Shown: piece by piece, positions 1-38,260 of the stretch
How positions within the stretch are numbered: position 1 is the first letter of the stretch
Layout: each line of letters starts with the position of its first letter
Source: Gemmatimonadales bacterium
GTDB lineage: Bacteria; Gemmatimonadota; Gemmatimonadetes; Gemmatimonadales; GWC2-71-9
Direction of reading: 5' to 3'
Assembly (NCBI GenBank): GCA_038216165.1
Contig: JBBQQJ010000003.1
Location: 1 to 38,260, forward strand
Length of the DNA: 38,260 bases
Position numbers and translations under genes: made by a program
The notes under the pieces: generated by a model
Databases searched by the model: none
What the model was told of the DNA's origin: nothing
Seen by the model: the letters and a program-made list of their open reading frames with translations, nothing else

Positions 1-402
1 CGACTGCGACAACAGGAAGAGGCCGAGGCTCCAGATTACCGGGGCGAGCATCGCGTGACCGCTCGGATAGGAGTGCCAGCCGGCGCCCGCCAGCTTGTCG
101 ATCACGGTGGGGCGTGGCCGCTGGAACGACGCCTTGGCCAGCACATAGACCACCTGCGCCGAGAGGGCGCAGAATACATATAGCCGCGCGCACCGCGGGC
201 GTCCGAGCCGCCAGAGGAGCAGGCCAGCGCCGAGGGCGAATGGAATCTCCACCTCGCCGTCACCGAGTACGGTGGCGAAGATCATCAGGTCGAGGGTGAG
301 CCCGCCGCGGACCGTGCCGATCCATTCCAGGATGGCGTCGTCCCAGGCGCCGGTGATGCCGAACACCATCAGGCACGAGATCGCCACGAAGGCGACCATC
401 AT
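1..402 (-). CDS. PAP2-family membrane phosphatase (partial, runs off left edge; start uncertain, ATG 402/399 or GTG 441)
   Basis: Not in the ORF track. Hand translation gives MMVAFVAISCLMVFGITGAWDDAILEWIG...LAKASFQRPRP...WHSYPSGHAML, containing the PAP2 C1 (KxxxxRPRP) and C2 (PSGH) motifs and hydrophobic helices. Confidence 0.8.
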   Translation of the reverse strand, partial: MMVAFVAISCLMVFGITGAWDDAILEWIGTVRGGLTLDLMIFATVLGDGEVEIPFALGAGLLLWRLGRPRCARLYVFCALSAQVVYVLAKASFQRPRPTVIDKLAGAGWHSYPSGHAMLAPVIWSLGLFLLSQS

Positions 403-517
403 CCCGGCGCAGGGGCGTGAAATGCTCGTTGGGTAGGCCACCGACGGAAGCTACTCGGGCCCGGCGGTCTGAGGGGGCGCCGTCATCCGACTGTGACCCC
501 GGAGGCTATATTCTGCC

Positions 518-2197
518 ATGCACTCCACCTTTGCCTCGCTCGGCCTGTCGCCGGTGCTCGTCGATGCCCTCACCGGCCTCGGATATGAAGAACCGACCCC
601 GGTCCAGCAGGCCGCCATCCCGCACCTGCTCGAAGGGCGCGACATCCTCGCCCAGGCAGCGACGGGGACGGGCAAGACCGCCGCCTTTGCACTTCCCCTG
701 CTCCAGCGGCTGCCGCAGACGGCCCCGGAGCCCTCCAAGCCCGCGATTCTGGTGTTGACCCCGACCCGCGAACTCGCGGTGCAGGTGGCCGAGGCGTTCC
801 ACCGATATGGCCGGGCACTGGGCGCACTGACGGTGCCGATCTACGGCGGTCAGGAGTTCTCGCAACAGATCCGCGTCCTCCGGCGCGGGGTGCACGTGGT
901 GGTCGCGACCCCGGGTCGGGCGCTCGACCACATGCGCCGCAACACGCTCGACCTCAGCAGCCTGATGGCCGTGGTGCTCGACGAGGCCGACGAGATGCTC
1001 GACATGGGCTTCGCCGACGAGATCGAGGCGATCCTCGAGGCAACGCCGGAGGGGCGCCAGACCGCGCTCTTCTCCGCCACGATGGCACCGCGCATCGCGA
1101 AGATCGCCAAGAAGCACTTGCGCGATCCAGCCCAGGTATTGGTGGCGCAGGAGGCGACCGCCGCCGGCGAGATGCCGAAGGTCCGCCAGACGGCGTACGT
1201 CGTGGCGCGCGGCCAGAAGGTGCAGGCGCTCGGGCGAGTGCTCGACCTCGAGGCGCCGACGCTCGCGCTGATCTTCTGCCGCACCCGCAATGAGGTCGAT
1301 GCCCTCGCCGAGTCGCTTGGCGGCCGCGGCTACCAGGTGCAGGCGCTGCACGGCGGGATGACGCAGGACCAGCGTGATCGGGTGATGAAGCGCACGCGTG
1401 GCGGTACGGTGGACATCCTCGTCGCGACCGACGTCGCGGCACGCGGGCTCGACATCGAGCAGATCACCCACGTGGTGAACTTCAACGTGCCCGAATCACC
1501 GGCGGCGTACGTGCACCGGATCGGGCGCACCGGACGCGCCGGTCGCGAGGGCGTGGCGATCACCTTCGCCGAGCCGCGCGAGCACCGGATGATCAAGAAC
1601 ATCGAGCAGCTCACTCGGCAAAAGGTCGAGATCGCGCGGCTCCCGACGGTGCTCGACGTGCGCAACAAGCAACTCGAGGTGACGCGCGCGTCAATCCGCG
1701 AGGCGATTCTCGGCGGCGACCTCGACGGCTACCGCGTGGTGGTCGAGTCGCTGGCGGAGGAGCACGACATCATGGACATCGCCACCGCCGCGGTGAAGCT
1801 GGCGCACCAGGCGGAAGTGGGCGCGATCGAGGAGGCGGAGATCGAGCAGCCGCCGCTGCAGCGCGAGCGACCGGGGGTGAGTGCGCGCAGCAGCAGCAGC
1901 AGCGGGCCGCGCAGTCGCGAGACCGCCGCGCCGCGCAAGCGTTCGGTGGGGATGTCGCGGATCTACATCGGCAGCGGCCGAAAGGACAACATGCGGCCCG
2001 CCGACCTCGTGGGTGCGATCGCCAACGAGGCGCAGATCGAGGCGAAGCAGATCGGTTCGATCGAGATCACCGACCGCTTCTCGCTGGTGGAACTGCCCGA
2101 GGAACTGGTGGATAGCGTGATCGCCGCGCTGCGGGCGACGAAGATCAAGGGGAAGCGGCAGACAGTGCGGCGCGACATGGCGACGAAGCGGGCGTAG
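518..2197 (+). CDS. deaD: ATP-dependent DEAD-box RNA helicase, DeaD/CsdA type with C-terminal DbpA-like RNA-binding domain
   Basis: Q motif (GYEEPTPVQ), ATGTGKT, PTRELA, DEAD, SAT and HRIGRTGRAG motifs; C-terminal GSGRKDNMRPADLVGAI...IGSIEI region is typical of DbpA domains. Confidence 0.92.
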   Translation: MHSTFASLGLSPVLVDALTGLGYEEPTPVQQAAIPHLLEGRDILAQAATGTGKTAAFALPLLQRLPQTAPEPSKPAILVLTPTRELAVQVAEAFHRYGRALGALTVPIYGGQEFSQQIRVLRRGVHVVVATPGRALDHMRRNTLDLSSLMAVVLDEADEMLDMGFADEIEAILEATPEGRQTALFSATMAPRIAKIAKKHLRDPAQVLVAQEATAAGEMPKVRQTAYVVARGQKVQALGRVLDLEAPTLALIFCRTRNEVDALAESLGGRGYQVQALHGGMTQDQRDRVMKRTRGGTVDILVATDVAARGLDIEQITHVVNFNVPESPAAYVHRIGRTGRAGREGVAITFAEPREHRMIKNIEQLTRQKVEIARLPTVLDVRNKQLEVTRASIREAILGGDLDGYRVVVESLAEEHDIMDIATAAVKLAHQAEVGAIEEAEIEQPPLQRERPGVSARSSSSSGPRSRETAAPRKRSVGMSRIYIGSGRKDNMRPADLVGAIANEAQIEAKQIGSIEITDRFSLVELPEELVDSVIAALRATKIKGKRQTVRRDMATKRA

Positions 2198-2203
2198 CTG
2201 AAT

Positions 2204-2242
2204 AAAGAGAGAAAGAGAGAAGGAGAGAAAGAGAGAAAGAAA
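2204..2242 (+). repeat. Purine-only (AAAGAGAG)n tandem tract; left half of an inverted pair with 4916-4949
   Basis: aaagagagaaagagagaaggagagaaagagagaaagaaa begins 6 nt after the deaD stop codon. Confidence 0.9.
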
Positions 2243-2261
2243 TCCTCGTCCCGAACGGACC

Positions 2262-2398
2262 CCCTCGTCCCGAACGCAGTGCTTGTCCCGAGCCTAGCGA
2301 GGGAAGGGACCTCGGCTGGTGCCACCATCCGGGCCCCTGACTATCGAGGTCGATCATTCCGCCAGCGCAGAGGTCCCTCACTGCGTTCGGGACGAGGG
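2262..2398. repeat. REPIN-like palindromic element copy R1 (137 bp = 114-bp unit + 23-bp insert at 2282-2304); preceded by a 14-bp partial arm at 2244-2257
   Basis: Left arm ccctcgtcccgaacgcagtg[insert]agggacctc, right arm gaggtccctcactgcgttcgggacgaggg; the core is nearly identical to R2 and R4. Confidence 0.92.
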
Positions 2399-2409
2399 AA
2401 CAGTCAGCC

Positions 2410-2742
2410 CTACGACCCCAGCACGTACCCGATCACCGCACCGATCAGCCCCACACCAGCCGCCAAGACCGCGGCCCGGAACGTCCCGGCGGGTACCTCG
2501 ACCACGTCGCGGACTACGGTGTAGCCGAGGACAGCACCGACGACACCTCCCACGATCGTCCAGGTGCGCTGGCGTTTGGATTTCATCTCACTGATCGCAC
2601 CTGACGGAATTTGGCGTGAATCAATGACGACTTCCGTCTGTGGCTGGCTCAAACCGATCCGTGTGCTCGATTGGCCGATGAGTCGATCCAGGGGTGCGCA
2701 CGTCAAGACGAGCGCGAGGAGTACGGACGAGATCTTGATCAT
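2410..2742 (-). CDS. Small hypothetical exported/membrane protein with C-terminal glycine-rich hydrophobic helices (alternative start 2754)
   Basis: MIKISSVLLALVLTCAPL signal-like N-terminus, then IVGGVVGAVLGY and GVGLIGAVIGYVLGS glycine-zipper-like helices. The ORF-track N-terminal extension runs through repeat R2 and is probably not real. Low GC (29/60 at 2581-2640, hand count). Confidence 0.65.
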   Translation of the reverse strand: MIKISSVLLALVLTCAPLDRLIGQSSTRIGLSQPQTEVVIDSRQIPSGAISEMKSKRQRTWTIVGGVVGAVLGYTVVRDVVEVPAGTFRAAVLAAGVGLIGAVIGYVLGS

Positions 2743-2785
2743 TTCAGCAACCATGTACGCCTTTGAGTTGCGTCGATGCGCCGGT

Positions 2786-2899
2786 CCCTCGTCCCGACCG
2801 TAGGGAGGGACCTCGGCCGGTGCCACCATCCGGGCCCCTGACTATCGAGGTCGATCATTCCGCAAGCGCAGAGGTCCCTCACTGCGTTCGGGACGAGGG
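2786..2899. repeat. REPIN-like palindromic element copy R2 (114 bp)
   Basis: 29-bp arms ccctcgtcccgaccgtagggagggacctc / gaggtccctcactgcgttcgggacgaggg around a 56-bp core. Confidence 0.93.
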
Positions 2900-3004
2900 T
2901 GCTCCGAGTGGCCGCTAAACTCTACCATGGAATCTCCATAGTTTACCTTAGCTCCTAAACCACACCATGGGGTGCGCTTTCAGCGCAATCTGTCTCCCGC
3001 CCCC

Positions 3005-4159
3005 CTACCGTTCCCCCGCTCCAACCAACCTCGGCATCACCACCACCCACGTCGGATCGTAGGGATCCGAGTCCGCTGCGCGGCCCAACAGGACACCTCG
3101 ACCGGTGCCACCCCAGAGGGAACGGTCGAACTGCTGGAAGGCGACCAGCGTCCCGCGGACCGGGTCGATGACCTCGATCCGGGTGTCGGTGTAGTGCGCG
3201 GGATTTGTGATTCTCGGTGCGATTGCCTCGCCGGTCCCGTCCCGGCGCCCGCTCTGCGGAGCGGCCGCGATCGCTGTGCGCCAGCGTGGATCAGGGACGC
3301 GCAGGACCACCCAGAGCAGGCCCGCATCGTCCTGCCAGAAGCCGACAACCCTGGATTGCGGCGGGCGGTCCGCGGAGGGGCGGACGACACCGGTGGCGGG
3401 GAACGGCGGATACCACGGCGCGTCCCGGTCAATCACCCGTCGTGGGGTCCGTTCTCCGACACCCCACAGCTCGACTGAATAGCTGCCGTTCTCGCGGAAA
3501 ACCCAGACTTCATCGGGGCGACTGCCACTGGCGCGCGTCGTGAAGAACCGCATGCGCCAATGCTCGGTGGGTCGCAGGTTGCCCTGCTTGGTGCCAAACG
3601 AACGCCCCATCACTCCCTGGCGCGAGAGCTCATGAAACGGATACCCGATCCGGTCAGCCTGCCCGACGACCTCATTCAGCACGAAGCGACCGTCAGCGGT
3701 TTCCACCGGGTTGCCGAGCCCCGACGGAGCGCGGAACGAGCGGACAAACCGCCCATCGGGGGAGAGCACACTGGCGCGCTGGAGCATCGGATCGAACAGC
3801 AGCAAGGAATCGCCGCGGGTCACGAGGATGTTCCGGAGCATCCTGAACTCGCCGGGGCCTTCGCCGGCCCGTTCCCACCCGCGCACGAACTGGCCCGTCG
3901 GTGAGAACAGCATGTACTCCGACGGGGGGCCGAACGCCAGATGGATTCGACCGGCGCCATCGACGTTCACGTCGGCCGGAATACCAGGCATGCCCGCTGG
4001 AGGTGCGGCGAGTTCAACGGTGCGGTCGAGCACGATGCGGCAGGCAGCGCACGCGGCCTTGTCCGCAATGGTGATTCTCTGTTGCGCCGCGACCGAACCG
4101 CCAACGATCAGGGTGACTGCCATCACGCACGCGACGATGCGCATCACTTTACCGAACAC
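3005..4159 (-). CDS. Secreted 6-bladed beta-propeller (NHL/TolB-like) protein; start GTG 4159 (GGAGG upstream) or ATG 4144
   Basis: Signal peptide MRIVACVMAVTLIVGGSVAA-Q; the GEGPGEFR motif, GDSLLLFD and SPDGRFVRSF blades are typical of this propeller family. Confidence 0.75.
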   Translation of the reverse strand: MFGKVMRIVACVMAVTLIVGGSVAAQQRITIADKAACAACRIVLDRTVELAAPPAGMPGIPADVNVDGAGRIHLAFGPPSEYMLFSPTGQFVRGWERAGEGPGEFRMLRNILVTRGDSLLLFDPMLQRASVLSPDGRFVRSFRAPSGLGNPVETADGRFVLNEVVGQADRIGYPFHELSRQGVMGRSFGTKQGNLRPTEHWRMRFFTTRASGSRPDEVWVFRENGSYSVELWGVGERTPRRVIDRDAPWYPPFPATGVVRPSADRPPQSRVVGFWQDDAGLLWVVLRVPDPRWRTAIAAAPQSGRRDGTGEAIAPRITNPAHYTDTRIEVIDPVRGTLVAFQQFDRSLWGGTGRGVLLGRAADSDPYDPTWVVVMPRLVGAGER

Positions 4160-4215
4160 GGCGGTCCTCCGGATGTAGAGTTTCCGATTGATCACCACCA
4201 TCATCACTGCCCGAT

Positions 4216-4329
4216 CCCTCGTCCCGAACGAAGGGAGGGACCTCTGCCGGTGCCACCATCCGGTACCGTTGCCACCAAGGTCGATCATTCCGCCAGGGCA
4301 GAGGTCCCTCCCTCCGGTCGGGACGAGGG
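4216..4329. repeat. REPIN-like palindromic element copy R3 (114 bp, most diverged core)
   Basis: Arms ccctcgtcccgaacgaagggagggacctctgcc / ggcagaggtccctccctccggtcgggacgaggg. Confidence 0.92.
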
Positions 4330-4344
4330 CCATCGATCAGCCGA

Positions 4345-4737
4345 CTACACCAGCCGCTCCAGCCGACCCTTCCGCTTCACCAGATTCTTGTAGTCCCATT
4401 GGATGTCGCGCCCCTTGGCACACCAACGCTGGAGGTCGGCCGTTCGGACCTGCGCCACATCGGTGAAGGTGACCGACGCGTCCTTGAATTTGGCTCCACG
4501 ATCAACGAGGCCGGGCTCCTCAAACGACTGGCCGCTCCAGAACATCAGCCGCACGCCGTCCTTGAGCTTGCTGTACCCCGCGATCGGGTTGCCATCCAGA
4601 AACCAGACCGGGTGCGCGTGCCACACCTTCTGCTCGGCATCGGGAAGGTGGCGGCTGATCTCCGCCGCGAGGAGCTCGCAGATGGCGCGATCAGCCGGGG
4701 CGAGCCCGTCGTGGTAACGAGCGATGTCAGGGTGCAT
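4345..4737 (-). CDS. DUF1801 (YdhG-like) domain protein (alternative GTG start 4752)
   Basis: EQKVWHAHPVWFLDGNPIAGYSKLKDGVRLMFWSGQSFEEPGL...IQWDYKNLVKRKGRLERL is a recognisable DUF1801 subfamily signature. Confidence 0.85.
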   Translation of the reverse strand: MHPDIARYHDGLAPADRAICELLAAEISRHLPDAEQKVWHAHPVWFLDGNPIAGYSKLKDGVRLMFWSGQSFEEPGLVDRGAKFKDASVTFTDVAQVRTADLQRWCAKGRDIQWDYKNLVKRKGRLERLV

Positions 4738-4793
4738 GGATGCTGGCGACACGGTGCCTCCCTGGGCAAACGTCATTTCAGAGCACTGTGGAC

Positions 4794-4907
4794 CCCTCGT
4801 CCCGAACGCAGTGAGGGACCTCGGCCGGTGCCACCACCCGGTCCCCTGACTATCGAGGTCTATCATTCCGCAAGCGCAGAGGTCCCTCACTGCGTTCGGG
4901 ACGAGGG
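4794..4907. repeat. REPIN-like palindromic element copy R4 (114 bp, perfect 29-bp arms)
   Basis: ccctcgtcccgaacgcagtgagggacctc ... gaggtccctcactgcgttcgggacgaggg. Confidence 0.93.
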
Positions 4908-4915
4908 GGTATGCC

Positions 4916-4949
4916 TTCTCTCTTTCTCTCTTTCTCTCTTTCTCTCTTT
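4916..4949 (-). repeat. Pyrimidine tract, (AAAGAGAG)x4 on the minus strand; right half of the inverted pair with 2204-2242
   Basis: ttctctctttctctctttctctctttctctcttt overlaps the ltaE TAA stop codon. Confidence 0.9.
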
Positions 4950-5964
4950 ACAGCTTTCCTAGCAGCGCATCCACATCATCACTGTCCGTCGCCCACGAGC
5001 ACATCAGCCGCACCTCGTGGCGCGTCTCGTCCCACTCGTAAAAGTGGAAATCCCGTTGCAGCCGCTCGATCATCTCCGGCGCCATCAGCGCGAACACCGC
5101 GTTCGCCTCCACCTGCTGCGTGACCGTGATGCCCTTCGCCGAGAGCCCCGCCGCGAGTCGCTGCGCCATTGAGTTCGCTTGCCGAGCATTGTCGAGCCAG
5201 AGATCGTGCTCCGCCAGCGCCACCACCTGTGCCGCCAGGAAGCGCATCTTGGACGCCAACTGGGTGGACTGCTTCCGGATGTACTTGAACTGCGGCACCA
5301 GTGCGGGGTTCAGCAACACCACCGCCTCTGCACCGATCGCCCCGTTCTTGGTGAGTCCGAAGGAGAGCGCATCGACCCCGGTATCGGTGATCAGCTCGCG
5401 CAACGTCACGTCGAGCGATGCGGCGGCGTTGGCGATCCGCGCACCATCCACGTGCACCAGCAGGCCGTGGCCGTATGCCTCCGCCACCAGCGCGCCGAGT
5501 CCGTCCACCGTGTAGGCCGTGCCATACTCGGTGGTCTGCGTGAGCGAGAGCACCCGCGGCTGCACGTGATGCTCGAACCCGACGCCCTTGAGCGCCGCGG
5601 CGCGCACCTGTTCCACCGTGAGTTTGGCATCAACGCTGGGCAGGTCAAGCAGTTTGCATCCGCCGAGCAACTCGGGCGCACCGCACTCGTCCACGTGGAT
5701 GTGCGCCTGGTCGCTGCAGATGACGGCCTCCCACGGCCGAGTCATCGCGCGCAATGCACTGACGTTGGCCCCGGTGCCGTTCCACACCAGGAACGATTCC
5801 GCGTGCCCACCGAACTGATCCTTGAACCACGCCTCGGCACGCCGGGTCCAGACGTCATTGCCGTAGGCGCCCGCGCTGTCGGCATTGGCCGCCACCATCG
5901 CGTCGAGCACCACCGGGTGCGCGGGCGCGGCGTTGTCGCTGCGGAACTCTCCGGGCAGGCTCAC
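4948..5964 (-). CDS. ltaE: Low-specificity L-threonine aldolase (PLP-dependent)
   Basis: FRSDN, AYGND, GTGAN, HIHVDECGAPE, HVDGARIANA and SFGLTKNG (PLP lysine) motifs. Confidence 0.88.
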   Translation of the reverse strand: MSLPGEFRSDNAAPAHPVVLDAMVAANADSAGAYGNDVWTRRAEAWFKDQFGGHAESFLVWNGTGANVSALRAMTRPWEAVICSDQAHIHVDECGAPELLGGCKLLDLPSVDAKLTVEQVRAAALKGVGFEHHVQPRVLSLTQTTEYGTAYTVDGLGALVAEAYGHGLLVHVDGARIANAAASLDVTLRELITDTGVDALSFGLTKNGAIGAEAVVLLNPALVPQFKYIRKQSTQLASKMRFLAAQVVALAEHDLWLDNARQANSMAQRLAAGLSAKGITVTQQVEANAVFALMAPEMIERLQRDFHFYEWDETRHEVRLMCSWATDSDDVDALLGKL

Positions 5965-6335
5965 GATTCCTCGGGCGGCGAGACGTTGTCTTCCCAGAGC
6001 GCGATCACGTTGCCATCGGGGTCGGCGACCATCGCCATGATCCCGAAACCCTGTTGCGTCGGCTCGGCCTTGAAGGTCACTCCCGCCTCCCCCAGCCGCG
6101 AGCAGAACTCCAGCAGGTTCGGCACCTGCAGCGTGATCCCGGTTTCACGACCGACCATGGCCCGCGAGGCCGGGTGCTGTGCCGGGTGTACGCCGATGTG
6201 CGGTGGCCGCTCGAGGAACTGGAAGCCGAACGATCCCTGCACCGCGAGCGGCAGGCCGAGGTGCTCCTCGTAGAAAAGGCGGGCACGCTCGAGGTCGGTC
6301 ACGAAGATGGCGACGGATTGCAGGGTCGGGGTCAT
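5961..6335 (-). CDS. VOC/glyoxalase-bleomycin resistance family protein (alternative GTG 6341 overlapping the queG stop)
   Basis: VAIFVTDLERARLFYEEHLGL...DPDGNVIAL. Confidence 0.88.
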   Translation of the reverse strand: MTPTLQSVAIFVTDLERARLFYEEHLGLPLAVQGSFGFQFLERPPHIGVHPAQHPASRAMVGRETGITLQVPNLLEFCSRLGEAGVTFKAEPTQQGFGIMAMVADPDGNVIALWEDNVSPPEES

Positions 6336-6337
6336 GG

Positions 6338-7279
6338 TCACTCGGGGTGCCGACTCGCCACCGCGAGCCGGACGTTGCGGCGCATCCGCTCCAGGCCGGG
6401 GCGCGCCAAGGGTGTTTCCGCAAAGTGGGCGGTGAACTCCGCCTCGCTCATCGCCGCAAAATAGGCGGGATCCCGCCGGTCCGGCGCCGGCCGCCGGGCA
6501 TACTCCGGCTCCTTCGTGGCCTCGGCGAACTTCACGTTCCACGGGCAGGCATCGTTGCACACGTCGCACCCGAACGCCCACCCGTCCCACTGCGGCCCCA
6601 GCTCGGCCGGTGGGTCGGCACGATGCTCGATGGTGAGGTAGCTGAGGCAGCGGGTGGCATCAAGCACCCGCTCGCCCACGAATGCCCCCGTCGGGCAGGC
6701 CTCGAGACAGCGCGTGCAGGTGCCGCAGTGATCCGCCACGAGTGGCTGGTCGGGGGTCAGGTCGAGATCGGTGAAGATCGTGCCGATGAAGGTGTACGAC
6801 CCGATCTGCGGGTGGATCAGCATCGTGTTCTTCCCGATCCACCCCAACCCCGCGCGTTCGGCGAGTTCCCGCTCGGGGACCGGACCATCATCGAGCCACA
6901 CGTGCGCCAGCTCCGCCCCCTCCGCCAGCAACCAGTGGGCGAGCCGGTGCAACCGCCCGTGCGCCACCAGGTGATAGTCGGTCCCGCGCGCGTAGCTCGC
7001 GATTTTGTAGGCGTCGCCCGGCTGCGGTCGCTCATGCTCGGGGGGGGCATAGTTTTCGAGCACCACCACCGCGCTCCGTGCCCCGGGCGTGATGGTGGCG
7101 GGCGCCTTCCGCTTGCGGGCCTGGCGCGGGAGGTAGCCCATGGTGCCCGCATGGCCGGCACGGAGCCAGGCGTCGAGCGCATCGCCGCGGCCACTCGGGT
7201 CGAGGCGCGCCGCCCCGCAGGCCACGAAACCGAGGCGAAGGGCCTCGTCCCGGATGGCCGCGACGGTGGGCGGCGTCAC
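6338..7279 (-). CDS. queG: tRNA epoxyqueuosine(34) reductase
   Basis: YARGTDYH, DDGPVPERELAERAGLGWIGKN, CGTCTRCLEACP, RCLSYLTIE and GCDVCNDACPWN motifs; GTG start overlaps the upstream TGA. Confidence 0.93.
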   Translation of the reverse strand: MTPPTVAAIRDEALRLGFVACGAARLDPSGRGDALDAWLRAGHAGTMGYLPRQARKRKAPATITPGARSAVVVLENYAPPEHERPQPGDAYKIASYARGTDYHLVAHGRLHRLAHWLLAEGAELAHVWLDDGPVPERELAERAGLGWIGKNTMLIHPQIGSYTFIGTIFTDLDLTPDQPLVADHCGTCTRCLEACPTGAFVGERVLDATRCLSYLTIEHRADPPAELGPQWDGWAFGCDVCNDACPWNVKFAEATKEPEYARRPAPDRRDPAYFAAMSEAEFTAHFAETPLARPGLERMRRNVRLAVASRHPE

Positions 7280-8571
7280 CCGAGGCGGCGACCGTGGCGG
7301 GAGGAAAATTCGCCGGTTTCGCCGGTGATGAGCCGTGCGCCCGGCGCGTAGCGAACGTAGGACCAGCCCCACTCAATGAGCACCATCAGCCGGTTGCGGA
7401 AGTTCACGAGGAAGGCGATGTGGACCACCGCCCAGATCCACCACGCGAGCAGCCCCCCGAAGGCGAAGCGCCAGATGTCGGCCACGGCATGGCCGCGACC
7501 GATCACGGCGAGCTGGCCCTTGTCCCAGTACTGGAACGGTCGCCGCGGCCGACCGGCGAGATCGGCGGTGATGCTGCGGGCGGTGTAGCCCCCCATCTGG
7601 ATCGCCACCGGACAGGTCCCCGGCAGCGCCGCGGGCTGGCCCTCCTGATGATGGAATGCAGCCGCGTCCCCCAGCACAAAGCAGTCGGGGTGGCCCGGAA
7701 TGGTGCAATCGGGCTCGACCAGCGCGCGTCCCTGCCGGTCCAGCGGCACGCCGAGGGTGGCCAGGAGCGGCGAGGCCTGGTTGCCGGCGGCCCAGATCAC
7801 GGTGGTGGTCGGGATCGTCCACCCGGCCGCCGCCACGTAGCCGGCCGTCACGTTGGTGACCATCGTGTTCTCGCGCACGTCCACCCCAAGGGAGCGGAGG
7901 TCCTGCTTGGCCCGCGTGCTCAGCTTCTCGGGGTAGCTGGAGAGGATGCGTCCCCCCCCCTCGAGCAGGAGCACCGTCGCCTCGCGCGGGTCGATGTGCC
8001 GGAAGTCACGCGCCAGCGCGTAGCGCCGCAGCTCGGCGATCGCCCCCGCCATCTCCACGCCTGTCGGCCCGCCACCGATCACCACGAAGGTCAGGTACTG
8101 GTGCCGTTTGGCCGGATCGGGTTCGCGCTCGGCCTTTTCGAAGGCCAGCAGCACGCGGCGGCGCACCTCGAGCGCGTCCTCGATCGCCTTGAGCCCCGGC
8201 GCGTGGGGCTCCCAGTCGTCATGGCCGAAGTAGGCATGCCGGGCCCCGGTGGCGATCACGCAGTAGTCGTAGCCGACTGCGGTGCCGGTGGCGAAGTGGA
8301 CGGTGCGCGCGACGGGATCGACGCGCGTGACCTCCGCCATCTGCACCTCGACGTTGCGCTGCCGGCGGAGGATGGCACGAATCGGGGTGGCGATGTCCTG
8401 CGGCGAGAGGGCTGCCGTGGCCACCTGATAGAGCATCGGCTGGAAGAGATGGTGATTGCGGCGGTCGATCAGGGTGATGCGCACGGGGGCGCGCTTGAGC
8501 CCCTTCGCGAGATACAGCCCCGCGAAGCCCCCGCCAATGATCACCACGTGCGGCCGGTCCTCGCGTGCCAT
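7276..8571 (-). CDS. ndh: Type II NADH:quinone oxidoreductase (NAD(P)/FAD-dependent)
   Basis: GGGFAG, HHLFQPMLYQVATA, GGGPTGVEMAG, WAAG, LGD and KGQLAVIGR motifs. Confidence 0.88.
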   Translation of the reverse strand: MAREDRPHVVIIGGGFAGLYLAKGLKRAPVRITLIDRRNHHLFQPMLYQVATAALSPQDIATPIRAILRRQRNVEVQMAEVTRVDPVARTVHFATGTAVGYDYCVIATGARHAYFGHDDWEPHAPGLKAIEDALEVRRRVLLAFEKAEREPDPAKRHQYLTFVVIGGGPTGVEMAGAIAELRRYALARDFRHIDPREATVLLLEGGGRILSSYPEKLSTRAKQDLRSLGVDVRENTMVTNVTAGYVAAAGWTIPTTTVIWAAGNQASPLLATLGVPLDRQGRALVEPDCTIPGHPDCFVLGDAAAFHHQEGQPAALPGTCPVAIQMGGYTARSITADLAGRPRRPFQYWDKGQLAVIGRGHAVADIWRFAFGGLLAWWIWAVVHIAFLVNFRNRLMVLIEWGWSYVRYAPGARLITGETGEFSSRHGRRLG

Positions 8572-8583
8572 GGTCACCTGTCG

Positions 8584-8871
8584 CTAAAAGCCCATCGTCT
8601 CGCGTCGCCAGCGGGCGAAGCGGATCACATCGTCGCGCGGTGGCACCGCCCCCTCGTCCCCGTAGGCGGTGTACATCCGCCAGCGGAGATAGGTCCGGTC
8701 CGGCACCGGCAGGAACGGGGCCCGGCCCCACCACCCCCGCCGCCGGAAGGCCCACCCGGTGCGGAGCAGGTCCACCGCCAGCCGAGGACTGATGATGGCC
8801 CGCATGGTCAGCCCGCCCAGCAGGGCGAGCCAGCTCCCCTGAAAGCGGGGGTCGGGCGCGGGAGGCGACAT
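8584..8871 (-). CDS. Conserved hypothetical protein (95 aa)
   Basis: C-terminal part of track ORF 8584..10500 (WWGRAPFLPVPDRTYLRWRMYTAYGD); ATG at 8871 has a TATATT 7 nt upstream; stop lies next to the ndh start. Confidence 0.7.
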   Translation of the reverse strand: MSPPAPDPRFQGSWLALLGGLTMRAIISPRLAVDLLRTGWAFRRRGWWGRAPFLPVPDRTYLRWRMYTAYGDEGAVPPRDDVIRFARWRRETMGF

Positions 8872-8931
8872 CCGGGGGAATATAGGCCCGGCAGGCCGGG
8901 CAGCGGCCCCCGCCCTCCCTATATTGCCCCG

Positions 8932-10062
8932 ATGACGGCCCCCCACTCGCTCGCCCACTGGCGCGATACGTTCTCGATCTTCGAGCACACCACCTACCTC
9001 AATTCGTGCTCGCTGGGCCCCCTCTCGCGTGAGTCGCGGGGGCGGATCCTCGCCTACCTCGACCAGTGGGAGCGGCGCGGCGCCGCCAATTGGTACGACG
9101 TCTGGTGGAGTGCGCTCGAGGAGTTGCGCACCCGCTACGGGCGGCTGGTCGGCGCGCGGCCGGGTGAGATCGCCCTGCACCCCTCGGTGTCGAGCATCCT
9201 CGGCGTGATCGCCAGCGCGCTCGACACCACCCGCCGGCCGAAGATCGTCACCACCCTGCTCGACTTCCCCACGGTGCCCTACCAGTGGCTGCCGCGCAAT
9301 GCCGAGGTGGTGCTGCTGGAGAGCCCCGATGGCGTCTCCGTGCCATTGGAGGCGTTCGAGCGTGCCGTGGACGACCGGACCGCGCTGGTGATCACCAGCC
9401 ACGTCTACTTCACCTCGGGCGCCATCCAGGACGTGGCCGCGATCGGCGCGATTGCGCGGCGGCACGGCGCGCTGTCGATGATCGACGGCTACCAGGGGGT
9501 GGGCCAGGTGCCGGTCGATGCCCCGGCGCTCGGCATCGATTGCTACTGTTCCGGCGGCCTCAAGTGGCTGCTCGGCGGCACGGGGGTCTGCTTCCTCTGG
9601 GCCAACGCCGAAACGACCCACGGGATGGTACCGACGAGCACCGGGTGGTTTGCGCACAAGGACCAGTTCGCATTCGATCCGGCGCACTTCGTCCCGCACG
9701 ATGACGCGCGCCGCTTCGAGACCGGGACCCCGGCGCTGATGCCGGTGTACGCGCAACTCGGTGGGCTCGACGTGCTGGAGTCGGCCGGGGCGACGGAGAT
9801 CCGGGCGGTCACGTCGATGCTCACCGAGGACCTGATCACGGAGGCCCGCGCGCGCGGGCTGGTGCCGAAGGTGGCGCCGCATGCGGCCGAGCGCAGCGCG
9901 ATCGTGATGCTGCCGAGCGCCGATCCGCGGGCCACGGTGGCGCGGCTGGCCGAGCAGGGCTTCATCGTGGATGCGCGCCCGGGCCATGTCCGGGTCTCGC
10001 CCTACTTCTACAACGTGGTCGATGACCACCGCGCGTTTCTGGAGGCGTTCCTGAATGACTGA
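8932..10062 (+). CDS. Class V PLP-dependent aminotransferase (kynureninase/cysteine desulfurase-like)
   Basis: YLNSCSLGP, DFPT, SHVYFTSG, DGYQGVG, GGLKWLLGG and RFETGTP motifs; the real start is ATG 8932, not the track start at 7294. Confidence 0.88.
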   Translation: MTAPHSLAHWRDTFSIFEHTTYLNSCSLGPLSRESRGRILAYLDQWERRGAANWYDVWWSALEELRTRYGRLVGARPGEIALHPSVSSILGVIASALDTTRRPKIVTTLLDFPTVPYQWLPRNAEVVLLESPDGVSVPLEAFERAVDDRTALVITSHVYFTSGAIQDVAAIGAIARRHGALSMIDGYQGVGQVPVDAPALGIDCYCSGGLKWLLGGTGVCFLWANAETTHGMVPTSTGWFAHKDQFAFDPAHFVPHDDARRFETGTPALMPVYAQLGGLDVLESAGATEIRAVTSMLTEDLITEARARGLVPKVAPHAAERSAIVMLPSADPRATVARLAEQGFIVDARPGHVRVSPYFYNVVDDHRAFLEAFLND

Positions 10063-10804
10063 ATCGACCCATCCCGGTCGGAACCGCCCGCCCGCTGAAC
10101 CCACCCAGGACGAGCAGCTCCTCAACGAACCGGTGGACGCCCGCACGATGGAGATCCGGCGCAACTCCGACTCCTGGCGGGTGCTGCGGATCATGGGCGA
10201 GTTCGTCTGGGGATTCGAGAACCTCCAGAGCGTCGCGGGTGGGGTGTCGGTGTTCGGCTCGGCCCGCACCAAGCCGGACGATCCGATGTACCAGGCGGCG
10301 GTGCAGACCGGCGCGCTGTTCGCGGCGGCAAACGTCCCGGTGATCACCGGGGGCGGCCCCGGCATCATGGAGGCCGCCAACAAAGGGGCCTTCGAGGCGG
10401 GAGGGTTGTCGATCGGCTGCAACATCGAGCTACCGCACGAGCAGTACACCAACCCGTACCTCACCAGGTCGCTCGACTTCAAGTTCTTCTTCGTCCGCAA
10501 GACGATGTTCGTGAAGTACGCGCTCGGGTTCGTGGTCTTTCCCGGGGGCTACGGCACGCTCGACGAGCTGTTCGAGGCGCTCACACTGATCCAGACCAAC
10601 AAGGTGACCGACTTCCCGGTGGTCCTCTTCGGCGACGCCTACTGGAGTGGCCTCGTGGAGTGGATGCACCACACGCTGCTTGATGGCGGGATGATCTCGC
10701 CGGGCGACGAACGCCTGTTCACGCTCACCAGCGACCCGGCGGTCGCGGTGCAGACGATCCTGGACGCCCAGCAGCGTCTCAACATGAGCGGCGTGGGCCT
10801 GTGA
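10055..10804 (+). CDS. LOG family (TIGR00730) nucleotide phosphoribohydrolase
   Basis: VFGSAR, TGGGPGIMEAANKGA, FFVRKTMF and PGGYGTLDE motifs. Confidence 0.92.
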   Translation: MTESTHPGRNRPPAEPTQDEQLLNEPVDARTMEIRRNSDSWRVLRIMGEFVWGFENLQSVAGGVSVFGSARTKPDDPMYQAAVQTGALFAAANVPVITGGGPGIMEAANKGAFEAGGLSIGCNIELPHEQYTNPYLTRSLDFKFFFVRKTMFVKYALGFVVFPGGYGTLDELFEALTLIQTNKVTDFPVVLFGDAYWSGLVEWMHHTLLDGGMISPGDERLFTLTSDPAVAVQTILDAQQRLNMSGVGL

Positions 10805-10808
10805 GGCG

Positions 10809-12317
10809 ATGAGCGACCCCGCTGCACCAGTCGCCCCTCCCCGGCGGCAGGCGTGGACCGCACTGGCGCTCCTCGCCTTCATCAACATCCTCAACTATCT
10901 CGACCGCAACGTCATCTTCGCGTTGTTCGAGCCGATCAAGGCCGACCTCGGGCTCACCGACGCACAGCTTGGCTGGCTCGGTTCGGCCTACATCCTCGTC
11001 TTCTCGATGGCCGCCCTGCCGCTGGGCATCCTCAGCGACCTGAAGAGCCGGAAGGGCGTCATCGCCGGTGGTGTGGCCCTGTGGAGCGCGTTCACCGCAC
11101 TGGGCGGCCTGGTGCGCACCTACTGGCAGCTCTTTGTCTGCCGGGCCGCGGTGGGCATCGGCGAGGCGGCGTACGGGCCGGCGGCGAGCTCGATGACGGC
11201 CGATTATTTCCCCGGCAAGGATCGCGCGATCGCGATGGGGATCCTGGCGGCCGGGATTCCGGTGGGCGGCGTCCTGGGGCTCCTCCTCGGCGGCTGGCTG
11301 GAAGGGATCTACGGCTGGCGCGTGGCGTTCATGGCCGTGGGGCTGCCGGGCTTCGCCTGCGCCCTGCTCGTCTCGCGCCTCAAGGACCCGACCCGCGTGG
11401 ACGAACCGCTGACAGTGCGCAGCGTGCTCCAGGAACTCGAGATCGGCGTGCGGGGCTTCGTGCGGCAGTTGCTGCCGGCGATTACCTGGGCCGCCATCGG
11501 CCTGGGCGCCGCGTGGGTCGCGAGTGAGTTCTACGGGGCCGACTCCGCGGTGGATGCCGCCGTCTTCGCCGTGGCGCTGACGATCGGCGTGGCGCTCACC
11601 ATCTGGCGCTGGGTACGGCTGGTGCGCGCGAACCGTCGGGAGGAGACACCGTTCACCCCCGCGCTCGAGGGAGCAGTCGATGACCTGGTGCGCGCCGGGC
11701 GCCGCGTGCTCGGCACGCCGACCTTGGTGTATGTCTTCCTGGCGGGGGCGATGATCTCGTTCGGCCTCAACGGGTTGGTGGGCTGGGGCCCGACCTTCAT
11801 GACGCGCGAGTTCAACATCTCCTCAGGCACCGCTGCGGGCCTGCTCGGCAAGTGGGGACTCCTCGCCGGCGTCCTCGGCGCGCTGGCCGGCGGCGCCGTG
11901 GCCGACTTCCTCGAGCGCTACACCGAACGGGGCCGCGTCATCACCATCGGTGCCGGACTCCTCCTCGGCGGGCCGCTGGCGGTGTGGCTGCTCCTGGTCC
12001 ACGACCTCGACCTCTTCATGCCGATCTTTGCCGTGGCGTTCTTCTTTCTGAGCTGGTACAACGGCCCGCTCACCGCGGTCATCTTTGACGTCGTGCCGCC
12101 GCGCGTCGGCGCCACGGTGAGTGGCGCATACCTGCTGTTCATCCACCTTGCTGGTGATGCCATCGCCTTCCCGCTCGTCGGCTCGCTCAGCGACCGCTTT
12201 GGGCTGCGCACCGCCGCGCTGGTGCTCCCTGCGGTGGCGATCCTGGGTGGCATCGTGGTGCTGGGGGCGATGCGCACCATCGGCGCCGACCGGCGCCGCG
12301 CGCAGGGCGAGGGGTAG
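10809..12317 (+). CDS. MFS transporter (spinster-like)
   Basis: NILNYLDRN, LGILSDLKSRK (motif A), RAAVGIGEA and many transmembrane helices. Confidence 0.9.
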   Translation: MSDPAAPVAPPRRQAWTALALLAFINILNYLDRNVIFALFEPIKADLGLTDAQLGWLGSAYILVFSMAALPLGILSDLKSRKGVIAGGVALWSAFTALGGLVRTYWQLFVCRAAVGIGEAAYGPAASSMTADYFPGKDRAIAMGILAAGIPVGGVLGLLLGGWLEGIYGWRVAFMAVGLPGFACALLVSRLKDPTRVDEPLTVRSVLQELEIGVRGFVRQLLPAITWAAIGLGAAWVASEFYGADSAVDAAVFAVALTIGVALTIWRWVRLVRANRREETPFTPALEGAVDDLVRAGRRVLGTPTLVYVFLAGAMISFGLNGLVGWGPTFMTREFNISSGTAAGLLGKWGLLAGVLGALAGGAVADFLERYTERGRVITIGAGLLLGGPLAVWLLLVHDLDLFMPIFAVAFFFLSWYNGPLTAVIFDVVPPRVGATVSGAYLLFIHLAGDAIAFPLVGSLSDRFGLRTAALVLPAVAILGGIVVLGAMRTIGADRRRAQGEG

Positions 12318-12406
12318 GGGTATAGGGAACCACAGGGCATCCTGGAACATTTCACAACGTACCGCAGTAGCACACAGATAGACCTTCTCGATCGAAAGGG
12401 CACTCC

Positions 12407-12832
12407 ATGCAACGCAACGCCACCGCCACCTGGACCGGCGACCTCAAGAACGGCAAGGGCACCCTCGGCGTCGGTAGCGGCGCCTTCGAGGGCCCGTACT
12501 CGTTCGCCTCCCGCTTCGAGGGCTCCGGCGACACCAACCCCGAGGAACTGCTCGGCGCCGCGCACGCCGGCTGTTATTCCATGGCGCTCTCGCTCGCCTG
12601 CTCGGAGGCCGGGCACGTACCGGAGCGGGTGCACACCACGGCCACGGTGCATCTCGAGAAGGTCGACGGCGGAATGGCGATCACCAAGATTGACCTCGCC
12701 ACCACGGGCACGGTCCCGGGCATGACCGAGGAGGCGTTCCGGACGCTCGCCGAGGCGACCAAGACGGGCTGCATCGTCTCGAAGGCGCTGTCGGCGGTGC
12801 CGATGTCGCTGGAGATCCGCTTCGGCGGGTAG
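12407..12832 (+). CDS. osmC: OsmC family peroxiredoxin
   Basis: YSFASRFE, TNPEELLGAAHAGCYSMAL and second Cys in GCIVSKAL. Confidence 0.93.
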   Translation: MQRNATATWTGDLKNGKGTLGVGSGAFEGPYSFASRFEGSGDTNPEELLGAAHAGCYSMALSLACSEAGHVPERVHTTATVHLEKVDGGMAITKIDLATTGTVPGMTEEAFRTLAEATKTGCIVSKALSAVPMSLEIRFGG

Positions 12833-12943
12833 CCACCGGCCGCGCCTGGCAGTCGTCACGCGGCGGACGATCTCACGGTTGCCCGCCGCGCGTCGTTGAG
12901 CCATTGTTCCCGGTTCGCTCTCCTCGATCGCACCCAGACCGGA

Positions 12944-14575
12944 ATGGCCATGTCCGAGCCGACGCAGCGCACCGGAATTGATCTCCTGCTCGACCCCTAC
13001 CACAACAAGGGCAGCGCGTTCTCCGAGGCGGAGCGCGAGGCGCTCGGCCTGCGCGGACTGCTGCCCTATCGCGTGCTCACCATCGAGCAGCAGGTGGAGC
13101 GCGCGCTCGCGAACCTCCGTCGCAAGACGTCTCCCCTCGAACAGTACGTCTACCTCGCCCGGCTCCGCGAGCGGAACATCACGCTCTACTTCCGCGTGCT
13201 GGTGGACCACATCAGCGAAGCCATGCCGATCGTCTACACGCCGACGGTGGGCGAGGCATGCCAGCAGTTCGGTCAGATCTTCGGGCGGCCGCGTGGGTTG
13301 TACATCACCGCCCGCGATCGGGGCCGGGTGCGCGAGATGCTGGAGGCGTGGCACCACGATGACGTGCGGGTGATCGTCGTCACCGATGGCGAGCGGATCC
13401 TCGGTCTTGGTGACCTCGGCGCGCAGGGGATGGGGATCCCGATCGGCAAACTGGCGCTCTACACCGCCTGTGCCGGCATCCACCCGGCGCAGTGCCTCCC
13501 GGTCACCCTCGACGTCGGCACCGACAACGCCGAGCTGCGGGACACGGCATTCTATCCCGGGGTCCCCGAGCCACGGCTCCGTGGCGAGGCGTACCAGACG
13601 CTGGTGGCGGAGTTTGTCGACGCCGTGCGCGAGGTCTTCCCGGAAGCGCTGCTGCAGTGGGAGGACTTCGCCACCGAGAACGCCTTCCGCCTCCTGGCCG
13701 CGCACCGCACCCGGATCCGCTCGTTCAACGATGACATCCAGGGCACCGCGGCGGTGACGCTCGCCGGGCTCTATTCAGCGTGTCGCACCACCGGCACCGC
13801 CCTGCGCGACCAGCAGGTGCTCTTCTACGGCGCTGGTTCGGCGGCGACCGGCATCGGTGAGTTGATCGTGACGGCGATGATGGAGGACGGACTCGACGAG
13901 GCCACCGCGCGCCGACGCTGCTGGTTCCTTGACTCGAAGGGACTCGTGGTCGCCTCGCGCACCGACCTGCAGCCGCACAAGCAACCGTTCGCCCATGCGC
14001 ACGCGCCCGTCGCCACGCTCGATGCGGCGGTCGAGGCACTCCGCCCCACGGCACTGATCGGGGTGGCAGCACAACCGAAGGCATTCACGGAGGAGGTGCT
14101 GCGCGCGATGGCCGCGGTGACCGAGCGGCCGATCATCTTCGCGCTCTCGAATCCGACCAGCAAGGCGGAGTGCACCTCGGAGGAGGCATACCGGTGGACC
14201 GACGGGCGCGCCCTCTTCGCGAGTGGTTCGCCGGCAGAGGTGGTCACGCTCGATGGCACCACCTTCGTGCCGCGCCAGGCCAACAACGTCTACATCTTCC
14301 CGGGCCTCGGCCTGGGCGTGGTGGCCACGCAGGCACGCGAGGTCACCGACGCGATGTTCCTCGCCGCAGCCAAGACACTTGCCGGCACCCTCTCCGACGC
14401 CGACCTCGCCCAGGGCTCGCTCTTCCCGCCACTCGAACAGATCCGCGATGTCTCCGCAGCGATCGCCGTCGCCGTGGCGCAGGTGGCCGTGGCGCATGGG
14501 CTCAGCACGGTCCCGGTGCCCGATGACATGGAGCCATGGATCCGGGCGCAGATGTGGGTCCCGGCGTACGACTGA
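12944..14575 (+). CDS. maeA: NAD-dependent malic enzyme (start 12944 or 12950)
   Basis: PIVYTPTVG, TDGERILGLGD, FNDDIQGT, GAGSA, FALSNPT and QANNVYIFPG motifs. Confidence 0.92.
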   Translation: MAMSEPTQRTGIDLLLDPYHNKGSAFSEAEREALGLRGLLPYRVLTIEQQVERALANLRRKTSPLEQYVYLARLRERNITLYFRVLVDHISEAMPIVYTPTVGEACQQFGQIFGRPRGLYITARDRGRVREMLEAWHHDDVRVIVVTDGERILGLGDLGAQGMGIPIGKLALYTACAGIHPAQCLPVTLDVGTDNAELRDTAFYPGVPEPRLRGEAYQTLVAEFVDAVREVFPEALLQWEDFATENAFRLLAAHRTRIRSFNDDIQGTAAVTLAGLYSACRTTGTALRDQQVLFYGAGSAATGIGELIVTAMMEDGLDEATARRRCWFLDSKGLVVASRTDLQPHKQPFAHAHAPVATLDAAVEALRPTALIGVAAQPKAFTEEVLRAMAAVTERPIIFALSNPTSKAECTSEEAYRWTDGRALFASGSPAEVVTLDGTTFVPRQANNVYIFPGLGLGVVATQAREVTDAMFLAAAKTLAGTLSDADLAQGSLFPPLEQIRDVSAAIAVAVAQVAVAHGLSTVPVPDDMEPWIRAQMWVPAYD

Positions 14576-14620
14576 GCACGGTGCGCAGCGAACAGCGAGC
14601 AGCGGGGACGCAGGGACGCA
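14576..14620 (+). repeat. Degenerate heptamer/octamer tandem repeats after the malic enzyme stop
   Basis: gcgcagc gaacagc gagcagc, then gggacgca x2. Confidence 0.5.
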
Positions 14621-14683
14621 TGGTCGCCGCGCCGCACAGCGGCGCCCCCGTCATCCCGCGGCGGCGGCGCGCCCTGCTGGTCC

Positions 14684-14962
14684 TCACCCCCGCCCCCACA
14701 GCTCCACCAGTTCGCCCACCACGCGTTTCGCCTCGGCCGGGTCGCCGCTGCGGATCGCGTCGGTGGTGCAGTGGGCGAGGTGGTCCTGCAGCAGGATCCG
14801 CCCCGCGCCCCGCAGCGCCTCCTGCACCGAGGCGATCTGCGCGAGGATGTCGGGGCAGTAGCGCCCCTCGTCCACCATTTTCTGCAGTCCGCGGACCTGG
14901 CCCTCGATGCGGCGCAGCCGCTTGGCCAGCGCATCCTTCACGTCGTCGTCACGATGGTGCAT
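14684..14962 (-). CDS. csoR: Copper-sensing repressor, CsoR/RcnR family
   Basis: RLRRIEGQVRGLQKMV..RYCPDIL and HLAHC give the C-H-C Cu(I) ligand set. Confidence 0.92.
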   Translation of the reverse strand: MHHRDDDVKDALAKRLRRIEGQVRGLQKMVDEGRYCPDILAQIASVQEALRGAGRILLQDHLAHCTTDAIRSGDPAEAKRVVGELVELWGRG

Positions 14963-14989
14963 GCAGTACGGTCCTTTCCGGAAGATGCG

Positions 14990-15028
14990 GAGCGGCGAGC
15001 GGCGTGCGCTGTTCGCCGTTCGCCGTTC
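14990..15028. repeat. Heptamer repeats arranged as an imperfect hairpin between copA and csoR
   Basis: gagcggc x2 - gtgc - gctgttc gccgttc gccgttc. Confidence 0.55.
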
Positions 15029-17387
15029 ACGGGGTCCATCCCTTGAGCCGCAGGCTGTTCCCCACCACGCTCACGCTGCTGAACGCCATCGCGGCACTGG
15101 CGATGATCGGCGAGAGCAGGATGCCGAAGGCGGGGTAGAGCACGCCCGCAGCGACGGGAATCCCGACCACGTTGTAGGCGAAGGCCCAGAAGAGGTTCTG
15201 GCGCATCGTCGCCATCGTGCGGCGCGAGAGGGCCACGGCATCGGCGACGGCGCCGAGGTCCTCGCGCATCAGGGCGACGTCCGCCGCCTCGATGGCCACA
15301 TCCGTCCCCCCCCCCATGGCGATGCCGATGTCGGCACGGGCGAGCGCGGGGGCATCGTTGATGCCGTCACCCACCATCGCCACGACCGCGCCGGCCGCCT
15401 GCAACCGCTCGACCTCGCGCACCTTTCCCTCGGGAAGCACCCCGGCGACGACGGTCACGATGCCAACCTCCGCCGCGATCGCCCGCGCGGTGGATTCGGT
15501 GTCACCGGTGAGCAGCACCACGTCGAGTCCCATCGCCCGGAGCCGCGCGATGGCGGCGGCGGAGCTGGCGCGCACCGGGTCGGCAATGCCCAGCAGCCCG
15601 GCGAGCGTTCCATCGATGGCCACGAAGACCGGCGTGCGCCCACGCGCGGCGAGGTCGGCGGCGGGTCCAGCCAACGGCGCCGTGTCGATCGACCACTCCG
15701 CCAGCAACGCAGCATTCCCCGCCAGCACCGCGTGGCCATCCACCACACCCTGTGCCCCCTTGCCGGTGACGGAGGCAAAACCTGCCACCTCGCCCAGCGG
15801 CACCCCCCGCGCCTCGGCGGCGCGCACGATCGCGGCCGCGAGCGGGTGCTGCGACGCGCGCTCCAGCGTACCGACCAGTCCGAGCACGTCCTCCTCGGAC
15901 AGCGCCGTGGCCGGGGCGAGGACGAGATCCGTCACCGCCGGCTTCCCCTCGGTCACGGTGCCGGTCTTGTCGAGCACCACGGTGGTGAGGTCGCCGGCAC
16001 GCTGCAGCGCCTCGCCACCCTTGATCAGCACGCCGAGCTCGGCGCCCTTGCCGGTGGCCACCATGACCGCGGTGGGGACGGCGAGGCCCATGGCGCACGG
16101 GCATGCGATGATCAGCACCGCCACGCTCGCGGCAAAGGCGCGCATCGCCGGCGCCTCCGGGGCAAGCACGAACCAGATGGCGAAGGTCGCAATCGCCAGC
16201 GAGAGCACCACTGGCACGAAGATCCCGCTGATGCGATCGGCGAGGCGCTGGATCGGGGCGCGGGACGACTGCGCCTCGCGCATCAGCGTCACGATGCGTG
16301 CGAGCACCGAGTCGGCGCCGAGGGTGGTGGCCCGCAGGTACAGCACGCCGGTGCCATTCACCGTGGCACCAATGACGCGATCGCCGGCCTGTTTCGGCAC
16401 CGGCAGCGACTCCCCGGTGAGCATCGCTTCGTCCACCGCGCTCTCGCCGCGGACCACCTCGCCGTCCACCGGCACCCGCTCCCCGGGGCGCACCTGCACT
16501 TCGTCGCCGGGCTGCACGGCGGCGACAGGCACCTCGACCGGGGCGCCATCGCGCATCACGCGCGCGGTGGGCGGCTGCAGCGTTGCGAGGGCGCGCAGGG
16601 CGGAGGCCGTCTGCCGTTTGGCGCGGGCCTCGAAGGCGTTGCCGGCCAGGATGAATGCGATGATGAGGATCACCGCCTCGTAGTAGACATCCGGCGCGAG
16701 GCCGCGCGCAAGGAACGCCCCCGGTGCCACGGTGGCGATCACGCTGTAGACGAACGCGGCACCGGTCCCCACCGCCACCAGGGTGTTCATGTCGGCGGAG
16801 TGGTGCCGGAACGCCGCCCAGGCGCGCACGTAGAAGTGCCGGCCGGCCCACCCCATCACCACCACGGTGAGGACGAGCAGCCCCCACGACAGCACGGCCG
16901 AGGGGATGGCATACAGCCAGGGCAAGGCCGCCTGCAGCGGTGGCGTGAGCCCCTGCATCACCCACCCCATGAACGGATCGACCGAGACGCCGTGGGCGTG
17001 ATCCGGTGCGGCCATCAGCGGCATCGACACCAACATCGCCACCGCACCGGCCACGCCGCTCACGATCGCCTTGGTGCGCAGCGCGGCGAAGGTCGCCATC
17101 GTGGCGGCGTCGTGATCCACCTGCGCCTCGGCGGCTGACTGCTCGGCCGCTGGCAGCGCCGCGTCGTACCCGGTGTCGCGCACCGCGGCCATCAACGCCT
17201 CGGGCGAGGTGCGCGCCGGATCATAGGCGATGGCCGCGTTCCCCATCATCAGGTTGACCGACGCGTCGGTGACCCCCGGGGCGGCCTGCAGTGCGCGTTG
17301 CACGCGAGACTGGCAGGCGGCGCAGGTCATCCCCTCGACGGTGAGGGTGACGCGCTCCCCCACCAACGGCTCAGTGGTGGCCGACAT
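15027..17387 (-). CDS. copA: Cu(I)-translocating P1B-1 ATPase
   Basis: N-terminal [34 protein letters not shown] and MAFSS motifs. Confidence 0.95.
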
Positions 17388-17484
17388 CGGACCCTCCCGC
17401 AGCCTGGAAGCCGAAGAACCACCAGTTCACCACGCCGATCAGGACGGCGGCCCCGCCGAGCACGGCCCACTCGATCGGACTCAC
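17371..17484 (-). CDS. 37-aa single-TM microprotein resembling the membrane anchor of CupA-type cupredoxin chaperones
   Basis: (M)[36 protein letters not shown]; GTG overlaps the copZ TGA (GTGA) and the 3' end overlaps the copA start. Confidence 0.6.
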
Positions 17485-17696
17485 CCGTCGGCCCGCCCGG
17501 GCACGGCCGTCGCCCCATAGCCCGCCGCCTCGATCGCCGCCACCAGTTCCTCGGGCGCGGCATCGGCATCCACCTCGGCCCGCCCCATCTGGACGGTGTG
17601 GATCGTGGTCCCCTCCACCTCGGCCAGCGCCCGCCGGACCGCGTTCAGGCAGTGTCCGCAGGTCATTCCCTCGATATGAACCGTCCATTCCGCCAT
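17481..17696 (-). CDS. copZ: Copper chaperone, HMA domain
   Basis: IEGMTCGHC...AIEAAGY; 71 aa; first gene of the cop operon. Confidence 0.92.
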   Translation of the reverse strand: MAEWTVHIEGMTCGHCLNAVRRALAEVEGTTIHTVQMGRAEVDADAAPEELVAAIEAAGYGATAVPGRADG

Positions 17697-17697
17697 G

Positions 17698-17755
17698 TAC
17701 CCCCCCAGGGTATGTATTGTGGACTGAAGATGTATAGGGGGGAGGGGTATGTCAA
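17698..17755 (-). promoter_or_regulatory. cop operon promoter with two CsoR-type operators
   Basis: Minus strand: TTGACA (17755-17750), 17-nt spacer, CATCTT. Pseudo-palindromes TACCCCCCCAGGGTA (17698-17712) and ATACCCCTCCCCCCTATA (17750-17733) fit the TAC-C/G-tract-GTA CsoR operator pattern. Confidence 0.8.
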
Positions 17756-17796
17756 GGGGGGGTGCCTGATGGCACGGGGTCTGCTATTCTCCCGCC

Positions 17797-18795
17797 GTGA
17801 TCTCTGACCTCGACACAGACCTGCACCGCGATTTCGTCCCCGTGCTCCGGTGGCTCGGCCACCGCCCCAGCATGGGCGATGTGCGCACGTGGTACGAGGC
17901 ACTCTCCGCCGCCACGGCGGCGATCCTGCCCAACGATCTGCTGGCCGGCTGGATCCTCCCGCGGCGGGGCGATCCATTCCTCCTTGGCCCCGAGGAGATC
18001 GCGGCCGACCGCCTGCAGCTCCCGATCGCGGTGCCGCTGATTCGGCAGGAGGCGCTGTTCGCCCTCGAGGACACGATTCAGCGTGCCGGCTTCCGCTCGG
18101 TGATGGCGGTGCCTGTCCCCGGAGGCACATGGGACGCGGGTTTGCTGGTGATCGGGAGTTTCGCCGCCGATCGCTACGACCGCGGCTCCCTGCGCACGCT
18201 GCACCGCCTCGCGGACACGATCGCGCCGACCTGTCGCCGCCTCGCCGAGCGCCCGTGGCTGCCGGCGGTGCCCACCGCGCACGACGTCGGGGGAGATGGC
18301 GGGCGGCTCCTCACCGCACTGCTCGAGGCCGTCAGCGTCCCCGGCCCAATGGCCGACGTGGTCCACCTCACCTCCGACGTGATCAGCATCCAACTGCCGC
18401 ATGACCACGTGGAGGTGATCACGGCGATCCACACCCCCCCCACCTGGTCGCTGCTGACAACCATCACGGGGCACGAGCCGGTGGATCCGGGTGTGGTGGC
18501 GACGCGACGGATCGAGGCGCTGGTACAGCACTTCGGCGACGCCCCGGTGGTCCGGGTGGACGACCTCGAGGAGGTGGGCCTCGCGTGGCCAGCCCCCCCC
18601 GGCCGGGTCCGTCGCGGGGGGGGCACTTCCCTCATCGCCGTCCGGATGGAGGTGGACGGGGTGCTGGCGGGGTGGTACTGCCTCGGCAACGACCGTCCCG
18701 GCTCGTTCCGCCGGGCCGACGAGGCGGTGGCCGGCCTGACGGCCCGGATGCTGGCCCCGCGGGTCGCGACCTGGACCGCGCGGGGCGAGCGGTAG
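17797..18795 (+). CDS. Tandem GAF-like domain protein with no evident output domain
   Basis: AGFRSVMAVPV...GLLVIGS..ADRY and SLIAVRM...GWYCLGNDRPGSF are two GAF-like C-terminal motifs; GTG start with TATTCT 6 nt upstream. Confidence 0.65.
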   Translation: MISDLDTDLHRDFVPVLRWLGHRPSMGDVRTWYEALSAATAAILPNDLLAGWILPRRGDPFLLGPEEIAADRLQLPIAVPLIRQEALFALEDTIQRAGFRSVMAVPVPGGTWDAGLLVIGSFAADRYDRGSLRTLHRLADTIAPTCRRLAERPWLPAVPTAHDVGGDGGRLLTALLEAVSVPGPMADVVHLTSDVISIQLPHDHVEVITAIHTPPTWSLLTTITGHEPVDPGVVATRRIEALVQHFGDAPVVRVDDLEEVGLAWPAPPGRVRRGGGTSLIAVRMEVDGVLAGWYCLGNDRPGSFRRADEAVAGLTARMLAPRVATWTARGER

Positions 18796-18797
18796 CA

Positions 18798-18842
18798 GCG
18801 ATTGGTGAGTAGCGACGGTGGGCAGCGCCAACCACCAATCGC
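18798..18842. terminator. Inverted repeat between convergent genes (possible bidirectional terminator)
   Basis: gcgattggtg...caccaatcgc, 10-bp arms, no U-tract. Confidence 0.35.
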
Positions 18843-18845
18843 CCC

Positions 18846-21047
18846 TCAGAACGTCGTCGACACCCGCACCACCATGTTCCGCCCGGGATCGTCTGCGTAG
18901 AACTTGTAGCGGCTGAGGAACGACCGGTACGTCGTGTCGAACAGGTTCCGTACCTGCAGGTCGAGCCGCACGAGCTGCGCCCCCACCATCACACCGACGC
19001 CGGTCCCGACACGCACGAGGGTGTAGGCCGGGGGGGCGATGTCGTCGGGATCGAGGCGGCCCTGCGTGGCGTGGTGCTCCACGTTGATCGAGAGATGGGG
19101 CAGGACCAGGGCGCGTCCTGACCCGCCCTCCAGCCGGAGGCCTCCCGCGAGGCGCAGCGGCGCGATGAAGGCCAGCGGCTGGTCGGCCGTGGTGTTCTGC
19201 CCGCGGGTGTAGTCTGCCCCCCCCTGCAGGTGGAGCCACTCCGCCGCATGGTACTCCAGCGCGGCCTCCACCCCGGTCAGGCGCGCATCACCCTGGACGA
19301 TGTCATACACCTGGAACCCCGACCCCGGATCGATCACGCCGGTCGGTCGTGGGTAGATGTAGTCCTGCACCAGGTTCGCGAACGCGCCCACCTCGGCCTG
19401 CAGCTTCCGGCTCTGCACGCGCACGGCCACGTCGGTGTTGAACGAGGTTTCATTCCGCAGCGCCGGGTCGCCCACCTCGTAGCGCACCGTCCCCTCGTGC
19501 ACCCCATCGGAGAAGAGCTCGAACGGTGAGGGCGCCCGGAAGCCGCGTCCGATGTTGAGCACCAGCGCCACCGGGTCCGCGACCCGGTAAAGCACGCTGG
19601 CATTGCCGGTCAGCGCGTTCCAGCTGCGCGACCCCGCGACGAGCCCGAGCACATCGTCGTCGGCATTGGCCACGCGACGATGATCGAAACGGGCGCCGAC
19701 GGAGAGCTGCCAGCGCTCGAGGTCATACTGCTCGAAGCCGTAGACGCCGACATTGTCGGTGCTGCTGCTGGGGATGAGTGTCTCCTCGCCAAACTTCGCG
19801 AAATCGGTGCGCATGAACTGCACGCCGACCACGCCCGCCGCGCGGCCGCGCGAGGCATGGTGCAGGTGGACGTTGGCCAGGTAGTTGGTGGAGCGGAGGC
19901 CGAGCGCCACGTCGCCCGCACGCTCGGCGGCCACCTCCTCGAACTCGCGGCGCCGGTTGCGCTCGAAGCCGAGGTCCACCTCGAGCCGCGCACGGCCGAG
20001 GGAGAGGTTGCCGGTGACCGCGGCGCGGTGCGAGGCGATCCGCTGGAGCGGCGTCGCGTCCGGTTCCTCGGCCGGATCCTCGTGGATCTCCACGCGCTCC
20101 TGGCGTTGGGTGTACGTGGCGGTGAGCGAGCCCCAGCCGCCGCGGGTCCCGATCGCCGCCGAGCCGCCGGTGGTGCGCATCCCGGAATTGGCGAGGGCGC
20201 CATCAGGGGTCGAGAGGTCACCGGCGTCGCGACCGGTGAGGGTGCCGCGAAAGCCGATCGCCCCGGTGGCACCCTCGAGCAGCAGCGAGCCCTCGGGCAT
20301 CGTCCCATTGCTGCTGTAGCCACCGCTGAGCGACCCGCGCAGCACACTGCCGCCGCCGCCCGCGTCCGGCAGCTCGCGCTGCACCACGTTGATCACGCCG
20401 CCCAGCGCGTCGGAGCCGTAGAGCACGGAGGCCGGCCCGCGAATGACCTCGATCCGTTCCGCCGTGGCCGTCTCGACATTGGGTGCGTGCTCGTCGCCCC
20501 ACTGTTGGCTCTCGAGGCGCTGGCCGTTGTCGAGCACCAGCACCCGGTTGCCGGTGAGACCACGAATGACCGGCTTCCCGATGCCGGCACCGGTCGAGAA
20601 GTTGCGGACGCCGGGAAGGCCGTCGAGCACCGCGCCGAGGGAGGGGGCCTGCGCCGCCTGCAGGGCGCTGCCCTGCAGCACCGAGAGGGGTTGCGGTGAC
20701 TCCAGGGCACTGGTGGCCAGCGGCGAGGCGGTGACCTGGATCGGCGCCAGCTCCAGCAGGGTCGGGGCCAGGACGACGTCCTGCACCACGTCGGCGCCGC
20801 GGAGGGTCAGTCGACGGACCACCGGGCGATAGCCGATCGCGGCGTAGGAGACACCCCATGTGCCCTCGGGCACCCCCTCGAAGCGATAGCGGCCCTGCTG
20901 GTCGGTGTGGGTGATCCGGTTGGCCTCCTGGATGATGACCTGGGCCCCGACGATCGGGGCCCCGGTGGAATCGCTGACCCGCCCGGCGAGAGATTGCGGG
21001 GCAGAGGATGCGGTGACCAGCGCTGCGGCAAGGGCAAGCACAAGCAT
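18846..21047 (-). CDS. TonB-dependent receptor with N-terminal carboxypeptidase-regulatory-like domain (probable metal uptake)
   Basis: Signal peptide; plug motifs GKPVIRGL and ERIEVIRGPASVLYGSDALGGVINV; RAPSPFELFSDGVH, NLFDTTY and C-terminal F; GGAG upstream of ATG 21047. Confidence 0.92.
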   Translation of the reverse strand: MLVLALAAALVTASSAPQSLAGRVSDSTGAPIVGAQVIIQEANRITHTDQQGRYRFEGVPEGTWGVSYAAIGYRPVVRRLTLRGADVVQDVVLAPTLLELAPIQVTASPLATSALESPQPLSVLQGSALQAAQAPSLGAVLDGLPGVRNFSTGAGIGKPVIRGLTGNRVLVLDNGQRLESQQWGDEHAPNVETATAERIEVIRGPASVLYGSDALGGVINVVQRELPDAGGGGSVLRGSLSGGYSSNGTMPEGSLLLEGATGAIGFRGTLTGRDAGDLSTPDGALANSGMRTTGGSAAIGTRGGWGSLTATYTQRQERVEIHEDPAEEPDATPLQRIASHRAAVTGNLSLGRARLEVDLGFERNRRREFEEVAAERAGDVALGLRSTNYLANVHLHHASRGRAAGVVGVQFMRTDFAKFGEETLIPSSSTDNVGVYGFEQYDLERWQLSVGARFDHRRVANADDDVLGLVAGSRSWNALTGNASVLYRVADPVALVLNIGRGFRAPSPFELFSDGVHEGTVRYEVGDPALRNETSFNTDVAVRVQSRKLQAEVGAFANLVQDYIYPRPTGVIDPGSGFQVYDIVQGDARLTGVEAALEYHAAEWLHLQGGADYTRGQNTTADQPLAFIAPLRLAGGLRLEGGSGRALVLPHLSINVEHHATQGRLDPDDIAPPAYTLVRVGTGVGVMVGAQLVRLDLQVRNLFDTTYRSFLSRYKFYADDPGRNMVVRVSTTF

Positions 21048-21163
21048 GGTGAGACACTCCATCATGGTCCAATGACGCGGCCCGTCCCTGGTGGGATCGC
21101 GGGCCGCCACGAGCGGAGCGACGCGCCGCAGGCGCACCGTCCGGAAGACTGCCAGTCAGTGGG

Positions 21164-21490
21164 TCAGGCGGAGTGGGGCGGCGCGCGGGGCGCGGTGGCC
21201 GGGTCGCAGCGACGGGCCGGGGTGTGCGACTGTGCGGGGGGGGGATCGTTCGCGGCCCGGAGGATCGGGACCGCGGCGGGCGCCACGGCCGGCACGGTGA
21301 GGAGCGCGGGGATGGCGTGCGCCCCGAGGACGCACCGCTCGCCGTGACAGTCGGAATCCGCCGCCTCGATGTGCGGCACCTGCGCCGCCGCCTCGCGGTG
21401 GAAGAGGAGCCCGTCGAGGATCGGTGTCCCCACGGGGCCGCCGAGAAAGAGCAGCAGCCCCAGCACGGCGCGCAGACGACGGGGGATCAT
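21164..21490 (-). CDS. DUF2946/CruR-like leader protein with C-terminal RAPP arrest motif
   Basis: N-terminal hydrophobic helix, H..HIE..DCHGERC, Pro/Ala linker and PRAPPHSA*; directly upstream of the TonB-dependent receptor; ATG overlaps the kinase TGA. Confidence 0.75.
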   Translation of the reverse strand: MIPRRLRAVLGLLLFLGGPVGTPILDGLLFHREAAAQVPHIEAADSDCHGERCVLGAHAIPALLTVPAVAPAAVPILRAANDPPPAQSHTPARRCDPATAPRAPPHSA

Positions 21491-22986
21491 GCGGCGGCTG
21501 TCTCGCGGCGCTGCGGTGGACCGTCCACCGGGATCATGAACCAGAAGGTGCTGCCCTTGCCGTGGATCGACTCCACGCCGATCTGTCCGCCGTGCATCTC
21601 CACGAAGCGCTTGGAGAGCGCCAACCCAAGGCCGGTGCCCTGTGCCGCGCGCGAGGCCGAGGCATCGACCTGCGAGAACTCCCGGAAGAGCTTCGGCATG
21701 TCCTCCGTCTTGATGCCGACGCCGGTGTCGGAGACCGAGACCCAGACCACGTCGCGGGTGCCGAGGCGCATGCCCCCCCCCCCCTGCCAGTCGGATGGGG
21801 TCAGCGGCATCGGGGCCACCGTGCGCACCGCCGAGATGGTGATCCGCCCGGCTTCACCCGTGAACTTGGAGGCATTGGCGAGGAGGTTGAAAAGGATCTG
21901 CCGGATGCGGGTCCCGTCGGCCAGCACCTCCAGCGGGTTCCCCTCGGGCAGGTCAATGATGCACTCCTGGTCCTTGGCCGTGCGCAGCGACGCGGTGTCC
22001 GTCACCGCGGCCGAGACGGCCTCGCGCACCTCGAAGGCGGCGAGGCTCAGCGTCATCCGCCCGGCCTCGATCTTGGAGAGGTCGAGCACGGAGTTGATCA
22101 GCCCGAGCAGGTGCCGCCCATTGCGCAGGATCGCCTCGAGGAACTCCTTCTGCTGCTCCTCGAGCGGGCCGAGGCCCTCGCTCATCAGCAGGTCGGAGAA
22201 GCCGATGATCGCGTTGAGCGGGGTGCGCAGCTCATGCGACATGTTGGCGAGGAACTCGCTCTTGAGCTGCGTGGCCCGCTGCAGTTCCTTGTTCTTGGTG
22301 GCCAGCATCCGCTCGTTGCGGCGCAGCTCCTCGAGCACCGTGGTGCGGTCGAGGCCGAGGACCACCTGGTCCCCGAGCGCCTGGAGGAGTTGGCTGTCGT
22401 GCTCCGTGAACGGCCGCCCGTCGAGCGGGTTGTACGCGCACACCGCGCCCACCACGAGCCCCGCCGAGCGAAGCGGCACCATCGCGGCACTCTGAAGCCG
22501 CCCCGTCATCAGCTCGTGCTGGTGGTTCCGCGTGTCCTGTTCCATGTCGGGTACCAGGACCGCCTCGTCATGCACAATGACATGGCCGACGAGGGAGTGG
22601 TCGATCGGCACGAGCGAGCCGACCGCCGGGATCAACGGACCGGAGCCCGCCACGACCTTGGCGAAACGACCCTCCTCCACCACCAGCATGATCGCGCCGC
22701 CCTCGGCCTCGAGCAGGTCCGCGGCCGCCTGGGCCACCTGGCGGTTGAGCGCCGACAGGTCGGTGCCGGCCAGCAGGTTGGCGGCCAGTTCGCGAAGCCG
22801 TTCGAGCTCGCGATTGCGTCGCGACGCGGCCGCGAGGGCGCGCGAGAGCGATTCCTTCTGGCGGATTGCCGACAGCCGGCCGCGCCGCAGCGCGAACAAT
22901 GAGAGGGCGCTGGCGAGGGCCGCGGTGGCAAGCCCCGCGTCGTAGCGGTCGGAGGCGAGGAGGGCCACCGCCGTCCAGCCAGCCAC
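21487..22986 (-). CDS. Membrane sensor histidine kinase (TM-GAF-HisKA-HATPase); true start may be CTG at 23106
   Basis: [20 protein letters not shown] (H box), [14 protein letters not shown] (N box), DTGVGI and GTGLGL (G boxes). Confidence 0.92.
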
Positions 22987-23102
22987 CAGACAATAAAAGA
23001 CGAGCGGACCGGTCCCCGTGAAGGAGGCGAACCACGGACGTGCATCACGAGCCGCGGGGGATGGCGCGGATGTTGGGCTCGGCGATCGGTCCGCAATGCT
23101 CG

Positions 23103-23336
23103 TCAGGGCTCCTCCTCTTCGCCGTCGTCACTGAGAATGGTGCGGAAGACCGTGGTGCCCTCGGCCAGCATGCGCCGCAGGTAGGGTCGGCACATCCCGC
23201 ATTGGTCGCCGCAGCCGGTCTCGGCCATCAGCGTGCGCAGGTCCCACCCTTCGGCACGGGCCACGGGCAACAGGCGCTCGAACGGCACCCGCAGGCAGAC
23301 ACATCGGTCAATCCGGACATCCGCGGTCCACGTCAC
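23103..23336 (-). CDS. BFD-like [2Fe-2S]-binding protein
   Basis: RCVC...TGCGDQCGMCRPYL; start placed at GTG 23336 (uncertain). Confidence 0.78.
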   Translation of the reverse strand: MTWTADVRIDRCVCLRVPFERLLPVARAEGWDLRTLMAETGCGDQCGMCRPYLRRMLAEGTTVFRTILSDDGEEEEP

Positions 23337-23409
23337 CGGGAGCCGCAGTCGGGCGACACTGTCCAAAGGTAGTGCGATTGTGGCACGGGACGAGAGGGGG
23401 TCTGGGTCA

Positions 23410-24165
23410 TCAGACCTTGTGGAACCCCACGCGACCCGCCTTGGCGCCATCCTCGGCGTCGTAGACCTCGAAGTCCCCGAACAGGGCCGGCGCCTCGCTA
23501 CGCAACAGTTCCAGCGCCGCGATCGCCAACCGCCGGATCTCGCGCTCGGCCCCCTCGCCCAGCCGCAGTTCCAGCATGGTGCGCCACGCGCGCGCATTGC
23601 CGCTCACGACGATCTTGGTCTCGGTGGCGTTCGGCAGCACGGACCGCGCCGCTTCGCGCGCCATCTTGCGGCGATGGATCTTGTCCTCCACCCAAGCATA
23701 CTGGGCCATCAGCCCCCCGACCGCCTCCACATAGGCCTCGTGAGCCGAGGCCATCTGCTGCTCCCAGGCCTCCTCCAGCGCGCGATTACCCTGCACCGCC
23801 GGCGGCATCACGAACGCCGCCCGTGATTCGTCCACATACCGCTGGGAGAGCTGGGAATAGCCGAAGCCCGCGCGATGCCGGACCAACTCGTGCGTGAGCG
23901 ACCGGGAGACCCCCTCGAAGAGCAGCACATAGGTGGCATGCTCGAAGACCGACCCGTGCCCCTGTTTGAGGATGTTGCCCAGATACTCGGCGGTAGTCCG
24001 GCCCGCGGGGTTGTGCTGGCTCATGTAGCAGAGCCGACCGGCGAATTCCGCCAGTCGCTCGCCGTCGGACGCCGGCCCCTGCCACTGCACCGAGAGGTGC
24101 TCGGGTTCGATGAATTGCGGCCTCGCGAGCAGCGTAACGACGGGAGCGCGATAAATGGTCAGCAT
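23410..24165 (-). CDS. thyX: FAD-dependent thymidylate synthase
   Basis: AGRLCYMS, GHGSVFEH, THELVRHRAGFGYSQLSQRY, AREAARSVLPNATET and AEREIR motifs. Confidence 0.95.
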   Translation of the reverse strand: MLTIYRAPVVTLLARPQFIEPEHLSVQWQGPASDGERLAEFAGRLCYMSQHNPAGRTTAEYLGNILKQGHGSVFEHATYVLLFEGVSRSLTHELVRHRAGFGYSQLSQRYVDESRAAFVMPPAVQGNRALEEAWEQQMASAHEAYVEAVGGLMAQYAWVEDKIHRRKMAREAARSVLPNATETKIVVSGNARAWRTMLELRLGEGAEREIRRLAIAALELLRSEAPALFGDFEVYDAEDGAKAGRVGFHKV

Positions 24166-24241
24166 GGCGATCGGAGGTGTGGGAATGGGGGAACGGAGCT
24201 GGCTCCAGCCAAAGTATAGTCAGGTCAGGCGTGGCGGTTCC

Positions 24242-25834
24242 CTATCCCTGGCTGACGAGGGCGGTGCGCGGGTCGCCCCAGCGGGCCTCCGCCTCCACGC
24301 GCTGCAGCGCCTCGCTCACCCCCGGAGGCAACGGCGCCGCGTCGGCGCCGACCTTCAGGCGTTCGAACGGATCCGCCCGGTCCGGCAGGATCACCCCCGG
24401 GTTCCATCGGCCATCGGGATCAAATGCGGCATGGACGGCCCGCATGCAGGCCACCGCGTCGGAGCCGAGGAAATGCGCCACCAGCCCGGCCCGCAGTCGG
24501 CCGGCGCCGTGCTCGCCCGCCGGCGTGCCGCCGAGGGCCATCAGCGCATCGCTCACCTCGGCATAAATGGCGCGGACCCGGTCGAGCCATTCGGGCCGCG
24601 TGACATCGGGGAGGAGGTTGACATGCACGTGCCGGTCGCCGGCGTGCCCAAACATCACGAGATCCACGCCGTGCCTCGCCCCCGCGTTGGCGACCGCCTC
24701 GAGATAGGCCCCCAGCCGACCGGGGGGCACGCAGCCGTCCTCGATGACCTGCAACGAGCGACGCCCGTCCGTCAGGGCCGCCAGGCGCGGCGAGGCGCCG
24801 TGGCGCACGCTCCAGAGCGCATGGCACGCCGCGGCATCGGCGCCCTGCTCCACCACCACCACTGCGGGCCCCAGCGCCCGCATCGCCGCAGCGGCGGCGG
24901 CGAGCCGGGTGGACAGGCGATCGGGGTCATCATCCTCCAGGTCCACCAGCAGGACGGCCCCGGCCTGCTCCGCAGGATCCACCACCTGCAGGAAGGTCCG
25001 GTCCAGGAACTCGAGGCGGACCGGGTCGAGCGGCTGCAACACCGCGACCGCAGTTTCCACCGCGGCGCGGTCGGTGAGTGTGATGCGGAGGGTACCTTGG
25101 TGCTCCACCAACGGCGCAAGCCGTACCGTGACGTCGGTGATCACGCCGAGCGTCCCCTCCGCCCCGATCACGAGGTCGAGGAGGTCCCCCGAGGTGTACC
25201 ACGCATCCAGCGCATAGCCGAGGGTGTTCTTGCGCGTGGCGGGCCAGCGGGCCAGCACCGCCGCGCGGTGGGCCGCCAGCAGCGGGGCCGCGCCGGCGTG
25301 AAAGCGACGGACCACCGGATGGGCCGCATCGGGGGCCACCCCGCGGGCCAGCGTGAGTGGTCCCTCGCCGTTGTCCAGCACCAGCGCCTCCACCCAGCGC
25401 CGCATCGGACCATCCCGCACGGTACGCGCGCCAGCGGCGTTGGTGCCCACCAGACCTCCCAAGGTGGCCCACCGGGCACTCGAGGGATCGAGCGGGCAGT
25501 GCAGTCCCCACGGCCGGGCGGCGGCCTGGAGCTGGGCCAACGGCAGGCCCGGCGACGCCGTGGCGCGGCGGCGGCCGGCATCGAGCTGGCAGCGGCCGGC
25601 CTCGAAGGCGCTCAGGTCGATCACGAGCCCCTCACCGACATTGCCCCCACCCATCGCGCTCCCGGCCCCGCGGATCGTGATGGCGAGCCCTGCGGTGCGC
25701 GCGGCGGCAAGCATGGCGTGGAGCGCAGCGCGGTCGTGCGGGCGCCCCACGGCGGCCGGGATGATCCGATAGATCCCGCCCCCTTGGGCATAGCGCGCCC
25801 GCGTGGCCAGGTCGGTCTGGAGGATGTCGGACAT
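24242..25834 (-). CDS. FAD-binding oxidoreductase (GlcD/D-lactate dehydrogenase-like)
   Basis: RGAGSAMGG, DPSS..ATLGGLVGTNAAG, GAEGTLGVIT, FGHAGD.HVH, GEHG and FDPDGRWNPG motifs. Confidence 0.88.
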   Translation of the reverse strand: MSDILQTDLATRARYAQGGGIYRIIPAAVGRPHDRAALHAMLAAARTAGLAITIRGAGSAMGGGNVGEGLVIDLSAFEAGRCQLDAGRRRATASPGLPLAQLQAAARPWGLHCPLDPSSARWATLGGLVGTNAAGARTVRDGPMRRWVEALVLDNGEGPLTLARGVAPDAAHPVVRRFHAGAAPLLAAHRAAVLARWPATRKNTLGYALDAWYTSGDLLDLVIGAEGTLGVITDVTVRLAPLVEHQGTLRITLTDRAAVETAVAVLQPLDPVRLEFLDRTFLQVVDPAEQAGAVLLVDLEDDDPDRLSTRLAAAAAAMRALGPAVVVVEQGADAAACHALWSVRHGASPRLAALTDGRRSLQVIEDGCVPPGRLGAYLEAVANAGARHGVDLVMFGHAGDRHVHVNLLPDVTRPEWLDRVRAIYAEVSDALMALGGTPAGEHGAGRLRAGLVAHFLGSDAVACMRAVHAAFDPDGRWNPGVILPDRADPFERLKVGADAAPLPPGVSEALQRVEAEARWGDPRTALVSQG

Positions 25835-25910
25835 GATTCAATACTACCGCAGCGGACCAATCTGGTGCCGCCCCTTGACTCCCACCGGATCAGTCGAAGA
25901 TTTGGACCCA

Positions 25911-26702
25911 ATGACGCCACCCCGGGCAGAACTGATCCACATCGACGTCGATCGTCGACTCGGCCACGAGTGGGATGAGTGGAATGGCACCCCGTTGCCC
26001 AACGGCGGCAACTACGATGCGCCGCCCTCGCTGTTCTTCTGGTGGGCAATGACGTCGCTGGTCGTCTTCCTCGGGTTCGTGGCGCTGGGGCTCTTTCTCC
26101 TCGACCCGCGGCTGGAGGAACTCCACCCGCTGCTGCCGGAGGTCGTCTGGACCACGTTCGCAGTGGCCACGGGCGCGGCCGTCCTGTGGTGGGCGGCGCT
26201 CGGCCTCTCGTACCTCACCCGGCGCGCCTTCCTGCCGAGCGGCCTCGGCGAGCGCGGCCTCTTCCTGCGGGTGATGCGGCTCACGTCGCGCGTGGCGAGC
26301 TGGTTCGGCCGGCGCGACTGGGTCGAGAACGCGTCGGTGAAGGTCTACAACGCGTTGGCGCTCCTGCGGACACGCAAAGTCGGCACCGGCGAACTGCTCC
26401 TCCTGATCCCGCGCTGCCTCTCGCGCGCCACCCTCGACACCGTCCTCGGCCTCGCCGGCAAGTACGGGATCCCGGTGTTTGTGGCCACGCGCGGGCAGCT
26501 CGCCCGGCGTGTGATCCGCGAACGCCGGCCGCGTGCCGTGGTGGCGGTGGCCTGCGAGCGGGACATGGTGACGGGGCTGCACGATGTGGCCGGCAAGGTG
26601 CCGGTGCTGGGACTGACCATGACGCTGCCCGCTGGGCCGTGCAAGGACGCCGCGCTCGATTTCGAGCTGCTCGAACGCTACATGCGGGCGTTCGTGGGGT
26701 GA
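25911..26702 (+). CDS. DUF116-domain membrane protein
   Basis: Two TM helices followed by LLLIPRCL, VVAVACERDM and GPC.D; TTGACT...AAGATT promoter-like signals upstream of ATG 25911. Confidence 0.75.
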   Translation: MTPPRAELIHIDVDRRLGHEWDEWNGTPLPNGGNYDAPPSLFFWWAMTSLVVFLGFVALGLFLLDPRLEELHPLLPEVVWTTFAVATGAAVLWWAALGLSYLTRRAFLPSGLGERGLFLRVMRLTSRVASWFGRRDWVENASVKVYNALALLRTRKVGTGELLLLIPRCLSRATLDTVLGLAGKYGIPVFVATRGQLARRVIRERRPRAVVAVACERDMVTGLHDVAGKVPVLGLTMTLPAGPCKDAALDFELLERYMRAFVG

Positions 26703-26706
26703 AGGT

Positions 26707-26739
26707 GGGGGGGGACGGACGACCTGCTCTCCCCCCCCC
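26707..26739. terminator. G-run/C-run hairpin between convergent genes
   Basis: gggggggga...tccccccccc fills the short gap between two stop codons. Confidence 0.4.
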
Positions 26740-27221
26740 TACTGCGCCGGTTCCGGTGCCGGGACCGGCTCGCCGTATTCCTGCTTCAATCGTTCCACCA
26801 CCGCCCGCACCCGGTTCGCCACCGGATGGGCACCGGGCACGTGCCGTTCGAGGGCACGACCCGGGCGCGAGGGATCGGCGAAGGGGCGGTAGACCGTCTC
26901 GACCGTGATCACGGCGTGGTTGGGGCGACCGGGTTCGACGAAGGCGCGCACCTTCACGACATCAGCGCCGAGGACACGTGCGCCCGTGGGCTGCAGGGTG
27001 GCAGCATCAAACCACGGCGTCTCGAGCCAGCCATCATTGGCCTCGGTGCGGCTGACCGGGATCGAGTCGGTGTCGAGGGCCAGTGCCAGGGCGCGCGTGG
27101 CGGCGGGCACGAACAGCTCCAGCTCGGCCGTGATCGCCTCGGGGACCGGCGTGAGCCCGGGCCGCGTGGTGGTGGGATAGCAGGCCATCACGAGCAGCCC
27201 CACCCATGCCGCACGCCTCAC
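26739..27221 (-). CDS. Hypothetical lipoprotein
   Basis: MRRAAWVGLLVMAC lipobox-like N-terminus; GTGA coupling to the upstream gene. Confidence 0.75.
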   Translation of the reverse strand: MRRAAWVGLLVMACYPTTTRPGLTPVPEAITAELELFVPAATRALALALDTDSIPVSRTEANDGWLETPWFDAATLQPTGARVLGADVVKVRAFVEPGRPNHAVITVETVYRPFADPSRPGRALERHVPGAHPVANRVRAVVERLKQEYGEPVPAPEPAQ

Positions 27222-28105
27222 AGCCCGAGGTCCATCGGCACCGGCACCGCGCCGCTCCAGTCATAGAATCCCTTGCCGTTCTTCCGACCGAGGAGGCCCG
27301 CCGCCACCATGCGCCGCAGCAGCGGCGTGGGGGCGTAGCGCGCCTCGCGGTACTGGTCGAACATGATCTCGCCGATGTGCACCACGGTGTCGAGCCCCAC
27401 CACGTCGAGCAGGGTGAGCGGTCCCATCGGGTGGCCCGCGCCCAGGCGCATGCCGGCATCGATATCGCTGATGCTGCCGACGCCGCGCTCGAGGGCGCGC
27501 ACCGCGTCGAGCAGGTAGGGCACCAGCAGCAGGTTGACGATGAAGCCCGACTCGTCGCGCGCCGTGACGGGGGTCTTGCCCAACCGGTGCACGAACGCCG
27601 TTGCCGCGGCGATCGCCCCGGGGGCGGTCGCCAGGCCGCGCACCACCTCGACGAGGCCCATCATCGGCACGGGATTGAAGAAGTGCAGCCCGAGCATCCG
27701 CTCGGGGTGGGCGCGGCCGGTGGCCTGATCGCCGATCGAGAGCGAGGAGGTGTTGCTCGCAAAGAGCACCTCGGGCCGGCAGATGCGGTCGAGCTGCTCC
27801 CAGAGTGCCTGCTTGGGCTCGAGCGCCTCGATGATCGCCTCGATGACGAGGTCGACGCCCACAAGATCCTCGAGCGCGGGGACGTACTGGATGCGGCCGA
27901 GCGCGGCGTCGCGGTCGGCCGCGGCGAGCTTCCCCTTCTCAACAAATTTGGCGAGCGATGCTTCGATGATCCCGCGCGACCGGTTGACCTGGGCGCCGTT
28001 GCTGTCGTGCACGCGCACCTCGAAGCCGGCGACCGCAGCCACCTGTGCGATCCCACTCCCCATCTGTCCCGCCCCCACGACACCCACAGTCTCGATCGTC
28101 ATCAT
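27218..28105 (-). CDS. hbd: 3-hydroxybutyryl-CoA (3-hydroxyacyl-CoA) dehydrogenase
   Basis: GAGQMGSGIA, EAIIE, SNTSSL, GLHFFNPVP, HPMGPL and GRKNGKGFY motifs. Confidence 0.92.
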   Translation of the reverse strand: MMTIETVGVVGAGQMGSGIAQVAAVAGFEVRVHDSNGAQVNRSRGIIEASLAKFVEKGKLAAADRDAALGRIQYVPALEDLVGVDLVIEAIIEALEPKQALWEQLDRICRPEVLFASNTSSLSIGDQATGRAHPERMLGLHFFNPVPMMGLVEVVRGLATAPGAIAAATAFVHRLGKTPVTARDESGFIVNLLLVPYLLDAVRALERGVGSISDIDAGMRLGAGHPMGPLTLLDVVGLDTVVHIGEIMFDQYREARYAPTPLLRRMVAAGLLGRKNGKGFYDWSGAVPVPMDLGL

Positions 28106-28965
28106 GGCTCCCGAATGGCCTTGCGCACCTCGCGCGTGATGTCACGCACCACATTCCCGACGCCGCGCGCCAGGGTCCCGCTCCCCTCCGCGCCCGAGGG
28201 CAGCGCGGGCCGGGGCGCACGCCGCTCGAGCGCATCGAGGCCGCGTTCGAGACCGAGGCGCGCCCGGTCGGCGACACCCCGGTATCCCCGGGCCACCATC
28301 CAGCCCACCGCGGCCCCGGGGAGCGCGCCGGCGAGCAGGGTGATCTCGGGCGCACCGATCACCACGGCGATCGCGCCCGCACCGGTGGCCAGCGCCGCCA
28401 GCGTGGACCCGCCCGCCACCCACCCGGCGCGCGAGCGGCGCAGCGTGGCGGCAAGCGTCACGTGGCTGAACCCCGCCTCCAGCGGCGTCACGACGGCGGT
28501 GACCAGCTCCGCCTTGTCGAGATACGCCTTGCCGCGACTCGGATCGAACCAGGCGCCCACCTTGCGCATGGCCCCGGCCAGACTATCCAGCGGCTCGAAG
28601 GTGACGCGGCCCGGCACGGCCCGCTGCACGCTGAAGTGCTCATGGCGATCGAGCCACTGCGTGAGCGCCTCGAGGATCTCCAGCTCGGTGCCCTGCACGA
28701 CGCGCGTGGCGACCACGTCGGCAGGGGCGATCCAGCGATCGAGGAGACCCGTCGGCTCGGCCGGCGCGTGGCGGGTCCGCTCCTCGAGCAGCGCCTGCCG
28801 CAACTCCGTCTCGGGGATCCCCACCTCGTGCCCGAGGGCGAGAATCTCCTCCTCGGTGAGGCCGTCGCCGATGTCGCGGCCCGCAGCCTGCAACTCGGCT
28901 GCACGCTGGAGGACGCGCTCGAAGGTGGCGCGGTCGATCCGGGCGGGGAGGCGCGGGCCGGTCAT
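28102..28965 (-). CDS. Conserved hypothetical membrane protein
   Basis: ERVLQRAAELQ...LTEEEILALGHEVGI helical N-terminus, two C-terminal TM helices, ATGA coupling to hbd. Confidence 0.75.
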   Translation of the reverse strand: MTGPRLPARIDRATFERVLQRAAELQAAGRDIGDGLTEEEILALGHEVGIPETELRQALLEERTRHAPAEPTGLLDRWIAPADVVATRVVQGTELEILEALTQWLDRHEHFSVQRAVPGRVTFEPLDSLAGAMRKVGAWFDPSRGKAYLDKAELVTAVVTPLEAGFSHVTLAATLRRSRAGWVAGGSTLAALATGAGAIAVVIGAPEITLLAGALPGAAVGWMVARGYRGVADRARLGLERGLDALERRAPRPALPSGAEGSGTLARGVGNVVRDITREVRKAIREP

Positions 28966-28975
28966 CGGGAGACCC

Positions 28976-30169
28976 TCACCCCCCGAACCCCTCGACGATC
29001 ACCGCGATGCCCTGGCCGCCGCCGATGCAGGCGGACCCCAGGCCGATCCCCCCCCCACGCGCCCGCAGCGCATGCAGCAGGTGCGCCGTGATTCGCGCCC
29101 CGCTCGCCGCGAGCGGATGTCCGATCGCGATGGCGCCGCCGTGCACATTGGTGCGATCGCGATCAAGGCCGAGCTCGCGTTCGACGGCGAGGTACTGCGC
29201 GGCGAACGCCTCGTTCACCTCCACGAGGTGCATCGCGTCGAGGGTGAGTCCGGCATGCTGGAGCGCCCGGCGGGCCGCGGGGACGGGGCCGATCCCCATC
29301 TCGGCCGGCGCCACTCCTGCCACCCCCCAGCCGAGCAGGCGGCCGAGGGGGCGCACCCCGGCCGCTGTCGCGTGCGCCGCGGTCGTGAGCACGAGCATCG
29401 CCGCGCCATCGTTGATGCCGGAGGCAGTGCCCGCGGTCACAGTGCCATCGGGGCGGGTGATCGCCGGAAGCCGTGCCAGCGACTCGACCGTGGTACCGCC
29501 GCGAATGTGCTCGTCGGCCGCCCAGGGCACGTCCGTCTTGGTCTTGCGGTCACGCAGCGGCACGGGGATCACCTCGTCCGCGAACACGCCGGTTGCCCAG
29601 GCGGTCGCTGCCGCCTGTTGCGACCGCACGGCATAGGCCTCACACTCGGCGCGCGAGATGCCGTACTTCCCGGCCAGGTTCTCCGCGGTGTCGCTCATCG
29701 CGCAGCCGCCGAACGAGTCCACGAGTCCCTCGAAGAGCGCGTCCTCGAGCAGGGGCGACGGACCGTACTTGATGCCCCAGCGGGCGCCGCGCACCACGTG
29801 GGGCGCCTGCGACATCGACTCGGTGCCGCCGGCCAGCACCACCGTGGCCTCGCCCAGCAGCAGGCGCTGCGCACCTTGCACCACCGCCTCGAACCCGGAG
29901 CCGCAGAGGCGATTGACCGTCACCGCCGGAGTCTCGATGGGCAACCCCGCCCGCAGACCCACGTGCCGCGCGCAATAGAGCGCGTCACGGGAGGTCTGCA
30001 TGGCGTTGCCGACGATGACGTGATCGACGGTCGCACGGTCGAGGCCCGCGCGGTCGAGGGCCGCGTCCGCGGCGATGACGCCGAGATCGGTGGCGGTGAG
30101 ATCCTTGAGGGTGCCGCCGAAGGTGCCAAACCCCGTCCGGACGGCGGCACAGAAGACAATATCAGTCAT
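28976..30169 (-). CDS. Acetyl-CoA C-acyltransferase (thiolase)
   Basis: NRLCGSG, NEAFA, GHPLAASG and CIGGGQG motifs. Confidence 0.95.
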   Translation of the reverse strand: MTDIVFCAAVRTGFGTFGGTLKDLTATDLGVIAADAALDRAGLDRATVDHVIVGNAMQTSRDALYCARHVGLRAGLPIETPAVTVNRLCGSGFEAVVQGAQRLLLGEATVVLAGGTESMSQAPHVVRGARWGIKYGPSPLLEDALFEGLVDSFGGCAMSDTAENLAGKYGISRAECEAYAVRSQQAAATAWATGVFADEVIPVPLRDRKTKTDVPWAADEHIRGGTTVESLARLPAITRPDGTVTAGTASGINDGAAMLVLTTAAHATAAGVRPLGRLLGWGVAGVAPAEMGIGPVPAARRALQHAGLTLDAMHLVEVNEAFAAQYLAVERELGLDRDRTNVHGGAIAIGHPLAASGARITAHLLHALRARGGGIGLGSACIGGGQGIAVIVEGFGG

Positions 30170-30227
30170 CGGGGGAATCTAGCGAGGGCGGACGCACCGG
30201 AGGGCTGCCTCGGCCCGCCGGACCCGC

Positions 30228-30924
30228 TCACCCCACGGTGGCGCCGCACTCCGGGCAGAATCGCCACGCGCGCTCCAACGTGGTGCCGCACCCGGTGCAC
30301 GCGGGCTGGCGCTGGTCGGCGCCGCACGCGACGCAGAACTTCGCCACGCGCTCGCTCGGCAACTCCTCCCCGCAACTCCAGCACCCCTGGTCGGGCGGCG
30401 TGAAAGCCACTCCGGTGAGGAAGGCCGGTGGCGGCTCCTCCGGCCCGCGGGGGGGCGCGACCGCGGTGGCATCGGCCGGGGCGGCGGCGGGGCGGATCGG
30501 GAAGATGGTGCGCGGGGCAGCCGCCTCGGGCGCGGCCGGCGCGACCTCCACGAGCGTTGGGGGGGGGGGTTGGCATCGGCCGCACGCCCTCGAGCCGGTC
30601 GACTGCATCGTCGGTGAAGGCGAGCGACGCCGAGCGCAGCCGCTGGAGAATGTCGAGATCGGGCACCGTGGCGGCGACCGTCTCGCGCGCCAGCGCTGCG
30701 GCCTCCCCCGGTTCGGTGTGCACCAGCGCCCCCTCCTCGGCGATCAGACGGAGGACCAGCATCTCGTAGTCCTCGCTGGCGTCGATGCCGAGCGATTTCC
30801 GCGCGGTGCGGTAGGGGAGGATGCGATCGAGCAGGGAGCCCACAGCGAGCGGGTCGGTCCGACGGCGACCCTCCTGTTGGCACTCCGCCAGGAGCACCGC
30901 CGCAAAGCGTTCCAGATCGGTCAT
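30228..30924 (-). pseudogene. Double zinc-ribbon protein split by an apparent frameshift in a G11 run (30559-30569)
   Basis: The N-terminal half (MTDLERFAA...GVRPMPT) is in track ORF 30166..30924. The C-terminal half (PTLVEVAP...CWSC...CVAC...CTGC...CPEC) is in ORF 30228..30608. A run of 10 or 13 joins them in frame. Confidence 0.75.
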
Positions 30925-31553
30925 TTCGCCTCCGCGATGGGAAACCGCTCGCCGGCTGCCAGACGCGCCTCGAGGGCGCCGAATGCGGCATCCGGGTCAT
31001 ACGACGCGAACACACCGCCGGCCTGCTTGGCAGCGAGCCAGGCGGGATACCCCGAGGCGACGATTCCCTCCGAGGTGACCTGGGTGGTCGCCGCCCGGAT
31101 GGCGAGGTCGTTGGCGTATTCGTTCTTGGCATGGCCGGCGTGCCCGCGCACCCAGGTGAACTCGGCCTCGTGCCGGTCGAGCGACTGCCACAGCGCCTGC
31201 CACAACGGAAGGTTTTCGATCGGCCCGGTCTTGCGGGTCCACCCGCGCGCCTGCCAGCCCGGCGCCCACTCGCGGATTCCCTTCACGAGATACTCGGAGT
31301 CGCTGATGATCAGCAGCCGAAGGCGGTTGCCCTTCTGGCCGAGGAGCTGCAGCGCCGCGATCGCCCCGGCAAGGGCCATGCGATTGTTGGTGGTCGCCGG
31401 GGCGTGCAGAAAGAAGTCGCGCCGCTCGACGCCCTGCGGGGTGCGGATCTCGACCAGGCCACCCGCACCGCCGGGGTTGTCCCCCGGCTTGCCGTTGCCG
31501 AGGCACGATTCGTCGAGATGGATGACGGCGATGGGCAGCGGTGTGGGCGTCAG
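30921..31553 (-). CDS. rnhA: Ribonuclease HI (atypical active site; probable CTG start)
   Basis: IHLDESCLGNG..NPGGAG, TTNNRM, SDSEYL, WQARGW, ENLPLWQAL and WVRGHAGHAKNE motifs. The first catalytic Asp lies upstream of the first canonical start (31379). Confidence 0.88.
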   Translation of the reverse strand: MTPTPLPIAVIHLDESCLGNGKPGDNPGGAGGLVEIRTPQGVERRDFFLHAPATTNNRMALAGAIAALQLLGQKGNRLRLLIISDSEYLVKGIREWAPGWQARGWTRKTGPIENLPLWQALWQSLDRHEAEFTWVRGHAGHAKNEYANDLAIRAATTQVTSEGIVASGYPAWLAAKQAGGVFASYDPDAAFGALEARLAAGERFPIAEAK

Positions 31554-31774
31554 GAGTCGAGCACCTGGAAGAAGTCGAGGTCGTCGAGCACGAACAACAT
31601 CTCCTCGCCGGTCATCGCCAGGTAGCCCGAGAGCGCCTCGCGCCCGCGCGAACTGGTCAGCGCACTCGCCACGACCACGTACTCGTTGCCGCGCCGACGC
31701 AGGATCACGCGCTTGCGCGTCTGCACCGCGTGCTCGAGCTGTTCCATGCGGGTCGGGGTCCAGCGAAACGCCAT
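31550..31774 (-). CDS. Small hypothetical protein (74 aa)
   Basis: MAFRWTPTRMEQLEHAV...; protein-like composition; stop overlaps the proposed rnhA start. Confidence 0.75.
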   Translation of the reverse strand: MAFRWTPTRMEQLEHAVQTRKRVILRRRGNEYVVVASALTSSRGREALSGYLAMTGEEMLFVLDDLDFFQVLDS

Positions 31775-31840
31775 GGGTGGACCAGGTGGATGAGGCGAAC
31801 GACGATGCGGGAGTGGGGGGAATCTAGCCCCACACCACCG

Positions 31841-32221
31841 CTACCGGCCGAAGAGCCGGCCAATCGCCCAGCCGAGGCCGCCCCCGACCAGTGCGCCCGA
31901 GAGGCCGAGGAGCGGCATCCGGACGGTGCAGTTGGTCTGGTCGTCGTCGTTGTACGAGCAGGCGGCCATCCCGATGAACGTCCCAAAGGCCGCACCCGCC
32001 ACGCCACCCAGCACCAGGCCGACCCCCGACGGGGCCACACGGCGCAGCTCGGCGGCCGGTACCGTCGTACCGATGGTCTCGAAGGGGCGCACGGCCAGCC
32101 GATGCGCCGCCGGCGGGGCCAGCGGTGCCTGCGCCACCAGCGCGATCGGCATGACCATGCCGAGCAGCACGCCCCGCCAACGTATGGACCCGCGTTGCTG
32201 TTCAGCGGATGTTGCACTCAT
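31841..32221 (-). CDS. Hypothetical exported/membrane protein with glycine-zipper helices
   Basis: Signal-like segment, GLVLGGVAGAAFGTFIG - C..C loop - GALVGGGLGWAIG; ATGA coupling to the amidohydrolase. Confidence 0.7.
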   Translation of the reverse strand: MSATSAEQQRGSIRWRGVLLGMVMPIALVAQAPLAPPAAHRLAVRPFETIGTTVPAAELRRVAPSGVGLVLGGVAGAAFGTFIGMAACSYNDDDQTNCTVRMPLLGLSGALVGGGLGWAIGRLFGR

Positions 32222-33564
32222 GGAACATGCTCCGGGTGATCGTTGACCCACTGACCACCGAGCATGACGCGCACAACCTTGCGCGAGTTTCCGATGTCGA
32301 TCAGTGGGTCGCCTCCGAGGACCACGAGGTCGGCCACGGCGTTCGCCTGCAGGCGCCCGAGCGTGTCCGCGCGGAGGAGCTCCGCGCCGCGGACCGTGGC
32401 GGCGCGCAACGCCTCCAGCGGAGTGAGGCCGGCCTGCACGAGCAACGCCATCTCGAGATGCACGCCGGCCCCCGGCACCAGCAACTGGTTCGCGGCATCC
32501 GTGCCGGTGGCCACCCTGCCGCCGGCCGCCGCGAAGACGCGTACGAACCGGTCCTGCAGCCGCCGGGCCGCGCGGAACACGGGATAATCCTCGCGCTCCC
32601 ACCCGGCGCGCGCGATCATCCCCGGGACGTTCCAGTTGGCGCGTGCCGAGTCGGGGACGCTCGCCAGGTCGCTCCGGCGGTAGGTCAGCGAGTCGTCGAG
32701 CCGCGCGAAGGTGTCGTGCAACCCGAGCGTCGGCACGAGGACCACACCCGTGGCGGCAAGGGTCACCGCCACGCGGTCCAGGGCGAGCGTGTCGAGCGTA
32801 CTCCAGCTTGTCTCGACAGCGGTCCACCCGGCAAAGAAGCCGCGGCGATGTGCGGCGAACAGCGCGAGCGAATCGCCAGCGGCCTCGGGGACGCCACTGA
32901 GATGCTCGATCGAGGCGACGCCGAGGGTCGCGGCGGTCAGCGCATCGGTCTGGCCAAGGTGTGCCGCCACCGGGAGGCGATGCGCCCGGGCCCGGGTCAG
33001 CACCGCCGCCAGGAGATCGGGCGTCGCGCCGGTGTAGACCTTGATCCAGTCGGCCCCGGCGCGCACCACGCTGTCGACGGCGCCCTCGGCCGTCGCCGGG
33101 GTCACGGCGATGGCGTCGGCGTAGGTCGTGGGGGGGGCATCGAGCATGGCAACCGCCTGGAACAGTCGCGGGACCGGCCCGGGGTGCGCGCGCAACCGCG
33201 CGGCGAGCGGCAGACCGGCGTGCAGGTCGCGCACACTGGTGACCCCCCACCGGAGCGAGGTGTCGAGCCCCCAGGGCTGCAGGTGGGCGTGGGCGTCGAT
33301 CAACCCGGGAATCAGCCAGCGGCCCGTCAGGTCGGTGCGCCGAGCCCCCCGGGGCACCCGCAGCTCGCTGCGGCGCCCGACCGCGAGGATCCGCGCGTCG
33401 CGCACCAGCACTACGGCATCGGGAATGGTCCGCCCGGCCACGACATCCACCACCGTGGCACCCAACAGGGCCTCCACCCCCGCTCCGGGGGGAGGACCCA
33501 CCTGGCACCCCGCCAGGAGCGCCACCAGCAGGCCGGTGGCCCGGTGGCGGCGCGAAGGCCTCAC
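32218..33564 (-). CDS. Amidohydrolase family protein (possible lipoprotein)
   Basis: LLAGC lipobox, PGLIDAHAH, GVTSVRD, WIKVY, AAH, SIEH, GTDA and ADLVVL motifs. Confidence 0.9.
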   Translation of the reverse strand: MRPSRRHRATGLLVALLAGCQVGPPPGAGVEALLGATVVDVVAGRTIPDAVVLVRDARILAVGRRSELRVPRGARRTDLTGRWLIPGLIDAHAHLQPWGLDTSLRWGVTSVRDLHAGLPLAARLRAHPGPVPRLFQAVAMLDAPPTTYADAIAVTPATAEGAVDSVVRAGADWIKVYTGATPDLLAAVLTRARAHRLPVAAHLGQTDALTAATLGVASIEHLSGVPEAAGDSLALFAAHRRGFFAGWTAVETSWSTLDTLALDRVAVTLAATGVVLVPTLGLHDTFARLDDSLTYRRSDLASVPDSARANWNVPGMIARAGWEREDYPVFRAARRLQDRFVRVFAAAGGRVATGTDAANQLLVPGAGVHLEMALLVQAGLTPLEALRAATVRGAELLRADTLGRLQANAVADLVVLGGDPLIDIGNSRKVVRVMLGGQWVNDHPEHVP

Positions 33565-34184
33565 GACCGCGACCGCGCGGCCTTCTTCGCCGTCACCTTC
33601 GCCTTCGTGGCGGGCTTCTGGTCCGACTTGGCCACCTTCGTGCCTGCCTTTTTCGCTGTCTTGGCCGACGTCTTGGCGGGCTTCTTCGCTGGCTTGGTCG
33701 CCTTCGTGGCCGCCTTCTTCACCGGCTGGGTCGCCTTCGGGGCCGCCTTCTTCTCCGGCTGGGTCGCCTTCGTGGCCGCCTTCTTCACCGGCTGGGTCGC
33801 CTTCGGGGCCGCCTTCTTCACCGGCTGGGTCGCCTTCGGGGCCGCCTTCTTCACCGGCTGGGCCGCCTTCGTGACCGTCTGCTTCACGGTTGCCTTGGCC
33901 GAACCCGCCTTCGTGGCAGCCGCCTTGGCGGCCTTGCTGGCCTTGGCCTCCACCGCACTCGCGGCCTTCGCCGCCTTGGCCTCCACCGCCTTGGCCCGCT
34001 GTTGCACGACCGCCGAGGGACGCGGTGCCGGCGCGGGTTTGGGCTTGGCCCGACGCTTCGGGCGCGGGGCAGGCACGGCACCCGGCGCGGGCTCCGGAAT
34101 CTCCGGGAGGCGGAGCTGCGGGGTGGGGGACTCGGTCCCCTCTTCAAGGGATCCACGGAAATCCAGCAACGATCCTTCGGACAT
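33561..34184 (-). CDS. Histone H1-like Lys/Ala/Pro-rich protein
   Basis: Acidic N-terminus, then repeated KAAPKATQPVK units; AGGAG RBS and TATAAT (34255-34250) upstream. Confidence 0.8.
   Translation of the reverse strand: MSEGSLLDFRGSLEEGTESPTPQLRLPEIPEPAPGAVPAPRPKRRAKPKPAPAPRPSAVVQQRAKAVEAKAAKAASAVEAKASKAAKAAATKAGSAKATVKQTVTKAAQPVKKAAPKATQPVKKAAPKATQPVKKAATKATQPEKKAAPKATQPVKKAATKATKPAKKPAKTSAKTAKKAGTKVAKSDQKPATKAKVTAKKAARSRS
33681..33873. repeat. 33-bp coding tandem repeat, about 6 units
   Basis: cttcttcaccggctgggtcgccttcggggccgc-type units start at 33681, 33714, 33747, 33780, 33813 and 33846. Confidence 0.92.
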
Positions 34185-34297
34185 CGGAGGCTCCTGCAGC
34201 GAAGGCGGTGGAAGGGCGGTTCGGCGGGCCGTGCGGCCGACGACGCGCTATTATATGTCGCGCCCTTTTCCCACTTCTGCAAGGTGTCCACACCCGC

Positions 34298-35338
34298 ATG
34301 CGCGCGCTCTGCCTGACCGCCATCGGCGCCCCGCCGCAGCTCCAAATCCTCGAGCGCCCCGCCCCGCCCCCCGCGGGACCGGGCGAGGTTCGCATCGGCA
34401 TCCGTGCCGTGGCCCTCAACCATCTCGACCTGTGGGTCGCTCGTGGCGCCCCCGGCGTGCCCACGCCGACGTTGCCCCACGTGGTCGGCTGTGACGGGGC
34501 GGGCGAGGTCCTCGAGGTCGGCACCGGGGTGACCCACCTGCAGGTGGGCGACCGGGTCATGATCAATCCGGGGTGGGGCTGCGGCCACTGCGAGGCGTGC
34601 ACCAGCGGCGACGACGTCTACTGCCGGGCGTTCGGGGTGATGGGCGAGCACCGCCCCGGCGCCGCGGCCGAGGAGGTGGTGATCCCGGCCCGTCAGGCGG
34701 TCCCGATCCGGAGCGAGTGGAGCTGGGCCGAGGCCGCCGCCTTCCCGCTCGCCACGCTCACGGCCTGGCGGATGCTCACCACCCGGGCGCGGGTGCAGCC
34801 GGGCGAGGCGGTGCTGATCTGGGGCATCGGGGGGGGCGTGGCGACGCAGGCCCTCCAGATCGCCCGGCACCTCGGGGCCCGCGTGGTGGTGACGTCTTCC
34901 TCCGAGGCCAAGTTGACGGCGGCCACCGCACTTGGTGCCGAGCTCGGGATCAACCACGCCAGCACGGCGGACGTGCCGCGGGCGGTCAAGGCCCACTTCG
35001 GGCACGGGGCCGACGTGATCATCGACTCGGTGGGGTCGGCGACGTGGGAGCCGTCGCTCCGGGCGCTCCGCCCCGGCGGGCGGCTGGTGACCTGCGGGGC
35101 GACCACCGGTCATGCCGTCGAGCTCGACCTGCGCCGCCTGTTCTGGTTCCAGTGGTCGGTACTCGGGTCGACGATGGGCACGCCGGCAGAATTCGCGGCC
35201 ATCGTGGCCCGTGGCGAAGAGGGGCTCCTCCGCCCCATCATTGATGCGGTGCATCCGCTCGCGGACGCACCGACGGCCTGGCGGCAACTCGCCGAGGGTC
35301 GGCAGTTCGGCAAACTCGTGCTTGAGGTGACTCCGTGA
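34298..35338 (+). CDS. Zinc-binding (MDR) alcohol dehydrogenase/quinone reductase family protein
   Basis: LNHLDLW, PHVVGCDGAG, CGHCEAC...C structural Zn site, GIGGGVA and GRLVTCGATTG motifs. Confidence 0.9.
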   Translation: MRALCLTAIGAPPQLQILERPAPPPAGPGEVRIGIRAVALNHLDLWVARGAPGVPTPTLPHVVGCDGAGEVLEVGTGVTHLQVGDRVMINPGWGCGHCEACTSGDDVYCRAFGVMGEHRPGAAAEEVVIPARQAVPIRSEWSWAEAAAFPLATLTAWRMLTTRARVQPGEAVLIWGIGGGVATQALQIARHLGARVVVTSSSEAKLTAATALGAELGINHASTADVPRAVKAHFGHGADVIIDSVGSATWEPSLRALRPGGRLVTCGATTGHAVELDLRRLFWFQWSVLGSTMGTPAEFAAIVARGEEGLLRPIIDAVHPLADAPTAWRQLAEGRQFGKLVLEVTP

Positions 35339-36051
35339 ACGTGCTCCTGGACCGACTCCGCTATGGTGCCGCCGAGCTCTGGTCCATCCTCCCCGCGTTG
35401 CTGGGGGCGGGCCTCATCTTTGTCACCGGCTACGTCGTGGCACGCACCATCGAGCGCTGGGTCGACCGCACCCTGATCCGGCTCGACTTCAACCGGGTCG
35501 CCGAGGAAGGTGGCCTGCGCGAAGTGGTTGACCGCGCCGGTGCGCGCCTCGACCCGGCGCACGCGATCGGCAAGCTGCTCTTCTGGCTCGTGATGCTGAT
35601 CGTGATCCTGCTCGCCTCGGCCGCGCTCGGCCTCGAGAGCATCAACGAGATGTTCTCGATCATGATCGGCTTCATCCCGACGCTCATCAGCGCCATTGTG
35701 ATCGTGATCCTGGGGATGGTGGTCGGGGAGTTCCTGCGCGGCCTGATCCTCGCCTCGGCCGGCACGGTCGAGGGTGTCCCGACGCTGGCCAACGTCACCA
35801 AGGGTGCGGTGGTGGTGGTGGCGATCTTCATGGCGCTGCAGCAGGTGGGGGTGGCCGAGGAGATCGTGATCTCCGGCTTCACGCTGGTGTTCGGTGCGCT
35901 GGCGCTGGCGTTCGGCCTGGCGTTCGGCCTCGGCAACCGGCGTCTGGCGGGGGAGATCACCCGCCGCTGGTATGACCGGATGCGGGAGAGCAACCCGAAG
36001 CCGGAGCCGGTGGATGACGAACCGGCGGACGCGGCACCGTTGCTCGATTGA
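35335..36051 (+). CDS. MscS/CmpX-type transmembrane-helix protein (small-conductance mechanosensitive channel related)
   Basis: Repeated LPALLGA / IPTLISAIVIVILG helices and ALAFGLAFGLG. Confidence 0.8.
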   Translation: MNVLLDRLRYGAAELWSILPALLGAGLIFVTGYVVARTIERWVDRTLIRLDFNRVAEEGGLREVVDRAGARLDPAHAIGKLLFWLVMLIVILLASAALGLESINEMFSIMIGFIPTLISAIVIVILGMVVGEFLRGLILASAGTVEGVPTLANVTKGAVVVVAIFMALQQVGVAEEIVISGFTLVFGALALAFGLAFGLGNRRLAGEITRRWYDRMRESNPKPEPVDDEPADAAPLLD

Positions 36052-36060
36052 GCCGCGGCG

Positions 36061-37125
36061 TTACACCCCGTCGGGGATCCGGTACCGCAGCAGGCGGATC
36101 CCTTCCGGGAACTCCTCCGCCATCAGGATGTGGGTCGCGGTGACGCCGAGGGCGGTGCCGCGACTCGGCACCGTCACCCGCACCACCACTCCGCTCTCGT
36201 CGACCACCTGGAAGGTGCGGATCGAGTCGAGCGCCGGCGCGCTCTTGAAGAGCCAGAGGCGCCCGGCCGTGCCCTCGAAGGCGCGCTCCACCGGCGGCTT
36301 GAAGATGGCGAACTGCACGCCGCGCACTTGGGAGCGATACACCTCCTCGTAGCGCCGCAGCCAGATCTGGCGATCCATCTCGTTGACCGTCAACACCGGA
36401 TCGGGGAGCTTCTTCGATTCGACCGGATCCCCCCCCCCAGGCGGGTACCACTGGACGAAGTTCCAGTGCCGCCGGACGATCCACACCGTCCCGTCGGGTC
36501 GCACGCCCCAGTAATCCCGGCCGGCCAGCGGCATCGCCTCGTAGCGCGCCATCCCCTCGCGATCGACCTTCGCGTGGTCGATCGGTGCCAGCTTCGCGAC
36601 CGTGTCGAAGCGCTCGAGGAGCGCGTCGCCACGGACGATCACGAGCGAGTCGAGGTTGCCGGCGCCGTCCCGACCGGGCGTGGGCGTCAACTCGAAGTAC
36701 CACTGGCCCGCGGCATCGCGCGCCCTGGGGAAGGCGCCCCGCAGCACCTCCGGGGTCGGCATGGCGTCCACCCGCGCGCCGCCGGGGACCCAGCTCGTGA
36801 CCCGACGAAGCGCCCAGTCGCCCACCACCGCGGTGTCGCCGATCCCGAAGAGCACCGTGGCCCCCGGCACGTCCTCGCGGGTCATCCCGGGATAGGGCAG
36901 CACGGTGTCGGCGGCAAAGTCGGCCACGTGAACGGTGCCCTCCACGGGGGCGAGCAGCACCCAGGAGCCATCGGATCGCGGCATGGCGGAGCCGACGTCC
37001 ACCACCGGGGCGATGAGGGTATCGGCCGTCGGTTCCGCGGCGAGGGTCTGGGGCGGCGGAGCGGGTTCCCCGCCGCAGGCCGCGAGGGCGGCCACGGCCA
37101 GCAGGCAACGCGTCAAGTTGGGCAT
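36061..37125 (-). CDS. Hypothetical lipoprotein, probable beta-propeller
   Basis: MPNLTRCLLAVAALAAC lipobox; GDTAVVGD, DYWGVRPDGTVW and GRLWL blades. Confidence 0.75.
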   Translation of the reverse strand: MPNLTRCLLAVAALAACGGEPAPPPQTLAAEPTADTLIAPVVDVGSAMPRSDGSWVLLAPVEGTVHVADFAADTVLPYPGMTREDVPGATVLFGIGDTAVVGDWALRRVTSWVPGGARVDAMPTPEVLRGAFPRARDAAGQWYFELTPTPGRDGAGNLDSLVIVRGDALLERFDTVAKLAPIDHAKVDREGMARYEAMPLAGRDYWGVRPDGTVWIVRRHWNFVQWYPPGGGDPVESKKLPDPVLTVNEMDRQIWLRRYEEVYRSQVRGVQFAIFKPPVERAFEGTAGRLWLFKSAPALDSIRTFQVVDESGVVVRVTVPSRGTALGVTATHILMAEEFPEGIRLLRYRIPDGV

Positions 37126-37159
37126 GTCGGAAGATACCGCGTCGTCCCCTCCGGGGGAG

Positions 37160-38260
37160 TCACTCGAAGGTGGCGCGGAGCCATGCGGCCACGCGGCTGG
37201 CGATCCCGGGTGCAATGCGGCGATCCGGCAGGGCGAGGTACTGCGCCGGGTCGCCGATGCTGTCAGTGAGGAGGAGGTGATTGACGCCGGGGACCCGGAG
37301 ATGGGTCACCGGGGCGCCGCCGCGGCGAAGCGCGGCCACCAGCGTCGTGTCGTCGCCCGGCGGCACCTGCCGGTCGGCCCCGCCGTGCACCACCAGCGCG
37401 GGCATCCGGAGGCGCCGGGCATCGTCCAGCGGGCGGTGACGGAGGAAAGTCCGGAACGGCGGGGACGCCGCTGCGATCCCCGCCACCAGGCGCTCCGCCT
37501 CCCCAACCAGCGAATCCGCGAGGGCGGCCCGACGCGCCGCAGCCGAGTCGCGTACCAGGCGCTCCGCCCCGTAGCGTTGCTGCCAGGCCACCACCGCCGC
37601 GCCCTCGCTCGCGGAGCCGCCGAGCAGGACGAGGGCCCTCAACGCGCGATCCCGGTCGCGTGCGGTGCGCATCGCGACCAGCGCGCCCTCACTGTGGCCG
37701 ACGATCCCGAGCCGGGTGGCGTCCACCTCCGGACGCCGTCCGAGCCAGCGCACCGCGAGATCGGCATCGCGCACCAGCGCATCGAGCGCGAAGCCCTCGT
37801 AGGCGCCACTCGATGCGCCCACGCCGCGATCATCCAGCCGGAGCGACCCGATGCCGACGCGCGCCAGCGCGTCGGCGAGCTCCCGCAGGGGGCGATAGCC
37901 GCTCATGGAGCGGCCGTCACGATCCTGCGCCCCAGAACCCGAGAGGAGCAGCACCGCTGGAACGGGCCTGGTGGCGGCCAGCGGCAGCGTGAGCGTGCCA
38001 CCGAGCCAGGTGCCGTCGCGTGAGGTGAGCCGCACCTCCTGGGCGCGGTACGGTGCTCCTGGGGGGGGGGAATAGTCGGTCGGCTCGCTCGGCCACGGCG
38101 CATCCGCCTCGGCATCGGGCAGGCGCACGTAGCGCAGGCCGAGCCAGGCGGAGGAGGGCGCCGCGCCGCTGATGAGGCCGGCATCATCGAGGGCCACGTC
38201 GACCTGCTGGGCCGCCACGTAGGCCCGCAGCGAGTCCACCCCGCGGGCATAGAACGCCAG
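37160..38260 (-). CDS. Alpha/beta hydrolase (S9/Hydrolase_4-like), 5' end outside the window
   Basis: GTLTLP, SGSGAQDRDG, LRLDDRGVGAS, GHSEG nucleophile, GGADRQVP and NHL motifs. Confidence 0.9.
   Translation of the reverse strand: MAFYARGVDSLRAYVAAQQVDVALDDAGLISGAAPSSAWLGLRYVRLPDAEADAPWPSEPTDYSPPPGAPYRAQEVRLTSRDGTWLGGTLTLPLAATRPVPAVLLLSGSGAQDRDGRSMSGYRPLRELADALARVGIGSLRLDDRGVGASSGAYEGFALDALVRDADLAVRWLGRRPEVDATRLGIVGHSEGALVAMRTARDRDRALRALVLLGGSASEGAAVVAWQQRYGAERLVRDSAAARRAALADSLVGEAERLVAGIAAASPPFRTFLRHRPLDDARRLRMPALVVHGGADRQVPPGDDTTLVAALRRGGAPVTHLRVPGVNHLLLTDSIGDPAQYLALPDRRIAPGIASRVAAWLRATFE

What the first reader, a model, noticed from the sequence alone, without database searches (positions are those of the whole stretch)
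2198..4950. Cassette-like array: four co-oriented palindromic elements alternating with single cargo genes, with no recombinase nearby
Seen: R1 (2262-2398), R2 (2786-2899), R3 (4216-4329) and R4 (4794-4907) share 29-bp inverted arms and an asymmetric 56-bp core, all in the same orientation. Exactly one minus-strand gene lies between each pair (glycine-zipper protein, secreted beta-propeller, DUF1801). Two of the genes stop only 11 and 15 nt from the next element, part of the cargo is low-GC, and I found no copy in the other 35 kb. Known: integrons alternate one gene with one folded attC site, and REPINs are paired REP palindromes mobilised in trans by RAYT HUH transposases. Inference: this fits neither exactly, because there are no attC RYYYAAC/GTTRRRY cores and REPINs are not normally described as delimiting gene cassettes. 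It could be an undescribed repeat-delimited gene capture/shuffling system at the deaD-ltaE junction, with its enzyme encoded elsewhere. This is the best candidate for a new system in the window.
Basis: partly seen in the sequence, partly recalled or inferred. Interest (0 to 1): 0.85.

Follow-up and report, generated by a model that had tools for sequence, protein, structure and literature searches.

The report
REP-doublet hairpins behind five neighbouring genes
The four palindromes are copies of a hairpin repeat that sits just after stop codons throughout related soil Gemmatimonadales genomes; here they follow each gene of a small variable gene islet, and nothing shows that they capture genes.

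Summary
Four co-oriented 114-nt palindromes (86-97% alike) alternate with three minus-strand genes between deaD and ltaE, and no copy lies elsewhere in the window.

They are not a new cassette system. Each unit is a doublet of a small REP-type hairpin (GTCCC-GA-x-CGnAG-x'-GA-GGGAC). Its x/x' pair covaries within each arm: 183 of 187 arms are paired, against 102 expected. The family is spread through Gemmatimonadales genomes. A congener has about 50 loci, mostly single and lying between convergent or co-directional genes, without target duplications.

The genome's integron integrase lies on another contig beside classical attC sites that look nothing like these units. In ten loci of other congeners, homologues of the cargo genes carry no such element.

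The deaD-ltaE gap is truly variable, with no cargo gene, one gene or three genes in the three species that share the junction. The four copies also share a private core, so they were copied or homogenised locally. No enzyme for the family was found: the only RAYT-type transposases in relatives pair with a different REP.

Verdict: an undescribed member of the known REP/REPIN kind, packed into a variable islet. Interest is low to moderate.

The parts
2204..2240 (+). Tandem array of an 8-nt purine unit (AAAGAGAG x4.6). It starts a few bases after the deaD stop codon and forms the left arm of an outer inverted frame.
   Evidence: (I1, I12). The same kind of tract lies directly between stop codons and copies of the element in G013.
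2243..2257 (+). Truncated extra arm (the first 15 nt of the REP arm, 1 mismatch).
   Evidence: (D4).
2262..2398 (+). R1: REP doublet with a second small hairpin nested in the left arm. It is shared by the convergent 3' ends of deaD and gene A.
   Evidence: A copy with the same nested architecture lies at G000 C101:6031-6148.
2413..2742 (-). Gene A: a 110-aa protein with a signal-peptide-like N terminus and a Gly-rich C terminus. It has no family assignment and is nearly unique in the genus.
   Evidence: One search finds weak matches in 3 of 51 other congeners.
2786..2899 (+). R2: REP doublet whose two arms are of different types (a heterodimer).
3008..4144 (-). Gene B: a 379-aa secreted protein, probably a six-bladed beta-propeller. 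It belongs to a large family of paralogues in this genus.
   Evidence: sub-threshold DUF5128 match. One search shows up to 32 matches per genome; the best is 60% identity in G014, the rest at most 32% over near-full-length matches (short partial matches reach 48%).
4216..4329 (+). R3: the most diverged copy (86%). Its left arm carries the only A/G mismatch at the covarying pair.
4348..4737 (-). Gene C: a 130-aa DUF1801 protein with patchy distribution in the genus.
   Evidence: One search finds it in 9 of 51 other congeners at 65-78% identity. Searches show that homology between species is confined to the ORF and the flanks differ.
4794..4907 (+). R4: the most perfect hairpin (29 uninterrupted pairs). 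It lies between gene C's start region and the ltaE 3' end.
   Evidence: I3; -45.5 kcal/mol, z -10.4.
4916..4949 (+). Tandem array TTCTCTCT x4.2, the inverse complement of the left tract. It ends in the ltaE stop codon (TTA at 4948-4950).

Best explanation
Each unit is a REPIN-like doublet: two inverted copies of a small REP hairpin separated by a spacer of about 50 nt.

The REP monomer has this layout: a CCTC tag, then a stem GTCCC/GGGAC, a tandem G.A/A.G pair, one covarying Watson-Crick pair x-x', and a 5-nt loop CGnAG. By this layout it belongs with the CGTC/CCTC-tagged REPs.

The family is native to a clade of Gemmatimonadales. There it sits directly behind stop codons, often preceded by a tandem 8-nt purine array.

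In the window, every one of five consecutive gene ends (deaD, A, B, C, ltaE) is followed by a copy. The four copies share a private spacer, so they arose from each other locally, by copying or gene conversion, after or while a small accessory islet built up in the convergent deaD-ltaE gap.

Inferred, not shown:
- The units are transcribed as the 3' ends of the mRNAs and act as strong hairpins that protect or end transcripts.
- They spread as non-autonomous single-strand hairpin elements, using an enzyme that I could not identify.
- The islet's gene content turns over by ordinary recombination, as in the 'minimal mobile elements' of Neisseria. The repeats at most supply short stretches of portable homology.
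For: 1. Anatomy: arms and spacer are aligned. The x-x' pair is G-C in 104, A-T in 38 and C-G in 38 of 187 distinct arms, so 183 are paired against 102 expected if the two positions were independent. The two arms of one unit often carry different pairs. The conserved structure is therefore the small hairpin of each arm, not only the long hairpin.

The reversed-pattern control gives 0 in all four. Exact arm matches occur in 77 loci of public genomes, nearly all Gemmatimonadales assemblies.

3. Position: in G013, classifiable copies lie between convergent, co-directional and divergent genes in 10, 8 and 1 cases. No target duplication is seen in 20 copies.

4. The literature describes exactly this for REPs: location under 20 bp from 3' ends, dimers of unlike units, spacers of 20-100 bp, a tag changed to CCTC, stems of 8-9 and loops of 4-5, and no dedicated transposase for the CGTC class (PMC3733652; abstract and sections 6, 14 and 15 read). 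REPIN is defined as two inverted REPs forming a hairpin (PMC3116915, passages).

5. Not attC: the integron integrase lies on contig C91 (383 bits, cut-off 265) next to a classical ATAAC...GTTAG site. The G013 integron array has classical sites as well.

6. Cargo homologues in 10 loci of congeners carry no REP-type motif.

7. All three species with the deaD-ltaE junction have a REP doublet or a remnant of one in the gap.
Against: 1. No enzyme was found. No Y1_Tnp gene was found in G000 (0 hits; the genome is 90% complete). The single copies in G013 and G042 are flanked by a different palindrome, GTCGCTnnAGCGAC.

2. Four near-identical copies lie within 2.7 kb and no other full copy is in the assembly. 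That is far from random dispersal, and I only infer how the local copying happened.

3. In Pseudomonas, REPs avoid recently acquired regions ('REP deserts'; PMC3390384, passages). Here they are packed among accessory genes.

4. In G013 the loci are clustered: 12 neighbour gaps are under 6 kb against 4.8 expected (P 0.004). Genes between clustered loci are less often shared with G000, 8 of 17 against 130 of 165. That count is confounded, because G000 contigs break at such repeats.

5. Transcription, termination and mobility were not tested at all.
Confidence: 0.68

Rival explanations
1. The repeats are the recombination sites of a cassette system. Single genes carrying one REP doublet would be inserted, excised or exchanged at resident doublets. 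The mechanism would be either a site-specific enzyme encoded elsewhere or homologous recombination across the 110-nt units. Either route would build an integron-like array inside what was once a single doublet between the two 8-nt tandem arrays.
For: - The outer copies R1 and R4 abut the purine and pyrimidine arrays. In G013 such arrays normally frame one single doublet. This is the layout expected if genes entered a resident doublet.
- The gap holds different cargo in G000 and G013 and none in G042.
- A second clean case exists. G013 has element, a 467-aa gene and a half element where G000 has a different small ORF.
- The G013 loci are clustered.
- A comparable hypothesis was published for the dRS3/NIME repeats of Neisseria (PMC1797815, passages).
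Against: - Cargo homologues in 10 loci of congeners have no REP motif.
- DUF1801 moves between contexts as a bare ORF, without the element.
- Most copies are single and sit between conserved genes.
- The ars operon framed by two copies in G013 lies at the syntenic place in G000 without any copy.
- No enzyme was found.
- No second instance of any gene-plus-element unit was found.
Confidence: 0.14
2. The array is a cluster of attC sites lacking an integrase (a CALIN), serviced by the integron integrase on contig C91.
For: - One folded palindrome follows each co-oriented ORF.
- Spacing after two of the ORFs is short.
- A true integron integrase is present in the genome.
Against: - The arms are 29-33 nearly uninterrupted pairs, with no two-box layout and no extrahelical bases.
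- The AAC/GTT-like triplet lies 10-13 nt inside the arm. It is the covarying x position and reads GACC or GAGC in other arms.
- The attC sites beside the integrases of G000 and G013 are classical and unrelated in sequence.
- The units occur singly behind core genes.
- IntegronFinder itself could not be run.
Confidence: 0.03
3. The order of the islet is an assembly artefact: a metagenome assembler joined pieces from different places or strains at the repeats.
For: - G000 is a 343-contig assembly with 7% estimated contamination.
- Contigs of this assembly end at such repeats.
- I could not lay reads on the region.
Against: - The copies differ by 3-14%, so each junction is unique sequence.
- deaD and ltaE flank the islet exactly as in G042 and G013.
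- One public soil run holds 0.49 of the sampled words of the stretch.
Confidence: 0.05

Closest known systems
REPINs (REP doublets forming hairpins) of Pseudomonas and enterobacteria, mobilised by RAYT transposases (PMC3116915, PMC3337134)
   Same: - Two inverted REP hairpins with a spacer fold into one long hairpin.
- The units are extragenic, dispersed and confined to a clade, and make no target duplication.
- Singlet remnants and nested variants occur.
   Different: - There are tens of copies per genome, not hundreds.
- No cognate RAYT was found: the Y1 genes of relatives are flanked by another REP.
- Known REPIN clusters are tandem copies within one gap, of up to about 700 bp. They are not copies alternating with genes.
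CGTC-tagged REP superfamily (Di Nocera et al. 2013, PMC3733652), which includes the Neisseria dRS3 repeats
   Same: - The tag is CCTC, a variant named in the paper.
- The stem has 8 positions and the loop 5 nt.
- The dimers are made of unlike units, with spacers of 20-100 bp.
- The units lie within about 20 bp of 3' ends.
- No dedicated transposase is known.
   Different: - The first stem pair is G-C rather than A-T. The sister variant in the same genomes, TCATCCC...GGGAT, has A-T.
- Two stem positions are G.A mismatches.
- The paper lists no Gemmatimonadetes (0 occurrences of the word).
- I could not see its Figure 2 consensus sequences, so assignment to one of its four families is open.
Neisseria minimal mobile elements and NIME arrays (PMC1797815)
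   Same: - Alternative small gene sets sit at one syntenic site between conserved genes.
- Intergenic repeat arrays are proposed there to promote exchange with incoming DNA.
   Different: - NIME arrays are non-coding stacks of 20-bp dRS3 repeats with RS spacers.
- Natural transformation is established in Neisseria and unknown here.
Integron cassette arrays and CALINs
   Same: - One palindromic site follows each co-oriented ORF.
- An integrase is encoded elsewhere in the genome.
   Different: - The units lack the attC box structure and extrahelical bases.
- The units are dispersed singly.
- The resident integron uses classical attC sites.

Membership tests
REPIN / REP | [quoted passage not shown] | tested here: met
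   The definition comes from PMC3116915 passages.
REPIN / REP | Many dispersed copies in extragenic space of one genome or clade | tested here: met
   One search gives 25-82 arms per genome with a reversed control of 0. One search gives 77 loci. Copy number is low for the class.
REPIN / REP | A cognate single-copy RAYT (Y1 transposase) flanked by the same REP | tested here: not met
   PF01797 gives 0 hits in G000 and 1 each in G013 and G042. Both genes are flanked by GTCGCTnnAGCGAC palindromes, not by this REP. G000 is only 90% complete.
REPIN / REP | Evidence of movement: filled against empty sites, or excision | tested here: inconclusive
   Copies are present in G013 and absent at syntenic gaps of G000. 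The gaps differ in more than the element, so no clean empty site was obtained.
CGTC-tagged REP superfamily | Unpaired terminal tag CGTC (or TGTC or CCTC), a stem of 8-9, a loop of 4-5 and a short tail | tested here: inconclusive
   The tag CCTC, an 8-position stem (two positions are G.A) and the 5-nt loop CGnAG are seen. A-T at the first two stem positions holds only in the sister variant. The consensus figure of the paper was not available.
Integron attC / CALIN | R''-L''...L'-R' boxes with an unpaired central spacer and extrahelical bases, and conserved AAC/GTT at the site ends (features recalled, not taken from a call) | tested here: not met
   The stems are uninterrupted over 29-33 pairs. 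The AAC-like triplet is internal and variable. Classical sites in this genome and in G013 differ. The IntegronFinder model was not run.
Integron attC / CALIN | Sites occur in arrays with cassettes, not singly behind core genes | tested here: not met
   Most G013 copies are single and lie between conserved genes.
MITE with DDE-type ends | Terminal inverted repeats plus a target-site duplication | tested here: not met
   No duplication flanks any of 20 full copies.
Xer-dependent dif modules | 28-bp XerC-spacer-XerD sites in alternating orientation around gene modules (feature recalled) | not tested
   No dif-like site was searched for with a model. A small palindrome in the spacer of R1 and R2 is broken in R3 and R4.

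The most novel reading that the evidence does not exclude
In this Gemmatimonadales clade, REP doublets framed by tandem 8-nt arrays are landing pads. Single accessory genes are inserted or swapped at them, by an unidentified hairpin-specific enzyme or by recombination across the 110-nt units. A single terminator-like doublet between two convergent core genes can thus grow into an integron-like array without an integrase. This would be a working example of what was only hypothesised for the dRS3/NIME repeats of Neisseria.
Probability: 0.12. Interest if true: 0.7.

Novelty: new member of a known kind. Interest (0 to 1): 0.3.

Why it matters
As it stands, the result explains an eye-catching 'cassette array' as ordinary repeat biology. 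It also adds a REP family, with clear covariation support for its hairpin, to a phylum for which my searches found no description of such repeats. One search returned 3 papers holding both terms, none on the subject, and the word does not occur in PMC3733652.

Three points may interest specialists:
- This REP class has no matching transposase, although a RAYT with its own, different REP is present in relatives.
- The doublets are regularly nested between stop-codon-anchored tandem 8-nt arrays.
- They are packed into a variable islet, the opposite of the 'REP desert' rule of Pseudomonas.

If the repeats did help genes to enter such gaps, that would be a new route of gene gain in soil bacteria. 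The evidence here does not show it.

Tried and rejected
- **Rfam:** a scan of 1800-5400 at E <= 1 gave only chance microRNA and lncRNA matches below threshold.
- **Private spacer in metagenomes:** an exact-pattern scan of metagenome contigs for the spacer of the four copies gave 0 hits.
- **ltaE relatives in metagenome contigs:** 80 loci were kept, none close enough to show the gap. The best full match is 69%, and the one 83% match is cut before the gap.
- **Sequencing runs:** one soil run holds 0.49 of the words and one salt-lake run 0.16. No read-level test of junctions, circles or assembly was therefore made. The small share in the second run is no evidence of habitat.
- **Promoter and terminator scan of 1900-5300:** 0 promoter-like sites. 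The 4 terminator-like rows all describe one site in the pyrimidine tract, no more than shuffles give.
- **Enzyme among nearby genes:** genes lying between close pairs of copies in G013 encode ordinary functions: DUF3108, LemA, RlmL-type methyltransferase, deoxyhypusine synthase, arsR/arsM/arsC, amidohydrolase and RF3.
- **Residual homology between the gaps:** only the deaD and ltaE ends, the tandem arrays and the arms match between the G000, G013 and G042 gaps.
- **Strict regex for classical attC in G000:** it found 0 sites. A looser regex found the one site beside intI on C91.
- **Earlier notes of this scan:** nothing was held by sequence or by place for this genome.
- **Supplements:** supplementary tables of the papers were not opened. 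They may list REP consensus sequences that bear on the family assignment.
Full report
**What is there.** The four units are real and co-oriented. The family of 114 nt lies at 2285-2398, 2786-2899, 4216-4329 and 4794-4907, with 86-100% identity to the reference copy and inverted arms of 32-33 nt. R1 is longer (2262-2398) because an extra small hairpin is nested in its left arm, and a truncated arm precedes it at 2243-2257. The arm motif occurs 9 times in the 38-kb window, all in this stretch, against 0.41 expected. The units fold very stably as single strands, at -36 to -46 kcal/mol with z-scores of -5.4 to -10.4.

One minus-strand gene lies in each interval:
- A is a 110-aa protein without a family.
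- B is a 379-aa protein with a sub-threshold match to a six-bladed propeller.
- C is a 130-aa DUF1801 protein.

deaD (518-2194, plus strand) and ltaE (4951-5964, minus strand) flank the islet. The array is framed by inverted tandem arrays of an 8-nt unit at 2204-2240 and 4916-4949. The latter runs into the ltaE stop codon.

**What the units are.** I aligned the four copies with 17 full copies from a congener, G013, a Gemmatimonadales assembly. The arms are conserved and the spacer is not. Within each arm two positions covary:
- GA-C-CGnAG-G-GA
- GA-A-CGnAG-T-GA
- GA-G-CGnAG-C-GA

I collected 187 distinct arms with those two positions left free. Of these, 183 form a pair (G-C 104, A-T 38, C-G 38, G-T 3), against 102 expected if the positions were independent. 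The copies are related, so this is not a probability, but three pair types are present. The two arms of one unit often carry different pairs.

The conserved structure is therefore a small hairpin in each arm: stem GTCCC/GGGAC, a tandem G.A, the covarying pair, and the loop CGnAG. The unit is a doublet of such hairpins. This is the definition of a REPIN (PMC3116915, passages).

In register, the monomer carries a CCTC tag, 8 stem positions and a 5-nt loop. [quoted passage not shown] Those REPs have stems of 8-9 and loops of 4-5, mostly form dimers of unlike units with spacers of 20-100 bp, lie within 20 bp of 3' ends, and have no dedicated transposase (PMC3733652; abstract and sections 6, 14 and 15). 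I could not see that paper's consensus figure.

A sister variant one base away, TCATCCC...GGGAT, has a compensating A-T outer pair. It fills the deaD-ltaE gap of G042.

**Distribution.** The reversed control gives 0. Exact matches occur in 77 loci of public genomes, nearly all Gemmatimonadales assemblies. With the whole 114-nt unit as query, 8 of 41 genomes of a 'relatives' draw matched, all in the genus and 0 of 16 in the two other families.

In G013 the classifiable copies lie between convergent, co-directional and divergent genes in 10, 8 and 1 cases. No target duplication flanks any of 20 copies.

Many G013 copies sit between a purine tandem array that starts at a stop codon and its inverse complement. 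Of 120 arms in the fetched loci, 21 had such a tract, nearly all from that genome. Earlier notes of this scan on other Gemmatimonadales genomes describe the same nesting. I treat these as leads that agree with what I saw.

**Integron control.** The genome does encode an integron integrase, on contig C91 at 938-1942 (383 bits, cut-off 265). A classical attC-type site (ATAAC...GTTAG) lies beside it at the contig end. G013 has the same gene followed by an array of toxin-antitoxin-like cassettes with classical sites. These sites bear no likeness to the 114-nt units.

The units have 29-33 nearly uninterrupted pairs, and their 'AAC' is the internal, variable, covarying position. IntegronFinder itself was not available.

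**Enzyme.** No Y1 transposase was found in G000, which is 90% complete. The single Y1 genes of G013 and G042 are flanked on both sides by a different palindrome, GTCGCTnnAGCGAC, so they look like RAYTs of another REP family. Genes between close pairs of copies in G013 are ordinary. The partner of this REP family remains unknown, as the literature reports for the CGTC class.

**The locus in relatives.** Of 52 genomes in the genus, 48 have ltaE and 49 have a DeaD-family helicase match at the thresholds used (in 17 of them only the distant 38-54% paralogue). The two genes are adjacent only in G000, G042 and G013.
- G042 is the closest (DeaD 92%, LtaE 89%). Its gap is 263 nt, with no cargo gene and a doublet of the sister REP variant.
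- G013 has a 1.77-kb gap. It holds the purine array, six bases that look like the start of an arm, a 395-aa Fic-family gene with its own short pyrimidine tract, a low-GC stretch, a half unit and a long pyrimidine array.

Between the G000 and G013 gaps, only the gene ends, the arrays and the arms are alike. The gap is therefore a genuinely variable site. The condition 'same three genes in relatives' is not met.

**The cargo.**
- B belongs to a family with up to 32 matches per genome. Its best relative is 60% identical, in G014.
- C occurs in 9 of 51 other congeners at 65-78%.
- A has weak matches in 3 of 51.

None of the 10 loci holding B or C homologues has a REP-type motif within about 1.5 kb. 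Between species, DNA homology around DUF1801 starts and stops at the ORF in 6 of 8 comparisons, and the flanks differ. This gene therefore changes context on its own, without the element.

**For and against a role in gene turnover.** Four points favour a role:
- R1 and R4 abut the two arrays that elsewhere frame a single doublet.
- The four copies share a spacer found nowhere else in the assembly apart from one half copy on C23.
- G013 loci are clustered, with 12 neighbour gaps under 6 kb against 4.8 expected (P 0.004).
- A clean second case exists in which an element-bounded segment of G013 is replaced by other DNA in G000.

Four points go against a role:
- The arsR-arsM-arsC operon framed by two identical inverted copies in G013 is at the same place in G000 without any copy.
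- Most copies are single.
- The cargo travels without elements elsewhere.
- The lower sharing of genes between clustered copies (8 of 17 against 130 of 165) is confounded. G000 contigs end at such repeats, and one 'missing' gene is release factor 3.

In Pseudomonas, REPs mark old, stable regions and islands are REP deserts (PMC3390384, passages). The packing seen here is therefore unusual for the class. The nearest published idea is the NIME/dRS3 hypothesis and the minimal mobile elements of Neisseria (PMC1797815, passages).

**Verdict.** The units are a previously undescribed family of REP doublets of a known kind, crowded into a small variable islet. Local copying or homogenisation explains their likeness. 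A gene-capture function is not shown; I give it about one chance in eight. The read-level test that could decide this, and could confirm the assembly, could not be made.

Noticed in passing
G000 contig C91:1-1942 (locus L019): An integron integrase gene (938-1942, minus strand; TIGR02249 383 bits) has a classical attC-type site and small cassette-like ORFs on its 3' side. The array is cut off by the contig end. In G013 the array likewise lies beyond the 3' end of intI and begins with a partial duplicate of the integrase 3' end.
   Followed up: partly
L017 (G013 C18:230982-234320) and L018 (G042 C30:13809-17153): The single-copy Y1 (RAYT-like) transposase genes are flanked on both sides by doublets of a GTCGCTnnAGCGAC palindrome. 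This is a second REP family, with its own enzyme, in the same genus.
   Followed up: partly
window 2204-2240 and 4916-4949; G000 C107:1795-1900, C251:99-199, C6:6543-6573: Inverted pairs of tandem 8-nt purine and pyrimidine arrays start at stop codons (TAAAGAGAG...). They occur with or without a REP doublet in the loop. The purine strand reads as repeated Shine-Dalgarno-like AAGGAG/GGAGAG in the 3' untranslated RNA.
   Followed up: partly
L014:3993-4030 and 5696-5730; G000 C107:about 1900-1925: Unrelated genes that abut a pyrimidine array end in similar DNA (CTCTTTACACC...) and similar last residues (..DAGEV*, ..GAV*, ..DAGGV*). The repeat seems to reach into, or to have replaced, the last codons.
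   Followed up: no
window 3008-4144 and the genus-wide search: The secreted propeller protein B belongs to a family greatly expanded in this genus. All 52 genomes match, with up to 32 matches in one genome and several tandem runs such as G062 C16:7367-11392.
   Followed up: no
window 2900-3007 and L014:5230-5340: Low-GC stretches in the G000 and G013 gaps share the 12-mer CCTAAACCACAC, though nothing else in the cargo is alike. This may be chance or a small shared signal.
   Followed up: no
G000 C39:6134-8684 compared with L022:5045-5237: Where G013 has one REP doublet plus a pyrimidine array upstream of the ars operon, G000 has a 2.5-kb insert with two long membrane-protein ORFs. These may be cytochrome bd oxidase subunits; I did not scan them. 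It is another variable gap next to a repeat site.
   Followed up: no

Follow-up and report, generated by a model that had tools for sequence, protein, structure and literature searches.

A hairpin repeat family with NTS/SRM-like features fences accessory genes in a Gemmatimonadales genome

Introduction

Among small GIY-YIG nucleases that cut single-stranded DNA (ssDNA) at specific sites, the Ssn proteins are the only characterised family (Chenal et al. 2025, PMC11893778). They are described as binding their hairpin exclusively in its ssDNA form, on just one of the two strands and not when it is RNA, and the cut falls a few nucleotides upstream of it (PMC11893778). The cytosine directly after the palindrome of the NTS is reported to be the most crucial base for Ssn binding (PMC11893778). 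The main text of that study does not name the phylum considered here, and the rows for two Gemmatimonas genomes in its Supplementary Data 4 give no ssnA homologue and no SRM excess. From physical studies of DNA, C-G-closed GNA loops are known as a stable motif (PMC13037366, PMC3201870).

Here we analyse a 38,260-nucleotide stretch of a Gemmatimonadales genome (GenBank assembly GCA_038216165.1, contig JBBQQJ010000003.1, positions 1 to 38,260), referred to as the window. A sequence-only reading of this DNA had proposed that each arm of four repeats (R1-R4) hides a covarying ssDNA-type hairpin, selected as a strand-specific fold and recognised by a protein, as with the substrates of HUH transposases or integrases. 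The explanation that we consider rather probable as a whole treats every arm as a single unit of a REP-type repeat family belonging to the NTS/SRM (CGTC/TGTC-tagged) class.

Results

Four doublets between two conserved genes

The repeats R1-R4 within 2262-4907 are real, with pairwise identities of 86-95% and all in the same orientation (Table 1). The consensus GTCCC-GA-xC-NNN-Gy-GA-GGGAC is present in eight of eight arms. Re-reading the sequence returned the same arms that had been given before: AC-GCA-GT in both arms of R1 and R4 and in the right arm of R2, with the three remaining arms as listed in Table 1. The R2 left arm departs from that of R4 exactly at x, the middle of the loop and y. 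Because the GA form lies on the + strand in left arms and on the - strand in right arms, each strand of a repeat holds one GA-type hairpin, in its 5' arm. The strand-specific structure proposed earlier therefore holds for the single unit but not for the whole repeat, whose arms carry the GA form on opposite strands. The insert in R1 forms a side hairpin in the single-strand fold and splits the left arm; the subtype of its nested unit also adjoins a small GIY-YIG gene in a relative (G065). An Rfam search of the whole window gave no matches at gathering thresholds, and a permissive search returned sub-threshold generic miRNA hairpins only.

The four sister doublets fence three accessory genes, and the whole arrangement has a conserved gene on either side, the two being convergent. 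In the relative G013, the same flanking repeats enclose a different insert (a Fic gene) and one degenerate doublet at the orthologous position. G013 also carries an arsR/methyltransferase/LMWPc gene set between two identical inverted doublets. That the hairpins of the window fence accessory genes hints at a role in gene exchange.

Table 1. Repeats, repeat units and genes of the locus, in window coordinates.
Feature	Coordinates	Strand	Description
DEAD-box RNA helicase gene	518..2197	+	Left flanking core gene; DEAD, Helicase_C and DbpA domains; orthologue in G013
GA-rich 8-mer tandem repeat	2203..2240	+	After helicase stop codon; inverted partner of 4910-4950; kept at orthologous G013 spot
Partial extra copy of unit 5' end	2244..2259	+	CCTCGTCCCGAACG; just left of R1
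R1	2262..2398	.	137-nt inverted doublet; 23-nt insert (2282-2304) is an extra nested unit in left arm
Nested hairpin unit, R1 left arm	2286..2304	+	TCCC-GA-GC-CTA-GC-GA-GGGA, loop CTA; inside insert 2282-2304; tag CTTGT, tail AAG
R1 right arm unit core	2373..2393	-	GA form on - strand
ORF1	2410..2751	-	113 aa; no Pfam match; signal-like start, glycine-rich hydrophobic end (translation, by eye)
R2	2786..2899	.	114-nt inverted doublet; heterodimer: left C-type CC-GTA-GG, right A-type AC-GCA-GT
R2 left arm unit core	2791..2811	+	GA form on + strand
R2 right arm unit core	2874..2894	-	GA form on - strand
ORF2	3005..4153	-	382 aa; sole Pfam match weak and below cut-off (6-bladed beta-propeller DUF5128); multi-copy family in genus
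R3	4216..4329	.	114-nt inverted doublet; left AC-GAA-GG (A.G mismatch), right C-type CC-GGA-GG
R3 left arm unit core	4221..4241	+	GA form on + strand
R3 right arm unit core	4304..4324	-	GA form on - strand
ORF3	4345..4740	-	131 aa; DUF1801; homologues in 9/51 other genus genomes, in unrelated contexts
R4	4794..4907	.	114-nt inverted doublet; both arms A-type; perfect 29-bp arm-to-arm stem
R4 left arm unit core	4799..4819	+	GA form on + strand
R4 right arm unit core	4882..4902	-	GA form on - strand
TC-rich tandem repeat	4910..4950	+	Reverse complement of 2203-2240; after stop codon of lyase gene
Beta_elim_lyase family gene	4948..5964	-	Right flanking core gene, threonine-aldolase-like; convergent with helicase; orthologue in G013

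A repeat family abundant in one bacterial family

Read 5' to 3', the unit starts with an oriented tag and a short GC stem; a tandem G.A mismatch and then two base pairs follow, with a 3-nt loop at the tip and a C directly after the palindrome. The outer of the two inner base pairs covaries, and the loop is mostly GNA. The 5' tag is CCTCGT in the window and TGTCAT in sister subfamilies. Two inverted units around a spacer of about 50 nt make up the 114-nt repeat. The core motif CCCGA-NC-NNN-GN-GAGGG was found in 49 of 52 genomes of the genus, at 0-87 copies each (a reversed-pattern control gave 0-2 matches per strand), and the genome of the window (G000) has 32 copies. Across a phylum sample of 151 genomes, high counts were almost confined to the family of the window (up to 160), with one genome outside it holding 32; the repeats are abundant but patchy within one Gemmatimonadales family. 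Most units are solitary and scattered. Of 21 doublets examined for placement, 13 could be classified, five lying between convergent genes, eight between tandem genes and none between divergent ones, at 5-150 nt past stop codons. These are short extragenic palindromes, often in inverted doublets and downstream of genes, as REPs are.

Pairing is kept inside the arms

A larger sample was collected with the anchor CCTCGTCCC-N11-GGGAC, whose inner 11 bases are unconstrained; among the 109 distinct matches, solo units are counted on both strands and a few hits are due to chance. GA...GA was present in 88 of the 109, and the tandem GA/GA, previously noted as constant in the window, is nearly invariant on the larger scale as well. 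Six of the other 21 matches have TC at the 5' position, as expected of the reverse strand of a solo unit. In the 88 GA...GA arms the x-y pair is Watson-Crick in 83 (C-G 41, G-C 25, A-T 17), the exceptions being G-T (two), A-G, T-T and C-C (one each), and the second inner pair is Watson-Crick in 85. GNA loops account for 72 of the arms, the others being AAC (five), GAC (three), AAA (three), ACA (two), ATA, CAA and ACC (one each). As a control, the same anchor with CTC gave 102 chance matches in other taxa, none of which had all five features and only four of which had both inner pairs.

The covariation of the inner pair described from the window is therefore borne out by the larger sample; within the window only two arms covary, which is little proof by itself, and the left arm of R3 has an A.G mismatch rather than a pair. 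The loop G and A, by contrast, are not fixed as had been claimed, given the 16 non-GNA arms and the CTA loop of the unit nested in R1. The middle base of the loop varies freely within each x-y type while x-y stays paired.

In an alignment of 32 doublets (R1 was excluded because its insert misaligned), the intra-arm x-y pair holds in 30 of 32 left arms and 30 of 32 right arms. Arm-to-arm pairs hold in only 17 of 32 at x, 19 of 32 at the middle of the loop and 20 of 32 at y. None of 500 shuffles reached the observed covariation score. The pairing counts are of sequences rather than events and only three or four pair types occur, so that they may go back to few ancestral changes. In one doublet of G032 the second pair has changed to T-A, and the change is compensated in both arms. 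Set against each other, intra-arm pairing wins over arm-to-arm pairing, as the sequence-only reading had predicted, and the alignment supports the view that the former is kept at the expense of the latter. The uncorrected GA/GA pair points to a single strand that folds and away from a double-stranded palindrome, and its asymmetry hints at recognition that might be limited to ssDNA and to one strand. The unit, not the doublet, is the conserved entity, which accounts for both the intra-arm pairing and the frequent mixed doublets. The C directly after the palindrome (column 26) is present in 32 of 32 left arms, and the search pattern left this column free except at a few named loci. For the whole doublet as a single strand, DNA parameters favour the long arm-to-arm stem over a fold with both arm hairpins by 22-33 kcal/mol; nearest-neighbour models do not capture the stability of GNA mini-hairpins.

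Small GIY-YIG genes in relatives

Small GIY-YIG genes (88-139 aa as called; PF01541 at 43-61 bits) are encoded in 28 of the 52 genus genomes, and the units are associated with them both physically and numerically. Units lie within 500 nt of the GIY-YIG domain in 13 of the 28 loci and on both sides in eight, usually with the upstream unit on the same strand and the downstream unit on the opposite strand; no unit was found within the locus at the other 15. In G064 and G009 the units beside the nuclease gene bear the tag and tail of the window itself (CCTCGT ... ACCT). The tags CCTCGT, TGTCAT and TGTCAC make up 26 of 39 units beside nuclease genes, and the tail starts with ACC or ATC in 32 of 39. 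Core-motif copies have a median of 19.5 in genomes with the gene (n=28) and 5 in those without it (n=24), with a Mann-Whitney p=0.0003 that overstates the association, the genomes of one genus being kin. No small GIY-YIG gene was found in G015 (94% complete), which carries 61 copies; conversely, the gene is present in G023, G026 and G027, where the strict motif occurs 0-3 times. Eight of 30 loci of a core xer-like gene also have units 74-280 nt downstream, and proximity to a gene is therefore not peculiar to the nuclease.

GIY-YIG is the only Pfam domain of these small proteins; their nearest solved chains are the UPF0213 proteins 1zg2 and 1ywl, and NCBIfam gave no name for them. GIY-YIG proteins had been mentioned earlier only as something to check, and the suggestion proved apt in that the same hairpins flank such genes in relatives. 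No small GIY-YIG gene was found in the genome of the window (an assembly 90% complete, in 343 contigs), where the PF01541 matches are two long proteins (a 630-aa frame and a 388-aa UvrC/Cho-like ORF) and a tblastn search with 14 GIY-YIG proteins of the genus returned nothing at E<=0.01.

Discussion

On balance we favour a reading in which the arms are NTS/SRM-class REP units that act as ssDNA nuclease sites, by likeness to Ssn. The GA-strand hairpin would fold once the DNA becomes single-stranded, as in transformation uptake, conjugation, replication or repair. A small GIY-YIG nuclease would then bind the folded hairpin and nick a few bases 5' of it. Since the units of a doublet are inverted, we propose that either strand has one cuttable unit at the outer edge of the doublet. 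Four such doublets fence the inserted accessory genes, and the sites therefore probably shape the gain, loss or transfer of these three genes. With no nuclease gene found in the assembly, either the sites of this genome may be orphans or the gene may have escaped assembly.

The doublets might instead act mainly in RNA, as two-way transcript-end or 3'-protecting stem-loops with A-rich and U-rich flanks, the arm hairpin being a feature of the RNA and no nuclease taking part, which we regard as unlikely. Their position after stop codons, with no divergent case among the 13 classed, fits such a role, as do RNA folds of the whole elements at -65 to -84 kcal/mol and the GA-rich and TC-rich flanks, which would give a pyrimidine- or U-rich run past the stem in both directions. 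Tandem G.A is stable in RNA too (in the RNA model the GA strand has an advantage of 1.2-2 kcal/mol), and many REPs have been argued to work as RNA (Di Nocera 2013, PMC3733652). Yet arm-to-arm pairing, which would best serve a long stem, is what gets lost, and solo units occur in either sense relative to the transcript. By reading, the GA form is antisense between Tag-like and DnaE2-like genes (contig C91 of G000) and between hslV and hslU (G013), and sense after the xer-like gene on contig C16 and on C87; a crude ORF call for three further solo units gave two sense and one antisense. Many flanks are not U-rich (GGTGAAC repeats, for example), and a role in RNA alone leaves the association with nuclease genes unexplained. 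An RNA role and the nuclease-site reading are not mutually exclusive.

Alternatively, the four repeats could be attC sites that the IntI of contig C91 recombines in folded, single-stranded form, in an integron cassette array without its own integrase (CALIN), an idea that we find quite improbable. Three closely spaced ORFs, all of one orientation, are set apart by four alike sites that also share an orientation, and two or more same-orientation sites within 4 kb between ORFs is how a CALIN is defined (PMC4889954). The sizes of 114-137 nt are inside the attC range, CALINs are common (PMC4889954), an integron integrase is encoded in the genome (TIGR02249, scoring 383 bits where the cut-off is 265), the GAAC...GTTC of A-type arms resembles the AAC/GTT triplet, and the ORF3 homologue in G075 adjoins intI. 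Folds of both strands, however, lack extrahelical bases and an unpaired central spacer, R4 being a perfect stem, and the middle base of the would-be triplet is C or G in 66 of 83 Watson-Crick arms and A in only 17. The integrase proposed earlier as a partner is also unlinked to the units: none of 11 intI loci has one within 1.5 kb, none lies in the 18 kb upstream of intI in G013, and copy number is unrelated to IntI (p=0.28), G069 (two contigs) having 72 copies and no IntI while G030 and G023 have IntI and no copies. The solitary, scattered habit of the units and the ORF3 homologues that occur elsewhere without them also argue against attC.

Mobilisation of the doublets as REPINs, that is, REP pairs copied by a REP-associated Y1 (HUH) transposase (RAYT), is in our judgement very improbable. 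REP doublets share this architecture of inverted pairs, with 20-100 nt spacers and both homodimers and heterodimers (PMC3733652), and Y1_Tnp genes are present in 28 of 52 genus genomes. The HUH transposase of the sequence-only reading nevertheless has no counterpart here, no Y1_Tnp or other HUH gene having been found in the genome of the window; Y1 and IntI are both absent from G061 (98% complete, 27 copies) and from G007. A cognate Y1 (HUH) gene flanked by the same units, as a RAYT-mobilised REPIN would have, was not found: the Y1 gene of G013 is flanked by a different hairpin, GTCGCT-NNA-GCGAC, and seven Y1_Tnp loci yielded one unit. Copy number shows no link to Y1_Tnp (p=0.51), and the GTAG tag is absent. 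Least credible of all is that three arm alleles spread by copying or short-patch conversion, with no selection on a fold and the palindrome serving as a double-stranded site for a dimeric protein: there are only three main x-y types, the left-arm differences between R2 and R4 look like a block-swapped tip and the counts are of sequences, but a double-stranded dyad would read GA...TC, whereas the non-palindromic GA...GA is what is kept, the middle of the loop is free within each type while x-y is paired, and the T-A change in G032 is compensated in both arms.

Comparison with known systems

G-type arms contain GCGNAGC exactly, as DNA mini-hairpins do, in a literature that concerns the physical chemistry of oligonucleotides and not a genomic repeat (PMC13037366, PMC3201870). 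Like attC sites and CALINs (Cury et al. 2016, PMC4889954; Ghaly et al. 2021, PMC8618304), the repeats are imperfect palindromes in the range of about 60-140 nt, in one orientation among promoterless ORFs; attC sites recombine folded as ssDNA, with an integrase in the genome, as here. The repeats differ from attC in lacking extrahelical bases and an unpaired spacer, in the unconserved triplet and in having no link to intI in position or number. With REPINs and BIMEs (Bertels and Rainey 2011, PMC3116915) they share inverted doublets that can form two small hairpins or one long one; unlike those, they have no GTAG tag and no link to a Y1 transposase, and the Y1 gene of a relative has hairpins of its own.

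Closer are the CGTC/TGTC-tagged REPs, including Neisseria dRS3 (Di Nocera, De Gregorio and Rocco 2013, PMC3733652), with their terminal tag of CGTC, TGTC or CCTC type, a predominance of head-to-head dimers with 20-100 bp spacers, and common, unexplained heterodimers. These, too, are found downstream of ORFs that are convergent or unidirectional, some of the dimers are embedded in larger target palindromes, and no dedicated tyrosine transposase is known for them according to the same source. Their stems of 8-9 bp begin with A/T pairs and carry 4-5 nt loops and a CCA tail (PMC3733652). In the units described here, by contrast, G.A/G.A interrupts the stem, 3 nt form the loop, and the tag of a solo unit belongs to its outer stem.

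The NTS/SRM elements differ from the present family in the stem, which here has a tandem G.A mismatch and a covarying pair under a mostly GNA triloop, and in the tag, at an A/T position. Accordingly, the published degenerate SRM pattern has no matches in 2200-4960 of the window or in the unit-holding loci of five relatives, and 24 chance-like matches in the whole genome of the window; it fails at the G.A positions and, in the subtype of the window, also at the W of the tag. Both families are hairpin-forming, many-copy inverted repeats of 20-50 nt, with an oriented 5' flank (CGTCAT in NTS, CCTCGT or TGTCAT here) and a C directly after the palindrome (PMC11893778). Copy numbers of both run from tens to hundreds, inverted pairs are frequent, and both cluster around variable genes; in both, copy number follows the presence of a single-domain small GIY-YIG gene that is flanked on both sides by the repeats, here in relatives only (PMC11893778).

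Organisation of the repeats and their genes

The inverted-doublet repeats R1-R4 share 86-95% identity with one another, and the genome (2.8 Mb in 343 contigs, 90% complete) has no other full-length copy. In each, about 50 nt of spacer separate two inverted 33-nt arms, and the three accessory genes lying among the repeats, ORF1-ORF3, are closely packed (see table). A 23-nt insert interrupts the left arm of R1 and forms one more hairpin of like build, with the loop CTA. R2 and R3 are mirror-image heterodimers flanking ORF2, their C-type arms (C first in the inner pair) facing outward and their A-type arms (A first in the inner pair) facing inward. This pattern looks as though a C/C doublet had undergone a single exchange with an A/A doublet to give both products, which we infer from the arrangement. 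The R2 left arm differs from that of R4 at exactly the three tip positions, as though the tips had been exchanged blockwise.

Features of the repeat block, with two comparison loci
Feature	Position	Strand	Description
DEAD-box helicase	518-2197		left flank of block; core gene, convergent with lyase gene
GA-rich tandem repeat	2203-2240		left bracket of block
R1	2262-2398		137 nt; same orientation as R2-R4
R2	2786-2899		114 nt; same orientation as R1, R3, R4
R3	4216-4329		114 nt; same orientation as R1, R2, R4
R4	4794-4907		114 nt; same orientation as R1-R3
ORF1	between repeats	minus	113 aa; no Pfam match
ORF2	between repeats	minus	382 aa; weak sub-threshold beta-propeller Pfam match only
ORF3	between repeats	minus	131 aa; DUF1801
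Reverse complement of GA-rich tandem repeat	4910-4950		right bracket of block
Beta_elim_lyase-family gene	4948-5964		right flank of block; core gene, convergent with helicase
Solo unit	G000:C16:6603-6631		this genome; beside xer-like gene 6731-7561
Ars-set doublets	L055 1255-1361 and 3089-3195 (G013:C17)		relative G013; exact reverse complements, 107/107

Hairpin elements likewise sit within a reverse-complementary pair of short tandem repeats on contigs C7, C32, C91 and C251 of this genome (G000) and at loci L055-L070 and L209-L218 of the relative G013. The enclosing unit varies by locus, from 8-mers such as AAAGAGAG to 7-mers such as GGTGAAC, CCAATCA, CCCTCAC and GGATGTT. Downstream of ORF2 lies an AT-richer stretch (2915-2975) that has the word CCTAAACCACAC in common with AT-rich sequence lying upstream of the Fic gene at the orthologous spot of G013 (L225 10240-10310).

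The arm hairpin is the conserved unit

Read inward, every arm contains the hairpin GTCCC-GA-xC-NNN-Gy-GA-GGGAC, with the variants listed in the sequence-only reading, and the GA form (the strand reading GA...GA) sits on opposite strands in the two arms of a repeat. Covariation of the inner x-y pair had also been claimed from these arms, one of which (R3 left) has an A..G mismatch. Because one window with three variant arms proves little, a larger sample was collected with the anchor CCTCGTCCC-N11-GGGAC, in which the inner 11 bases are unconstrained. Across 61 genomes the anchor matches 18 times in this genome, 62 times in G013, eight in G032, four in G014, twice in G006 and once each in G009, G052 and G056, against 0-2 matches per genome for a reversed-pattern control. 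All sequence examined yielded 109 distinct matches, 88 of them with GA...GA. Among these 88 arms the x-y pair is Watson-Crick in 83 (C-G in 41, G-C in 25, A-T in 17), bearing out the covariation, as is the adjacent pair in 85. The loop G and A are not fixed as had been supposed: the loop is GNA in 72 of the 88, with G first in 75, A last in 79 and any base in the middle. None of 102 anchor-matching loci from other taxa, used as a chance control, combines all five features.

The two possible pairings were compared in an alignment of 32 doublets, from which R1 was excluded since its insert misaligned. The intra-arm x-y pair is kept in 30 of 32 left arms and 30 of 32 right arms (counting sequences, not events), with three pair types on each side, and the observed covariation score was not attained in any of 500 shuffles. 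Arm-to-arm pairing is kept only in 17/32 doublets at x, 19/32 at the loop middle and 20/32 at y. The GA/GA positions are thus stable while changes preserve pairing within the arm, not the long stem, as the sequence-only reading had anticipated, and the outcome named there as refuting did not appear. The blockwise tip difference between R2 and R4 tempers this result. All 32 left arms keep the C trailing the palindrome. The unit is conserved as a fold, and natural covariation separates its structural positions (x-y and the loop middle) from those read as sequence (GA/GA, tag and trailing C), so that a design for new ssDNA-cutting specificities is already at hand.

Nearest-neighbour energies for the arm hairpins are only -3.3 to -5.0 kcal/mol (DNA), and for A-type arms these models do not tell the GA and TC strands apart, as they have no terms for GNA triloops or sheared G.A pairs. 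In a fully single-stranded doublet the long stem is 22-33 kcal/mol more stable than two arm hairpins (DNA parameters); the small fold would hence be relevant in solo units, or as long as only one arm is exposed. Rfam gave nothing at gathering thresholds, and permissive E-values returned only generic miRNA hairpins.

Distribution and placement

The unit behaves like REP-type repeats, the small hairpin being the unit. It occurs as a 31-nt solo hairpin, CCCTCGTCCC-N11-GGGACGAGGG (contigs C91, C16 and C302), in doublets whose spacers span roughly 17-60 nt, and nested; the G013 doublets (~107 nt) are scattered singly across many contigs. Of the 52 genus genomes (the unpublished G024 and G033 among them), 49 contain the core motif CCCGA-NC-NNN-GN-GAGGG; counts run from 0 to 87 and come to roughly 1300 units for the genus, the control giving 0-2 per strand. 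In a phylum sample of 151 genomes, which takes in the unpublished G116 and G151, high counts are confined almost entirely to the window's family, which reaches 160 copies; a single genome elsewhere has 32. A metagenome scan with a window-specific spacer pattern returned 45 loci, all apparently chance matches and none of them one of these doublets. We found no paper containing any of five literal unit sequences, nor one combining Gemmatimonad with REP, REPIN or RAYT. Near degenerate doublets there is a further repeat, GCTGGGGCGGGACTCGAGCCGC followed by the hairpin GTCCTGAGCG-NNN(N)-GCGAAGGA, some copies having a GAAA loop (G000:C31:16450-16560 and 11990-12030; L205, G013:C14).

The G013 doublets are placed 5-150 nt past stop codons. 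Of 21 whose gene context was examined, 13 could be classed: five convergent, eight tandem and none divergent. The context of solo units is limited to cases read by hand, the crude GC3-based ORF caller being too noisy and producing many spurious 'inORF' calls. The long stem may work in RNA as a transcript-end structure, a role that may coexist with one in DNA; the arm-to-arm pairing it would use is the less well kept of the two. The sequencing runs listed for 1800-5400 comprise two DNA sets and no RNA set.

A small GIY-YIG nuclease as candidate partner

In relatives, the unit goes with a gene for a small GIY-YIG nuclease, as an association only. Small single-domain GIY-YIG genes are present in 28 of 52 genus genomes; units lie within 500 nt in 13 of the 28 loci and on both sides in eight, usually with the upstream unit on the same strand and the downstream unit on the opposite one. 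These units have the tags TGTCAT, CCTCGT or TGTCAC and tails starting ACC or ATC, and the loci of G064 and G009 carry the window's own subtype. Median copy number is 19.5 in genomes with the gene vs 5 in those without (p=0.0003, which overstates the link, the genomes being kin). Units are absent from the other 15 loci, G015 lacks a small GIY-YIG gene despite 61 copies, and no such gene was found in this genome's assembly. The nearest solved chains to these proteins are UPF0213 proteins, and NCBIfam has no name for them. Several of the ORFs read into a hairpin unit at their 3' ends (L337, L344, L352, L354 and L356), so that their predicted C-termini are unit-derived peptides such as PERSEG and PSLRSG.

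Ssn proteins, site-specific ssDNA nucleases first described in 2025, are a family of small GIY-YIG enzymes. In the portion of that description covered here (Chenal 2025, PMC11893778), they bind NTS/SRM hairpins only as ssDNA, recognising just one strand and not the RNA form, and cut a few nucleotides upstream of the hairpin; the three bases upstream and the C directly after the palindrome are critical. By analogy, we propose that the GA-strand hairpin would fold on single-stranded DNA, where an Ssn-like candidate nuclease would bind it and nick 5' of the tag; an inverted doublet would then present one nick site at its outer edge on either strand. The earlier suggestion of a folded single-strand site for a protein is right in substance, while the HUH transposase and integrase it named as partners do not fit the gene linkage and copy-number data.

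An integron integrase is encoded in this genome (383 bits vs a cut-off of 265) and in 26 of 52 genus genomes. It does not fit as partner: none of 11 intI loci has a unit within 1.5 kb; unit copy number is unrelated to IntI presence (p=0.28), with 72 copies and no IntI in G069 (2 contigs) and IntI with 0 copies in G030 and G023; and the folded strands offer no extrahelical bases or unpaired spacer. G013 has no unit across 18 kb upstream of intI. At G000:C91:2560-2625 the first ORF adjoining the integron integrase gene is followed by a perfect stem of 19 bp and a 4-nt loop (GGAACGGGGGGAGGGAGCA/ACCG/...), unlike the GA-type units.

Nor does a Y1/HUH transposase fit: none was found in this genome, unit copy number shows no link with Y1 (p=0.51), and the hairpin flanking the G013 Y1 gene is of another kind, GTCGCT-NNA-GCGAC. 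This second family lies on both sides of the RAYT-like Y1_Tnp gene (L054 2700-3720, G013:C18) and substitutes for the right arm of some GA-type doublets (L206, L210). The xer-like tyrosine recombinase beside a solo unit is encoded by a core gene (50 of 52 genomes) and was set aside as a partner. A unit lies 74-280 nt downstream of it in eight of 30 scanned loci, solo or doublet and of differing subtypes (L229-L258).

Doublets and variable gene content

The helicase-lyase spot in G013 keeps its GA-rich and TC-rich flanks and contains a Fic gene and one degenerate doublet. Elsewhere in G013, two doublets, one the exact reverse complement of the other, enclose a set of arsR-family, SAM-methyltransferase and LMWPc (ArsC-like) genes, and G062 has a series of doublets, every one with a single small ORF after it. 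Doublets thus mark borders of variable gene content. The outer flanks of the ars-type set are GA-rich and TC-rich, making the whole a giant palindrome with genes in the loop.

Homologues of ORF3 in nine genomes and one close homologue of ORF2 lie in unrelated contexts without units; 'gene plus doublet' is therefore rejected as a conserved travelling cassette. One ORF3 homologue (68% identical) is directly upstream of intI on the same strand in G075 (L040 1257-1640; intI 146-1090; G075:C149), and the other eight are in unrelated contexts. A broader reading, which we regard as improbable, is that inverted doublets are the borders of a cassette-like gene flux run on ssDNA nicking by small GIY-YIG nucleases with no recombinase, bracketed accessory genes being excised or filtered from single-stranded DNA at doublets and re-inserted at others. 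'Bracketed by outward-facing units' here covers the three ORFs of the window, the G013 ars-type set and Fic gene, and the relatives' nuclease gene. Were it true, the G.A/GNA hairpin would mark a new specificity class among these nucleases, one missed by published searches. That doublets fence off accessory genes at a spot with different content in different species makes the repeats' proposed gene-exchange role testable outside Neisseria.

Comparison with known repeat classes

The association ties a class of tandem-G.A, GNA-rich-triloop hairpins to small GIY-YIG genes, and this class escapes the published pattern. If the link proves true at the bench, the spread of Ssn-type systems has been underestimated. 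Within the part of the supplement covered, two rows of Supplementary Data 4 (PMC11893778) give two Gemmatimonas genomes without an ssnA homologue or SRM excess.

In the small-hairpin unit and its inverted homo- and heterodimer doublets, some within larger palindromes, the element resembles the GTAG- and CGTC-tagged REPs, for which the portion of PMC3733652 covered describes the same forms. It is probably a variant of the NTS/SRM-type nuclease-associated REP class, with a hairpin build and a phylum beyond the published search. One likeness to the hairpins of PMC11893778 is the trailing C, critical for Ssn and kept throughout our 32 left arms. A difference lies in the tandem G.A mismatch and GNA-rich triloop: cognate hairpins were found there with one degenerate SRM pattern, which matches none of these units.
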